DNA of 64,000 bases from Dicyema japonicum (Eukaryota > Animalia > Dicyemida), in NCBI GenBank assembly GCA_011109175.1, contig RDEW01000058.1:6033-70032 (forward strand), given 5' to 3'. A program made the translations under genes and the position numbers. Position 1 is the first letter of the stretch. Each line of letters starts with the position of its first letter. The notes under the pieces were generated by a model. It ran no database searches. It was not told the DNA's origin and was given only the letters and a program-made list of their open reading frames with translations. Positions 1 to 64,000 of this stretch are shown here, in pieces.

Positions 1-129
1 TATTTAAATACAACTAAGAACATAAAGTAATTTTTATTTAAATTTTAAATATTTTTTTTATAATTTATTTAAATTTTAGAACCAAAAAATCGGTTGATTC
101 ATTTACTAAAAAAAAGACATATTCGATTT

Positions 130-452
130 GCCGCGTGGCGCCATGTGGTGCTGCGTTGTTAATTGGTTTAATTTTTCCGCTTGCTTGTCTGTTCTTCCTC
201 TCTTCCTATTAGAGTGGCGTCATATGATCCACCTGTTTAGGTGACGCCCAGTGCCAGGCCGGCACTAAAAAAAATCATTTGCTCTTCCCCACTCCATTGG
301 AAAGGTTTCCACACCTGCATGTAATGGACGTCTTACCTTTTATGTTGATCCCGGATAAACTCTGTTTCTGTAGAAGTGGAAACTGGATACACCTAATTAG
401 TTGTTTACTTTAACTACTTTCTCGTTGTATCCGGGGTTAATAAATAAATAAC
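130..452 (+). mobile_element. 3' end of an I/Jockey-group-like LINE (decayed C-terminal 'PCGA' segment plus 3' stem-loop and (AATA)n tail)
   Basis: 132-151 and 226-270 match the reverse complement of 22940-23055 and 13990-14095. Ends in the hairpin CTGGATACA (383-391) / TGTATCCGG (426-434) followed by GGTTAATAAATAAATAA. Confidence 0.55.
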
Positions 453-1289
453 TAAAAGAAAGAAAAAACAGTATGTTTAATTTTATTAGTTTAAGAATTG
501 ATAATTTTTACGGCGCTTAGTAAAATCATTAAAGAACAATAATTTAAAAAAATCAACATTTTTATTATCTATAAATTTGTTTCGTTAAAACAAACCATTT
601 TATTTTATTTAAATGCTTTGGATCATCTATGTTCTTTATACTCAATTTTTTGAAAAAATCTCAGGTTTTTACGCGTAATTAAGCCAGATGCGGTTTAAGT
701 CAACGTTTTCATTGTTCATTTCGTACATAAGTTCTGGAGGCAAAGGTACAGAAACAAATGCTAAAGCAGTTCACACATGTAATCTATGTTAAACCAAATT
801 AATTATATTTGTAATTTACTAAGGAAATTAGTTCATTGTCATAAATAACACTTTTTATCTTTTCTTTCATAACTGCCTTAAATAAGTACGTTAAAAAAAA
901 GAGAGTCCTAAATGACTAAGTGAGAAAGCACTGATGATGAGGAGGATGAGGTTGAAATTAAAGGGTATCCTGTACTATATTTTAATTTGAGTAGGTAAAT
1001 GTATTTGACCTGCTTTCTATTTAAGTTATTTTGAGTAATTTAGCTATTTTCACTTCCAACGGTTGTTCAGTAACGCATACCTTCAGATTAACATATCTAT
1101 CTTAAATAGTAGTCATTAGGCAATATTGACAGAATTAGTCGATCAGACTAGCAAGTTTTCCTTGCATCTTTTCCGGAATGGGCATGCCCCTCTTCTATCC
1201 TACCGAGCCTAAATATCAGTGACAGTCAATACACTAACCATTTTCCAATTGTCAAATGAAAAAAATGAAAAATGAATTAAAACAAAAAG

Positions 1290-1720
1290 TTGTGGAATAG
1301 GTAACTACCAGTGCGCCGGTTGGCCTGGACTGTTCCTCCGGGTACCCCTAATTTTTGCTATCCATCCAATTACTAATTTATCTCCAGAGCGTTGTAGGTA
1401 CAAAGCCAGTACGCCCATTTCCAGATAGTTCTCCTTTTGTAGGTCCTTTCCCCATTATGTTATTCCACGGTGGTCCTAACCGTCCTGCAGGGACCGATGA
1501 TGTGGTTAACAAAGTCCCGTGTAGATCCCANCTCGAGTGCTTCTTCCACAAACCCAGACATCATATGACTTTATTATGCTTAGTTGACATCTGCAAAGCA
1601 TTCGATCTGTTCAATCTTTCAGACAGTTATTTCTAGGAATTTCGATGTTGTTTTTGCAAATCGGGATAAGACATCCGGGTGACGGAGAGAATACAACATC
1701 AAGTGAACCGCTAGTTGTGT
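1290..1720 (+). mobile_element. Degraded non-LTR retrotransposon reverse transcriptase fragment
   Basis: ORF 1355-1636 contains 'LCLVDICKAFD' (RT DxxKAFD motif) and a decayed 'GxRxxxSTxD' equivalent ('GPNRPAGTDDVV'). Confidence 0.5.
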
Positions 1721-2319
1721 GGTTAAACGGAAATTGATTGACAATTAACACTGATAAATGTTTTATATTCCTAATCACCACATACAAGAAAATGTCGACA
1801 AGTCAATTGAAACTGAAGCGAATGGGAAACATTTAAGAAATTGTGGAATCCTGCGAGTGATTTTGATATACACATGAGTTAAAAAGTCCTTTAAAGTCCA
1901 TTGCTTGTCAACGAGTCAATCCCAATGACTTCCTACGAATGCTTGAAAGCATGAGAGAGGTTAGCGACATGTTTAGCTTTAAAGATAGAAAACATGCAGT
2001 TATGTACGACAGTTGCTATGTGGGAAGCTTATCAGTTTTCCAATCGTTGACGTACTTCTTACCATTTTTGAAAAGATAGCTAGTAACACTTTTTCCCAAT
2101 AGCTCATATAATCTTCCATATTGAGTTTCTTCTCATAGTCAATGTCATAAAACTGTTTCACCTAAAAATCATCAAATCTTGTACATCATTGAAATCATTC
2201 AAAATAATGTAAAAGTAATAGCATTTAATGATTGCAACGTAAATAATTATTAAAAAGCAGTTTCATAGAACCAGAGAACATTATGTTAACAGAGGTCCCG
2301 TTGGTGCCACACATTTCGA

Positions 2320-2440
2320 AATTTGTTTCACTAGGCATCTTCATCGCCCTCTGCTGTGTGTATCTGTTCGTAGATCTTCTAGGTCTTCTGCACATTTAAG
2401 TTTTCTTTCAATTCCATTAGGATCCTTGTTTAAAGTCACA
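2320..2440 (-). mobile_element. RTE-family 3' coding remnant
   Basis: Minus strand reads 'KCAEDLEDLRTDTHSRGR*RCLV', similar to the C-terminus of the intact RTE ('LTSADDLDTLRELARSRGSWKRLI'). Confidence 0.4.
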
Positions 2441-2732
2441 GGAAGAGTGACTTTAGACCTTCGCATGAACAATGGTTTGTTTTCATACCTGATTTAGTAA
2501 AAATGTAATATTCATTGACTCCATTTCAATTTTAACAAAGTATATAGACAAATTCGAAAATATCATTTTTTAATAAAAATTGACGTTTGTTCGAATATCG
2601 TCAATTCTTTTGGTCAGTTTCAACAAAGCTCTTGGATATGGCAAAAATTATGATCCATATGGAATCCATAACGAGTGAGTAAGGAGTCTTCGTCTTCTAC
2701 TATGGCAGTGGTTCCCAACCTGGTTCGGGTTC

Positions 2733-2922
2733 GGCTGGCATCGTGGTTAGGTGTCGGGCTAATGAGACTTAGGTTACGGGTACAAATCTCGCTGAAGTTC
2801 ACCTGGTGGAAGGTTCCACGCATCTAAGATGCCAAAAGGGTTTGACGAGTGACTCCGTCATCAGTGGATACTCACTGCGGAACTGTATTGTCTAGAAAAG
2901 ACCCACACACAAGAAAAAAAAT
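2733..2922 (+). mobile_element. tRNA-derived SINE, copy 1
   Basis: A-box-like TGGTTAGG and degenerate B-box GGTACAAATC, a ~130-nt body and an A-rich tail. Near-identical copy at 47752-47938 (minus) with a perfect B-box GGTTCGAATC. Confidence 0.7.
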
Positions 2923-4489
2923 GAAGATCATTCCTTGGTTCTACGATTAGTTAAAATTAACTGTTTTTTACATAAATAAAGTGTGTGTCCCGCCAATGCG
3001 GAGCTATACATACTATGGTCTCGTGAAAATGCNAAAGGCTGTTATCTATTATTTTTATCAGGCCACAAATGCATACTTTACATGAAAAATCATTTTATGT
3101 CTTTTATCGATTCAGTTTTTCTATACAATCTTATTTGGAGTATAGATTGCAAAACTATGTTACGAACGGATTTTTATTTTCATTTTGAAACATGTCTGGT
3201 TTGTGAAAAATCACAGATCAATTGAAACTCGTCTCTTCTCTATAGAATCGTCATCTTTCTTGACATCTTCTTTGATTTCCAAAATAGAATATTAGACAAG
3301 AAAGATGATCAATTTAAAGCCTTGGGTTACATATGCTTTCGAGCCATTTTGAGGTGTTGTTACAACTAAAGTCCATTGAGGTGTTAGTACATCTTCAAAG
3401 ATTCTTAGTCCGATATTGGACAGATGATTGATTAAGTGACTTAACAAATCATAAGTACACCATTCACAGTTTACTCATCAACCTAGCAGAACTACGGTAA
3501 CATGTAGTGGGTAGAGTGAGCTGGAGACGTGTAGTGAAGAGGATCTTAAATCGTGAAGCTCAAATGCACGTAGTCAACGCAACATTCTTCAATTCTGTGA
3601 ACCTGAGTTTAATACTAATAACTCCTTTTACAATTATTCTATGAATATAGCTCTTCCTAAAGAAACGATCGACCTCATACTTTGTCTAACTTACAACATG
3701 TTAATAAAACTGCTGTTAGTAATTCCAAACAATACATTAGTTAAGAGGTTAGAGTATTATGATCTACAATATTCTACTGTGGTTCGATTTTCACTACGGA
3801 TCATTCGGTTGAAAATCAGGTCATTATTTTGACTTAACTTCAACATCTATACATGCCATCGTCTACAACAACTCCAAAAATCTGTCATTTTTCACCTTAC
3901 ATTGTTAATGACCAAGAATTGAATTAATTATGTGTTTATCTGTGAATTCCATAGGCGTGCATCTAAAAGTATGTAAAATTTAAATTTCTAAGGTAAAATA
4001 GACACAGAACTGTATAGTATCTGTCTTTCAACATGCATCGAGTAAAAAACAGAATAAATCAATATATTGAAGTTAATGGGTCAATTCAGTTAGGATCAGA
4101 AATTCATTACTGAGAGAGGATGTGTGATAAATTTGACGTTGATGCTTTTTTTGTTGGAAATAAAGATAATAATTTTAAATGTCGTAAAATTTCATTTATT
4201 GTTTTTTTATAAATTAACTTGTCTAGGATTAATATAAAATAGGTAGAAATGCTATATTTTGGTATCAAAGTAATGTTTGTGTTTTTGGGGGAATGGTCAC
4301 TGAGGAGAAAAAAAAATCTTTTTTTTCAAAATAATGTATTAATTTTTATTTGTAAAAAATAATCAAATAAATCCAAATAACGAATAGAGTGTATGTTTTG
4401 ACAACTGCAAGAGATAATTTGTAGGATATTCTTAATAACTGCTCGTCAAAGATGTCCTTAGAAGAAATTATAGAAAACTGGATATTTAA

Positions 4490-6372
4490 AAAAGGTTTTT
4501 GTTCAATTTTCACGGAATAGTTCATCAATACTGTAAGATCCACCAATTCATCCTATTATTGAACTAACATCCATATTAGAATCAAAATGATATAGACTCT
4601 ATTAAAATCTAGTGAACAACATATCCGATAATACAGAGATAATCCAAATGTATAGAAGATGTAAAATTAACAGAAGGGAATCCAATGACTTCCATCTACA
4701 CCAAAAACAACATAAATCATCGGTAAACGTCTTAACTAGAAATTGATGAGGAATCTGAAATCAGTGATAAGGAAAAGTGATAAAACAAGTTTCCTAACTC
4801 TCTTATTTTTAATAAAACCTTTCATAATTCGATAAATTTGTAATGAAAATATTATGAACAAGTTAAACGATGAAGCATTATGTGGAAATATATAAATATT
4901 TAATGTATTTTCAGTAATACCGTCTTCTTCAAAATTAAAAGCAATGTAAAAACTACGTGAGAGATGAATCAAAAATTTATCCAATAAAATTGTGATCAAT
5001 CTGATTGCATTCAATATTGAAGAGAAACTTACATAAATTTTCAATAATGAAGAAATTATACAAATACTGGCAATAATAATGTGGTTATACTCCGACTTTA
5101 AAATTTTATAATATAGTGTTGGCCATACTGAAATATATTATTATTTTTTATAAATAAATTTATTTTTCAATATCATAAATATCTCGTTCGGCAGCCACTA
5201 CCAAATAAACTATTTTGTGGTCGCTTAATAATAATAAGAGGTAGGTTTGTTCGCTACAAATCTAGGCAGTTATCTCGAAATGTGACTTTGTCAAAACTTT
5301 ATAAAAATTAAATCTGTTGACAAAGTATATTTAAATATAATTTAAATAAAGATGGTAACAATTATTAGACTTTTAGATGTGGTCTAGGATCACTTAGTTA
5401 TGTGAGGACATTCTTTTTCCTTTTTACCCCAGTAACCCTGTTTATCAGTGATTATATTTATACAAAATTACAAAGATTGACTTTATTAAACAAAAAAATT
5501 GTAAAACGAAGTATAGAGATGAACTAAGATAATATCTTTGATCGGTCCAAGTTACCCGCAATTGTTGTAGTAACAATTGTAGGTATTACAGAGAGTAATT
5601 GACTTTTTTCAAGAGACTAGACGTCTTTATAAATCAGAAGCCATGTGTAGTAAAACATAGTGACTTGCCTAATTGATCTCCGTTGCCTGTGTCAAAATAA
5701 CAAATGAAACTTAGTTTAATAAATTAAACCGCGTAAAAATAGCAAATATTATTAATTAAAGAAAATATTGAGGCATCTCCCTAGATTTCTCAATTCAACA
5801 AGTACTTCTGTAACACATTCTTGTTCCTATAATTAAATGACCAAAATACCAAAAGTAGATCCTGAATCGCAGGGATTTGCGATGACCTTTCAGCTAAAGC
5901 CTGTATTAATAATGAATTAGATTCTGCTTGAGTATTTTCTATGGTAGAATCAATCGACGGTGGATCTTCAGCTGAGAGTTCGCGAAGATTATCCATTAAG
6001 CTGTTATTAATTTCTTTTAATTTCGATTCGTAAAACTCGATTCTGCCGTTAAGAAAATTAAATATCGGGAGTCCATGAGTGTTTCGTTCGTCCATTATTA
6101 TGTTTAATAATCATTTGGGGAATTTGTATTTATAAGTAAATTATAAAAATTTCACGTATATTAGTCATATTTTTTGTATACAAATTTATAAACTTTCTAT
6201 GAAAAAATAGAAATCGACTCAATTAGAATATTCGATACTCCACTGGAGGGTTCTCAAGGAATGGGCATCTTTTACCTTATAATCAAGTGACTTTGAAAGG
6301 AGTCTGTTATAGTGAAAGTGGGAACTGGATACACTTAATTCGTTGTCAACTGTTAACTTCTTTCTCCTCGTA
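4490..6372 (+). repeat. Left arm of a ~1.9 kb inverted segmental duplication (partner 19045-20925)
   Basis: Continuous reverse-complement similarity, e.g. ORF 5790-6095 (minus) matches plus-strand 19340-19640. Both arms carry LINE 3' hairpin motifs at corresponding positions. Confidence 0.9.
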
Positions 6373-6819
6373 AGAGTCATGGACTGCTCTAAAGCTGCTA
6401 CGTCAATCTCTCCATTTTAGTATCAATAATTTACTCGTCGACATTATACTCTTCACAAAGAATAACGATTTCGTTCTCGCCGAGCACTTCTGTTTTAGTT
6501 ATTTCTTATTTATTAGCAATTTCAGTCCTTTCGATACTCATTCAAAACAGGATCTTGCATTATATCTTTATTAGCAAATTAATCAAGACATTTAATTGCC
6601 TTAGTCTTTTTAAAACAATTTTTATGGTCTTTTACTTCGTGTGTGAGATATCAAAATGATGGCTTTCCGTAAATTCACAAAAAATGTTCTTTTTCCAAAT
6701 CAAAGGAAAATAATCCAAAAAAGCCTTTTTCTATAATAATACTTAAAGTTTTTGATTATACTTGCATCCATGGTTGTAGATGTGCAGTTGTGTTTTTTGG
6801 AAAAAATAAAATTTCAATT

Positions 6820-7110
6820 TTCAGATATTTTCAAATCGGTTCAGACACCTGGAGCAGCTGCTTCGACTGCGGAGAACCTAAAAAGCAAGAAATATTCTTG
6901 CCTCGGGGATCGCTACCGATTTACTCCTGTTGCGACCGAATCATCGGGAGCCATTGGTCCAATGACGCCTGAGTTTTTGCGAGAACTCGGAGGATTGCTT
7001 GCCAGAAAGAAAAAGGATCAACGAGAAGGGTTATGGTTAAGACAAAAGATTGGAATAGCCATACTCCGAGGAACTTGTTTGCAATCCACGCAGCAGGCTT
7101 CCTCAACTGA
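6820..7110 (+). mobile_element. CRE-clade non-LTR retrotransposon 3' remnant (restriction-like endonuclease region)
   Basis: 'GAAASTAENLKSKKYSCLGDRYRFTPVATESSGAIGP...LRQKIGIAILRG' follows the CRE C-terminal pattern AA..AE..K..KY...F.P.A.E..G..G...QR..IA..RG. Second copy at 26470-26875. Confidence 0.75.
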
Positions 7111-7189
7111 CATTTGTTCAATTGTTAAAAAAATTATTTTGTTTAAAAAAAAAAATTTCGTTAAAACATGGAACATTATCAATGAGTAA

Positions 7190-8152
7190 AAATAACTTTT
7201 TCTATAACATTTTAATTCATCACTATGATGACTGATGAAAACATTAAAAAATTATGTGGCATTCAAACCCTTTTATTTATAGTACAATAATTTTCAAAGT
7301 CTAAACCTTTTTAAAATTCTTGGTCTTTTATTATGACCAATAAAAAGGATTAATTTTTATTGTTCTAGTTTCATTAGCACAAAGAGCTATAGTAATCCTC
7401 AATTTTGATTCTTTATGCCATTTCTATCTTTAGATGAATTTTTTTAAAAAGGTAAGATTGAAAAAGAGTTTAGCTTCATCCATTTTTACTAATACGTCAT
7501 GGTCAACTCCTTTTAACTGATCATATTTCTTTTTTCATATAAATTTCATCTTGTGTAAGATGTTAGCTTCTTCGTGAAGAATTTAGTTTAAAATTAAATC
7601 TTCCTTTAATTCTGTGTAGCCTTTACTAACTTCAAAATTATTTATTCCAAGCTTTTCACAAAATACTTTAGCTTATGAAATGATAATATTTTCAGTAATA
7701 AAACCATTAATTTCATTCAATCAACAAGTGATTATCAAATAGATGATATTTACCACTAGATTGTCTTGACTTGTTAATCGTAGTTTTAGTTTGCCAACAT
7801 TCACGGTTTTTTAGAATTTTTGAAAGAGTAGAAATTCCCAAATAAGAGTTCATTTTTATATCGTAGATATGGGATAATTCTGAGAGTCATGTATTTTTAC
7901 TTCATAAATTTACTTTTTTCTAACAAATTGGCGCTGTTTGATTTTAAATTTAAAAGTAAATTCATCTGAATGTATGATAAAAAAATAAATTAATACAAAA
8001 TTATTAATAAATGTCTTTTAAAAATTTAAGTTTCAGTTTACTGAAGCCTGTTTGTAAGAAAACTTTGTAAAATTTTACTGACTAATCAAAAAAAATTCGG
8101 ATTAGTATAGTTTTCAAAATATTGAAGTTCTGATTAATAAGGGTTTACTGTA
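7190..8152 (-). mobile_element. Degraded pogo/Tigger (Tc1/mariner) DNA transposon
   Basis: TA plus TIR-like CAGTAAACCCT at 8152-8140. Minus strand reads 'KAKVFCEKLGINNFEVSKG' (CENP-B HTH-like), 'LVKMDEAKLFF' (N.DETGL-like) and 'LFCANETRT', with stops and frameshifts. Confidence 0.6.
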
Positions 8153-8362
8153 TTTATTACGTAATAAAAGGATTATCATATTATTGATTTGGACTCTGAT
8201 TGTTGACATTATAGGCTTAGATTCTAGTCACAAAGACTTTTATAACTTTGTGTAGCGTTATAACGTGGTGTGTCTTGTGGCGTTCTGCTAACATTTATAA
8301 TTATTTTCTTTTTTCCTTTTGAAAATAAATCTTTCACTTTAAAGTTAAATAAAAATATTAAA

Positions 8363-8640
8363 AAAGATGACTTTTTACCTTAAAGATGTCGAGATGACTT
8401 TGGTAAAATGTTCCACTTACCCAAAGGACCCGTTAAAATTAATTTTTATAAGATTTAAAAAAGATGACTTTTTTACCTAAAGATGTCGATGACTTTGGTA
8501 AAATGTTCTACTTACCCATAAAACCCGTTATAATCACTTTTTATAAGATCTAAAGAAGATGACATTTTACTTAAAGATGTCGAGACCTTGGTAAAATCAA
8601 TTTTTATAAAATTTAAAAAAAAGACTTTTTTAAAGATGTC
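8363..8640. repeat. Minisatellite, ~95-nt unit, about 3 decaying copies
   Basis: AAGATGACTTTTTACC(T)TAAAGATGTCGA...TTTGGTAAAATG...TTTTTATAAGAT(T/C)TAAA recurs at about 8363, 8460 and 8555, with a partial copy at about 8620. Confidence 0.85.
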
Positions 8641-10099
8641 GTTTCGCTAAAATCTCGTGATGTTTATTTATGAACTTATGCAAAACCTTAAAAAATTAAT
8701 TAGAGGCCATTCTGAATGAAACGGTGTTGTTGGGTTCTAAAAATTCCGTAGTGGAACCCTTCTTCATTCTTTGAACTGTTGATTTCTTGTCAAATGATGT
8801 GGACTCTGATTGTTGACACATTCGAGATGAGTCAATATCTATTTTTTCTAGGAATTTTAGAAGTAAACATACAAAATATGACTAACATAGTGAAAATTAA
8901 GAAATTAACTTTAAATGGGATATTCTTAATAACTGCTCGGCAATTATGTCATCAGAAGAAAGTATTGAAAACTGAATATTAAATTACCTAAATGGCGAAA
9001 TTAGATATTATAAAAGACGACAAACACAGATCAAAATAATATTGGACGATTGGACTTGTGTACTCCATGACGGAGATCCACCTAATCCTGATACATCCAT
9101 GGACCAAAATTACCCTAGTGAGCAAGGTTCATAAAAGTGTAATTTTTAGAGATGTTACTGCGAGAACGTGAGGTCTTTTTTCTATCGATGGTATGTTATT
9201 TTTTCAAATATAGGAATATGAATGTAATCGTGCAATCCTGAATGCTATTAGAAGGTACGCAGAAATCTAAACTTTCATTAATTACTAATAAACGCTTTAT
9301 TTTGGTCGTTAAGTTAACTGACTTGAATTCATTTTCATTATTACAGAGAGGTGATCCTTTAGTTTTTTAATTTTGATTCTACTCAAACCCGGTGCTTCCT
9401 TCATTCAGAAATTCTCGTCTTCAATGTCTGTCGAGGGCTTTCATGCATCGTGTAGCTAAGTACAATAGAGATATGGCACTACCACAATCCACATAATATA
9501 AAGTTCCTTAGTCATTTGTCTACTCTTTAAATGAAGCGGGTAAGAGAAGTATCATAGTGACTATTGTTTCTCGTGCCGCATCTGTGTACATCCCGGGTTT
9601 TCAAAAATTCCTATCATAAGAAGTAAATTCGATTCAAATTTTGCTATAATCAATTTGCACAAACAAATCAGCTAGCGTGAACGAACAATTAATTGCATGT
9701 AGTTTCTATGGTCATGACTGATGGACAGCAACTTAAAGACTTTTAATTTATTTAGGTAGTTTGTAGAGCAGGAGTTAATAATATTGTAGATATCTATCCA
9801 AAGCGGTGGCAGCCTCTTTCCTCCTCTTGAGAAAGTTTGCCACCTACCCATCCTTATTCCTACTCCACATTGGAATTAGTCAGTTCTCTTCCAACTTCAA
9901 ATGGTCAGTTCCACTTGTTGTTTTGAAACAAATATTAAATATCACCGGGAGGCCTTAATCCCACTGTTGTTTACAGCCACCATACTTTCAAGAGTTCTCT
10001 TCAACATGACTGAATTCCAAGTTAAACGTATTATTTAAAATATTCACTATTATCCCCCAAATTCTACTATTTTGTGATCCACTGTGATATTTTTATTAT

Positions 10100-10420
10100 T
10101 AAAGCGTAATTAGAGAAAAAAGTCATTATTATGTATCTTGTGCCTCCCTGTAGCAAACTTTCTCCAAGTACCACCATTGTGAGTTTTCTTAAGGATAGTG
10201 AGATAAGATTGTCTTTACTCCATCGCGTATTTGCATCGCTGAAATCAGCTGTATCCGCTTGTGCACGGCGAAAGCAAAAGTCCGTAGTTAAACAATCAGA
10301 TTCGAGGAACAGTAAGCCATATTCACTCATATTAAATTACTGCCTGATGGTCTCTTGTAATAAGCAAGCTGATATGACATTTTTGAAAAGATCCAAGTAT
10401 AACGGATACATCTCCATCGT
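10100..10420 (-). mobile_element. Degraded APE-endonuclease fragment of an RTE-like LINE
   Basis: 'DLFKNVISACLLQET' resembles 'DLSKYNISVCCLQETK' of the intact element at 15844-17544. Confidence 0.4.
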
Positions 10421-10599
10421 CCTAAAGTCTATGCACGTTGAATAAGACAAAGTTGAAGTGTTGACATTGATAAGACGTAAGCGAAAAAATATAATTGCAC
10501 CAACAAAAGAATAATAAATTAAATTTTTTAAATTAAATAATTATTTAAAATCAATATATTTAACAAAAAAATTAAATATTTTAACAATTAGCAAACTTC

Positions 10600-12600
10600 A
10601 TTGCCTGTCTAATCGCCCGCCTTTTGATCCAGGTTCGATCTGGTTACAAAACAGCTCCGTAAGCACCTCGTTCAATTGAGCTTTCTGCCGATATGGTATC
10701 TCTGGACTCTGCCTGCTATATTGCAGTGTAAGACTCTCTTGAGTCCGCTTAAAAACAGCGGACTGTAATTAGTCCTGGAACTTCTTATTTAGCTCTATCT
10801 GTCTCAGTTTACTTTGTTGCAATTCTTTCCCACATCATTACTATTTGAATAAATAGGATGCGATCTAGATGCAACGAAAGTACATAGCCACTCGCCTTTG
10901 AATTCGGTTGTACAACTCCTTTTTCGAACCAATTCTACTTTATAACGTGGGGACCTGTTGCTTAATTACAAAAGAACTTGAAAACGTCAACTTTATCCAC
11001 AGATAAAAACTGCGACCTCTTCTGGAAGTTTACTGGCCAAATTGGATAACCAACAACGAGGTATATAGAATTACTCTAAACCTAAACCATGGCATAAATC
11101 CTATCCCTTAACCATATCTAATTCTAATCCGTCCCCTAAACATACCTACGTGTATTCTCAAACCATAATCAATGCATAAAATCAACATAATCAATAATTA
11201 ATCTCATTCATAATCAACACCTAAATCTAATCTCTTAAGCCGAAAAAATCAAAAATTCTTTTTAGAGTGGACAGTCATTTAAAACAATTCTTTATTCTGC
11301 TTTGGTGGATCATCATTGTTTGCGAGTTACCACCATCTATGTGCACCATATGCTCTTGTATATCTCTACTTGATAAATTGATGTGTCCAAGTGGTAATAT
11401 AAAGCTGCTTTTTTCGTTGATGGTTTGAAATCACAATCCATTCGTGTAATAACTCTATCTTTAACATTAAAAGATTCTTCATTTTTCCAGCGTCAGTTCT
11501 TACGCATTTCTTCTGCAGCAAGCGAAGTATGTCTTCGATCAGAATCCACTGACAGCGATAAATCTTTATCTTCATACTGTAGTAAATTCAAACGTTAATC
11601 CGAAGGTCCATTAAAAATTTTTAATAGAACATGTTTCGTTGTATGAACTGAAGACAATATTAATCCTATATTTTCGAATTACTCTGCAATAAACTTTATT
11701 TTACTCGTAAACTAGCAATGCGGCAAGTCTCCAAATAAGCTGTTTACACTTTCTGAAAGGCGACGCTTCAAGAAATCCAATTATAAGCCCCAATTTCATA
11801 TCAGGGTTGAAAGAGTACAAGAAATTCGTGCTCCCAAATCTTCCGGCCAACTAATTAACAAGTTACAGAGAACAGCATCAGAGAAGTTTCTTTCAGGTAC
11901 AAAGACATGAAAAGTTCTTTAATACTGACCAGACCACGTGGAGTCTTAAAAAATTTTTTTGTGTTTCGATAGAAAAACTCTAATCGTTTTTGGCTGAAAA
12001 AAATTGAAATAGAGATTTATATATTTAAAGATATCCTGCCCAAAATTAGGCCACGTGTTGTTCTAATCTGCATTCAACATTCTTCAGATTCCTTAGGGAA
12101 TATATTCGACGAACAATCAACAACTCATAATCGTGACTAACACTCAAGGGATGACAAGTACTCTATATGTGAACAAATATAGACACGTGTAAGTTTGCTC
12201 TAGTATATTCCATTGATTGGATGTCCTGAAAGACTAACTGTAATTTTTTCAAGGTTCCTTTTATTATAGTAGTCACGTGTGTAAAGAATATGTTCGGCTC
12301 TCAACTCAAAGACATTGACCACGATTTCTTGAATTGTTTAAGGTCACAAGTGCAAATTCATTAACGGGAGTCCCAGGATTGGATGAAAGTTTTAATTCTC
12401 TAAATATCCCTCACTATTCCGCAGCTGTCTCACTACCTACAATCAAATAAAATCACTTGACAGTATCGTGGTTCCCCAATACCTTATGCCTCGTCTACCA
12501 ATAGATACTTAACCAATAATCATGGAAGTAACGGAAGTCACCATCCCCCCGTCAAATTAACATTCGAATATTGTGCCTCACACAGCGAACTTATCCATAA
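10600..12600 (-). mobile_element. Highly decayed Ty3/gypsy-like pol remnants
   Basis: Short frames such as 'YSRQSPEIPYRQKAQLNEVLTELFCNQIEP' (start of gypsy RT) and 'FNVKDRVI' (integrase C-terminal-like). Many stops, so the assignment is tentative. Confidence 0.3.
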
Positions 12601-12959
12601 GCCTCAATTTCGGGAACATCGCCTGGTGGACAAATACAAGTCATTAGACCTAAAATATGATGTAAGTTTTTCTACAAAAATATCCCAATCGCTAATCAAA
12701 TCAACAATTTAAAAAAAATCAGGTAACTTAGTGAAGTATTAAATGTATCTATGATCCACGGATCCGATTCCGATCTTTTTTTGTGCCATCTTAGACTGGG
12801 CGCTATTTAAGATGAGTGAATCGCATGATTTTTCTCTAGTTAAAGGAAGAAAGAAAGCAATAGGAGAAAGGAAGAGAAGTCTTTGACCATGATGTAGTAA
12901 AGGGAATTCACTGAGTATGCATAGAGACATGACATTCTACATTGCCTTGGTACTAAAAA

Positions 12960-13310
12960 GCACATTAACTGAGTCAAAGAGAAGGAAATAAAAAGTTCTC
13001 ATCTAACTAAGTGATCTGAGACAGACAAGGAAGAGGACGAGTTTGGCGGGGTCGAGAATCCTGAACAGCTCTTGTCATCAGACATGGAATCGGCTCAAAA
13101 TTTCTGTATGATTGTAGATATTTAAATAGTGTATGGAACTGAGGGCAGCTCGGTAGACTAGCCGTTATAATTCGATTAATAATGTTTAATTGGCTGGATT
13201 TTGTTTTCTGGTCAGAATATACGAATAAATTATACATTCTGATTGTTTTAAAATTTATAAATATTTGGAAATCGATATTTAATTTTTTTTTTAAATTTTC
13301 TATTGTCAAT
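12960..13310 (-). mobile_element. I/Jockey-group LINE 3' end
   Basis: ORF 13007-13309 ends 'LPSCPQFHTLFKYLQSY...CLSQIT*' and matches 27420-27600 in reverse complement. The stop overlaps GATCACTTAGTTAG. Confidence 0.65.
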
Positions 13311-13869
13311 TTTTGGTCTTTTTGCCCGCTAGGACAAAGGCCCCTCTTATAGCTTACAACTTCCCAGCAACACCAGATCTGTTTGTTAGCATTGATGATT
13401 TAAAATAATGACTTTCAATGTTAAGTAATTTCCTGAAAGACATATTTTTTAATATTCGACAATTCAACCTAAGATTTCATTACATTTTCATTAAAACATG
13501 GAAAATAGAAATCAAAGCATTGCTTATATGTGGGAAGTAGTACATGTGTTTTAAATATAAAAAGAGTTAAAAATCAGGAACACAATAACTGTAAATATAT
13601 TTGAGACAGTCTTGTTGAGCCTACTTGAAATAAATGAGATACAAAAATAAGATTTAAAAAAAACAATATAGATATAAGCAGGAAATTATCTTCTTTTATC
13701 TAAAAAATTGAAACGTCTGTTAAACAAATCGTCAATGAAACCATGTAGCTCTTCAATTGATCTCCGTTGATATCGTGAAAAATAACGTTGTATCAATTTT
13801 GTAAGCGCAGATCAAAATAATATTTGCTAAAAATACACTCAAATGAGTCTTAGTGTGAGTGAATGATTC

Positions 13870-14250
13870 CAATTAGAAAAATAAATTCCAAAGACAAAGG
13901 GTAACCAAACTAACTAACTCCTTGATTCACTTGAACTTGTCTTCAGGTAACGACGTTGTCCCCGGGGAAGTTTTGTTGAATCTTCTTGATGCCGGCCAGG
14001 CATTGGGACCCTCCTCAGTAAGGTGGATCCATTAACGCCATCGGAAGGAGAAAAATAATTTTGACAAACGATCCACGTTGCACCACATTGTATTATTTAT
14101 TTAATAACCCAGAAAAAGGAACATCAAGAAAGAAGGAGTAAACCAACTCATTAAGTGATCCCGGTACGCCTCAACAGAATCGAGAGGTGTTTCCTATGTT
14201 CCTCCAGAGTACCTACGGCTTTCCTGAATAGACAACGATCATCTTTCATT
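13870..14250 (-). mobile_element. Two adjacent LINE 3'-end remnants
   Basis: 13920-14095 matches 22880-23045 ('CGATWIVCQNYF' C-terminal segment, then TTAGTTAG). 14100-14170 carries CCGGGATCACTTAA plus an A/T tail on the minus strand. Confidence 0.5.
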
Positions 14251-14558
14251 AGAGTTTGAAGAGGGAGCCACGCGAAATTAAAAGTGTTCAATAAATGGTA
14301 TTCAAATAAGCATATAGTTAAAGTATATTATATTTTTTACGATTTTAAATTTTTTATATTATTTAAGTATAAATTAATTTTTATTAATAATAATATTTCA
14401 GTATGGTCAACCAACATATAGTAATAGTCTAAATCGCGGTTAGACTGCATTTTTTGTTAACCGCAGTTGCTACTTTATTTTCGTGCAATTTTTTTTCATT
14501 GTTGAAACTATCAGGACTATCAAAATTTTATCGAATAATTTTTCGATTTATCTCTCAT

Positions 14559-17500
14559 TATTATTATTATTTTATTTAAAGCACTCCCGAGAAGTCATAA
14601 AATTAATCAAGCCTCCCTTGTGCCGTATTTCTAGCCATCCTCTCTATCAGCCTTTTCCAGGACCCTCTACTTCGTGCCAGTTCCCTTAAGGTATCTAGGT
14701 CGTCTGCGGAAGTGAGCTTCAGTCCCACAGCCGACAGGTCTCCATTCAAAATAGTTGGGAGTGTGACTCTTGGTCTTCCACGGAAACCGGCTCCCGTATG
14801 CATTAGGTAGTTTTCCATGGCGATATTCGCGGGTACTTGAGCATTTAGACGTAAGATATGTCCAAAGAGACTCCATCTTGATCTGAAGATCTCCTCGGAT
14901 AGTATACCAGATTTGCACTTCGAGTAGAGGTCATTGTTTGAGATCTTCTTAGGCCACTTGATCTTGATTACTGATTTCAATTGTGTCCTGTGGAAAGCGT
15001 CAAGACGGTCCATCTCTTGTTTAGAGATTCCCCAAGTGCCTGAATTGTAGGTCAGGACGGGGATGACAAAAGCCTTATATATTCTGAGTTTGGTGTTTAA
15101 TCCCATCCTCTTCTTATGACCCCACATATTCGATACTTTCTTTAGTGCACACATTGCGAGGATTTTCCTCCGAGAAACATCTTCTGAGTCCCCGAGAAGC
15201 GAACCCACCTTCTTTTGCTTTCTCCAAGACTCGTCCGATCTTCGATCATTGCGTGTAAGTGTTGTGAACTCTGTTTTATCGGTGTTAACGGTTAAGAACC
15301 ATTTCGAGAATACGTGTGGAAGAACGTTAAGCATGTGTTGAAGTACTTGAATATCCTCAGAAACAAAGTCCAGGTCGTCCGCGTAGATTATCTCGTTATA
15401 ATTGTTGCCAACCAGGGGTCTGAACTCTCTTAGTGCGGCCTCAAGGTAGACAATAAAGAGGACCGGGGATAGTGAGTCCCCCTGTGGAACTCCACGTGAG
15501 GTCGAAAAAAAGTTAGAGGTAGAGTCACCAATTTTGACGGCAAGTTGAGTGTTCCGCATGAGTAAGTGTATTATTTTGACATCGTCAGGCAGTAGAAAAC
15601 TCTCCAACACTTCCATAAGTTTTCCACGGTCCACCGAGTCGAACGCACGGGACATGTCGATACCAAGTATCTCAATAGATTTTTTGTATTTTTGGCACAG
15701 GGCACAATACCACCTGTGCCCCCATACCACGTCAGCCGTGGACCTGCCCGTCCGGAATCCACTTTGGCCGTCCGAAAGAAATATGTTCACCCTCTCCTTT
15801 ATTCGGTTTAAAGCAATGAGGGATAATGTTTTTCGTATGGAGGTTAGGAGTATAATAGGTCTGAAGTTGTGAGGGGGCCTTTACTTTTTCCCGGTTTTTG
15901 TAGTGGAATTAGCCACCCTTTTCCCAGTTCCAGTTCATCTGCACCCTCGAGAGACCGGTTGAAAATGTTAGTAATCATTTCAATTAGCTCCTCCGGGCCG
16001 TATTGTAAAAGTTCTGCAGTAATGAAGTCTGGTCCGGCAGATCTTCCGGTATTTAATTTTTTAATAGCTTGTTGAGTTTCGGATATGGTAATAGGGCTAG
16101 TTAGAGTGTACTTGTAAGACTTCCGAGATTTCATTGCTTGGTCAGCCGCGTCCTGTTTGTTGAACATAAGGTCAAAATGGGATGCCAGAACGTTTGCTTT
16201 GTTAATGGTCCCGATAACGTCGTGACCAAGGTTGTCATGGACAGTTAACGAAATTGGACAGTTTTCTCTGCTAAGAAGCCGGATTGCTTTGAACATTCTT
16301 GGTCCGTTCTTGTACTTTAATATGTCTGAGATTTTCTCCTCAGCTTCATTTTTGGCAAGGAATCTTTGTATTTGTTTGATCTTCGTTAAGACTCTCCCTC
16401 TCTGGGTGCGCAGTACTTTGATATCTTCCGGAGCGTTTGTGTTTTCCATCCGGAGTCTGAGCTCTTTCTGTGTTACAGAGAGTTGTCCGATATCCGGATT
16501 ACATTGTTTGTGACGAGATTTGGTGATGTGACCAAGCACACTAAAGGCTGTGTTTTGGATAGCAACCACTATTTCATCCCATAAGCTGTTTGTCGGCTGA
16601 TTTTGGTTAATACTGTTGATGCTATCTCTCAGAACTGCACTATAACGACATTTGGTGGATTCTTCGTAGCGTAACCTCTCAGTGTCGAAACGTACTGAGG
16701 TAAGGCCTTTGTGTTTCCCGTGTATTCCATGGATTCTTTTAAGTACTAGCCGGGCGACCACAAGTTTATGATCGCTACTTGTTTCAAGTCCACCGTAAGA
16801 TCTCGAGTCCTGTAGGAGGGCCTTCTGATGTTGCTTGCAGATAATATAGTCGATCTGATTGTATATATTGACTGTGTTTCCAGATTTGCCTTTTCTGGTA
16901 CCAACCCACGTGGTCCTGTGTCTTGCCGGGTGCTTGAAACAAGTGTTGCATATGAGTAGGTTGAATGCCGTGCAAAATTGTATTAATGCCTCTCCGGGGA
17001 TGTTACGGCGGTTTCTACCGTGGGATCCAATACACGTTTCACCAGGTCTTGCTTTTCCGGCCCTGGCGTTCCAGTCCCCGGCGATAAAAAGAAAGTAAGA
17101 GGATGAAAGTGAGTTGTACACACTTGTGAGAGTAGAGTAAAACGTATCCAGTTCTTCGATATTCGTTGATACACGTGCTCCGGTTGGGGCATATACATTT
17201 ATGATGGAGATCACTGAGTTGAGTTTGTTTCCGCATTTGATTTGTAACACCGCGACACGGTCAGATACTGCCCATACTCTTGAGACACAGTGAAACAAGT
17301 GCCGATGAACAGCAAATCCGAGCCCATAGTGCCTGCAGTCTGGTGTGAGGGTCAAAAGGTAAAAATTCTGAAACAGTTCTGCAGATTGTTCGGTTATTTT
17401 CGTCTCTTGCAAACAACAGACAGAGATGTTGTATTTACTCAGATCACGCGCCAATTGTTGTTTCTTGTAGCACTGATTGAGGCCTCGGCAGTTGAGGGAT

Positions 17501-17577
17501 CCAAGAGTGAGGGGAGAAACTGGTAAGCAATACGAAGAAGACATAGTGCAAGTAGAGGGACGTCACCACCTCAAACC
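14559..17577 (-). mobile_element. Full-length RTE-clade-like LINE (~3.0 kb, single ORF, APE plus RT)
   Basis: 13-bp direct repeat ATTTATCTCTCAT at 14546-14558 and 17578-17590 (target-site duplication), (AAT)n tail and ~33-nt 5' UTR. APE motifs CLQET, GDWNA, IDY, SDH; RT motifs GVPQGDSLSP and YADD. Confidence 0.95.
14603..17544 (-). CDS. RTE ORF (~980 aa, endonuclease plus reverse transcriptase), split by one -1 frameshift at the G5 run 15873-15877
   Basis: ORFs 15844-17544 and 14603-15790 join as 'KGP(P)HNFRPIILLTSIRKTLSL...NIFLSDGQSGFR' if one base is added. The related copy at 55860-55960 reads 'GPVENLRPVILL' across the same site. Confidence 0.9.
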
Positions 17578-19044
17578 ATTTATCTCTCATATAATTTTTT
17601 TAAATTGCTTTTAATAGTAAAGATGGTATTATTGCCGAAAATACACCAAAATTCTACTACATTTACGTACATAAAATTATTTCTCATATTTTTTATTTTG
17701 GAACACTTCTACTATTTATCTCAATCTATTCTATGTGGGGGAAATGCTATATTTTTATCTCCTTCCAATATTATTGCCCAAAAGCTAGTTGCATATGTTT
17801 TGAACATTTTTCGAATTTAAAGTGTGACTCGAAAACTTGTTAACTTATGTATGATTTGAAGGATGTCTTTCACCGAAGCTTAAATTCAAGGTTTTTTCTC
17901 AATCAATAAGGCGAGTGCTTATTTTTGATTATCCCATGTGATATGAAGTCCTCAAAAAAATCTCCACGTGTCTAGAATGATTAAGCATGTTATGAAACAT
18001 CACATACTAACTAAAGTGAAATTCTTTGGTTGAGCAGATGGTCTATTTTCTCCATTTCAGTCATGCTGTTCACGTCTTATAAATTATTGTAATGCCTCCT
18101 TGTTTATTTAAAAAAACTTTTTGATTTTTTAATTCTTTCCGTTCGAGGAAGGGAAGCCATTAGTATGGGATTCCATGTGCATTGCCCCCCGTAGTTGTCG
18201 GAAACTCGTCAAAAACTTGTTAGACACGTTGTATGCTCCGGAAAAGGTTATAATACAAAGTGCTGTTGGACCGGTTCACATTCCAGCCCATAGTAGTTGA
18301 GAAAACTAAATGAATAATCGGGAAATCGATTCGTTTCTTCTAGAAGCTGGAACATATGGCTACACTCAAAATCCACGAACACACGTGAGATTCAGTGGTT
18401 TCTACTGTTGATTTGTTGCAATCGTAATATATCATTTTTTAAATAATTTAAATAATAAAATTAATTTGTCTAATTTTATAGTTAATATAAGTAATGATCT
18501 TTTTCAAGTATAATTGATATAACGCTGTATCTTAAGATAGTAGTAAAGATCAACTAAAGCAGCCCCAAATACATTTCTATAAATTTTAAATATCGGTTCT
18601 GCTTTAGTGACAATACAATTATGGACGTTTAGCTACTCTTATGTAAAAATGTGACAGCTCTGTCTGATTGTAGGGCAGGTTGGTGATTTTTCTTATTTAT
18701 CATGAAGAGGCACGTACTATCTTAGGAGAATGTTTGATGTGCTACTGTTAAGGAATTAACACAAGGATAAACATTGGATATTAGCACAGAATAATCTACT
18801 TCATGTATTATGTGAGTCCGTTGACAGAATATGTGAAGTTCAAACTCTAAGAATAATTCCTATTAGTTTTAAATTATCGATGAGCCACAATCCATAAGGA
18901 GGAATATATGATTATTTATCAGACTAAAGAAATAACGAAGGTAGTAAAATGAACGGTCGGTTACTCTTCTAGCATAAGAAGTGTTAACCTTAAATAGAAA
19001 TTTTGTGATTTTTTCTATTCTAATATTATTGTCAACTCCAGTTT

Positions 19045-20925
19045 CGCCGAGAAAGAAGTTAACAGTTGACAACGAATTAAGTTTATCCAGTTACCAATTT
19101 CACAGTAAGAGAGTCCTTCCAAAGTCACACGAGTTCATCCAGGACCAGCATAAAAAGTAGAAGATGCCCATTCCTTGAAAACCCTTTCAGTAGAGTATCG
19201 AATATTCAAGATGAGTCAATTCCTATTTTTTCATAGAAAGTATAGAATTTTGGGTACAAAAAATTATGACTATTATACGTGAAATTTTATAATTTAATTA
19301 TAAACACAAATTCCTGAAATGATTATTAAACATAAAAATAAACGAACGAGACACTCATGGACTTCCGGTATTTAATAATCTTAACGGCAGAATCGAGTTT
19401 CACAAATCAAAATTAGAAGAAATTAATAACAGCATAATGGTTAATCTTCGCGAACTCTCAGCTGAAGAACCACCTTCGACTGATTCTGCAATGGAAAATA
19501 CTCTAGCTAAATCTGTTTCATCATTAATACAGGCTTTAGCTGAACGGTCATCGCAAATCCCTGTTATTCAGGATGTACTTTAGGTATTTTGGTATTTTAA
19601 CTATAGGAACATGAATATTTTACTAAAATACTTTATAAATTGAGAAATCTAAGACGATGCCTCAATATTTTCTTTAATTAATAATATTTTTATTTTTTCG
19701 AGGTTTAAGTTAATAAACTAAGTTTCATTTTTCATTATTACCACAGCAACGGAAATCAATTAGAAAAGTCACTGTGTTTCACAACACGTGGCTTTAAATT
19801 TATAAAGAAGTCTAGTCTCTTAAAAAAAGTCATTTACTCTGTTTTACCTCCACTTTTTACTACAACAGTTGTGGGGAATGTGGACCGATAAAGGATCTTT
19901 TCTTAGTTCTTCTATCTATACTTCCCGTATTTTTCGTTTTAAAAAGGTTTTGCATGAATAAAGTCAGTCTTTGTGGCTTTGTAGAATTATAATCACAGAT
20001 AAACCGGGATCACTGGTGTAAAAATGAAAAAGAATGTCCTCACATAACTAAGTGATCACAGACCTCATTTAAAAGTCTAATAATTGTTGTCATCTTTATT
20101 TAAATTATATTTAAATATACTTTGTCAACAGATTCAATTCTTATAAAGATTTTACAAAGTCATATCTGAGTTAACTGCCTACATTTGTAGCGAACAGACC
20201 CGATTTCTCATTCTTATTAAACAACTACAAAATAGCTTTTTTGGTAGTGGCTATGAACGAGATATTTATGTTATTTAAAAATAAATTTATATAAATAATA
20301 ATATATTTCAGTATGGCCAACCACTATATAATAAAATTTTAAACTCGGAGTATAACCACATTATTATTCCAGTTATTTTTAGTTTATTAGTATAATTTCT
20401 TCATTATTGAAAATTTGTGTAATATTCTCTTCAATATTGAATACAATCAGATTGATCACAATTTTATTGAATAAATTTTTGATTCATCTCTCACGTGTTT
20501 TTACATTGCTTTAATTTTGAAGACGGTATTACTGAAAATACATTAAATATTTATACATTCCACATAATTTGGTTCATCGTTTAAATCGTACATAATATTT
20601 TTATTACAAATTTTATCGAACCAACGAAAGTTTTTATTGGAAATAAGACAGTTAGGAAACTTGTTTTATCACTTTTCCTTTATACTGATTTCAGATTTCT
20701 CATCAATTTCCTAGTTAAGACGTTAACCAATGATTTATGTTGTTTCTGGTGTAGATGGAGGTCATTGGATTTTTTTCTTTATCGGATATGGAGTTCACAA
20801 AATTTTGATAGAGTCTGATATCATTTTGATGCTAATATGGATGTTAGTTCAATAATAGGATATTTGGTGGATCTGTACAGTATTGATGAAAGATTCCGTG
20901 GAAATTAAACAAAAGCATTTAACTG
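19045..20925 (-). repeat. Right arm of the ~1.9 kb inverted duplication (partner 4490-6372)
   Basis: Reverse complement aligns along its length, e.g. 20820-20925 with 4490-4590 and 19045-19200 with 6225-6372. Confidence 0.9.
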
Positions 20926-21499
20926 AGGCTCTTGATCCTTTGATAACTCTAGAAGGCTTTGCTTGGAAACAAATCAATGACATTTAATTCGTCTATCCCT
21001 AGACGCACAATTCAAACAACAGATTTGGCGGTGTTTGATATATTACTTTATTACTCTCTGAGTAACTCTTGATTCTCCAGATGAGAAGTTTAGTAAAATT
21101 TTTCCTGGACTGATTTATCTGATTTTCCAATGGTGTCAGATTTGCTTTATAAACGTTCAAAATGAGATATAATTTGACTCTATAATAAAACTATTACTAC
21201 AGCCATCATCTCACTATGTCATTTACTATTCTGTTAATTTTGATAAAGTGGAATTTGTTCTACTCTTTGCAGCATTAAATCTCAATTTCTACATAACATC
21301 ATTAATTCTCAGCTAATTTCAATAAGATGTCTATTTATCGTAATAAATTGAAATCGTCCTATGAATAAGCTATTTTCATTGAGTGGAATCTATTATTGTG
21401 TTTGCCATCGTTTTTGAAATTTATTAAATTTTATTATAATTTTTGTTTATATCTCCAAAATGTAGTACTCAGGCTGTATTCGTTAGAATCAGCGTTATT

Positions 21500-22720
21500 C
21501 CTATTTTATTCATTTTGTTACACTTGAATTTCCATATTCTGTTATTTCAAGAATACCACAAGTTCATGGACTAGCGAGCCTTTTAATAGAGGAAATCAAA
21601 TAGAAGACTTATCCAACATAATCACCCCAGGTGTTGTTTGGACTCGTGAGTGTATATTAAGGATTTTTTGAAAGTCGTATTCAAATGAACGAATTATTAG
21701 TCGCCAGTTTAAATCGAGTAATCTCAGTTTCTTCAATACCACTTAATGTTCCTCGGTGATCTCCAACTTGATGCATTTTTGCCTTCTACGTTGCATCATT
21801 GTTGTCTATCTCTAAGATAGGTCTTTTCCATTAGTGAATCAATCCACGTGGACCCTCCCATAGGTACTTCCCTTTCTATTGGTGTTTGATGTAAAAAGTA
21901 TCTCCAATCATTATTGATTTCTACTTCATGGCCTTGATGAATATAGATGATTGAAATTTTTCGTATTTATGTTGCGGAATAATAAATAGAAAAATAGATT
22001 CCAAAATTAATTCGCGAATATTGGATTGTCCCATTATCGCGTTATCTTAACATTACTCACATTTTATAAGTCCGATTCTCTAAAAAGGTTTTCCACGTGA
22101 GATCTATGGATAATTATTGAAGAGTTAGATAACCCACTCATGTAAGTCTCTCTGATCTGTGTTTGTCTTTGTTCGTGAAATTCTACTACTCCAAGAGTTA
22201 TGTAATATGTTATATTGCAAGATTTGGAGAATTCGATCATAAGTGCCCCATTGTATACTATTTTTGATAACAAAATGGGAGGGACAGATGAGACGAGAAA
22301 TGGCTGATTGAGCTCATTTCCATACAAATCATATGAGCGAATGCACTCCTAGGATGAGACCAACACTAATTTATAGCACTTTGGAAAACTAAAAAATCCT
22401 TTGTTATCAATAAAAATGCGTTTATCCCTTATTACTCACACATGGATTACTTTTTCATCAATAGATGTTTAGTTAGTAAGCTAGTTAATTGCACTCCCAA
22501 GTTGCACATGAGCACATGAATACTTAGGGTTCTGGTGTGCCGTTCTCACTGTCAGTTATACCAGTTTTCTACATGCAACTTCCTCCTTGCACGTCTCCTC
22601 AGTTCATCGAGGTGGCCCGAGGCCACGCTAGTTTTGTATCGTTTTAAATCCATGCATAAGGTCTCCTGCTTAATGTTCGAAACCAGTCCTCTGACATTGA
22701 AATTTGCGATTGTATCGTGG
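21500..22720 (-). mobile_element. Degraded Ty3/gypsy RT-RNaseH remnant
   Basis: 'IEREVPMGGSTW...KTYLRDRQ', 'GDHRGTL' and 'WRLIIRSFEYDF' occur in the order expected for E.E.LA..W / TDH / RW.L.L.EYDF of gypsy RNaseH. Confidence 0.4.
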
Positions 22721-22877
22721 TAGAATAAACAGACTGTTAGTACGATAAAGACATAGGCATTATTAGAAAGGTGTCAACCACTCAACCAACCAGTTTAAAA
22801 GGATGATTCAATTTTTGAATTATTATTTTATTTTTTAATTATTAATAAAATTTGGTTTATAATATTTTTTTTATTTT

Positions 22878-23060
22878 AGCTACGAACTTGTCACCAGGTA
22901 GCGACGTTGTCCCGGGGAAGAATTGTTGGATCCTCTTGATGCCGGCCAGGCATTGGGCGCCTCTTCAGTAAGGTGGATCCAGTGACGCCATCGGAAGGAA
23001 GGAAAATAATTTTGAAAAACTATCCACGTAGCACCACATGGCGCCACGCGAATCTGTTGC
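22878..23060 (-). mobile_element. LINE C-terminal remnant (same family as 13920-14095 and 130-270)
   Basis: Direct similarity to 13920-14095; reads 'RVAPCGATWIVFQNYF'. Confidence 0.5.
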
Positions 23061-23764
23061 GTCGAATTCATTGTGTTTAAGTTTCTGCCTTCACATAAAC
23101 TCGGCAAAATAACTGTTAGATGTTGACGTGTGGTTCAATTTTTTGTTCTGCCATTTAGCACTATCTCAGATTCTGTAATATTTTTATGAGAACCTTTCTA
23201 TGTGGTGTATATGGGCACCAGTAATCGGATCAATAAGATGATGCCAATGCAGGGTCGCCACATTTATTCTTTCGTTAAGAAAATAGACTTTTGTCAATTT
23301 CTACCATCAACTCTTCACGCCTATCGTATAATACTGATTTTTGATTTGATCGATGTAATCAAGCATGTTCACAGATCTCTCGGACAAACATTAAACAGTC
23401 TCTAATGTCGTTGAACTCAAACGAGATTGTCTTGACTATTCTTTAGGTCTAATTTGGGAACTCCACATAAAATTGAATGAAAATTCACGGATACACCACA
23501 TTTTTTCAAAAGTCCCAAAATATATCTCCGTTTGCGAGGCCTCTGAGTTAAACTGTGATTGCATTCCAAATTTTATTGATGACTTCCGTACCAATTCTTT
23601 TAATCTCTCCGGCGATTTCGGAAGTGATTGGGACAAATGGGAAACACCGAAGGATGAATACCTCTTCAATTTTCTCGTTCTTTAGTGTCGGTTTTTGGTG
23701 AATAAATTGACCCCCGTCACGTCCGGTACAGAATCTTCCAATGTAGGGTCAATTGAGTTGAATT

Positions 23765-23900
23765 TATTAATTTGAGGACCCCAAGATCATAAGAAAGATT
23801 AAAAACCACTAACTAAGTGATCCCAGCATCAATTAAATTCTGGATCCTCCTTGCAATGTCCCAACTGTAGAACGCTAATGCCTACAAAGGAACTCAATCG
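23765..23900 (-). mobile_element. LINE 3' end with GGGATCAC stem-loop
   Basis: Reverse complement reads CTGGGATCACTTAGTTAG...ATGATCTTGGGGT...AATAAA. Confidence 0.55.
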
Positions 23901-25379
23901 GGATCTCTCTCTTTAGGATCGATCGATGTTGCTATGCTCGAGAAATCGCATGGCCCAATGAGTTTCTTTTTTACAGAAACACAGGAATTCGCTGCCATGG
24001 TTCTTGTGGACTTTTCTGAAAGAAGAGTAGGAAGAGGGGGTTGTAATAGTTTAGGATGCAACGTGCCGTTTTTAGTGTAGCATCATGCGGTTCACCAGTT
24101 GTGGTGTGCTCAGTGTAAGATCAGCATTAAAAAAGAATCGTTCAGCATTCTCCGTCCCTCCACAGCCTCGTTTTGGGAGACCAAGTGCCTCTAAATTAAG
24201 GGATCTCCCAAAAACAAGTGTTATGCATATTATTTAATCTCAAATATAAAAATAATTTTAGGAAAGTAATCGGTTATCTGACTCCAGTTTTTATTATGTT
24301 TATTACGTTTTTCATCGATTATGGTGGACACTAGTAGAAATATTTGAGCGACTCGGGAGATAGTAGAAAATATCTCCTCCAAATTAACAACTGAATTTTA
24401 CGTTTTTTTAACTACCGTATAATTTTTTAGTTTCTATATCCCCATTATATATTATTAATATCGTCGCTTTGAGAATTCAACGTTTTGTTCTGCAAGGTTA
24501 TCTTCAATTGTCTGAGAATCACGATCTTTTTGATTTCAACGATTTGAAAAGAAATTGCATCAACTTTTCCCCAGTTTTTGGAAACTAGCATAATTAGCTA
24601 ACCTAGGCTCAATTGTTTCATCTCCGTCGTGCAATCACAATAATTCTACCATGAATTTATAATAAAGATCTTTCACGTTTTTTATTATTTTAAGGTTGTA
24701 AACAGGATTTAGAATTTTTCAAAAAATAAAAATTTAATATTGCTACTTTTTATTTTTTACAATAATAAAATTGTCAAGTAATAATCTCCTGGTGAATATA
24801 TGATTATTAAAATTTTTCCGGCGAAGAATGAAGCGGTGGTATTACGTGTAATGAAAACGAAAGAAGGCTGACTTACTTCTTCCCCTGTTTTCGGAAGCAG
24901 AAACCTGTAATAGACTATCGGAGGATTGATTTGGTTGTCACAGGAAGACGTTCTCCCCTGGGTTTTTTTGGATTAATTATATGTACTGTTTTGTTGGTCT
25001 TACCAAAGATGTTTTTTCGTAGTCAAAAACTATTCACAACAAAAATATTATAAACTGCGATTCCTGGCCGACATTCAAATGATTATCTCTTAATTCCAAT
25101 GATAAACAGTTTTGGTACCGACCCCAGCATCTCGGAGAAAACCCTCTGGATCACTGTGCTTGGATGAGAGTTCTACTGGAACGCGCTAGGATCACTGGTT
25201 TAATATTTTGTCTTTAACTTTAGAGCAGCCACTCTTGACTCAAAGAACCTTCAGGAGTTGTTAACTTTTATAACTAATTATCCCTTTGGATAATGGCTCA
25301 AAATTCGTGCAAACAGTTGTTGATTGGCTGACATTTCTCAAATAACTTATAAGAATTAAAAAAATTAAGTCTTCTAAAA

Positions 25380-26240
25380 CGACTTTTAAGTCTTCATTTA
25401 ATGCAGATTGTAGAGTTGTACTGAGCCTTTTTTGGTATACTCAACATTCTTCCATGTAATATTTTCCATCACCCGGTTTCCTGTACACCCAACTCCATCC
25501 TCAAAATGTAACCGAAAAGTCTCCATCTCGATCGTTGGATTTCCATCGACAGTGGTTCGCTATTATTAATTTGTATAAGTTTGCGTCAGTTATCCTCATA
25601 GTGTATCGCATACATTCTTGAACCTGACACGGCAAAAGCTGTCACTACTCTCCATAGAGTGTTATGGCAGGCCCATGCCCCCAATTATATATTAGGATAG
25701 GTAAGAAAAAGATTGCATATCTTTACTTTGTGATTACTGCACGTTTCAATAACAAATAAGATCTCGAGTTTCGTATAAGGTTTTGTTACTTCTACACAAA
25801 ATATAGTCGATTTCGTTGTATATTTTAATCAGGTTCCATTTTTGTCCTTTTGAACAAAGTAGTCTTGTGTCTTAGGATGATCGAAAGCTGTATAAACAAG
25901 TTGTGGATCAGCAGAATTGGACTAATGATAGCAGTAGAGGAATTTCGACGGTTCCGAAATACAAGTCTCCTCATTTCGGCTTTACCAACTATGGCATTCC
26001 AATCTCCACCAATCAACGTCAGAAACGATTACGAAAGTAAATGAATGTCCCAGTCAAGCATGAATAGAACACGATAAGCTCTATAGGGTCTGCATTAACC
26101 CAAACAGCAGTTGGGGGGTTAGACCTTAATAATAGAGATGGCAGAACTGGGTTTCACTCTGAACTTGAATTGTAGTCCTACAATGCGAACGCCACACAAT
26201 GTTATAAAAGTCTCTGTGACTGGGAATCCAAGCCTATAAT
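25380..26240 (-). mobile_element. Internally deleted RTE remnant
   Basis: APE fragment 'IGGDWNAIVGKAE' (25825-26016) sits directly upstream of the RT C-terminal 'LSMEIQRSRWRLFGYILRM'. Confidence 0.6.
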
Positions 26241-26469
26241 GTCAGCAATCAGAGTCCACATCAATAATATAATAATCCTACAATTACGTAGTAAATATTT
26301 GATAATTTTCGTCTTTAAGAAAGCAATACTGACTCCATGGATTGATAAATTGCAAAGTTGATATTTTTTGAACGTATTAGTATAGAAAGTACCGTTTATA
26401 ATAAAATAAATATTATTTTAAACAAAATGATTTGATTGTCAGCTCTGAAGGCTACAGGCTTCCCATCAC

Positions 26470-26875
26470 AGCTTGAACCCGTGGGTCTCGATCGAGGAGA
26501 CGGAAAGAGACCTGACCCTTTTCCCTTACACATCCGGAAGATCTTTGGTCTGGGACGCAAATTGTGTTGATACGTATTCAAGCACAAACCTCCTTAAATC
26601 AGTTCAGACACCTGGAGCAGCTGCTTCAATTGCGGAAAACCTAAAAATCAAAAAGTATTCTTGCCTCGGGACCGGTGCCGCTTTACTCCTGTTGCGGTCG
26701 AGTCATCAGGAGCCGTTGGTCCAATGACGGCTGAGTTCTTGCGCGAGCTCGGAGGAATGGTTGCCAGAAAAAAGGGATCAACAGGAAGGGTTCTGGCTAA
26801 GACAAAGGATTAAGTGACCTTACTCCGAGGGAACTCATTCGCAATCCACGCAGCAGGCTTCCTCAATTAACATTT
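26470..26875 (+). mobile_element. CRE-clade 3' remnant
   Basis: 'RDLTLFPYTSGRSLVWDANCVDTY...GAAASIAENLKIKKY' matches the PD..WD.T..DT restriction-like nuclease signature. Near-identical to 6820-7110. Confidence 0.8.
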
Positions 26876-26949
26876 GTTTTTTTATCTATATTATAAAATT
26901 TAAATAAAATTAATTTAAATAAACATAACATAATTATTTAAATTAAAAA

Positions 26950-27635
26950 CAAAATAATGAATGAAGCGGAGACTCGACACATCAGCAGCAAAGTCCTTCG
27001 TCACACTGTTTACCACCTACAAAAGACAGCTCTGTATCGAACCAAAAGTCTTTATGAAGAACGAAACTATCTATATTAACAAAACACCGAAGATTCTGGG
27101 AGTAACCATTGATCAGGACTCACCTTTATCCGGTATGTTGAAAACAAAGTAACTTATGCTTTGAAAAAAATGAGAATTTTAAAAGTGCTCTCAAAAACAC
27201 TAAGAGACCAAACTGGTGTCCTTGCCACGATTTACAAACAATTTATCCGACAAACGATGACGTATGCAAGTCCTTCATGGGCAATGAAAATGTTACGATC
27301 TTCCTCATTGAAATTATCCGCAATCGAGGAGACTGCAATAAAGTTAATTGGACCAGAACACAATATCCAACCTATTGAAAACTTTTTAATCGAACTACAA
27401 CGGAAACTATTAAAGAAGGCTATTCTACCGAGCTGCCCTCTATTCCAAATACTATCGAATTATCTACAATCATAAAGAAATTTGAGCCGATGCCATGTCC
27501 AATGAGAAGAGCTGTTTAGGATTTTCGACCCCGCCGAACTCGTCCTCACCTTTGTCGGTCAGGGATCACTTAGTTAGATGAGAACTTTTATTTCTTTCAT
27601 TTGACCCAGTGATCCTGGGGGTAATAATAATAATA
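26950..27635 (+). mobile_element. 5'-truncated I/Jockey-group LINE (RT C-terminus, 3' UTR, (AAT)n tail)
   Basis: 'PKILGVTID' and 'YKQFIRQTMTYASPSW'. Hairpin AGGGATCACT (27561-27570) / AGTGATCCT (27608-27616) followed by GGGGGTAATAATAATAAT. Confidence 0.75.
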
Positions 27636-28499
27636 TGATCTTAACCCCCGCTAGTATCGGCAACAATCATGTGTCTCCCAAGTTTTTTAAAGTCTTTAGT
27701 TTTGTACTGGACGAGATTCGAATCTAGATCCTTTGTGGATTTGACATTTCCTTGTTCAGAACTTTGGGTTTCCAACGTTTTTTGAGTCCGTCATCACTTC
27801 CATGATCACTAGAACTCATGGACTTTCATCCACCATCAAGCGAGTGGACATTTTGTGTAATAGAGGTATGTCACCACCGTAATTGTCTGGTCAATTAATA
27901 TATTCTCAATAAAAAGTGGATTCCTGTAATTTTTGTTGACGGGAGTTCGCAATTTCACAATCTCCCCCAAATTGAATATAAAATTTAATATACCTTATGT
28001 AATGATCTTTGACTGAGAAAGTCAAATCTTCCGATGAACTAATGTACTACAGAATCAATCAACTCACTCACCTAGTTTTTCTCTAGAATGTACTCAATTG
28101 ATTTGATCACGTTTCTATGTCCTTTATAAGACTTCACTATGCAGCACTTGTCTGCACAAGGTTGTGATTGGAATATTATTCGACAGAACTTCCAGACAAA
28201 TTTCCCGCTTCTAAATTATGCTAAGATCCCCTATTTTAGACTTAACAAATATGACGAGTTGGCTCTTTGTTAATTGTTTGGAAGATTACGAGGTTATAAA
28301 TCGAGCTTACTTCAAAGCTGTTGAAAGTCTTTGTTTACCTTCCTTTCATAACCATCGGCGATGGGATAGACAGAATAAAATGTTTTTACAAATTTCCAGA
28401 TTACTTCATCCAAAAAATCTGGAGAGCACGTACATACAAGTTAACAAAGATCCCACGAATCACTCAAAACCTCAAGATTAATAAATTATGAGTAAGGGA

Positions 28500-29010
28500 A
28501 GAGGGGAACTGTCTTTTATGATGCATTAAAAATAAGACAAAAGAGGAAACTGGTTTCCTTGTTGCTTGCGACGCTGGAATTGCTGAGTCGTCTAGGAAAT
28601 TTTTGAAGATCCTGGAAATTAGAGGAATGTTGAAACTCTCATGTGGTTCCCTATACAGGCTGATCGACAACACATTATCGAATTCAAAATTGGAGTCCAA
28701 CAAGACGACCCCAGTGGCCCCCTACTCTTTGCCTTGAGCATCGATTATGCAGCATCGGTGATTGGGACTCCACTGAACTTATGGTACCTGGATGATGCGA
28801 TCGTCGGAAGGAATTGCAAATTTTGCTGGCAAAGGTCGAGTACGCCATCTTAGCACTTGCAGCACTCTGGTTGGAACCAAATCCGTACAAATGTGAAATC
28901 ATTAGCGTTGCTTGTTGAGAGGACAACTTTGACCGTGTAATGGCTACGATTTCTACATATCTAAGGAATGTCTCGGTCACTCGACTCGAAAAACGCAATT
29001 TTATCGGCTC
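28500..29010 (+). mobile_element. CRE-clade reverse transcriptase remnant
   Basis: 'GVQQDDPSGPLLFALSI...LNLWYLDDAIVG' corresponds to GVQQGDPLGPLLF / WYLDD of CRE-type RT. Confidence 0.75.
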
Positions 29011-29478
29011 TCTCTAAATGGAAGTAATATGTCAAAAATGCATCTGGAGAAGCTCGATAAACAAAAACGAAATTCCAACAATAAATCTTAATATATCCGA
29101 TACTGAATAAAATTAAACATCGAGATGACCCTTGTTCTTAACAGCAATATCAATCCTGTGTAGACTGTCACGAACACTGGAAAAATTAGTCCTAAAAAGA
29201 ACACGCCATTTTTAAAACTATGTCAGAATAAAAATTCTTATAATTCACTCGCCCAATAAATAAAAAACGGCAGTGATCGGAAAGAGCGCTCATCTCGCGT
29301 TGTAGTTAAAGGACATTTGTAGTTTTGAAAGTATTAATTTTCTTTCTAAATTAAAAGCTAAAATTTTTAAAATAGAAATTTGGAGATATTTGCTAAAATT
29401 TAAATTTATTTTATTAGTATATAAAAATTTCTAATTTTTTGAATAGTTTTTATGTGTTATAATTTTATTTAGGTTTTA

Positions 29479-30333
29479 ATGGCCTCTTTATCAGTGGAAG
29501 AAAATATCTGTGATTTTAGTGACAAATCAATTCGCCTAGGTACATAAATTACCCTAAAAATAGGATTCATCAGAAAAGTGTATTCACTATTATCACTTCA
29601 ACTGCTATACTCAGTCGGCATAATTTGCTTATTTATATTCACGTAATTTTACAAAATGACCAATAGAATTGAGATTAATATCTACATGCGAATCCAAATT
29701 TGGTTTATGTACACAAATATGTATTCCCACGTATAAACATAGGGCCTTTGTCATTGTGATGTTATTCATAAATATTTATCTCTCTTCTTATATTCGCAAA
29801 GTTCCTCAAAATTACATTATGCTTTTCTTATTTGTCAGTTATTAGATTTATTTAGACATTTTTCTTATCTAACTATATGGGGCTGTGACCTGGTTTACTT
29901 GGGGATTATTGTAGTTACTATAATATCTTTGCTGTGCTGATCGCCATTGGAGTGACCGCTGTTATGGCTATTGGGCTTACCTTGTTCAGTTTTCAGACAA
30001 AGGTGTTGTGTGGTTGATTTTAGATCGACTTTACGATAACAGCTGGATGGGCATTCTGTGCAATTTTGGTCTTGATTGTGTTTGGACTGATATTCCCGAT
30101 CTCTCACGTGCCTGTGTTACATAAGGTTTACTCATGTCTGTGTGCCTTGATATTCTGTTGGGTTTGACGGAGACTGATTGTAGTATATTGTGATTGACAC
30201 TCAAATGTTGATGGATGGACATAAAGAGCATACCATTTCACCTGAGGATTATGTGTGGGCTGCACTCAATCTGTATTGTGATTTTGTCAACCTATTCCTT
30301 ACCATTCTGCGTTTATTTAACAAAGATGAATAA
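29479..30333 (+). CDS. TMBIM: Lifeguard/TMBIM (Bax-inhibitor-1 superfamily) membrane protein, ~232 aa, 8 exons; one -1 frameshift at the G4 run 29879-29882
   Basis: Removing seven GT-AG introns (24,24,22,22,22,21,22 nt) gives 'MASLSVEENICDFSDKSIRLGFIRKVYSLL...LTLFSFQTKIDFT...YIVIDTQ...SPEDYVWAALNLYCDFVNLFL...DE*'. The three other copies have G5 at the frameshift site. Confidence 0.9.
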
Positions 30334-31129
30334 ATAATACTGTTTTATTGGTTTGTGAAATCAAATTGCTTTTATTGAGTTTGGTATTTTAATAATTTCT
30401 AACATTGAGAACTCTGAAGTTTCTCTCTCAAGCCTACATCGCACACCATCCTATCACATCTATCCAAATCCCTCAACAAAAGAAAAATTATTATGACAAC
30501 GAGTGACCGAAATCGTCAGAACAGAGACAGGGTCATATTTCTTTGAGAACCATCCGAATACTCGGGATAATAAAATACTAAGTCGTCTCCTCCTCCAATA
30601 GACGGTCTGAATGTTTTCTTTGGGGACATCCGGGTAAACCTGGCTCTTCTTCCTCTACCGACGCACGTATGTAAACTGGATGATGTAAAAGATGTCATGT
30701 CCCCTTTTTTAACCTCTCTATTTCGACAGCAAATCACCTTTTTGAATGTCCTGAGTTAGTGCAATGTTTTCGACAACGACAAGACTTTCCGATATATGGA
30801 GGCAACCGGCAATTGCTGCGTCCTTCTTGATTGTCACTGATCTCGTGCAAGTTAGTTAGATTGGGGTTACTTAACTAACTAACATTGACCTTAAGTTCTT
30901 TACTTTAGTCGAAAGGTACACCTAAGGACATAATTTTATTTTTAGGGTCAATTCTTGTTAAGGGAAACTATTATTATGCTTATTACATGGTCTCCCCTTC
31001 ATGAGGAGTAACTCCCATTGTGGGCTCAGTGTCTGCATTTTAAACAGAGTTCATATCAGCTATGTCAGGTTAATTAATTATTCATAAGTTTGATGTCTCA
31101 TACACCTTATATAGGTTTATTGCATTGAG

Positions 31130-31620
31130 CTCTGTATGCAACAAATTTATGACATTCTCTCACATTTTAAGCAATATTGTTCAAGACTACATGACATTAC
31201 TTCCTTTGTCTCCTAACACTCCAAGGTAGCGATAGCCTTCATGTCCATTAAGAAATTTTACTTCTTCCATACATCTCAGATTAATGGTAGACTTTACAGA
31301 ACTCATCAATATCATTTATCATCTTCACCATTGAATCTTCCTTCTCAGTAAATATTTTTACATCATCAATGAAAAGTAAGTGATTGGTTAAATACGTTAT
31401 CAATGATGAATTACTTTGGAATATGTACAATTTTGGGAATTTATTATTTTAAGTTTTGCTTAAAAGAGCTACGACTAGGTGACACAGATAATAATAATGA
31501 GTGAATCACATGCTTTCTTATCGTCAATCAAGTTGCAAACAAATTATTCCCATATTCATTATTTACACACTGATTGATCCAGTTGTCATAAAAATTGTCG
31601 TGGTATGAAATGACAGAATC
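31130..31620 (-). mobile_element. R4/Dong-like non-LTR RT remnant (partial copies at about 36100-36620 and 40790-41300 include a nuclease fragment)
   Basis: 'NLIDDKKACDS', 'NHLLFIDDVKIF' and 'GYRYLGV'. At about 36130-36250, 'TDSEIQHNNPSIVVYDKMKNEIVIIEV' matches the HNRPDIVV.DK...IIEV nuclease motif. Confidence 0.6.
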
Positions 31621-31689
31621 TATCTAATTAGAGCACCTAATTGGGTTCTAAATATGATGATTTATCATTTAACTTTTTATAAGCCTACC

Positions 31690-32760
31690 TGTTATCTTTT
31701 GCTGTTAATGTAACTGGTTTTGTAACCAATTTTAAATTTTTAAAAGCAATAATATAATTAATATATTATTCAAAATACGTAATAAAATTGAATAAATAAA
31801 TTAAATAGAATAAAGTAACTAAATCTTATTTCTAACCAAAATCCTTATTTTCTATAGTCATGTTAGCATTAATTAATTACGATTGCGACACATGCCAAGC
31901 ACGTTGTCTGGGTTTCTTATTGCACTACAGACTGAAATAATATTTATAATTACATATTCGATATGTTGATTGGTAGAATAACCTAATTGTATTAATATCA
32001 AAAAATACATTCCATCATTATTTAGATATATCTCAGTAAAGACAGGTTTAAATCTAAACTAAAAATAATTCTATACGCTTGTGGTATGTTAAATGGATCA
32101 AAATAATGCAAGAATACTAATTTAATATTAAGAATACCCTTCTAATCGAACATTATCTGAAAGAGCTACTCTAAAAGATTGTATAATAGAATCAGTAGGA
32201 AAATAACTATAAATTAATAATATAACTTACACATGTTCGAGATTTATCAGTGTTTCTGCAAAATTGATATGTATAAGTGTCAGTCCATAACAAGTTTTGA
32301 ATGACTAACAATTTAAAATATATAAAACATTGCTATAATTGTACCTAGGAAACGTATTCGAATGAATAGTTGTAATACTATGATCATTTTGGCAACGACT
32401 ATAAATAATTTATATATAATACAAATTTTCAACATTCAATGTATCAAATGAAAAAATATTTCCGTCATGTATAGTAATGTTTCGTACATTAAGAATTGTA
32501 TCTCTGAATCGTAGTTAAGTTCAGGATTATTCCGAGTTGACAGTCAATCCAATATCTGTAATAATAAATGATTATAAATATTACACATTGATACGATCAA
32601 TTACTTGATCGTTACATTCTTTTATCATAGTCGTGTAATAAAACATTGTTGTAAAGATAACAGAATAGTACATCATAATTATTGCATCAATTTACGGAAT
32701 TTGTTTTATAAACCTATTAATTAATTCATATTTCACTATCCATAGCGTCGACAATGCGCT
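31690..32760 (-). pseudogene. Degenerate micro-intron gene, putative BspA-like LRR surface protein (copy A)
   Basis: About 10 GT-AG introns, mostly 18-31 nt, on the minus strand. Spliced peptide includes 'SITTIHSNTFP', 'FKTCYGLTLIHINF', 'YFPTDSIIQSF' and a hydrophobic end 'VTLFYLIYLFNFIT'. Contains indels and stops. Confidence 0.55.
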
Positions 32761-32999
32761 CACACTTGTGCACAAATTAGAAATATATTTTTCCTATAAA
32801 ACCTTCCCAACAGCTTATCAGTTTCCATAATATCTTTTAATGTCACAACTATTAATCTCAAAACACGTTTCCGCGTATTTTACATATTTCCATATGATTA
32901 AACAACATGCTCAAAGTCAGTGCTTTGAACGGTGATGATTTTTATTCTTCCGAGTGGTGTTTTTGAACTACAAATTTATTAAAATATTGAAAAATCATC

Positions 33000-33900
33000 A
33001 CTATTATGACTTTTGTTTTTAATAAAGTGAAAGAAATTTACGACAATAGTGATTATTTCTGCAATGTCTTGAGAATTGGATTCAATCAAATCATTGAGTC
33101 TTATAATGAGTTTGACGACCATTACTTGGATATTTATAGAAAACAAATTTTTGTAAGAATCAATTTAAATTAATTTCACTTAAATATTGTTATGGTAAAT
33201 CACATAATTTTTCTGTTGCATATTGATTTTAATGGTGCTTTAGATTGTTCTTGATTTTATATTTGGATATTTGTAGATCTTAGTAATCTGCTCTTTTACT
33301 TTGCGTAAATTTCGCTCTAATTTTTGAAGGTAAATAAGATCTCAAATGGCTGATTATTTTAAAATGAGAGACCATTTTGACAATCCGTACTAACAATCTG
33401 TGATGTATGACTTAATAATTTAATTAATTGTAATATTTGTCTTGAACAAAAATATTGTATTTTAATTCTTTAACAATTTTATCCCTTTGTTTTTAGTTAT
33501 TCATTAGCTAATCATATGTTATTTCTTATTCAATTGATAGTTATTACTTCTTTAAGTATAGTGTGAGTTCTGTCGCAGGTGAGGTTCATGTAATGGAAAT
33601 ATTACCTGCTTTTTGTTTGAAGGGCGTTTTTATAATTAAGGTTAACAATAAGGAAAACTGATGCTTATTTGAAAATTCTAAATTAATTAACACAATTTTA
33701 TATTTCGAAAAGTACTTAGATATTTCAAATCTTTGTTAAGAGACTGCGCGTGATTTCACAAGCATACAGAGAGTGCATATAAGTATTAAATGAGCAATCA
33801 ATTTTTTTATCAAATAATTACGTTGAGTTCATGAAATTAGAAGCAGATAAGTGATAAAATTATAAGCAATTCCTTTATAACCATGCTCGTTGGAGAAGGG
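33000..33900 (+). pseudogene. Unidentified decayed segment with donor/acceptor-like sites (repeated at about 37730-38580 and 42440-43080)
   Basis: Frame 'NEFDDHYLDIYRKQIF' is followed by GTAAG in copies A and B, plus a 25-nt GT...AG. No recognisable product. Confidence 0.25.
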
Positions 33901-33999
33901 GAATTTAAACTGGTTGTTCAGCTGTGCTTAAAAATAGGTAGTGGACTATGTAAAGCATTTTTTCTGAATTAGACTCTATTGCTGGTTTTCTTCTAAAGT

Positions 34000-34640
34000 T
34001 GGGCCTGATGCAGAAATATCTGATCTCCTCTACTGGAAAGTTGGGAAAATATCATATCTCCTAACAATTATCGACCAGATGAATAAGGAAGACAAAGTTG
34101 AGTGGGTTTCGAAAGTTTCCGAGTATCCCAGGCAAGATTGGGAGACTATCTCGAAGTGGATGGCCTTTAATAGGGAAAACCTTCATTAAAAATTTCATAC
34201 GTAAAGTCCATGGAAAATCGGAAGAGGTCGTCAAAATTTAAACCAAAGTGGTTTATTGCTCAAATAGATCGGAGAACTTGGAAATATATTCAACAATCGG
34301 AATATCATATTAAGGAGATGCTATAGATGGGTTCTACTACCAAATTCGTGAATTGATGTTGATCCCTCGCGATGGTCGTAAACCTACGTAGAAAGTTCAG
34401 TACCAACTTCTTAAAAAGGAGGTTGTATTTGCTAGTAACCCCACAATCATATTAAGTGTCCACCATAAACAATATTACAGATTTTATTTTTTCTAGACAA
34501 TTTATTAAAGTCACAAATTAATAAAAATGGTACTAAATAAAAAACAAAGACAAATACAAGAGCAGCAATGCATAGCAACTCTTCCCGCCCTCCGGGAACT
34601 TCGATGGTTAAATTCTTCACGAAAGAAGACAAGAGGCTGT
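34000..34640 (+). mobile_element. Degraded CR1/L2-like RT C-terminal remnant (copies at about 38700-39360 and 43130-43640)
   Basis: 'DWETISKWMAFN', 'IGELGNIFNN' (DLGVIFD-like) and 'LPALRELQWLNLHERRQ' (L..L.W..L.ERR). Confidence 0.5.
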
Positions 34641-34889
34641 GCACGTCTGAAGAATCTAAATTCGCAAACGGAATCTCTATAAAGATGTTTAAAGCAGGAC
34701 CAGATTCCATGACAAAGAAAGCGGAACCCACTCGTGAAACCGATACGAGAGCGACCGACACTTCTAGTACATACTCTTACAAACTGACTATTCAGATCTC
34801 AGTCGACTCTGCTATGAGTGCGATTAAGATCTCTAACGTATTGATATCATTAAGATCTTACTTATACGACAAATCACGATATATTAGCA

Positions 34890-35362
34890 TGAGCCAGAAG
34901 AAATTATCTGTGATTTTAGTTACCAATCAATTCGCTTAGGTACATAAATTATCCTAATAACAGGATTCATTAGAAAAGTGTATTCACTATTTTCACTTTA
35001 AATAACATTCTAAGTCGGCATAATCTGCTTATTTATATTCACGTAATTTTACAAACTAACCAATAGACTTAAGATTCATATCTACATGAATGTCCAAATT
35101 TGGTTTATGTACACAAATATGTATTGCCACGTATAAAATAGGGCCTTGGTCATTGAGATGTTACTTAAAAAAACATTTTTTTCTACTTTTATATGCAAAG
35201 TTCCTATAAATTACATTATGCTTTTTTTATTTGTCACTTTTTAGATTTATTTAGACATTTTTCTTTTCTAACTAGATGGGGGATGTGACCTGGTTTACTT
35301 GGGGATTATTGTTGTTACTATAATATCAATGCTGTGTTGATAGCCATTGAGTGACCACTGTT
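34890..35362 (+). pseudogene. Truncated TMBIM pseudogene
   Basis: Matches exons 1-6 of 29479-30333 but lacks the ATG. Has TAT>TAG, a mutated intron-5 acceptor (GTTG) and no 3' exons. Confidence 0.9.
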
Positions 35363-36609
35363 GGTAAAGCTGACTCGTCTCTCTCTAACGACGCAAGTAT
35401 GTAAACTGGATGATGTAAAAAATGTTTTGTCCCCTTTGTAACCTCTCTGATTTGACAGCAAACCACCTTTTAAATGTCCTGAATTAGTGAAATGTTTTTT
35501 TTACAACGACAAGACTGTCTAATATATGGAGGCAACCTACTTAATTGCCGTTAGTCTCCTACAAGTTAATGAGATTTGGGTTACTTAACTCACTAACATT
35601 TACTTTGTCCTTATGTTCTTTGCGTTAGTCAGTACCTGCAGATTAAACTGAGTTCATATTAGTTTTTTCAGGTTAATTAATTATTTATAAGTTTGATGTC
35701 TCATAGACCTTAGGACACGTGTGCTTCTCCTTAAGAATTTTCTTCATATTTGAGATGCTCTTTCTATTTGAAAACCTCCATTGATACAACCAACAACTTC
35801 ACTCGTCCACCAGCACTTGGCTAATTTTTATAGACGAAATAGGAGTCAATTGTTCTATGAGATCCAAAATTGGAAGATCTATAAAAGGAATTACTCCATA
35901 AAATATTTTAGAAACATAAGAAAAAAATTTCTCTATTTGTGCTGCTAGTTCAGTGGACGGTCTTTTACATTACAAAATCAATTCCTCCATTATCGTGCTG
36001 AGACGTTCATTGATTTTGTAATCAGTATATTATAAGCTTGAACATGCATGGGAAAAAGTATGGTCATATGTTATATTCAAAACATGCTATTGATATGTGA
36101 GTGCTTCTTGTGAGGTGATTCAACTTCTATAATCACAATCTCATTCTTCATTTTGTCATACACAACAATGCTTGGATTATTGTGTTGAATTTCACTGTCA
36201 GTCTCGGGCTATTATTTTGACTGGTTAACCATTTCGAAGATCCGGCTAGGTCAACGTTTCATCTTCGTAACTGTTAAACAGCATAGAATGAAGTGGCATC
36301 TTCTCAATCGAATCAATCGTCCTTTCTCTGGTTTTATGATAGTCTTTATATTAACATGTAGATTTATCCGAACATCAATACATGACACAATAATCAGGTG
36401 AGTGAATCACATGCTTTCTTATCGTCAATCAAGTTGCAAACAAATTATTCACATATTTATTATTTACACACTGATTGATCCAGTTGTCATAAAAATTGTC
36501 GTGGTCATGAAATGACAGAATCTATCTAATTAGAGCACCTAATTGGATTCTAAATATGATGATTTATCATTTAACCCTTTATAAGCCTACCTGTTATCTT
36601 TTGCTGTTA

Positions 36610-37680
36610 ATGTAACTGGTTTTGTAACCAATTTTAAATTTTTAAAAGCAATAATAGAATTAATATATTATTCAAAATACGTAATAAAATTGAATAAATA
36701 AATTAAATAGAATAAAGTAACTAAATCTTATTTCTAACTAAAATCCTTATTTCTATAGTCATGTTAGCATTAATTAATTACGATTGACACACATGCCAAG
36801 CACGTTGTCTGGGTTTCTTATTGCACTACAGACTGAAATAATATTTATAATTACATATTCGATATGTTGATTGGTAGAATAATCTAATTGTATTAATATC
36901 AAAAAATACACTCCATCATTACCTAGATATGTATTCTTGGTATCAGATTTATATCTAAATTAAATCTAATTCTATACGCTTGTGGTATGTTAAATGGATC
37001 AAAACATAATGCAAGAATACTAATTTAATATTAGGAATACCCTTTTAATTCAATATGATAAGAAACAGCAATCCTAAAAGATTGTATAATGGAATTAGTA
37101 GGGAAATAACTATAAATTAATAATATAACTTACACATATCCGAGTTTTATCAGGTTTTCTGCAAAATTTATATGAATAAATATAAGTGCGTGACAAGTTT
37201 CGAAATTTCTATAAATTAAAATATATAAAACAATCCTATAATTGTGATTGGAAATAAATTTGAATGAATAGTTGTAATACTACGATCTTCCGCGCATTGA
37301 CTATGAATGATTTATATTATAATACAATTTTTTAAGATTCATTCTCTCAAATGATAGAATGTCTGCGGGCAGTAGAGTAATGTTGCTTGCATAAAGAATT
37401 GATATCTCTGAATCGTAGCTCAGTTTAGGATTACTGTCAAATTGACAGTCCGTCCAAAATCTGTGATAATAAATAAATTTAAATAATACACTTTGTTCCT
37501 AACGATTGCTTGATCGTAACATTTCCTAATCATTGTCGAGTAAAAAAACATTGCTGTGAAGATAACGGAATTGTACATCAGAATTATTATATCAATTTAC
37601 GAAATTTGTGTTATAAACCAATTAATTAATTCATATCTCACCGTGAATAAAGTAGTCGTGGCGTGACACTTGTGCATAGC
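36610..37680 (-). pseudogene. Putative BspA-like LRR surface-protein pseudogene (copy B)
   Basis: Spliced: 'FWTDCQFDSNPKLSYDSEISILYASNITLLPADILSF...QCAEDRSITTIHSNLFP|NFETCHALIFIHINFAENLIKLGYV|YFPTNSIIQSFRIAVSYHIELKG|ILALCFDPFNIPQA|YKSDTKNTYLGNDGV|LFYQSTYRI|FCSAIRNPDNVLGMCVN'. Example intron 37110-37133 (24 nt). One donor is lost. Confidence 0.55.
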
Positions 37681-39589
37681 TTGAAAATATTTATTCCAAT
37701 AAAACCTTCCCACGTGCTTGTTTTTACTTAAAGTGAAAGAAATTTACGACAATAGTGATTTTTCTGCAATGTCTTGAGAATTGGATTCAATCAAATCAAT
37801 GAGTCTTATCAATGAGTTTGACGACCATTACTTGGACATTTATAGAAAACGAATTTTTGTAAGAATAAATTTAAATTAATTTCCCTTAAATATTGTTATT
37901 GTAAATAACATGATTTTTCTGTTGCATATTGATTTTATTGGAGCTTTAGAGTGTTCTTGATTTTATATTTGGGATATTTATAGATCTTTTTAATCTGCTC
38001 TTTTACCTTGCGTAATATTCGCTCTATTTTTTGAAGGTAAATAAGGTCACAAATGGCTGATTATTTTGAAAATGAGAGACCATTTCGCCAATCCGTTCTA
38101 ACAATTCTAGATGTATGAAATAATAATTTATTTAATTGTGATATTTGTATTTAACAAAAATATTGTCTTATATTTACATTAACAATTTAATCCTTTTATT
38201 TTTAGTTATTCAGTGGCTTATATATATTATTACCTATTCAATTGATGGTCATTACTTGTTTAAATAAAGTGTGAGTTCTGTCGCAGGTGAGGTTCAAGTA
38301 ATGGAAATATTACCTGCTTTTTATTTGAAGGGCATTTTTTATAATTAAGGTTAACAATAAGGAAAACTGATACTTATTTGAATGTTCTGAATTAATTAAC
38401 ACAATTTTATATTTCGAAAATTACTTAGATATTTCAAATCTTTGTTAAGAGACTGCGCGTGATTTCACAAGCATACAGAGAGTGCATATAAGTATTAAAT
38501 GAGCAATCAATTTTTTTATCAAATAATTACGTTGAGTTCATGAAATTAGAAGCAGATAAGTGATAAAATTATAAGCAATTCCTTTATAACATGCTCAAAG
38601 TCATGCTCGTTGGAGAAGGTGAATTTAAACTGGTTGTTCAGCTGTGCTTAAATATAGGTAGTGGACTATGTAAAGCTGTCTTTCTGAGTTAGACTCTATT
38701 GCTAGCATTCTGGTAAAGTTGGATTTGATGCAGAAATATCTGATCTCCTCTACTGGAAAGTTGGCAAAATATCATATCTCCAACGATTATCGACCAGATG
38801 AACAAGGTGGACAAAGTTAAGTGGATTTCGTAAGTTTCCGAGTATCCCTAGCAAAATTGGAAGACTACCTCGAAGTGGATGGCCTTTAATAGGGAAAACC
38901 TTCATTAAAAATTTCATACGTAAAGTCCATAGAAAATCGGAAGAGGTCGTCTAAATTTAAACCAAAGTGGTTTATTGCTCAAATAGATCGGAGAACTTGG
39001 AAATATATTCAACAATCGGAATATCATATTAAGGAGATGCTATAGATGGGTTCTACTAACAAATTCGTGAATTGATGTTGATCCCTCGCGATGGTCGTAA
39101 ACTTACGCAGAAAGTTCAGTACCAACTTCTTAAAAAGGAGGTTGTATTTGCTAGTAACCCCGCAATCATATTAAGTGTCCACCATAAACAATATTACAGA
39201 TTTTATTTTTTCTGGACAATTAATTAAAGTCACAAATTAATAAAAATGATACTAAATAAAAAACAAAGACAAATACAAGAGCTGCAATGCATAGCAACTC
39301 TTCCCGCCCTCCGGGAACTTCAATGATTAAATCCTTCACGAAAGAAGACAAGAGGCTCTGCATGTGTGAAGAATCTAAATCCACAAACGGAATTCCTATA
39401 AGATGTCCAACTCATAACCAGATAAGAAAGCAGAACCAATTAGTGAAACCGATACGAGAGGGACCGACACTTCTAGTACATACTCTTACAAACTGACTAT
39501 TCAGATCTCAGTCGACTCTGCTATGAGTGCGATTAAGATCTCTAACGTAATGTACTTATACGACAAATCACGATATATTAGCATGAGCC

Positions 39590-40062
39590 AGAAGAAATTA
39601 TCTGTGATTTTAGTTACCAATCAATTCGCTTAGGTACATAAATTATCCTAATAACAGGATTTATTAGAAAAGTGTATTCACTATTATCACTTCAAATAAC
39701 ATACTAAGTCGGCATAATCTGCTTATTTATATTCACGTAATTTTACAAACTAACCAATAGACTTAAGATTCATATCTACATGAATGTCCAAATTTGGTTT
39801 ATGTACACAAATATGTATTGCCACGTATAAACATAGGGCCTTGGTCATTGTGATGTTACTTAAAAAAACATTTATCTCTACTTTTATATGTACACAAAGT
39901 TCCTCAAAATTACATTATGTTTTTTTTATTTGTCACTTTTTAGATTTATTTAGACATTTTTCTTATCTAACTAAATGGGGGCTGTGACCTAGTTTCCTTG
40001 GAGATTATTGTAGTTACTATAATATCAATGCTGTGGTGATAGCCATTGGAGTTACCGCTGTG
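39590..40062 (+). pseudogene. Truncated TMBIM pseudogene
   Basis: Same truncation points as 34890-35362; in-frame TAA at the NYM codon. Confidence 0.9.
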
Positions 40063-41299
40063 GGTAAACCTGGCTCGTCTCTCTCTAACGACGAAGTATG
40101 TAAACTGGATGATGTAAAAAATGTTCTCTCCCCTTTTAACCTTCTGATTTGACAGCAAACCACCTTTTAAATGTCCTGAATTAGTGAAATGTTTTTTTAC
40201 AACGACAAGACTGTCTAATATATGGAGGCAACCTACTTAATTGCCGTTGGTCTCCTACAAGTTAGTGAGATTTGGGTTTACTTAACTCACTAACATTTAC
40301 TTTGTCCTTATGTTCTTTGCGTTAGTCAGTACCTGCAGATTAAACAGAGTTCATATTAGCTATGTCAGGTTAATTAATTATTTATAAGTTTGATGTCTCA
40401 TACACCTTAGGACACGTGTGCCCCTCCTTAAAAATATTCTTGACATTTGAGATGCTCTTTCTATTTGAAAACCTCCATTGATACAACCAACAACTTCACT
40501 CGTCCACCAGCACTTGGCTAATTTTTATAGACGAAATAGGAGTCAATTGTTCTATGAGATCCAAAATTGGAAGATCTATAAAAGGAATTACTCCATAAAA
40601 TATTTTAGAAATATAAGAAAAAAATTTCTCTATTTGTGCTGCTAGTTCAGTGGACGGTCTTTTACATTACAAAATCAATTCCTCCATTATCGTGCGGAGA
40701 CGTTCATTGATTTTGTAATCAGTATATTATAAGCTTGAACATGCATGGGAAAAAGTATGGTCATATGTTATATTCAAAACATGCTATTGATATGTGAGTG
40801 CTTCTTGTGAGGTGATCTTAACTTCTATAATTACATTCTCATTCTTCATTTTGTCATACACAACAATGTCTGGATTATTGTGTTGAACTTTACTGTCAGT
40901 CTCGGGCTATTATTTCGACTGGTTAACCATTCCGAAGATCCGGCTAGGTAAACGTTTTCATCTTCATAACTGTTAAACAGCATAAAATGCAGTGGCATTT
41001 TTTCAATAGAATCAATCAGTCCTTTCTTCTGGCTTTCTATGATAGTCTTTATATTAACATGACTAGATTTATCCGAACGTCATAATACATGACACATATA
41101 ATCATGGTGAGTGAATCACATGCTTTCTTATCGTCAATCAAGTTGCAAACAAATTATTCACAAATTCATTATTTACACACTGATTGATCCAGTTGTCATA
41201 AAAATTGTCGTGGTTATAAAATGACAGAATCTATCTAATTGAGAACCTAATTGGCTTCTAAATATGATGATTCATCATTTAATCCTTTAAAGCCTACCT

Positions 41300-42390
41300 G
41301 TTATCTTTTGTTGTAATTGTAGCTGGTTTTGTAACCAATTTTAAATATGTAAAAGCAATAAGGAATAGAATTAATATATTATGCAAAATACCTAATAAAA
41401 TTGAATAAATAAATTAAATAGAATAAAGTAACTAAATCTTATTTCTAACCAAAATCCTTATTTTCTATAGTCATGTTAGCATTAATTAATTACGATTGCC
41501 ACACATGCCAAGCACGTTGTCTGGGTTTCTTATTGCACTACAGACTGAAATAATATTTATAATTACATATTCGATTTGTTGATTGGTAGTATTTCCTAAT
41601 TATATTAATATCAAAAAATACAGTCCATTATTACCTAGATATGTATTCTTGGTATCAGATTTATATCTAAATTAAATCTAATTCTATACGCTTGTGGTAT
41701 GTTAAATGGATCAAAACATAATGCAAGAATACTAATTTAATATTAAGAATACCCTTTTAATTCAATATGATAAGAAACAGCAATCCTAAAAGATTGTATA
41801 ATGGAATTAGTAGGGAAATAACTATAAATTAATAATATAACTTACACATATCCGAGTTTTATCAGGTTTTCTGCAAAATTTATATGAATAAATATAAGTG
41901 CGTGACAAGTTTCGAAATTTCTAAAAATTAAAATATATAAAACAATCCTAAAATTGTGATTGGAAATAAATTTGAATGAATAGTTGTAATACTACGATCT
42001 TCCGCGCATTGACTATGAATGATTTATATTATAATACAAATTTTTAAGATTCATTCTCTCAAATGATAGAATGTCTGCTGGCAGTAGAGTAATGTTGCTT
42101 GCATAAAGAATTGATATCTCTGAATCGTAGCTCAGTTTAGGATTACTGTCAAATTGACAGTCCGTCCAAAATCTGTGATAATAAATTGATTTAAATAATA
42201 CACTTTGTTCCTAACGATTGCTTGATCGTAACATTTCCTAATCATTGTCGAGTAAAAAAACATTGCTGTGAAGATAACGGAATTGTACATCAGAATTATT
42301 ATATCAATTTACGAAATTTGTGTTATAAACCAATTAATTAATTCATATCTCACCGTGAATAAAGTAGTCGTGGCGTGACACTTGTGCATA
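41300..42390 (-). pseudogene. Putative BspA-like LRR surface-protein pseudogene (copy C)
   Basis: Nearly identical to copy B, including the lost splice donor. Confidence 0.55.
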
Positions 42391-43879
42391 GCTTGAAAAT
42401 ATTTATTCCAATAAAACCTTCCCACGTGCTTGTTTTTATTTAAAGTGAAAGAAATTTACAACAATAGTGATTTTTTCTACAATGTCTTGAGAAATGGATG
42501 CAATCAAGTCAATTAATGTTATTAAGAAGTTTTACGACCACTACTTGGACATTTATAGAAAACAAATTTTTGTAAGAATCAATTTAAATTAATTTCACTT
42601 CAACATTGTTGTGGTAAATTACATGATATTTCTTTTGCATATAAATTTTTAATGGTACTAATGATTATTAGTTGAATTTAAATTTGAGATATTTATAGAT
42701 CTTGGTAATCTGCTTTATTACTTTGAGTAATATTCGCTCTATTGTTTTAGAAAGTAAAAAAATAAAGTGAAAACTATCACAAATGGCTGAATATTTCTAA
42801 AATGAGAGACCATTTCGCAAATCCGTACTGACAGTCTGAGATGTGTGATATAATAATTTATTTAATTGTGATATTTGTTTTTAACAAAAATATTGTATTA
42901 TATTACTTTTACAATTTATTTTTTCATGTTTTAGTTATTCATTGGCTTATAATATATTGTTTCCAATTCAATTGATAGTTAAACAGATCTGAATTGAAAA
43001 AAATATCATAAGTATTAACTGAGCAATCAATTTCTCTTCCAAATAATTACGTTGAGCTTTAAAATTAGAAGCGAATGAGTGCGCGGTTTTTTCAATTTTT
43101 TTTATGGTATTCTGCTAAAGTTGTTTCGGAATTTCCGAGTATCCCAGGCAAGATTGGGAGACTACCTCGAAATAGATGGCCTTTAATAGCGAAAACCTCT
43201 ACTGAAAAATTTCATACGTTAAGTCCATAGAAAATCAGAAGAGGTTGTCAAAATTTAAACCAAAGTGACCTATTGCTCAAATATCGGAGAACTTGGAAAT
43301 ATATTCAACAATCGGAATATCATATTAAGGAGATGCTATAGATGAGTTCTACTACCAAATTCGTGAAGTGATGTTGATCCCTCGTGATGGTCGTAAACCT
43401 ACGCAAATAGTTCAGTACCAACTTCTTAGAAAGGAGGTTGTATTTGCTAGTAACCCCGCAATCAAATTAAGTGTCCACCATAAACAATATTACAGATTTT
43501 ATTTTTTCTGGACAATTAATTATGTCAAATTAATAAAAATGGTACTAAATAAAAAACAAAGACAAATACAAGAGCAGCAATGCATAGCAACTCTTCCCGC
43601 CCTCCGGGAACTTCAATGGTTAAATCTTCACGAAAGAAGACAAGAAGCTGTGCATGACTGAAGAATCTAAATCCGCAAACGGAATCCCTATAAGGATGTC
43701 CAACTCATAACCAGATCAAGAAAGCTGAACCAATTAGTGAAACCGATACGAGAACGACCGACATACTCTGACAACCTGAATATGCAGATCTCAGTCGACT
43801 CTTCTATGAGCGCGATTAAGATCGCTAACGTATTGTACCTTTACGACAAATCACGATATATGAGCATGAGCCACAGAGG

Positions 43880-45450
43880 ATCGGCCACCTTCCGGCACGG
43901 ATTCTATAGCAACTCTGAAAAAATGGCCTTTATAGAAGCCGTGAACGATAATATCCTTTTTGGACAGTCATCTCTTCAGAATTATAACAACGAAGTCATT
44001 GGAGTTTGTAAAAAAACTTACCCTTTTGGGATGAGGCTAGCGACCTCCTGAAGTACCTCCAAAAGATGGCTCCATCCACTACGAAGGTCTCTCGAATGTC
44101 AAGAGGAGGACAGACGTTGCCAAAGGTCAAGGCGTAAGTTGGGAACAAATCAGAGGCCAAATCGCCAGTCCGCTGTGGATTTTCTATTGGAAGAAACGTG
44201 ATCACTTGCGAATGGATGCAAAGAGGGCCGTTGATCTGTTATTGCTGCCACCAAATCGAGCACTTGGCATACCAATGTGAGGAGAAGAAGTGTTTCCGAT
44301 GTGCAGAGGAACACGAGGTGGATCCAAGATCAAAAAAATTTGTGTCAACTGTGGATCTCCTAAGCACGGGGCCAGATATGGAGGGTGTCCATGATATTAG
44401 AAGCTAAACATGAACTTGATGCCCGCAACAACAAAATGGAATCAAGACAGAATGTTAACACCAAAGTTGAACCAATAACGAAACACCGCTCAAAAGAAAC
44501 ACGGTTTAGAGCCAATGAAACCGACAGAGAGAAGAATAATCGGCCTCCAAAAATTAAAAATGAACTGGTTCAACAGACACGAGAATCGGTTTGGTAGACT
44601 TAGAACAACATGCCTGAAAAGATCTCCAAATAACTAGAGGATGTAATCTCAAAGTTACAGGAACTCAGTAAAATCCTAGGAGTGGATATAAAAAAGATGG
44701 TGGACCTGCAATGGAGAGTCCAGGCCACCTAAAAAACAATTGAAGAGGTCTAAAAATAGTGTCGGTACTGCCCGATCTCTGAAAAAAAGCATCATGATCA
44801 AACACTGCTTTTGACAGCCATCGGGATTGACTTCCTGGTGGTCAAAGTAAAAAAAGACAAACACTACTAAAATGGAAGGATTCAACTCTATAGTAATACC
44901 CTGGACGGAAGGCTGCGACTGGTAGGGAAACCACCCTTTTCTACCGTGATGACCATCAAGCATGGAACCCGAATATCATCACAATTTCACAATGCGAATT
45001 CGTGTCCATTGAGATACGTTGCTGTGGCTCGTGGATAAGTATCGGGGTCTATATTCAAAAAGTATCACAAACTGTTCTTCACAGATCATAGAATTTTTTG
45101 AAAAAAATAAAATGTCAATTTTGGTGGGCGACCTAAACGGCAACAACGTTGTCAAACTTTGTTTGTCAATTACACGTGCTGCTTCAGGAAATCCTTTAAG
45201 GAGCGCTGATACTGCACTTCTGATTTAACCTTATGTTCCCTCTATAGCAGAATTACTACATGAATGTGAACTATGGTTTTTCCAGCGACATGATCCCATC
45301 GTTTCTTATGTTAAGAGGATTTCGGAGACGCCGGACATTGCAGACCGAAGTGAATAGTTTCAAAAATTAAAGAAGGTGACTAGTCTGGCTTCGCCTCAAC
45401 GGGAAAAGTTCATCTCATCAATTTTGAAACACTAAAACAAATAAAATCAG
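43880..45450 (+). mobile_element. Degraded 5' part of an I/Jockey-group LINE (ORF1 with three CCHC knuckles plus APE fragment)
   Basis: 'CYCCHQIEHLAYQC', 'KCFRCAEEH' and 'CVNCGSPKHGARYGGCP' (frameshifted), then 'SILVGDLNG' (APE GDxN motif). Confidence 0.75.
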
Positions 45451-46679
45451 AGTTGGGAGATGCAAATGGAACAGGTAACCTTTTCTAGAACACATTTGTT
45501 ATATACACCACAACTTACTTATAAACATTACGCTGCGATCAGCTTCAAGAAAAAAAGTAAAATTATTTTTTAAATTAAATTTGAGCACCTAACATAAACA
45601 AATTAAAATACCCTTAGATTCCGTCAAATCCATCCATTCAATAAGCTTAGTATCAAGTTAGGAAATTTTAACGATTTGCATGTCTTTGTTGAAGGAATAT
45701 AATTTTTAGATGTTTTTAATATGGACTCGGGAATTAAGAATATTATTCACTATTTTTCTTGAAATTCGAATATTAAATAAATTAGAAATCTGTGAGCGAT
45801 TGTTTGGAATGATGTAGTATTATTCTCCTCTTTATATCTCAAAATTTCGAGTTTTTGGAAACATAAAGCCTTGTATGATTGCAACGATTTTTTGATTGAA
45901 CTGGTGAGGTGGCTTTTAAATTATGTCTTTTTCACAAGTGTGGCACAAACGGGACCTTAGTTAATATAGCGTTCTTTGGTACTGTGAAAGTCCTTTTAAG
46001 AATAATAATTGCAACGAGAAGCTTTCGACACATGGTAAATTTTTTAGTTTTAAATTTTGATTTTTAATAAAATAATGAAAAAGATTATTAAAAATAAATT
46101 TTATGTTTTTTAATAATATGTGGCCAATTTGAGAACTGGCCAATTTCTTTGCCAGCTTAAGGCTCTTCCAGAGCTAGTGGGAGTGTGAAATGAACTTGCG
46201 TGGTAGTCTTTTATAGAAACCTGTCTTTAAGTCACAGGAGATTTTCAAAAGAAAAATTATTAGGGCAACGAGTGATCTGTTTTGAATTCTATTATCCATC
46301 CGCTCCAGTCCCAATGACCGGAGTCGTCAGAAACAGATATACGGTCATGTTTCTATGAGAACCTCAGAGATAATAAAATACTATGCCGGTCTCCTCCTTC
46401 AAAAGACAAATCTAAATCTTCTCTTTATCTTAATTACCGCTAGTCTCCTACAAGTTAGTGATACCGGGGTTACTTAACTAACTAAAATACTTTGTCCTTT
46501 GCTACTTTAGTCGAAAGGTACGCCTTAAAATATGGTTTTATTATTGGGGTTAATCCTTGTTGAAGGTAACTATTATTATGTCTATAGAGTGGTCTTCATT
46601 AATGGGAAGTATTTTTTCTAAAATGTAATTTCATCTTTGCGCGCCGGGTCTGCTGTGAGTATTACAAAAGATTCTAAAA

Positions 46680-46790
46680 GGAAGAAGTACGCGGCATTGG
46701 AGATCGGCGGTATTGAGACGTCTGGCGTTATTGGCCCTGAGTTTATCGATTTATCGGTTGTCTTGCAGGAAGCGGAAGGAAGAGCCTAAA
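46680..46790 (+). mobile_element. Short CRE-type 3' remnant
   Basis: 'KRKKYAALE...IETSGVIGPE'. Confidence 0.45.
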
Positions 46791-46902
46791 ATGGCACGAT
46801 GACTATTCCAAATAAATGGACTCGGCTTCATGATGAGTAACTCCCGTTGTACGCTTAATGTATGGAGTTTTATCAGAGTTCATATCAGTTATTTCACGTT
46901 AA

Positions 46903-47350
46903 TTAATTATTTATAAGATTCAGCGAGAGGTATTTTGTTTCACATTGTGGTCCCAGCATGCGTATTGTTTTCCTTTGCAGTAAGTTTAGTTTTTGGATAG
47001 TAGCCTCTGATAACGCGAATCTCCACGCAGCAGAAGCATATTCGACAGCCGGCGCGATTGTCTGGTGGTACATGGTTCCGATTGCTTTATTCATATTCGC
47101 TGGGGTCTTCTGGATGAGGGCCCGTGTGATATTCAATTTCTGTAGTCCTTTGGTGAAGACTTGTTTGGGATGGTCGGTAAAATTAAGCAGCCTGTCGTAT
47201 GTCACTTCCAGGATCGTGGGGTTTTTTGTGACAGGTATCCGAGTATGTCCGATGAAGATTTCTGGTTCTTTTTTGGACCGCCGGTCGGAGGTGAATAGAG
47301 TGCATGATGATTTTAGAGCCGATACCGAGAGACGGCTATAATCAAATCTG
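46903..47350 (-). mobile_element. I/Jockey-group RT C-terminal fragment
   Basis: 'PTILEVTYDRLLNF', 'MYHQTIAPAVEYASAAW' and 'KLNLLQRKTIRM'. Confidence 0.75.
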
Positions 47351-47751
47351 CAGCGACTGTAAGTAAATAATACAGTAATACAAAGATAATACATCCATCT
47401 TCCTAATTACAAAGCTCTCCCTGGAGGATAATCATTTCTTGCACACTAAGCTCTCTATCGGTAATCTGTACTTTGTATCATAATTAGTATCGTAATGACA
47501 GCGAATCCAATCTCTGTGATATGAAAAATTTTAAATACTACAAGAATCTATCTCTGACCACTCGTGCATCACTACAATTTCCAGTCATAATTGAATGAAA
47601 ACACATTGATAAAATGAATAAATGCTGCATTAATAATAATAACAGTTTTTTCACGGAGCCGTGGTATTAGCTCCGCATAGGCAGGACACACACTTTATTT
47701 AAGTAAAGAACAGTTAATTTTAACTAATCGTAGAACCAAGGAATATCTTCA

Positions 47752-47938
47752 CTTCTATTTTTTTCTTGTCTGTGGGTCCTTTCTAGACAATCCAGTTCCG
47801 CAGTGAGAGTCCACTAATGACGGCGTCACTCGTCAAGCCTTTTTTAGCATCGTAGATGCGTGGAACCTTCCACCAGGTGAACAACAGCGAGATTCGAACC
47901 CGTAACCTAAGTCACTTTAGCCCGACATCTAACACCTT
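47752..47938 (-). mobile_element. tRNA-derived SINE, copy 2
   Basis: Reverse complement GGTGTTAGATGTCGGGCTAAAGTGACTTAGGTTACGGGTTCGAATCTCGCTG plus body and A-rich end; matches 2733-2922. Confidence 0.7.
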
Positions 47939-48059
47939 AAGACCTTCCTTCTCTGAATCCACTTTGTCTAGGTGATAAGAATTTGTTGACTATTTTTATG
48001 AGGAGTGCCCAAAATCAAAGCCGTCGTATTCTTCAGTAGACTAAACGTTACTCCACAAA

Positions 48060-48560
48060 GTATTGTCTGCATCTTAATTATCTCCTCTCTGAGTTTTTCG
48101 GCATACTCTTTCATCTTTGTTCCATATAAATTCCTTAAAGCTTTGGGTTTCCACGTCTAGCAGTTTATACAAACTCTCTAAGAAAAATCGAGTGATCGCT
48201 AGTTTGTGTTCACTGGACGTTTCGAGGCCATCATAAAATATCGAGTTTAGTATAAAGGTTTTAGTTACTTTTACACAAGACATAGTCGACTTGGTTGAAT
48301 ATTTTTATCAGGTCCCCATTGTTATCCTTACTTGAACAGTCACAGTAATTTTGTCTTGCTGGGTGATCAAAGGCAGTATTCGCAATAATAGGATTCGCAT
48401 AATTGGACTAATGAAACACCAGAGGAATTTCGGCAGCTCCGAGAATGCGATCCAATACAAGTCTCTCTATTCCTCACTTCACAAACTCTAGCATTCCAGT
48501 CACAACCAATGAACATCAAAAATGATAGCGAAAGTGAGTCATATGTTCTAGTCATACATG
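48060..48560 (-). mobile_element. RTE APE-domain remnant
   Basis: 'FIGCDWNARVCEVRNRETCIGSHSRSCRNSSG' and 'GLETSSEHKL' align with the intact RTE. Confidence 0.7.
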
Positions 48561-48699
48561 AGAGAACGCATCGAGCTCTTCCGAGGTAGGCATCAACCCG
48601 GGCAGAGGTCGGAGCATAGACATTGGTAATAGAAATACGAATTGGGTTTTGTTCCGAACTTGAGTTGCATGACTACAAGCACACACACGTGTAAAAGGT

Positions 48700-49330
48700 T
48701 GACAGCATATCCAAGACTATAATGTCGAAATTCTGAGTCCAAGAAAGTTACCACCTCAACAAAAAATTTAATTTCAAAGTTAAAGTAAAGAAATTTTACA
48801 AATTTTGGTAATGTTGTATTTGAGTGACCTATATTTTTTTGGTGGGATTGACTGATATGCCAGTCATCCATCGGTCATAATTCTCGTCCCAGGAAATATG
48901 TGTCTTGTAATCACATCTTTCAAGGTTTCCGTCGATCTACAATGTTCAATATTTTTAAATAAACCTATCTTGAACCTCTGCAAGAAAACAGCGCCCTGTT
49001 CCGCGCTCGATTTCTCCAAGGACCCAATTACCTTCCCACCATTGACCGCGATGGTATTTGCGGTGGAAGAATTTAAACTTGTCGATTTCCACGACATTTG
49101 GTTCTATTAATTAGCAAAATAAATTTAAACGATTGTTTTTGTCAAGTCCACTAAGCAACTTTGGGACTGTCTCGAAACATGTCTCGCATGTTTTTCGACA
49201 AAAGTTATTCCAATCCACAACAGTTTTCTTGGATATTTCGAGTTCGAAAGCTACTTCGCAAACGAGATGTCTTTCGCCCACATACGCGTTAGCTCCAAAA
49301 TTGTTCTAAGACTTAGATGGCTACCTAAAA
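48700..49330 (-). mobile_element. Merlin/IS1595-like DDE transposase pseudogene
   Basis: 'KTVVDWNNFCR', 'VVEIDKFKFFHRKYHRG...WVLGEIERGTGRCF' and 'TLKDVITRHIFPGTRIMTDGWLAY' are Merlin/ISXO2 motifs, broken by frameshifts. Confidence 0.85.
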
Positions 49331-49339
49331 AATTAACAA

Positions 49340-49535
49340 AGATGCACTACCTTCAAACCATGAGTGACTATCTAGAAAATGAGGGGAATCTATGGAGAAT
49401 GAGACCGTCCCCGTTTTTACCAATTCTGTTGGATCTTCGAGGACCCCGAACGACAGCCAGAACCCGGAAAACCGGGATCACTTAGTTAGTAGTTAACTTT
49501 TACTAATCCGGTGATCTTGGAGTAAAAAATCTATT
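49340..49535 (+). mobile_element. LINE 3' end with stem-loop
   Basis: Frame ends '...RKTGIT*' on GGGATCACTTAG. Stem 49472-49482 / 49510-49520. Confidence 0.65.
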
Positions 49536-49749
49536 CATTTATTAAGGGTATAACAGGACTATCTAATTCATTGATCCTTACGCGTTCCAGTGGAACTATC
49601 ATTCAAGCACAGTAATCCAGAGCATATCGTCAGGAAAGCTGAGGTCGATGCCAGAACTCGTCTCCACGGAGCGAAATAGTCTTCATCTTGATTAACCTGT
49701 TTAGGCTTTCGGCCTGGCCTCAGCCAACAAAAGACCTGACAAGATAACT

Positions 49750-50265
49750 TTTTTCCAATGGGAAAGCGGTGGATACCTCGCCTGAGACGCCACCCATGTG
49801 GATGGCCTTTCCCATCCAACTTTGCACTGACGGCAACTCACCTAGGTTCAGCCTCAAAAATGGGCAAGATGACAACAACCCCTTTTGCTAATGATCGGAA
49901 CCTGCATGGTTCAATGAATTGTTTGTGCATTACGTTTAGGACGCTAAGTGTGTTTATACGTCCTCTCCGAAAAATTTGACAACTTTAGTCTCGGACCAAG
50001 GCCATGCTTCTAAGTAAGCAGAGAATCAAAAGAGAAAGAAATACTGAAGTATTTCAGAGCATAATTTTTTTGACCCATTTGCTGTTGAGACATCATGAAT
50101 CATTGGTCCACAAGCTGACGATCTTGTCCATCGGATCAACTCAATGATTCAAAGGGTCACCAAGGATCCACGTGAGACTGGATGGCTTGAGAGCGTACCT
50201 CGATAGCTATCGTCAGAGGAAAGATGGGATTAGTTAATTTGTTGTACCCTTTGTCTTTGAATAAT
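49750..50265 (+). mobile_element. CRE-clade 3' remnant (short inverted piece also at about 50900-50975)
   Basis: 'DAKCVYTSSPKNL...GHASK.AENQKRKKY...FDPFAVETS.IIGP'. Confidence 0.6.
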
Positions 50266-50664
50266 TTCATTGAAATGTTATTAACCATCTGCATGGCCGT
50301 AGCATGTTAATCACTGACTCCTATAAATTAAAAAATTGATAATAATTTATGCCAATAATACAAAATCTGTGTCCAAGTACAAAACACAACATTAAATTGT
50401 TGATCTATAACCAAGTACATGCTAATTATTATAGCAACACACGTAAACCCATAGTATTTTTAGTTGTACATGTAGGGACATGCCTATATTGCACACGTGT
50501 CTAAAAGGTGTATGAGACACCAAACTTATAAATCATTAATTGACCTGAAATAACGATATGAACTCCGATCACAACTGCAGCTCTGATCACAAATTCTACA
50601 ATGATACTGCACTTTACGGAGAGCCATATTAGTTGTAGCTCCTCCTAGGAGGACACACAATATA

Positions 50665-50790
50665 CAATTATTATTAAAAGCACTCCCGAGAAAACATAAA
50701 GTTAATTAAGTCTCCCTTGTGCCGTATTCCCAATCATCCTCGACCATACTCTTCTGTTGCGCAGCAGTCTCTCTGGTCGTCCAGCTTTTC
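50665..50790 (-). mobile_element. 5'-truncated RTE 3' end
   Basis: GCACTCCCGAGAA...CTCCCTTGTGCCGTATT matches 14581-14630 of the full-length element, with a (AAT)n tail. Confidence 0.75.
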
Positions 50791-51429
50791 CGCCGAAGTT
50801 AGTAAAAACTCAAAAATAGCTTTTTTCAAGTTTCTTTTTTGTTGATAAAAAAATTAATTCTAATAAAAAAGTTATGCAGCTTGAATGGAAATGCTGTTTC
50901 CTCTGACGACAGCGATCGATATACGCTCTCAAGACGTCCAGTCTCACGTGGATCCTTGTTGACCCTTTGGACCAGTAAGCCAAAGTATTTACCTTCTTAT
51001 GAAAGGAAAATGATATTCGACCAAGCATTAGTGACCTTTCTGATCCTAGAGTCGGTAGATGGAATAAGAAAATCAGATATTTTTTACAGTGGCACCTGTG
51101 AAATTGTAATAAAGTGTTAGTTTGAAATGTTTCTTAGACGAAATGTTCAATAAAAAGCTGTTGTTAGACAATTCGTGAGTTAATAGAAAATTCTTTAGAT
51201 TTTTTCAAATAACAGTATTGACTTTTCTGATTGAACGTGGCGTAACAGCTGATGACAGTATTTTAGCAAAAAATTTTACAAAAAAACTTGAAAAATTAAT
51301 AAATAAAAATTTAATAAAAATTTGACTTTATTGAATAAAAATAATAATAACACCAGAGATTACTGTTACACGAACTAATCACGTGATCCCAATCGATCTC
51401 AGGTCATACAGATCGTCTCCCGTCCTTAC

Positions 51430-51760
51430 GTATTTCCTCACTCTTTGGAGTTCTTTGTGCAGTATAATATTAGTGTTATCCTTGGACGGCCACTGAAGCA
51501 TTTCCCTTTAAACATAAAGTGATCCTTTAAGGCAGCGAGTTCCACACACAAGATGCGTCCAAACAGTCTCCACCCGGCGACAATGATGTCCAATCTTAGA
51601 GGCCTGCTATGCATTAAAAAATAAATTCCAGCATTTAAAATCCTGGCAGGCCACTCCATGACAAATAACACTCTAAACTATCTTCTGTGAAACGTATCGA
51701 TAGCCTTTCGATTCCGCAATCTAACAGGCCCAAGTACCACCATTACACGTTACTTTCACA
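51430..51760 (-). mobile_element. RTE RT C-terminal remnant
   Basis: 'IDTFHRR', 'WRLFGRIL' and 'GRPRITL'. Confidence 0.6.
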
Positions 51761-51831
51761 AAAGCATTAAAAATGGGCATCCGAGATCAGCAATACAAAA
51801 CCCAATAAAAAACCAAATAAAGATTTATTAA

Positions 51832-52693
51832 TTAAATAATAATCAATCTATTTAATAAACTAAGAATAGTAAGGAATAGGTTGACAAAATCACAATACAA
51901 ATTGAGTGCAGCCCACACATAATCCTCAGGTGAAATGGTATGCTTTCTCTGTCCATCCATCAACATTTGAGTGTCAATCACAATATACTACAATCAGTCT
52001 CCGTCAAACCCAAGAGAATATCAAGGCAGACAGACATGCGTACACCTTGTGTAACACAGGCACGTGAGAGATCGGGAATATCAGTCCAAACAGAACCAAC
52101 ACCAAAAGTGCGCAGAAAGCTACTCCAGCTGTTTTCGTAAAGTCGATCTAAAATCAACCAGACGACACCTTTGTCTGAAAACTGAACAAGGTAAGCCCAA
52201 TAGCCATAACAGCGGTCACTCCCATGGCGATCAGCACAGCATTGATTTTATAGTAACTACAATAATCCCCAAGTAAACCAGGTTATAGCCCCCATGTAGT
52301 TGGAGAAGAAAAATGTCTAAATAAATCTAAAAACCAACAAATAAGAAAAGCATAATGTAATTTTGAGGAACTTTGCGAATGTAAGAGGAGCAACAAATGT
52401 TAATGAGTAGCATCACAATGACCAAGGCCCTATGTTTATTCGTGGGAATACATATTTGTGTACATAAACCAAACGTGGGCTATCATGTAGTTTCGAATCT
52501 CATGTCTATGGGTCAGTTTGTAAAATTACGTGAATATAAAAAGACAGATTATGCCGACTGAGTATAGCAGTTGAAGTGATAATAGTGAATACACTTTTCT
52601 GATGAATCCTATTTTTAGGATAATGCAAGTACCTCGGCGAATTGATTTGTCACTAAAATCACAGGTATTTTCTTCAGCTGATAAATAGTCCAT
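51832..52693 (-). CDS. TMBIM: Lifeguard/TMBIM membrane protein, intact paralog, 234 aa, 8 exons
   Basis: Seven introns (24,24,22,22,22,21,22 nt) leave 705 nt in frame: 'MDYLSAEENTCDFSDKSIRRGFIRKVYSLL...NYMGAITCYYKINAVLIAMG...YIVIDTQ...SPEDYVWAALNLYCDFVNLFL...'. Confidence 0.93.
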
Positions 52694-53599
52694 GAAAACC
52701 TAAATAAAATTATGACTCACAAAGACTATAATATATATTTTTATATATTTATTCAAAAAATTAGAAATCAAATATACTAAATAAATAAATTTAAATTTTT
52801 CAAAATATCTCCATAATTTATATTTTAAAATTTTAGCTTTTTATTTAAGAAGAAAATCAATATTTTCAAAACAGCTAAAGTCCTTTAACTACGAGGCCAG
52901 ATGAGCACTTCTTCGATCACTGCCATTTTTTATTTAGTGGGCGATTGAATTTAAAAATTTTTATTCTGACATACTATTTTTGATCATTTCGAGTATAAGA
53001 AAATAATAGAAAAATCAATAACAAGTTCAGAATTGACCGAATAAATATAAAAATCAATATTTGGGTGAATCTACTGTAGCTCAAGGGCGGGTTTCTATCA
53101 AAGACTACTACCCCAGTTCCCATTGTTCACTTTCTCATTAGGTCCGTCAGAGTCTTAAGGTTGGGAGTTTGTTTTGTTTACTGACAGATAACAAAAATAA
53201 AAGAAATACAAATAGATAATAGTTTATAAACGAAACCGTCAATGACACTATTATGTTGACAATCACATATATTATTTATTCTTACATAATAAGCCGCACA
53301 TTCACATTCTGAGACAATGATATTATTAAAAACAATTTAAATAAACAGAGATGTTTCTCAGCGCCTTGGAATTGTATCGTGCTAATATTGACTGTCTTCT
53401 GGTTCTGATTTGATTATATTTTTAATAAAGATATTAGGATTTAAAAATATTAATATTAGAAGAAAAAAATCACACATCGGCCGTCAATAGACGGAAGGTA
53501 TTTCCGCCAACGATTTCAATTCCGAGGCGTTCATGGAACAATACCGCTCCCTAAAAATGATTAAATAGTAATCACACAGTTAATTAGTCAAAAATTTGT

Positions 53600-53925
53600 T
53601 TTTTGTTAAAAATCGTAAGATTCGGTTTCGGAATCTACAACTCTCGGTTTCGGATTTCTACGCATTAGCGAAAAAGATGGACGCCCACTAAGCCTCTCAC
53701 TGTTCCACGCAAAAGAAAATCGATTAGCTAAGAAATTTCCTTCCCCAATCGGCTTCCTCTGCAAGGATACAAAGAAGACATCTCCGTTCGACAGTGGGAA
53801 CAATGGAGACGCACAGGTTTAGGATGGCACATTTGGTTGCGGAACTGGGATCACCTAACTAGTTGACTTTACTTTTGTCTTTCGTTCTCGGTGATCCCGG
53901 GGTTAATAAATAAAATAAATAATTA
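53600..53925 (+). mobile_element. LINE 3' end with 11-bp stem-loop
   Basis: CTGGGATCACC (53845-53855) / GGTGATCCCGG (53890-53900) followed by GGTTAATAAATAAAATAAAT. Confidence 0.65.
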
Positions 53926-54429
53926 TTCCCGCATAAACCGTCTAAGAACGAAATGATGTCCGCGATGGTATGACGTGTGATGAAAATAGAAGAGGCGGAC
54001 CTACTTCTCCACCTCTCTTCTGGAATGGAAGCCTGTAATGAATTGTCGGAGGATGTATTTTTATGCCACAAGCAATGCTCTCCCTTAAATTTCTCCTTGT
54101 AGTTGTGACTGTTTGTGTTGGGCTTACTAAAATTATAAGCCTGAGGTTAAAAAAAGAAACAAATAATTTTTTTGTGCATTGGAATCAGGAAAATCGCACA
54201 AAAAAGTATTTCCCTTCTGCTTGAACTAATTTTTATTTTTTTTTCTTATAATGCCGCATTTTCTTTATGGTGAATGGGTGTCTTGAATAGTCTCGCCACA
54301 AAATGAAAACTTTGGAGGATTCCTAGAGATGGATGGAATTTTTTCTTTAAAAATCACTAAATATTCTAAGAATGTAAATTTGACCTAAAAAGAACTATTA
54401 AATCAAAGATATCGAATAAATATGAAAGG

Positions 54430-55985
54430 AGGATTATCATAGGCAACTATCGTAGAAACATAATTGTTATATTTCCACACGAGCTTAAAGCGATTTTTCT
54501 GATCAATCTCGTCCATCCTCCCCTGTTACACGTCAAACTTTCCATAGCATCCAGATGCTTGCCATTTACGAGCCTCCGGTTGATTGCTTTGAGATCCCGG
54601 TAGCGTAGTACGCGGGCGCCCCCGATATTTTTTTCCACTTGCAGCGAAATATTCCTCCATTGCCAAATTTGCAGGTGATGTGGGACGTGTTCAAACAGTC
54701 TCCATAGGGCCTCCACCACATCTTAAGTCACAGGTCGCGTTGAGCACTTCCGGTGCAGTGCCTCATTGATGATCCGTGTCGGCCATTGTACCCCGCACAG
54801 TATTCGTAATTGCATTCGGTGGAAGGAGTTAAGATTTTTGGTTTCTGAGACCTAGGTCCTCCAGCAAAAAAAGTTATATAACAAGACCCGCTTCACAAAA
54901 GCATTGTAGAGGCGCGATTGTTACCGGTCTGTTAGTCAACCAATCCGTCTTCATCCTGTTAAGTGCGACCGTCGATAGTACTTTTCTTCGGTTATGTCTC
55001 ATTGTCTCCGAGGAGGGAGCCGAGCTTTCTGGAACGTCTCCATTCCTCTTCCAATCTTGATCCCATCGTACGATTTCCACAAAATCAGTTTTAGTTGTAT
55101 TCACCGTAAGAAACCATTTCCCAAGCTCTGCAGGAGCAACGTCAAGTACCCGCCTCATGGCTGGTTTATTTTCCGATACAAAATCCACATCATCAGCGTA
55201 TATAATTTCGGTGATTTGGCTATTATACAAACTTTGAAGACCACGTAGTGCTGCTTCCAGGTATACCACAAACAGCAAAGGGGAAAGGGAGTCTCCCTGG
55301 GGGTACCCACAATCGTCGAAAAATTTCTGGACGACGTACTCCCAGTTCTTTGCTCGATAATAAAACTTGTATCATCCTGACAGAATCCCTATTAAGTTAA
55401 AAGTTAACTACTAACTAAGTGATCCCGGTTTTCCGGGTTCTGGCTCTCGTTCGGGGTCCTCAAAGATCCAACAGAATTGGTAAAAACGGGGACGGTCTCA
55501 TTCTCCATAGATTCCCTACATTTTCTAGATAGTCGGATGTAGAAAGTGAATGCGGACATCCTGTTTTCATTGCCTACTGTAGAAATGACTTCACTCTCCA
55601 CCTTAGATATTCTTGGGGTAAAAAATCTCTATTAAGGAATCCCCAAAGCAGCAATAAGCTTTCCTTGGCGTATTGTGTCGAAAGCTCTCGACGTGTCGAT
55701 CCCCAAAATTGTAGTCTCACTCTCAAATCTTTGGTAAGTGACACAACGCCACCTATGCCCCCAGACCACATCAGCGGTAGATCTGCCTGTCCTGAATCCA
55801 CTGTGGCTCGAGGACAGGAATTCATTCACAGGCTCTTACACACGATTCAGCACCACCAGAGCAAGGACCTTTCTTAGCGTATTGAGTAGGATGACTGGGC
55901 GCAGGTTTTCCACAGGGCCCGCCCTTTTATTCGGTTTTTGAATCGGGACCAGATTTCCTTTACCCAACAGAAGGTCGTTAGTTGC
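54430..55985 (-). mobile_element. 5'-truncated, frameshifted RTE (second subfamily), interrupted by an insertion at 55397-55628
   Basis: 'GPVENLRPVILL', 'SGFRTGRSTADVVWGHRW', 'GVPQGDSLSP', 'IIYADDVDF' and 'WRLFEHV' are collinear with the intact RTE. Confidence 0.85.
55397..55628. mobile_element. 232-bp LINE 3'-end insertion with an 8-bp direct repeat and an internal inversion
   Basis: CTATTAAG at 55389-55396 and 55629-55636. The left part is the reverse complement of the 49350-49500 family; the last ~20 nt (TTCTTGGGGTAAAAAATCT) match that family's terminus in forward orientation. Confidence 0.65.
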
Positions 55986-56220
55986 AAACATTGTTCATTG
56001 CGTGTGGAAACAAAATGGTTATTCAGACGGTCTACCTAATTTGATAATTGAAAAGTTTAACAAAATTTTAATAAGGCGATTATCTTTTTTATCAAAAAAT
56101 AAGAAATTAATACTATTAACTAATCCTCTTACCTACTGTCGTTTTCACAATATTTTTACAGTTACTTGACTGTTGTATTTAAATTTATTTAAAAAATAAA
56201 GTAGCAAGTTCTAACGAAAA

Positions 56221-56272
56221 GGTCCTACAGAGATCCGAACTCGGGTTACCGAGTGATAGCCACTACATCATG
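56221..56272 (-). pseudogene. tRNA-Gln-like fragment lacking the anticodon arm
   Basis: Reverse complement TGATGTAGTGGCTATCACTC-GGTAACCCGAGTTCGGATCTCTGTAGGACC-TTTT has A-box, B-box, 3' acceptor strand and a T4 terminator. A weaker related piece lies at about 56545-56585. Confidence 0.4.
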
Positions 56273-57002
56273 TTTGGGAATCTTTCTGCACTCCTTACCA
56301 CCGCATCAACAATTGCGAAGTCATCAGTCCAAGTTTGATGGAGAAACGATGCAAACAGTATCTTCTTCATGTTGATCCCAGCGCTTCCAATCGAGAGGGC
56401 ATGATCCATCCGCCTCTCCCTTCGCATCTTCCAAAATTAGATTGCTTCAAGATAAGATTTTTTTGCTTCTTCGCTTGTAGATTGAACAAGGATTAGGTCG
56501 TCGTTTCGAACACGTTAAACGTATTAAAAGTTAAACGAAATCGGTTACCGGATTTAGAGTGATTGATAACTGCTACTCCATATTACCTGATTTACATTAA
56601 ATTTCAAATTCATTTCTTTGTTTATTAATCATACGGAATTTTGTTTTTCTTTTTATAATCAAACAAATATTTTCACAATTAATCGACAGCCCTATTAATA
56701 GACGATTAGGCGGATTCAAAGATAAGGACTACTAAGGAAATTGTCCGGTTACAGAGTCAGGTAACTTCTGCAGTCTTCTCGAGAAATCAGTTAAAGTTAT
56801 CAAGTAAATGTATACAGGTCACAGAAACCCCCTATGTGGAGATCAAATGATCCCTTCCGTGTCAGTGTGTCCCACTAATGAGAACAAGGGAATATCATGA
56901 ACAGTAAAAAGGAAGAGAAACCACGCTATCGTGTCCTTAATGAGATAAAAGCCCACCCAAAAACCGAAATAATAAAAAATATGACAGAAATAATTAAATA
57001 AT

Positions 57003-57641
57003 CTATTTACTATTAAGAATCTCAGCAAATGAGTTCATCCCCTCAAAGATTCCACTCCCGTTAATGGCATCACTAGGTTGATAAATGACCTAACATTATA
57101 AAACAGAATACCCGTCGATTTTGGTCATTTGGCAAGGCAAAAATATTAGCAAGTTCATCACACGTCAGAGCATCAGGCAAATCCTGCTTGTTGAAGTAAA
57201 TTAGAACGGTGACATCCTGCATTACTTTTTCCTGCAGCTAAAAATATCACTGGGGGTTAACCATGGAGTGTAGTGTAGTCTTTGATTCGTCAATCCGTTG
57301 TTTGTCGTTGCTATCGACAACGTAAATAAGTCCCTGTGAGCCCTCGTAGTAGTGGCTCCAGAGACTCCGAATGTTTGCCTGACCACCAACGTCAAAAACG
57401 GTGAAGGAAATGTTTTTATATTCGACGGTTTCAACGTTAAAACCTAAACTTAATCAATCCTGATACCAAGCGTAGGAATGGTGCTTACAACGACTCCCAT
57501 TTTCAGTGAATATAAGATGGTGGTCTTCCCTGCTCCGTCTAGGCCAACTGGTTACATAATAAAATATAGTGAACGCATTAATATCTTCATTGGCTTGGAT
57601 CCCATCAGTCTATTGAATATTCTGGAGATTGTAAGACCCAT
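57003..57641 (-). CDS. ARF: ADP-ribosylation factor family small GTPase, 180 aa, 5 exons
   Basis: Introns 57548-57574, 57444-57466, 57238-57261 and 57090-57111 (27,23,24,22 nt) leave 543 nt in frame: 'MGLTISRIF...[12 protein letters not shown]...[27 protein letters not shown]...NKQD...'. Confidence 0.95.
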
Positions 57642-58159
57642 CCACACGAATAAATACACGAAACAAATATTCAAATATTTGTATAAAATTAAAAATATTT
57701 TAATTAAATTAATATGAATTTTAAATTTAGGCTTTTAAATTAAACCGTAATGTGACTATGAAGCCACAAACTACAGGCCGTGGTTTCCTGCGCTTCTCCA
57801 AAAACCAGGAAAACCATTTGGGGAAAGGATTACCCTTGTCGATGAATCCAGATCGGTTTTGGTGAGACATCTCGTTCTAGCACTCTAGAGAAATTCGGGG
57901 AGACATTTCGTAAGCTGTAGGATCGCTTGCGGACCACTCGATGAGAGTGAGTGAGAGTTACTAGAAGTGGTTTGAAGACTTTTAAGTAAATAAAGCCATA
58001 AACTATCTTTGGTGAATAAATGTTAACTTGGACCTGATCTCAATAGAATTCTAACCTCGTATACCCAACTTTGAAGGAGATTTGTAATTTTTTGAGAGTC
58101 TTCGATATTAGGACATTAAAAGTTATGATTAATAGACAATCAATATGAAGGTCATACAG

Positions 58160-58400
58160 TAACTGACTGTTTGGCTATTCCCTCTCAGAATGGCGAGCGA
58201 GATTCTCTCAGCAGGCCTCACAGAGATCTCCAGTGAGTGTAGAAATCCGATTCCCTAGACGACCCAGGAATTCGAGCTTCAAAAACCAAGAGAACCGGAT
58301 GTTTCAGCTGCAAGCGGAATAAACAAAACATCCTCTGATAAGACCGCGTATTTTGCTTTTTGATAGATCAGAGCAGGAACTTTGATGTAGGCGAAACATT
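58160..58400 (-). mobile_element. CRE-clade 3' remnant
   Basis: 'KYAVLSEDVLFIPLAAETSGSLG...ERISLAILRGNS'. Confidence 0.65.
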
Positions 58401-59241
58401 TTATAAGACTACGGTGATCTTTCATTTCCTACGGTGATCTTTCTTTAATATAGCTTTATTTGCTTTCTGCGTTTCACTTGTACAATATCCCAAGCGATCC
58501 CAACTCATCATAACGCAACTCAGTAAGCAGTTTTGAACTTCTTGCGTTAATTTGACTTTCAAAAACCTAAAGCAAATTAATAAATTAAATTCCAAATGAA
58601 TCCGATTTCGCCAGCGACAAAGGCAGAATCACAATTCTATAAATGCTGCAGATACATCCGTAAATGACTCCATCCGCTCTTGACTCCTTTATTATAAACA
58701 AGAATTCTCAGATTACAAGGGCTTACATCCCTCAATTTTCTTTTTACAGGCCTCAGATCCCCATCGGGAATTTCAGGATGTGTTATATGAAAATGTCCAC
58801 AAAAATTTCTCCCAATAAACAACGCGTATATTTTATTGCCTCAAATTACCAGCTAACTAAGTGTCCAGACAAAAAATAGTACTGACGAAAACGGGCATTT
58901 TGTAATGCTCTTCTCATTGGAATAATATCACCTCAGAGAGGTTTTCAATGTATCCGATAAGAATTCCGTAGATTGCAGTTAGGAAAGTTGCTTTTCATAG
59001 GAATTATTGTTGTCGACAATAAAATAGATTTGGCAAGTCTTTCAAGAAACATAGACTCTAAAATAGGATCAATGACTCTGGTGGTGGTTCTCTGTTAACC
59101 AAGAACATGGATGGCCATTGATCACGATGCACAAGCATAGATATTGATCGACCAACAGGGGATCGACAAACTGGGTTCTAGAGTTTTAAGGAGATCCTTA
59201 GAATGTAAATTGAAAAAAACTGTTTAAATAAAATCATTTAG

Positions 59242-61989
59242 TTAATTCTTTTTATCCTTCTTTTTAGGAATTCTAAAGTTTGGGACAAAATCCTCAGAAT
59301 ATACAAATCTCTCCTTATGAAACTGAGTCAAATTTCTTTCGGTTTCCGACGTAACATCGACCGGGGACGGCTTATAAACTTCTAACGGAGTGTAATCCAT
59401 CATAGAAGGAACTGAATTATTCTCAGTAACTGGGTTTCTGTGAAAATCTTGATTATAGGAATTTTCCAACAAAGCGTTTTCCACTATACTTGTCACATTC
59501 TTGTTTCCAGAATAGCACGAATATGAATCTTTAACCACGAAATTCTCATCAAATTGAGGATCATCATTTTCAAATTTAAAAATAGATTTGGCGGGCAATT
59601 TTGTATATTTTTCTGTGCTTTGTGAGTGATAGCTAAAATCCCTTTCTGTGAAGGACGAATCATTATAGACATCCTCAGATTTAAAAGAAAACGAAGTCTC
59701 TGAGCCTTTAGACCAATTCTGAGATTGAAACTCAAAATCAGGTAACAGCTCTGGTCTAATATAGTCAGGTTTAGTAATATGCCGATTCTTACTCTTCGTT
59801 ATTCCAACAAAATCAGGATCTTGACCAGAATTGTTAATATTTCTAGCATCAAAAATGACATTCGAGTTTTTCTTTCTTCGAGTTCGTTTTTCCTTCATCT
59901 GAGTCTCATCACGAATCTTTCTTGGTCGACCACGAGGCTTTCTCTGGCATTCTTGATCACATTCCTCAGTCATTTTGCATCTTAAAAACGTTTCTGGTTC
60001 ACAGTTAATCTCTTGGACGTGTTTGTTGGGACTTTTCTCTTTTTTCGGCCACTCCCAAGAGAGGGGCGTCGAAGGTGTACCCACCAGGAACATTACGATT
60101 TTCAGAGGAAGAGAAAAACTTCATTTTAGCAAACTTCTCTTCATAAGTAGGAATCCCAAAGTCAGCATTTGTTTTGTTGCTGATATATTTCACATAACCA
60201 GGCGACTCCTCCTTATTAATTTGGGTTTCCTGCTCCTTAGTGACTTCCATGGACTCAGAAATTCCGCATGCCTCTGAATTGTCGTCAAACTAAGTTAAGG
60301 TCAAACGTGCTTCCAGCTACCTGCGAAATTGGCTCATATTCTGAACCAATTACTTCATTTTTCAATAAATTCAAATCCTGTGACTCAGATTCAACACATT
60401 CTGTGATATGTAGAGCTTTCAGTACTATAGGAACGGACAAAAAGCTAGAAACTTATTAAATGAGTAAAAACCGACGAAAAATGATGGTTAATTTTCTACT
60501 CAGTTCTTCATCTCCTTCCACGTGGCAAGAGGGTTCAGAGAAAGTCAGAATAAAGTCCACTACTGGTAAGTACATTATATACGGATTAAAAAGTCATCCT
60601 TGTAAACCATAAGTAAAGATATTTTGCTTTCGGAAATACCTCTGATGGCAATGTTTCCAATTTCACGCTGGTTAACCATTTCTGGAATAGATTTGGCGGT
60701 CTTTTTCAGCGGATTTTGCAAACAGTTTAGTAGTGTCGTGTTTAATAAAAGTTGGTTTCTAACAATATTGACGATTGAAATTAATTGGGAGATATTTCCG
60801 AAGCAAATGTAATCCAATTTGTAACCATTCTTAGATTTCAATATTTTAAAGTCAATATTCTGAAAATTTAGAATACAAGATACGCTCATTTCCTTAGTCT
60901 TGGCAATATCCAAATCTAGTAGACTGATAAACTCTCCCTTTTCTCCATTTCCGACGTTCATTCCTTCAATTCCGGCCAATTTAGTCATATTTTCTTCACA
61001 CATCACAACAGAATGTTCAAAAGTCAAGGCAAACGCAAAATTGGAAGGGCAACTATTCGACTGAGGAGATCTCATGATCAACTCACTAAACATGAAATAA
61101 AGCTTATAAACGAATTTTCAGACGAGCAAAGTGGCTGTGTTTGAATCTGGCAGGAAACACCTCCTTTTACCTCAACGTAAGCTTTAAAGCACTTTTTGCC
61201 ACGTTGAAATATCGTGAGACAGGTAGGCACACCTTGAATTGTTAAAAATCAAAACCAATCTTTCTTGTTTCGGATGCTCCCAGTAAAAGTCTGTTAATCC
61301 TATCCGATTCCCCGTCTCTAAAAATATCGACAAAACAAACTTTAGACATGAAAATATCGTATCGATGTCTTTCTCTAGTGAGCACAGGCATCTGTACATT
61401 AAAAGCAAGTCGTTCCTTCGAAGGTTAAATAAGCAAAATAAACGAGGTCGCCTGAAAATTAAACAATCTCTTCAGTCCCTTCAAATGCTCGACAAGTTGA
61501 ACGACGTCAAGTTTTCTAAAATTTAAAAATGGCTCGAACTTTAGAATCGGCAAAAATAAAGGAAAGTTCTAAAGTAATTAGGATGCGATACCTTTTTTTC
61601 ATTTCTCAGCACAAAGTTGACGTTAGAGACTTTGGGTCCGTCGGCAATCGTAAATTCGATATGAAAGTTATTTGTGCTTAGAAAACACTCGTGCCATTTT
61701 TTATTAAGGAAAATCTCAAATCTGCAACAATCGCAGCATATTTCAGCATCTCTATAACATTGCCAATTTTTGCTAATATTAGTTAGTTGTACAACCATCT
61801 CCTCTGTCAAGCCTGTCAGTTAAGACTTTTTTGACTTTTGTGAGGTATAAAGGGTTACATGTCATATCTCTCTACTTATAAGTAAATTGAATAAACATTA
61901 GCATTTAACTTCAGTTTTTCTAATGTTCTGTCCCACGAAAGATTTGAAGCCCTAGCTTTCTTTAAAATATCGTAATCTGTTATGCTCAT
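59242..61989 (-). CDS. MED1: Mediator subunit 1 homolog, ~810 aa, about 13 exons, C-terminal AT-hook; one -1 frameshift near 61682
   Basis: Twelve inferred introns of 20-31 nt give collinear matches (from memory) to the MED1 N-terminal domain: 'FLSTNNFHIEF', 'VEHLKGLKRLFNF', 'MYRCLCSLEKDI', 'IVNIVRNQLLLNT', 'ISESKISL' and 'RRFLSVPIVLKAL'. The spliced length is divisible by 3 once one base is added. C-terminal exon joins are less certain. Confidence 0.85.
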
Positions 61990-62388
61990 GTACCTTCCCC
62001 ACGAACAACTGAAATTCAAAATTTAAAAAAAATAATATTTATTAAATATTTAAAAATATTTATACTAAATCTAAAATACAAGAACTCAGTAATAATCTTA
62101 TTTACTATGATTATTTCTACCATAATTCTAATAAGTTTCACGCGTGTTTGCTTGACAGCATTAAGCACAACAAAGCCACTTAATTGCTGGTTTCCTAAAA
62201 AGGGCCGAAGCAAGAATTTGTATTTATTCATTAAACACGCTATATTTTAGTAAATGTTTTTATTTCGTCACTTATAAGCAAATGTTGACTCCTTAGCGAG
62301 AAGATCAAATGAAGAGTAAAGATGGATGACTGTTACAATACTTTTCTCATAGGAAAATTTTTCAAAATAAATTTAGTTACCTGGTTAC

Positions 62389-64000
62389 ATGGAAATCGGT
62401 AAGAATATTTGATTTAAAAAACAACTATGCCTACTATTTTAGATGAGTTTGAACATAAAAGGAAAGCAAGAATTGAGCCTTTAAATCTGACGTCATATTC
62501 CCTCAAAGACGTCTTGACATTACATTCGATAATAATGCCTTTCAAATAGACAACAATTCTGCCAACAAAGCCACATCACTAACATTTCCAGAATCGTGTC
62601 CCAAACTACCAAAATTAGAGCCTTTGGTAATATTTGACAACTCATAAATAGCCGTATCTCCAAAAAGTCCAAATAAAGAATCAACCTTCCTACATTCAAG
62701 AGAAAAACAGAAAAAATTACGAAAAGGAAAAACGGCTATACGCCATCGACGACTCAAAGTCTAAATCTCAACGAAAGCAATCCCTGGACAACATTCAGCT
62801 AAGAAAAGTAATATAAATTATTCATTTAGGCGGTTCTAGCCAAATATGAAGTTAATATACCAAAGACCCTTTCTGTGCTACCAAAAAACAAAATTGAAAC
62901 TCAGTTGATTTTCACGGACGAATATAACGGCTGCAGGAATCTGCTTGAAATAATCGGAGTGATTCGCCAAAACGCTTGGCTGGGGTTTTTCTACATGATC
63001 CCTGCGGTCTCAAAGTCAAGTGTGCAGTATCACTACTATAACCTCAAGTAAGCCAATTGAATGTATTTTCAGAGTCACAAATTACCAGCGTATTTTCAAG
63101 CTGGACTATTGCACGATCAGTTCTATTGGGGTGACCAGATCGACTCAGGGGGACGAGGTTGACTTTACCCACCTTGATGTATATGAACAAGAGTACAAAC
63201 ATTTCTGGCGACACAAAAGTTAGAGAAACTTAAAATTTAGATTCCAACGTTCCAAAATTTTCAAGCAGGGTGGAAGGCATTTTCTTGTGTGGCGTTGGAC
63301 AATTCGCTGCGAGAAAATAAAAAAATGCCAAGAAAACCATAGAAAACTCGCTTTTCTTGGTCAACGCTGTAATTTACGGTTTTCAATTTAGCCTCTGCGG
63401 TCGGCTCTATTGAGTCTCCGGGGGATGATTTACAGAATTTGTGATTTGTCCCTGACAAATTTTTCCTACGACGAGACGGTGACTTTGGACAAGTTCATCG
63501 AAAACCACACATTCTCGACATCTCAAGTTTAAATCCAAGTTTCGATTCTTAGATCGCCAAAAGGCTGAAGGAATTCAGATATTTGGTCATTGATATAATC
63601 AAATGCGCTTGCCGAACAAATTTGCTCGAAAGTGGCTTTAACCCTGACTTTTATCCCTCACGTGGACTTGATTCTGGTATATTGCAGTTCGTGAAAAAAA
63701 CAGATCAAACCTCTACCGAGTCTGGGAGTGACGGAGAATCAGATATTGTGGAGACGTGTGAAAATTTGTGTTACACAGAACAGGCTGAAAAGCGGGAAAA
63801 GTGCAATAGATTGGCCTGGTGACCTGTCTATTAGTATTTCAGCTTCATCTGCCTGTCGGACTATTTGATAGCGAATGCTCTCCACACCCTGACCGTCAAA
63901 TCAGTCGAATCAATAAAGGACTTCTTTTTTAGCAAAATACAGCTGACTCCCTCAGACAACGTCATTTCAAACTTCACTCGAACGAAGGAGGACGTCAGCA
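62389..64000 (+). CDS. DNAH6: Axonemal inner-arm dynein heavy chain 6 homolog, 5' part (start codon uncertain; runs off the window; several apparent +1 indels at 63205-63345)
   Basis: Spliced with 22-26 nt introns: 'LGFFYMIPAVSKSSVQYHYYNLKV', 'EQEY', 'WKAF.VWR', 'LRSALL', 'RLKEFR', 'ACRTNLLESGFNPD' and 'YTEQAEKREKCNRLACFICLSDYLIANALHTLTV' match the DNAH6 N-terminus as I recall it. Confidence 0.85.

Follow-up and report, generated by a model that had tools for sequence, protein, structure and literature searches.

In the micro-exon genes (MEGs) of Schistosoma, a parasite-specific secreted family is encoded by symmetric exons, the loss, gain or skipping of which is frame-neutral; these exons measure 6–36 nt, lie between long introns and are easily missed by ORF-based annotation. 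In MHC genes, recombination homogenises the introns while selected exons stay diverse, among alleles of one locus. Accelerated exons beside conserved introns, together with 'segment switch in exons' (ASSET), have been described for snake-venom toxin families, namely phospholipase A2 and three-finger toxins (PMC2474615, PMC2711939). Large, fast-diverging extracellular families, host-associated and with many pseudogenes, are also formed by the BspA-like (TpLRR) proteins of bacteria, Trichomonas and Entamoeba (PMC2843621).

Here we describe a gene family with three members in a 64,000-nt stretch of the Dicyema japonicum genome (the window). D. japonicum is a parasite of octopus. The original prediction, that the minus strand hides tandem genes with micro-introns, holds: direct-repeat families in the window delimit three tandem units with spacings of 4.7–5.4 kb.

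29459-43835, no strand assigned: tandem array of three units (A ~29459-34858, B 34859-39552, C 39553 to ~43835)

Units B and C are 93–99% alike, whereas unit A is 62–84% alike to B/C over most of its length. Each unit carries one AT-rich multi-exon gene on the minus strand, with GT..AG micro-introns at identical positions in all three copies. Between these genes lie remnants of transposons and a high-copy repeat of 285 nt; ORFs between them gave no Pfam matches, and a search of 29000-44500 against Rfam gave no match at E<=1. With copy B as reference, the predicted gene consists of the following parts.

37611-37617, minus: TATA-like TTTATAA, 33 nt upstream of the start codon, kept in near paralogs
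37490-37578, minus: exon 1 (89 nt), start codon and hydrophobic N-terminus; ATG kept across paralogs
37326-37460, minus: exon 2 (135 nt), open in the expected frame, between phase-2 introns I1 (29 nt) and I2 (25 nt)
37232-37300, minus: exon 3 (69 nt), SITTIHSNLFP
37134-37208, minus: exon 4 (75 nt), NFETCHALIFIHINF
37041-37109, minus: exon 5 (69 nt), YFPTNSIIQSF
36978-37019, minus: exon 6 (42 nt), ILALC.DPFN, followed by the conserved 23-nt I6
36910-36954, minus: exon 7 (45 nt), the most variable exon
36855-36883, minus: exon 8 (29 nt), between I7 (26 nt) and I8 (22 nt)
36774-36832, minus: coding part of exon 9 (59 nt including the TAA stop), CSAIRNPDNVLGMC..
36600-36773, minus: conserved 3' non-coding stretch, including the 'hydrophobic tail' of the original prediction

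The nine exons are separated by eight coding GT-AG introns of 21–29 nt (29, 25, 23, 24, 21, 23, 26 and 22 nt in order), rather than by the roughly ten first proposed, and splice to a CDS of 612 nt (203 codons) that starts at 37578 and has no internal stop. Every exon from 2 to 7 has a length that is a multiple of three and lies between phase-2 introns. The three motifs quoted initially are genuine translations (SITTIHSN.FP in exon 3, F.TC..L.FIHI in exon 4 and YFPT.SIIQSF in exon 5). Upstream of the start, 150 nt show a mean identity of 82% among near paralogs, and we infer that the TTTATAA within them is a putative promoter element. Residues 4–17 of copy B have a mean Kyte-Doolittle hydropathy of 1.64; in exon 2, a W, a C and an L are invariant among 15 paralogs; exon 7 has a mean pairwise identity of 64%, its length changing in multiples of three; and I8 occurs without a single change in 20 loci and is missing elsewhere. 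The gene model as a whole, with its junctions and its expression, is predicted from the genomic sequence.

Several alternative boundaries were considered and rejected. An ATG at ~37677 followed by an 88-nt first intron leads into a frame that closes immediately, and this ATG is not conserved, as opposed to that at 37578. An intron starting from GTTTAG within exon 7 lacks its GT in B, C, L009 and L010, and I6 just upstream, which removes the apparent in-frame stop after exon 6, restores the frame in all copies. A ninth intron (GTAATTAATTAATGCTAAC...) lacks its donor in the divergent subfamilies, which stop there, and an indel directly downstream of it distinguishes B from C. The hydrophobic tail VTLFYLIYLFNFIT can be reached solely through an unsupported 62-nt intron; neither a GT donor nor tail sequence was found in the divergent subfamilies at the copy B stop site, and their own stops, all directly after the last cysteine, agree in position with that of copy B. 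The 'tail' therefore most likely belongs to a conserved stretch of 3' non-coding DNA; paralogs are on average 85% identical there, A and B 99%, and homology ends ~150–170 nt downstream of the TAA. We take the region after GTAATTAATTAATGCTAAC to be 3' non-coding, although alternative splicing may occur in the main subfamily.

The state of the other two copies differs.

31873-32673, minus: copy A, pseudogene, 12 stops after splicing
32585-32673, 32423-32555, 32329-32398, 32231-32304, 32138-32206, 32077-32116, 32009-32053, 31954-31982, 31873-31931, minus: copy A exons
41486-42290, minus: copy C gene, intact; 612-nt CDS without internal stop, 8 of 8 introns GT..AG
42202-42290, 42038-42172, 41944-42012, 41846-41920, 41753-41821, 41690-41731, 41622-41666, 41567-41595, 41486-41544, minus: copy C exons

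All three copies had been thought inactivated. This is true of A, the frame of which is broken by exon lengths of 133, 70, 74 and 40 nt, but B and C are intact at 612 nt each. Copies B and C are ~97% alike, with 25 substitution differences in 1101 aligned nt that cluster at the I7/exon 8 boundary and an indel difference in the 3' non-coding stretch. Copy A, as had been noticed, departs strongly from both while keeping the intron positions, and relative to B it is a mosaic: identity is 75–80% in exons 1–5, 100% in exon 6, 67% in exon 7, and 96–99% from exon 8 to the 3' end.

Searches of the D. japonicum genome (67.5 Mb, 377 scaffolds) returned 47 DNA matches to the family and 99 matches to an exon-4 profile, 81 of them below 1e-3. 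The family thus comprises about 80–100 loci, both tandem and dispersed; many are decayed and frameshifted, and several are mosaics of other members. The same architecture was found in 18 of 20 sampled loci, and the nine-exon plan, with exon lengths kept divisible by three, is shared by dozens of loci at protein identities as low as 29–39%, which is far beyond chance. All subfamilies have a hydrophobic N-terminus, cysteine and hydrophobic columns are conserved, and indels in the variable parts come in threes.

Within this plan, coding and non-coding parts evolve at different rates. Among the paralogs of the main comparison, introns are 88–99% identical versus 64–87% for exons; among mostly intact loci the figures are 85–97% and 57–68%; and overall introns and near flanks stay at 85–99% while exons fall to 57–75%. 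The gap persists within each substitution class, with introns changing ~2–3 times more slowly, which rules out a compositional cause in which only A<->T changes are allowed. A general constraint on tiny introns was rejected by an ordinary duplicated gene nearby, the RPB10 pair, which shows the reverse pattern in its single intron (exons 61–66%, intron 42%). By the Nei-Gojobori method, dN/dS amounts to 0.86 overall, 1.65 for exons 7–8 and 0.67–1.53 within subfamilies; as the overall value lies below 1, diversifying selection has local support only. dS far exceeds intron divergence, a difference that cannot be explained by protein-level selection alone. Differences between copies are clustered rather than evenly spread, and recombination among copies, which are mosaics of one another, is significant (PHI 0.394 versus 0.455+-0.007, p<=0.001).

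In our reading, to which we assign a probability of roughly 65%, this is an orphan family of cysteine-bearing, probably secreted proteins, the diversity of which arises through duplication and through exchange among paralogs. The predicted product would have a signal-like hydrophobic start, seven conserved cysteines and no membrane anchor, and these three features together point to what is probably a small secreted, disulfide-stabilised protein. The putative signal peptide is judged from hydropathy, and its n-region carries no positive charge in B and C. The site of action of such a product would be extracellular, plausibly where the parasite meets the host renal sac. Diversification would combine gene duplication and fast change of the exons with the exchange of short tracts among paralogs, for which dead copies may serve as donors, and the uniformity of the non-coding parts would be kept either by exchange or by a constraint specific to the family. 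The idea of a hidden micro-intron gene family in an animal parasite is borne out; this family is fast-evolving, and its decayed copies take part in exchange (mosaics, PHI test).

A more specific form of exchange is tentative, and we regard it as unlikely: the near-invariant micro-introns and flanks may act in the germline as fixed homology joints at which frame-neutral exons or patches are swapped, as cassettes, among ~100 paralogs, dead ones included. If true, an animal with only ~5,000 genes would hold a diversified secreted repertoire, and the kept introns would be a functional part of the diversification or the splicing machinery rather than a by-product.

With regard to the fold of the product, an improbable alternative is an LRR or another beta-solenoid in which each exon encodes one structural repeat, so diverged from the known LRR classes as to escape exon-by-exon detection. 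Exons 3–5 have 23–25 codons and one shared phase, hydrophobic residues alternate in strands resembling L.FI.I, and cysteines near both ends resemble capping motifs. Against this, hhalign gave a probability of 0.3% between the exon-4 profile and a profile built from a genuine D. japonicum LRR gene; that 24-column control profile (8 repeats) retrieved 154 LRR chains among solved PDB structures, with a best value of 2e-34, while the family's exon profiles retrieved none. An Asn/Cys ladder position is absent, and profile–profile comparison detected no repeat homology between exons 2, 3, 4 and 5.

The family might instead be a non-functional repeat with relic frames that are kept only by the youth or homogenisation of its copies; it would then be either a gene family that has died or a 1.3-kb unit of mobile or satellite-like nature. 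Broken copies do prevail (11 of 14 near-full copies, with further broken members among the divergent loci); overall dN/dS is near 1, non-coding parts are better kept than coding ones, and a search of a library of 1.84 billion representative proteins found no transcript-derived protein of the family. Most sampled copies being broken, the family could be largely decaying. We nevertheless consider a non-functional repeat quite unlikely. A complete reading frame across eight intact GT..AG introns has survived in seven of ~28 modelled loci, which belong to four subfamilies, with uninterrupted frames on the same plan in L019, L020, L023, L025 and L027 (29–39% protein identity between subfamilies); exons that have stayed open in their proper frame are much commoner than expected under neutral decay at 25% divergence; and indels come in threes. 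No terminal repeats were found around the family genes, and homology ends ~150 nt from the gene on either side, in contexts that differ between loci. The protein library seems not to cover this genome, since the exon-2 profile found nothing close in it, and its silence is thus uninformative on expression. This search, which with a 44-position profile has limited sensitivity, yielded four weak matches to repetitive proteins (DUF5853, CHU_C, Mucin2_WxxW, HYR), none of them an LRR and none a bacterial or protist relative, and the ESM Atlas returned no usable match with exon 2. The lateral origin suggested earlier thus finds no support among these proteins, no relatives outside D. japonicum were detected, and the family, judged by these comparisons, appears so far in this species only.

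The original assignment to BspA-like proteins was assessed piecewise, with single exons, read-through ORFs, exon profiles and six-frame genome scans. Pfam hmmscan at E<=10 matched no family in copy B exons 1–5, and nothing was matched by read-through ORFs of 45–123 aa spanning up to three exons. Genome-wide, LRR_5 (PF13306) gave three matches, all at one unrelated locus (C312:144k), and LRR_8 gave 113, none of them in a family locus. The likeness that prompted the assignment, F..C..L..I.I in exon 4 and S-I-T-T-I-x-S-N-x-F in exon 3, recalls the AFxxC...LxxIxI and SVTxIGxxAF of TpLRR proteins (pattern in PMC2843621) and is a real resemblance to LRR skeletons, but a resemblance only: no individual exon holds the TpLRR pattern, and by eye the F..C-type motifs are 24, 9 and 25 residues apart. 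A BspA-like (TpLRR, LRR_5) surface adhesin, membrane- or GPI-anchored and possibly of bacterial origin, is very improbable given the lack of LRR signal in Pfam, genome scans and exon profiles, exons that are not detectably repeats of one another, irregular motif spacing, a supported stop that leaves no hydrophobic C-terminus for an anchor, and eight spliceosomal introns per gene.

Returning to the reading of an orphan, probably secreted family, the comparison with known systems is instructive in each case. With the BspA-like families it has in common the large, fast-diverging and pseudogene-rich character named at the outset and a short F..C..L..I.I-type spacing motif, but it differs in the absence of a profile match, of a regular 23-residue repeat, of a transmembrane tail and of relatives beyond the genome, in size (~200 residues versus a mean of 539), and in having eight introns, compared with almost none in Trichomonas. 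With venom toxins it shares cysteine-bearing (here putatively secreted) products, tandem duplicates, exons that diverge more than introns and flanks, and short exon segments replaced wholesale between near-identical copies; unlike them, its introns measure 21–29 nt rather than hundreds of bases, its overall dN/dS does not exceed 1, its clear paralog mosaics indicate exchange and not point mutation alone, and the organism has no venom system. Like MEGs it has symmetric exons, here exons 2–7, but exons measure 29–135 nt, introns are tiny, and symmetric exons of <=36 nt do not make up most of the CDS. As in MHC genes, non-coding parts are more alike than adjacent coding parts, synonymous divergence is high beside variable sites and recombination is evident; here, however, the members are paralogs on many scaffolds, dead copies included, and no immune function is implied.

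Dicyemids, with ~5,000 predicted genes, count among the simplest animals, and 80–100 loci would therefore be a sizeable share of the gene set. A repertoire of this kind, fast-diverging and probably secreted, suggests itself as a candidate for the interface between parasite and host in the cephalopod kidney, of which, to our knowledge, almost nothing molecular is known. The text of the D. japonicum genome paper, as far as it was searched (PMC6736024), makes no mention of LRRs or of this family. Gene finding that is ORF-based or repeat-masked will miss such genes, which is a warning for annotation. For the recognition of 21–29-nt introns, and for their letter-perfect upkeep beside hypervariable exons, the family offers a clean test case from nature, which is notable because splice-site motifs in the D. 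japonicum genome are reported to be weak (PMC13644364).

We searched the Dicyema japonicum assembly, comprising 67,542,437 bases in 377 contigs, in which the window occupies C332:6033-70032; the published genome is described as 67.5 Mb in 377 scaffolds, with very short introns and a GC content of 36.7% (PMC6736024). A repeat search of the window delimited three tandem units, of which B and C are 93–99% alike and A resembles B and C at 62–84% over most of the unit. Each unit contains, on the minus strand, a ~1.1-kb segment that matches the rest of the genome 47 times at the DNA level; at least 14 of these matches are near full length, at 76–86% identity.

Features of the array and its surroundings (window coordinates)
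~29459-34858: tandem unit A
34859-39552: tandem unit B
39553-43835 (approximate): tandem unit C
~35819-36100, in unit B, with a counterpart stretch in unit C: ~285-nt repeat, >30 genome copies at 81–89% identity
14603-17544, minus strand: near-complete non-LTR retrotransposon (LINE) with ORFs of 566 aa (endonuclease/exonuclease/phosphatase domain, Pfam 4e-8) and 395 aa (reverse transcriptase, Pfam 4e-27)
54874-55278, minus strand, and ~28640-28850, plus strand: extra reverse-transcriptase fragments
44198-44407, plus strand: zinc-knuckle-like ORF
59242-61093, minus strand: two long ORFs, 283 and 172 aa
8358-8597: tandem repeat, 95-nt unit, 2.5 copies, 87% matches

Transposon debris besides the LINE is present in the window. 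The ~285-nt repeat, which yielded neither an ORF nor an Rfam match, could be an element of SINE or MITE type. The 172-aa ORF matches Mediator subunit Med1 below threshold (E 2.6e-4, 20.6 bits vs a cut-off of 25) and may represent one exon of a Med1 gene.

When twelve near paralogs of the minus-strand gene were aligned, short GT...AG blocks were almost invariant and the intervening stretches variable, a pattern we had not expected. A gene model anchored on these blocks comprises nine exons and eight introns, so that the micro-introns of the original prediction stand but their number, given there as about ten per unit, does not. The introns of copy B measure 29, 25, 23, 24, 21, 23, 26 and 22 nt, all eight with GT..AG ends. 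Introns 1–7 are all in phase 2 and exons 2–7 are 135, 69, 75, 69, 42 and 45 nt long; each of these exons is therefore frame-neutral. The start codon, at window 37578 in copy B, is conserved among paralogs and lies 33 nt downstream of a TATA-like TTTATAA; a CACGTG palindrome (window 37711-37716, minus strand) is found ~95 nt upstream of that box. Spliced copies B and C are 612 nt each, corresponding to 203 codons and a stop with zero internal stops. Copy A, in which four exons measure 133, 70, 74 and 40 nt, yields 12 stops when spliced. Thus only copy A is broken, although all three had been taken as inactivated. The peptide motifs quoted at that time are real and correspond to exons 3, 4 and 5.

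These genes belong to a large orphan family with micro-introns and with both intact and decayed members. An exon-2 query matched 18 places in the genome, and perfect copies of the 22-nt intron 8 lie at 20 sites, with a single-mismatch copy at one more, always inside family loci (reversed-pattern control: zero occurrences in the genome). A 24-column exon-4 profile found 99 places (81 with E below 1e-3) spread over more than 40 contigs, and the order of exon types was the same in 18 of 20 places fetched. Scaffold C332 by itself holds at least nine members. Among ~28 modelled loci, the frame is uninterrupted in B, C and five other loci (L019, L020, L023, L025 and L027); the rest are disrupted by frameshifts or insertions, or have lost splice sites or the start codon. 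Even in these broken copies, most individual exons can be read through without a stop, which points to recent decay. Six distant members (L041, L043, L044, L050, L054 and L055) have in common a conserved upstream stretch of 120–150 nt, translating as ...LLNFMVKLLNKSENHVNCVNLIKLFFNF.... This stretch does not resemble what lies upstream of genes in the window's subfamily, and it may be either a subfamily-specific promoter or a repeat. Text searches of the literature for such a family in dicyemids found no paper describing it.

A hydrophobic C-terminal tail had also been proposed. Reading it as coding requires a 62-nt ninth intron, for which the divergent subfamilies have no donor; their frame stops one to eleven codons past the last cysteine (for example, ...TGC GGA TAG). 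The main-subfamily frame ends in ...C-x-x-R-N-stop, with the TAA within GTAATTAA, and a one-base indel separates B from C just downstream of that stop. Given the missing donor, the early stops and the indel, the tail most plausibly belongs to a conserved 3' non-coding stretch of ~150–170 nt, and the supported model ends without a hydrophobic C-terminus. In this model the N-terminus is hydrophobic (residues 4–17, mean hydropathy 1.64) and seven cysteines are conserved across subfamilies, from which we infer that the product is probably a small secreted, disulfide-stabilised protein.

The proposed relationship to BspA-like LRR proteins was tested piecewise, with single exons, exon profiles and read-through ORFs. 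Copy B exons 1–5 had no Pfam match at E ≤ 10, and natural read-through ORFs of other members (45–123 aa, two or three exons) gave nothing relevant. Six-frame genome scans yielded three LRR_5 hits, all in one unrelated gene (C312:144k), and 113 LRR_8 hits, many in exon-sized pieces; both scans missed every family locus. The unrelated gene (L034, C312:143000-146500) encodes, in long open frames, a conventional LRR transmembrane protein: an LRRNT-like CPVLCTC, over ten typical repeats and a hydrophobic span. It shows that LRR genes of the usual kind are readily detected in this genome. As a positive control, a profile built from eight of its 24-residue repeats retrieved 154 LRR chains at E ≤ 0.001 (best 2e-34), whereas profiles of exons 2, 3, 4 and 5 retrieved no LRR chain from 177,635 distinct PDB sequences. 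Aligning the exon-4 profile to this control profile with hhalign gave a probability of 0.3%. No repeat homology was detectable among the family's own exons, and no exon contained the published TpLRR pattern (PMC2843621), the F..C-type motifs being irregularly spaced by eye. At the sequence level, the LRR resemblance is real but limited to a short spacing motif, and no test supports membership. The suggested lateral origin likewise found no support: the exon-2 profile searched against 1.84 billion representative proteins returned nothing close (its four hits were weak and to repetitive proteins of unrelated kinds), and the ESM Atlas gave no match.

The non-coding parts of these genes are much better kept than the exons. 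Among the twelve near paralogs, introns are 88–99% identical and exons 64–87% (mostly ~75%); identity is 82% in the upstream 150 nt, 85% in the downstream 150 nt and 51% farther out. The gap persists within each substitution class, with 0.109 A<->T changes per A/T site in exons vs 0.054 in introns, and 0.106 vs 0.031 transitions per site. In comparisons drawn from mostly intact loci, L023 and L024 are identical at 50% of residues, 68% of exon bases and 97% of intron bases (dS 0.56), and B and L019 at 33%, 57% and 85.5%, respectively. Well-kept introns are not a general property of tiny introns in D. japonicum: in two tandem RPB10 (RNA_pol_N) genes on the same scaffold (C332:88521-88721 and 89398-89595, 18.5 kb past the window's end), exons are 61–66% and the 5' flank 50% identical, and the single 24-nt intron, although identically placed in both genes, agrees at no more than 10 of its 24 bases. 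According to a recent survey, splice-site motifs are weak in D. japonicum (PMC13644364). In B vs C, the youngest pair, the intron deficit of differences is absent.

The copies are, moreover, mosaics of one another. Copies A and B are 75–80% identical in exons 1–5, 100% in exon 6, 67% in exon 7 and 96–99% from exon 8 to the 3' end; within exon 7, a 13-nt block is replaced wholesale between identical flanks. Another locus, L010, follows L007 at the 5' end, L004 across exons 3–5 and L009 across exons 6–8, the four being spread over four scaffolds. B and C differ by 25 substitutions (30 differing alignment columns with indels). Six of the 25 cluster in a 27-nt span at the beginning of exon 8, where copy C carries states seen in other paralogs. 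The PHI test gave 0.394 vs 0.455 ± 0.007 in permutations (p ≤ 0.001). Pairwise differences are over-dispersed, to which exon/intron rate differences contribute. dN/dS (Nei-Gojobori) is 0.86 overall, 1.65 in exons 7–8 and 0.67–1.53 within subfamilies.

Three accounts may explain why the introns are so well kept. The introns of broken copies are as well kept as those of intact copies, which better fits an account in which exchange would homogenise the non-coding parts while selection keeps exons diverse, as it does in MHC genes. Intron identity declines broadly in parallel with exon identity, approximately one-third as fast; pure homogenisation would fit this somewhat less well than accelerated, patch-wise exon change, like that of snake toxins (PMC2474615, PMC2711939), or a function of the introns, particular to this family, in the splicing of hypervariable exons. 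What fits in the original guess is the idea of a diversifying family, and only that: the family would diversify as genes duplicate, exons change rapidly and paralogs exchange short tracts, in which dead copies may serve as donors.
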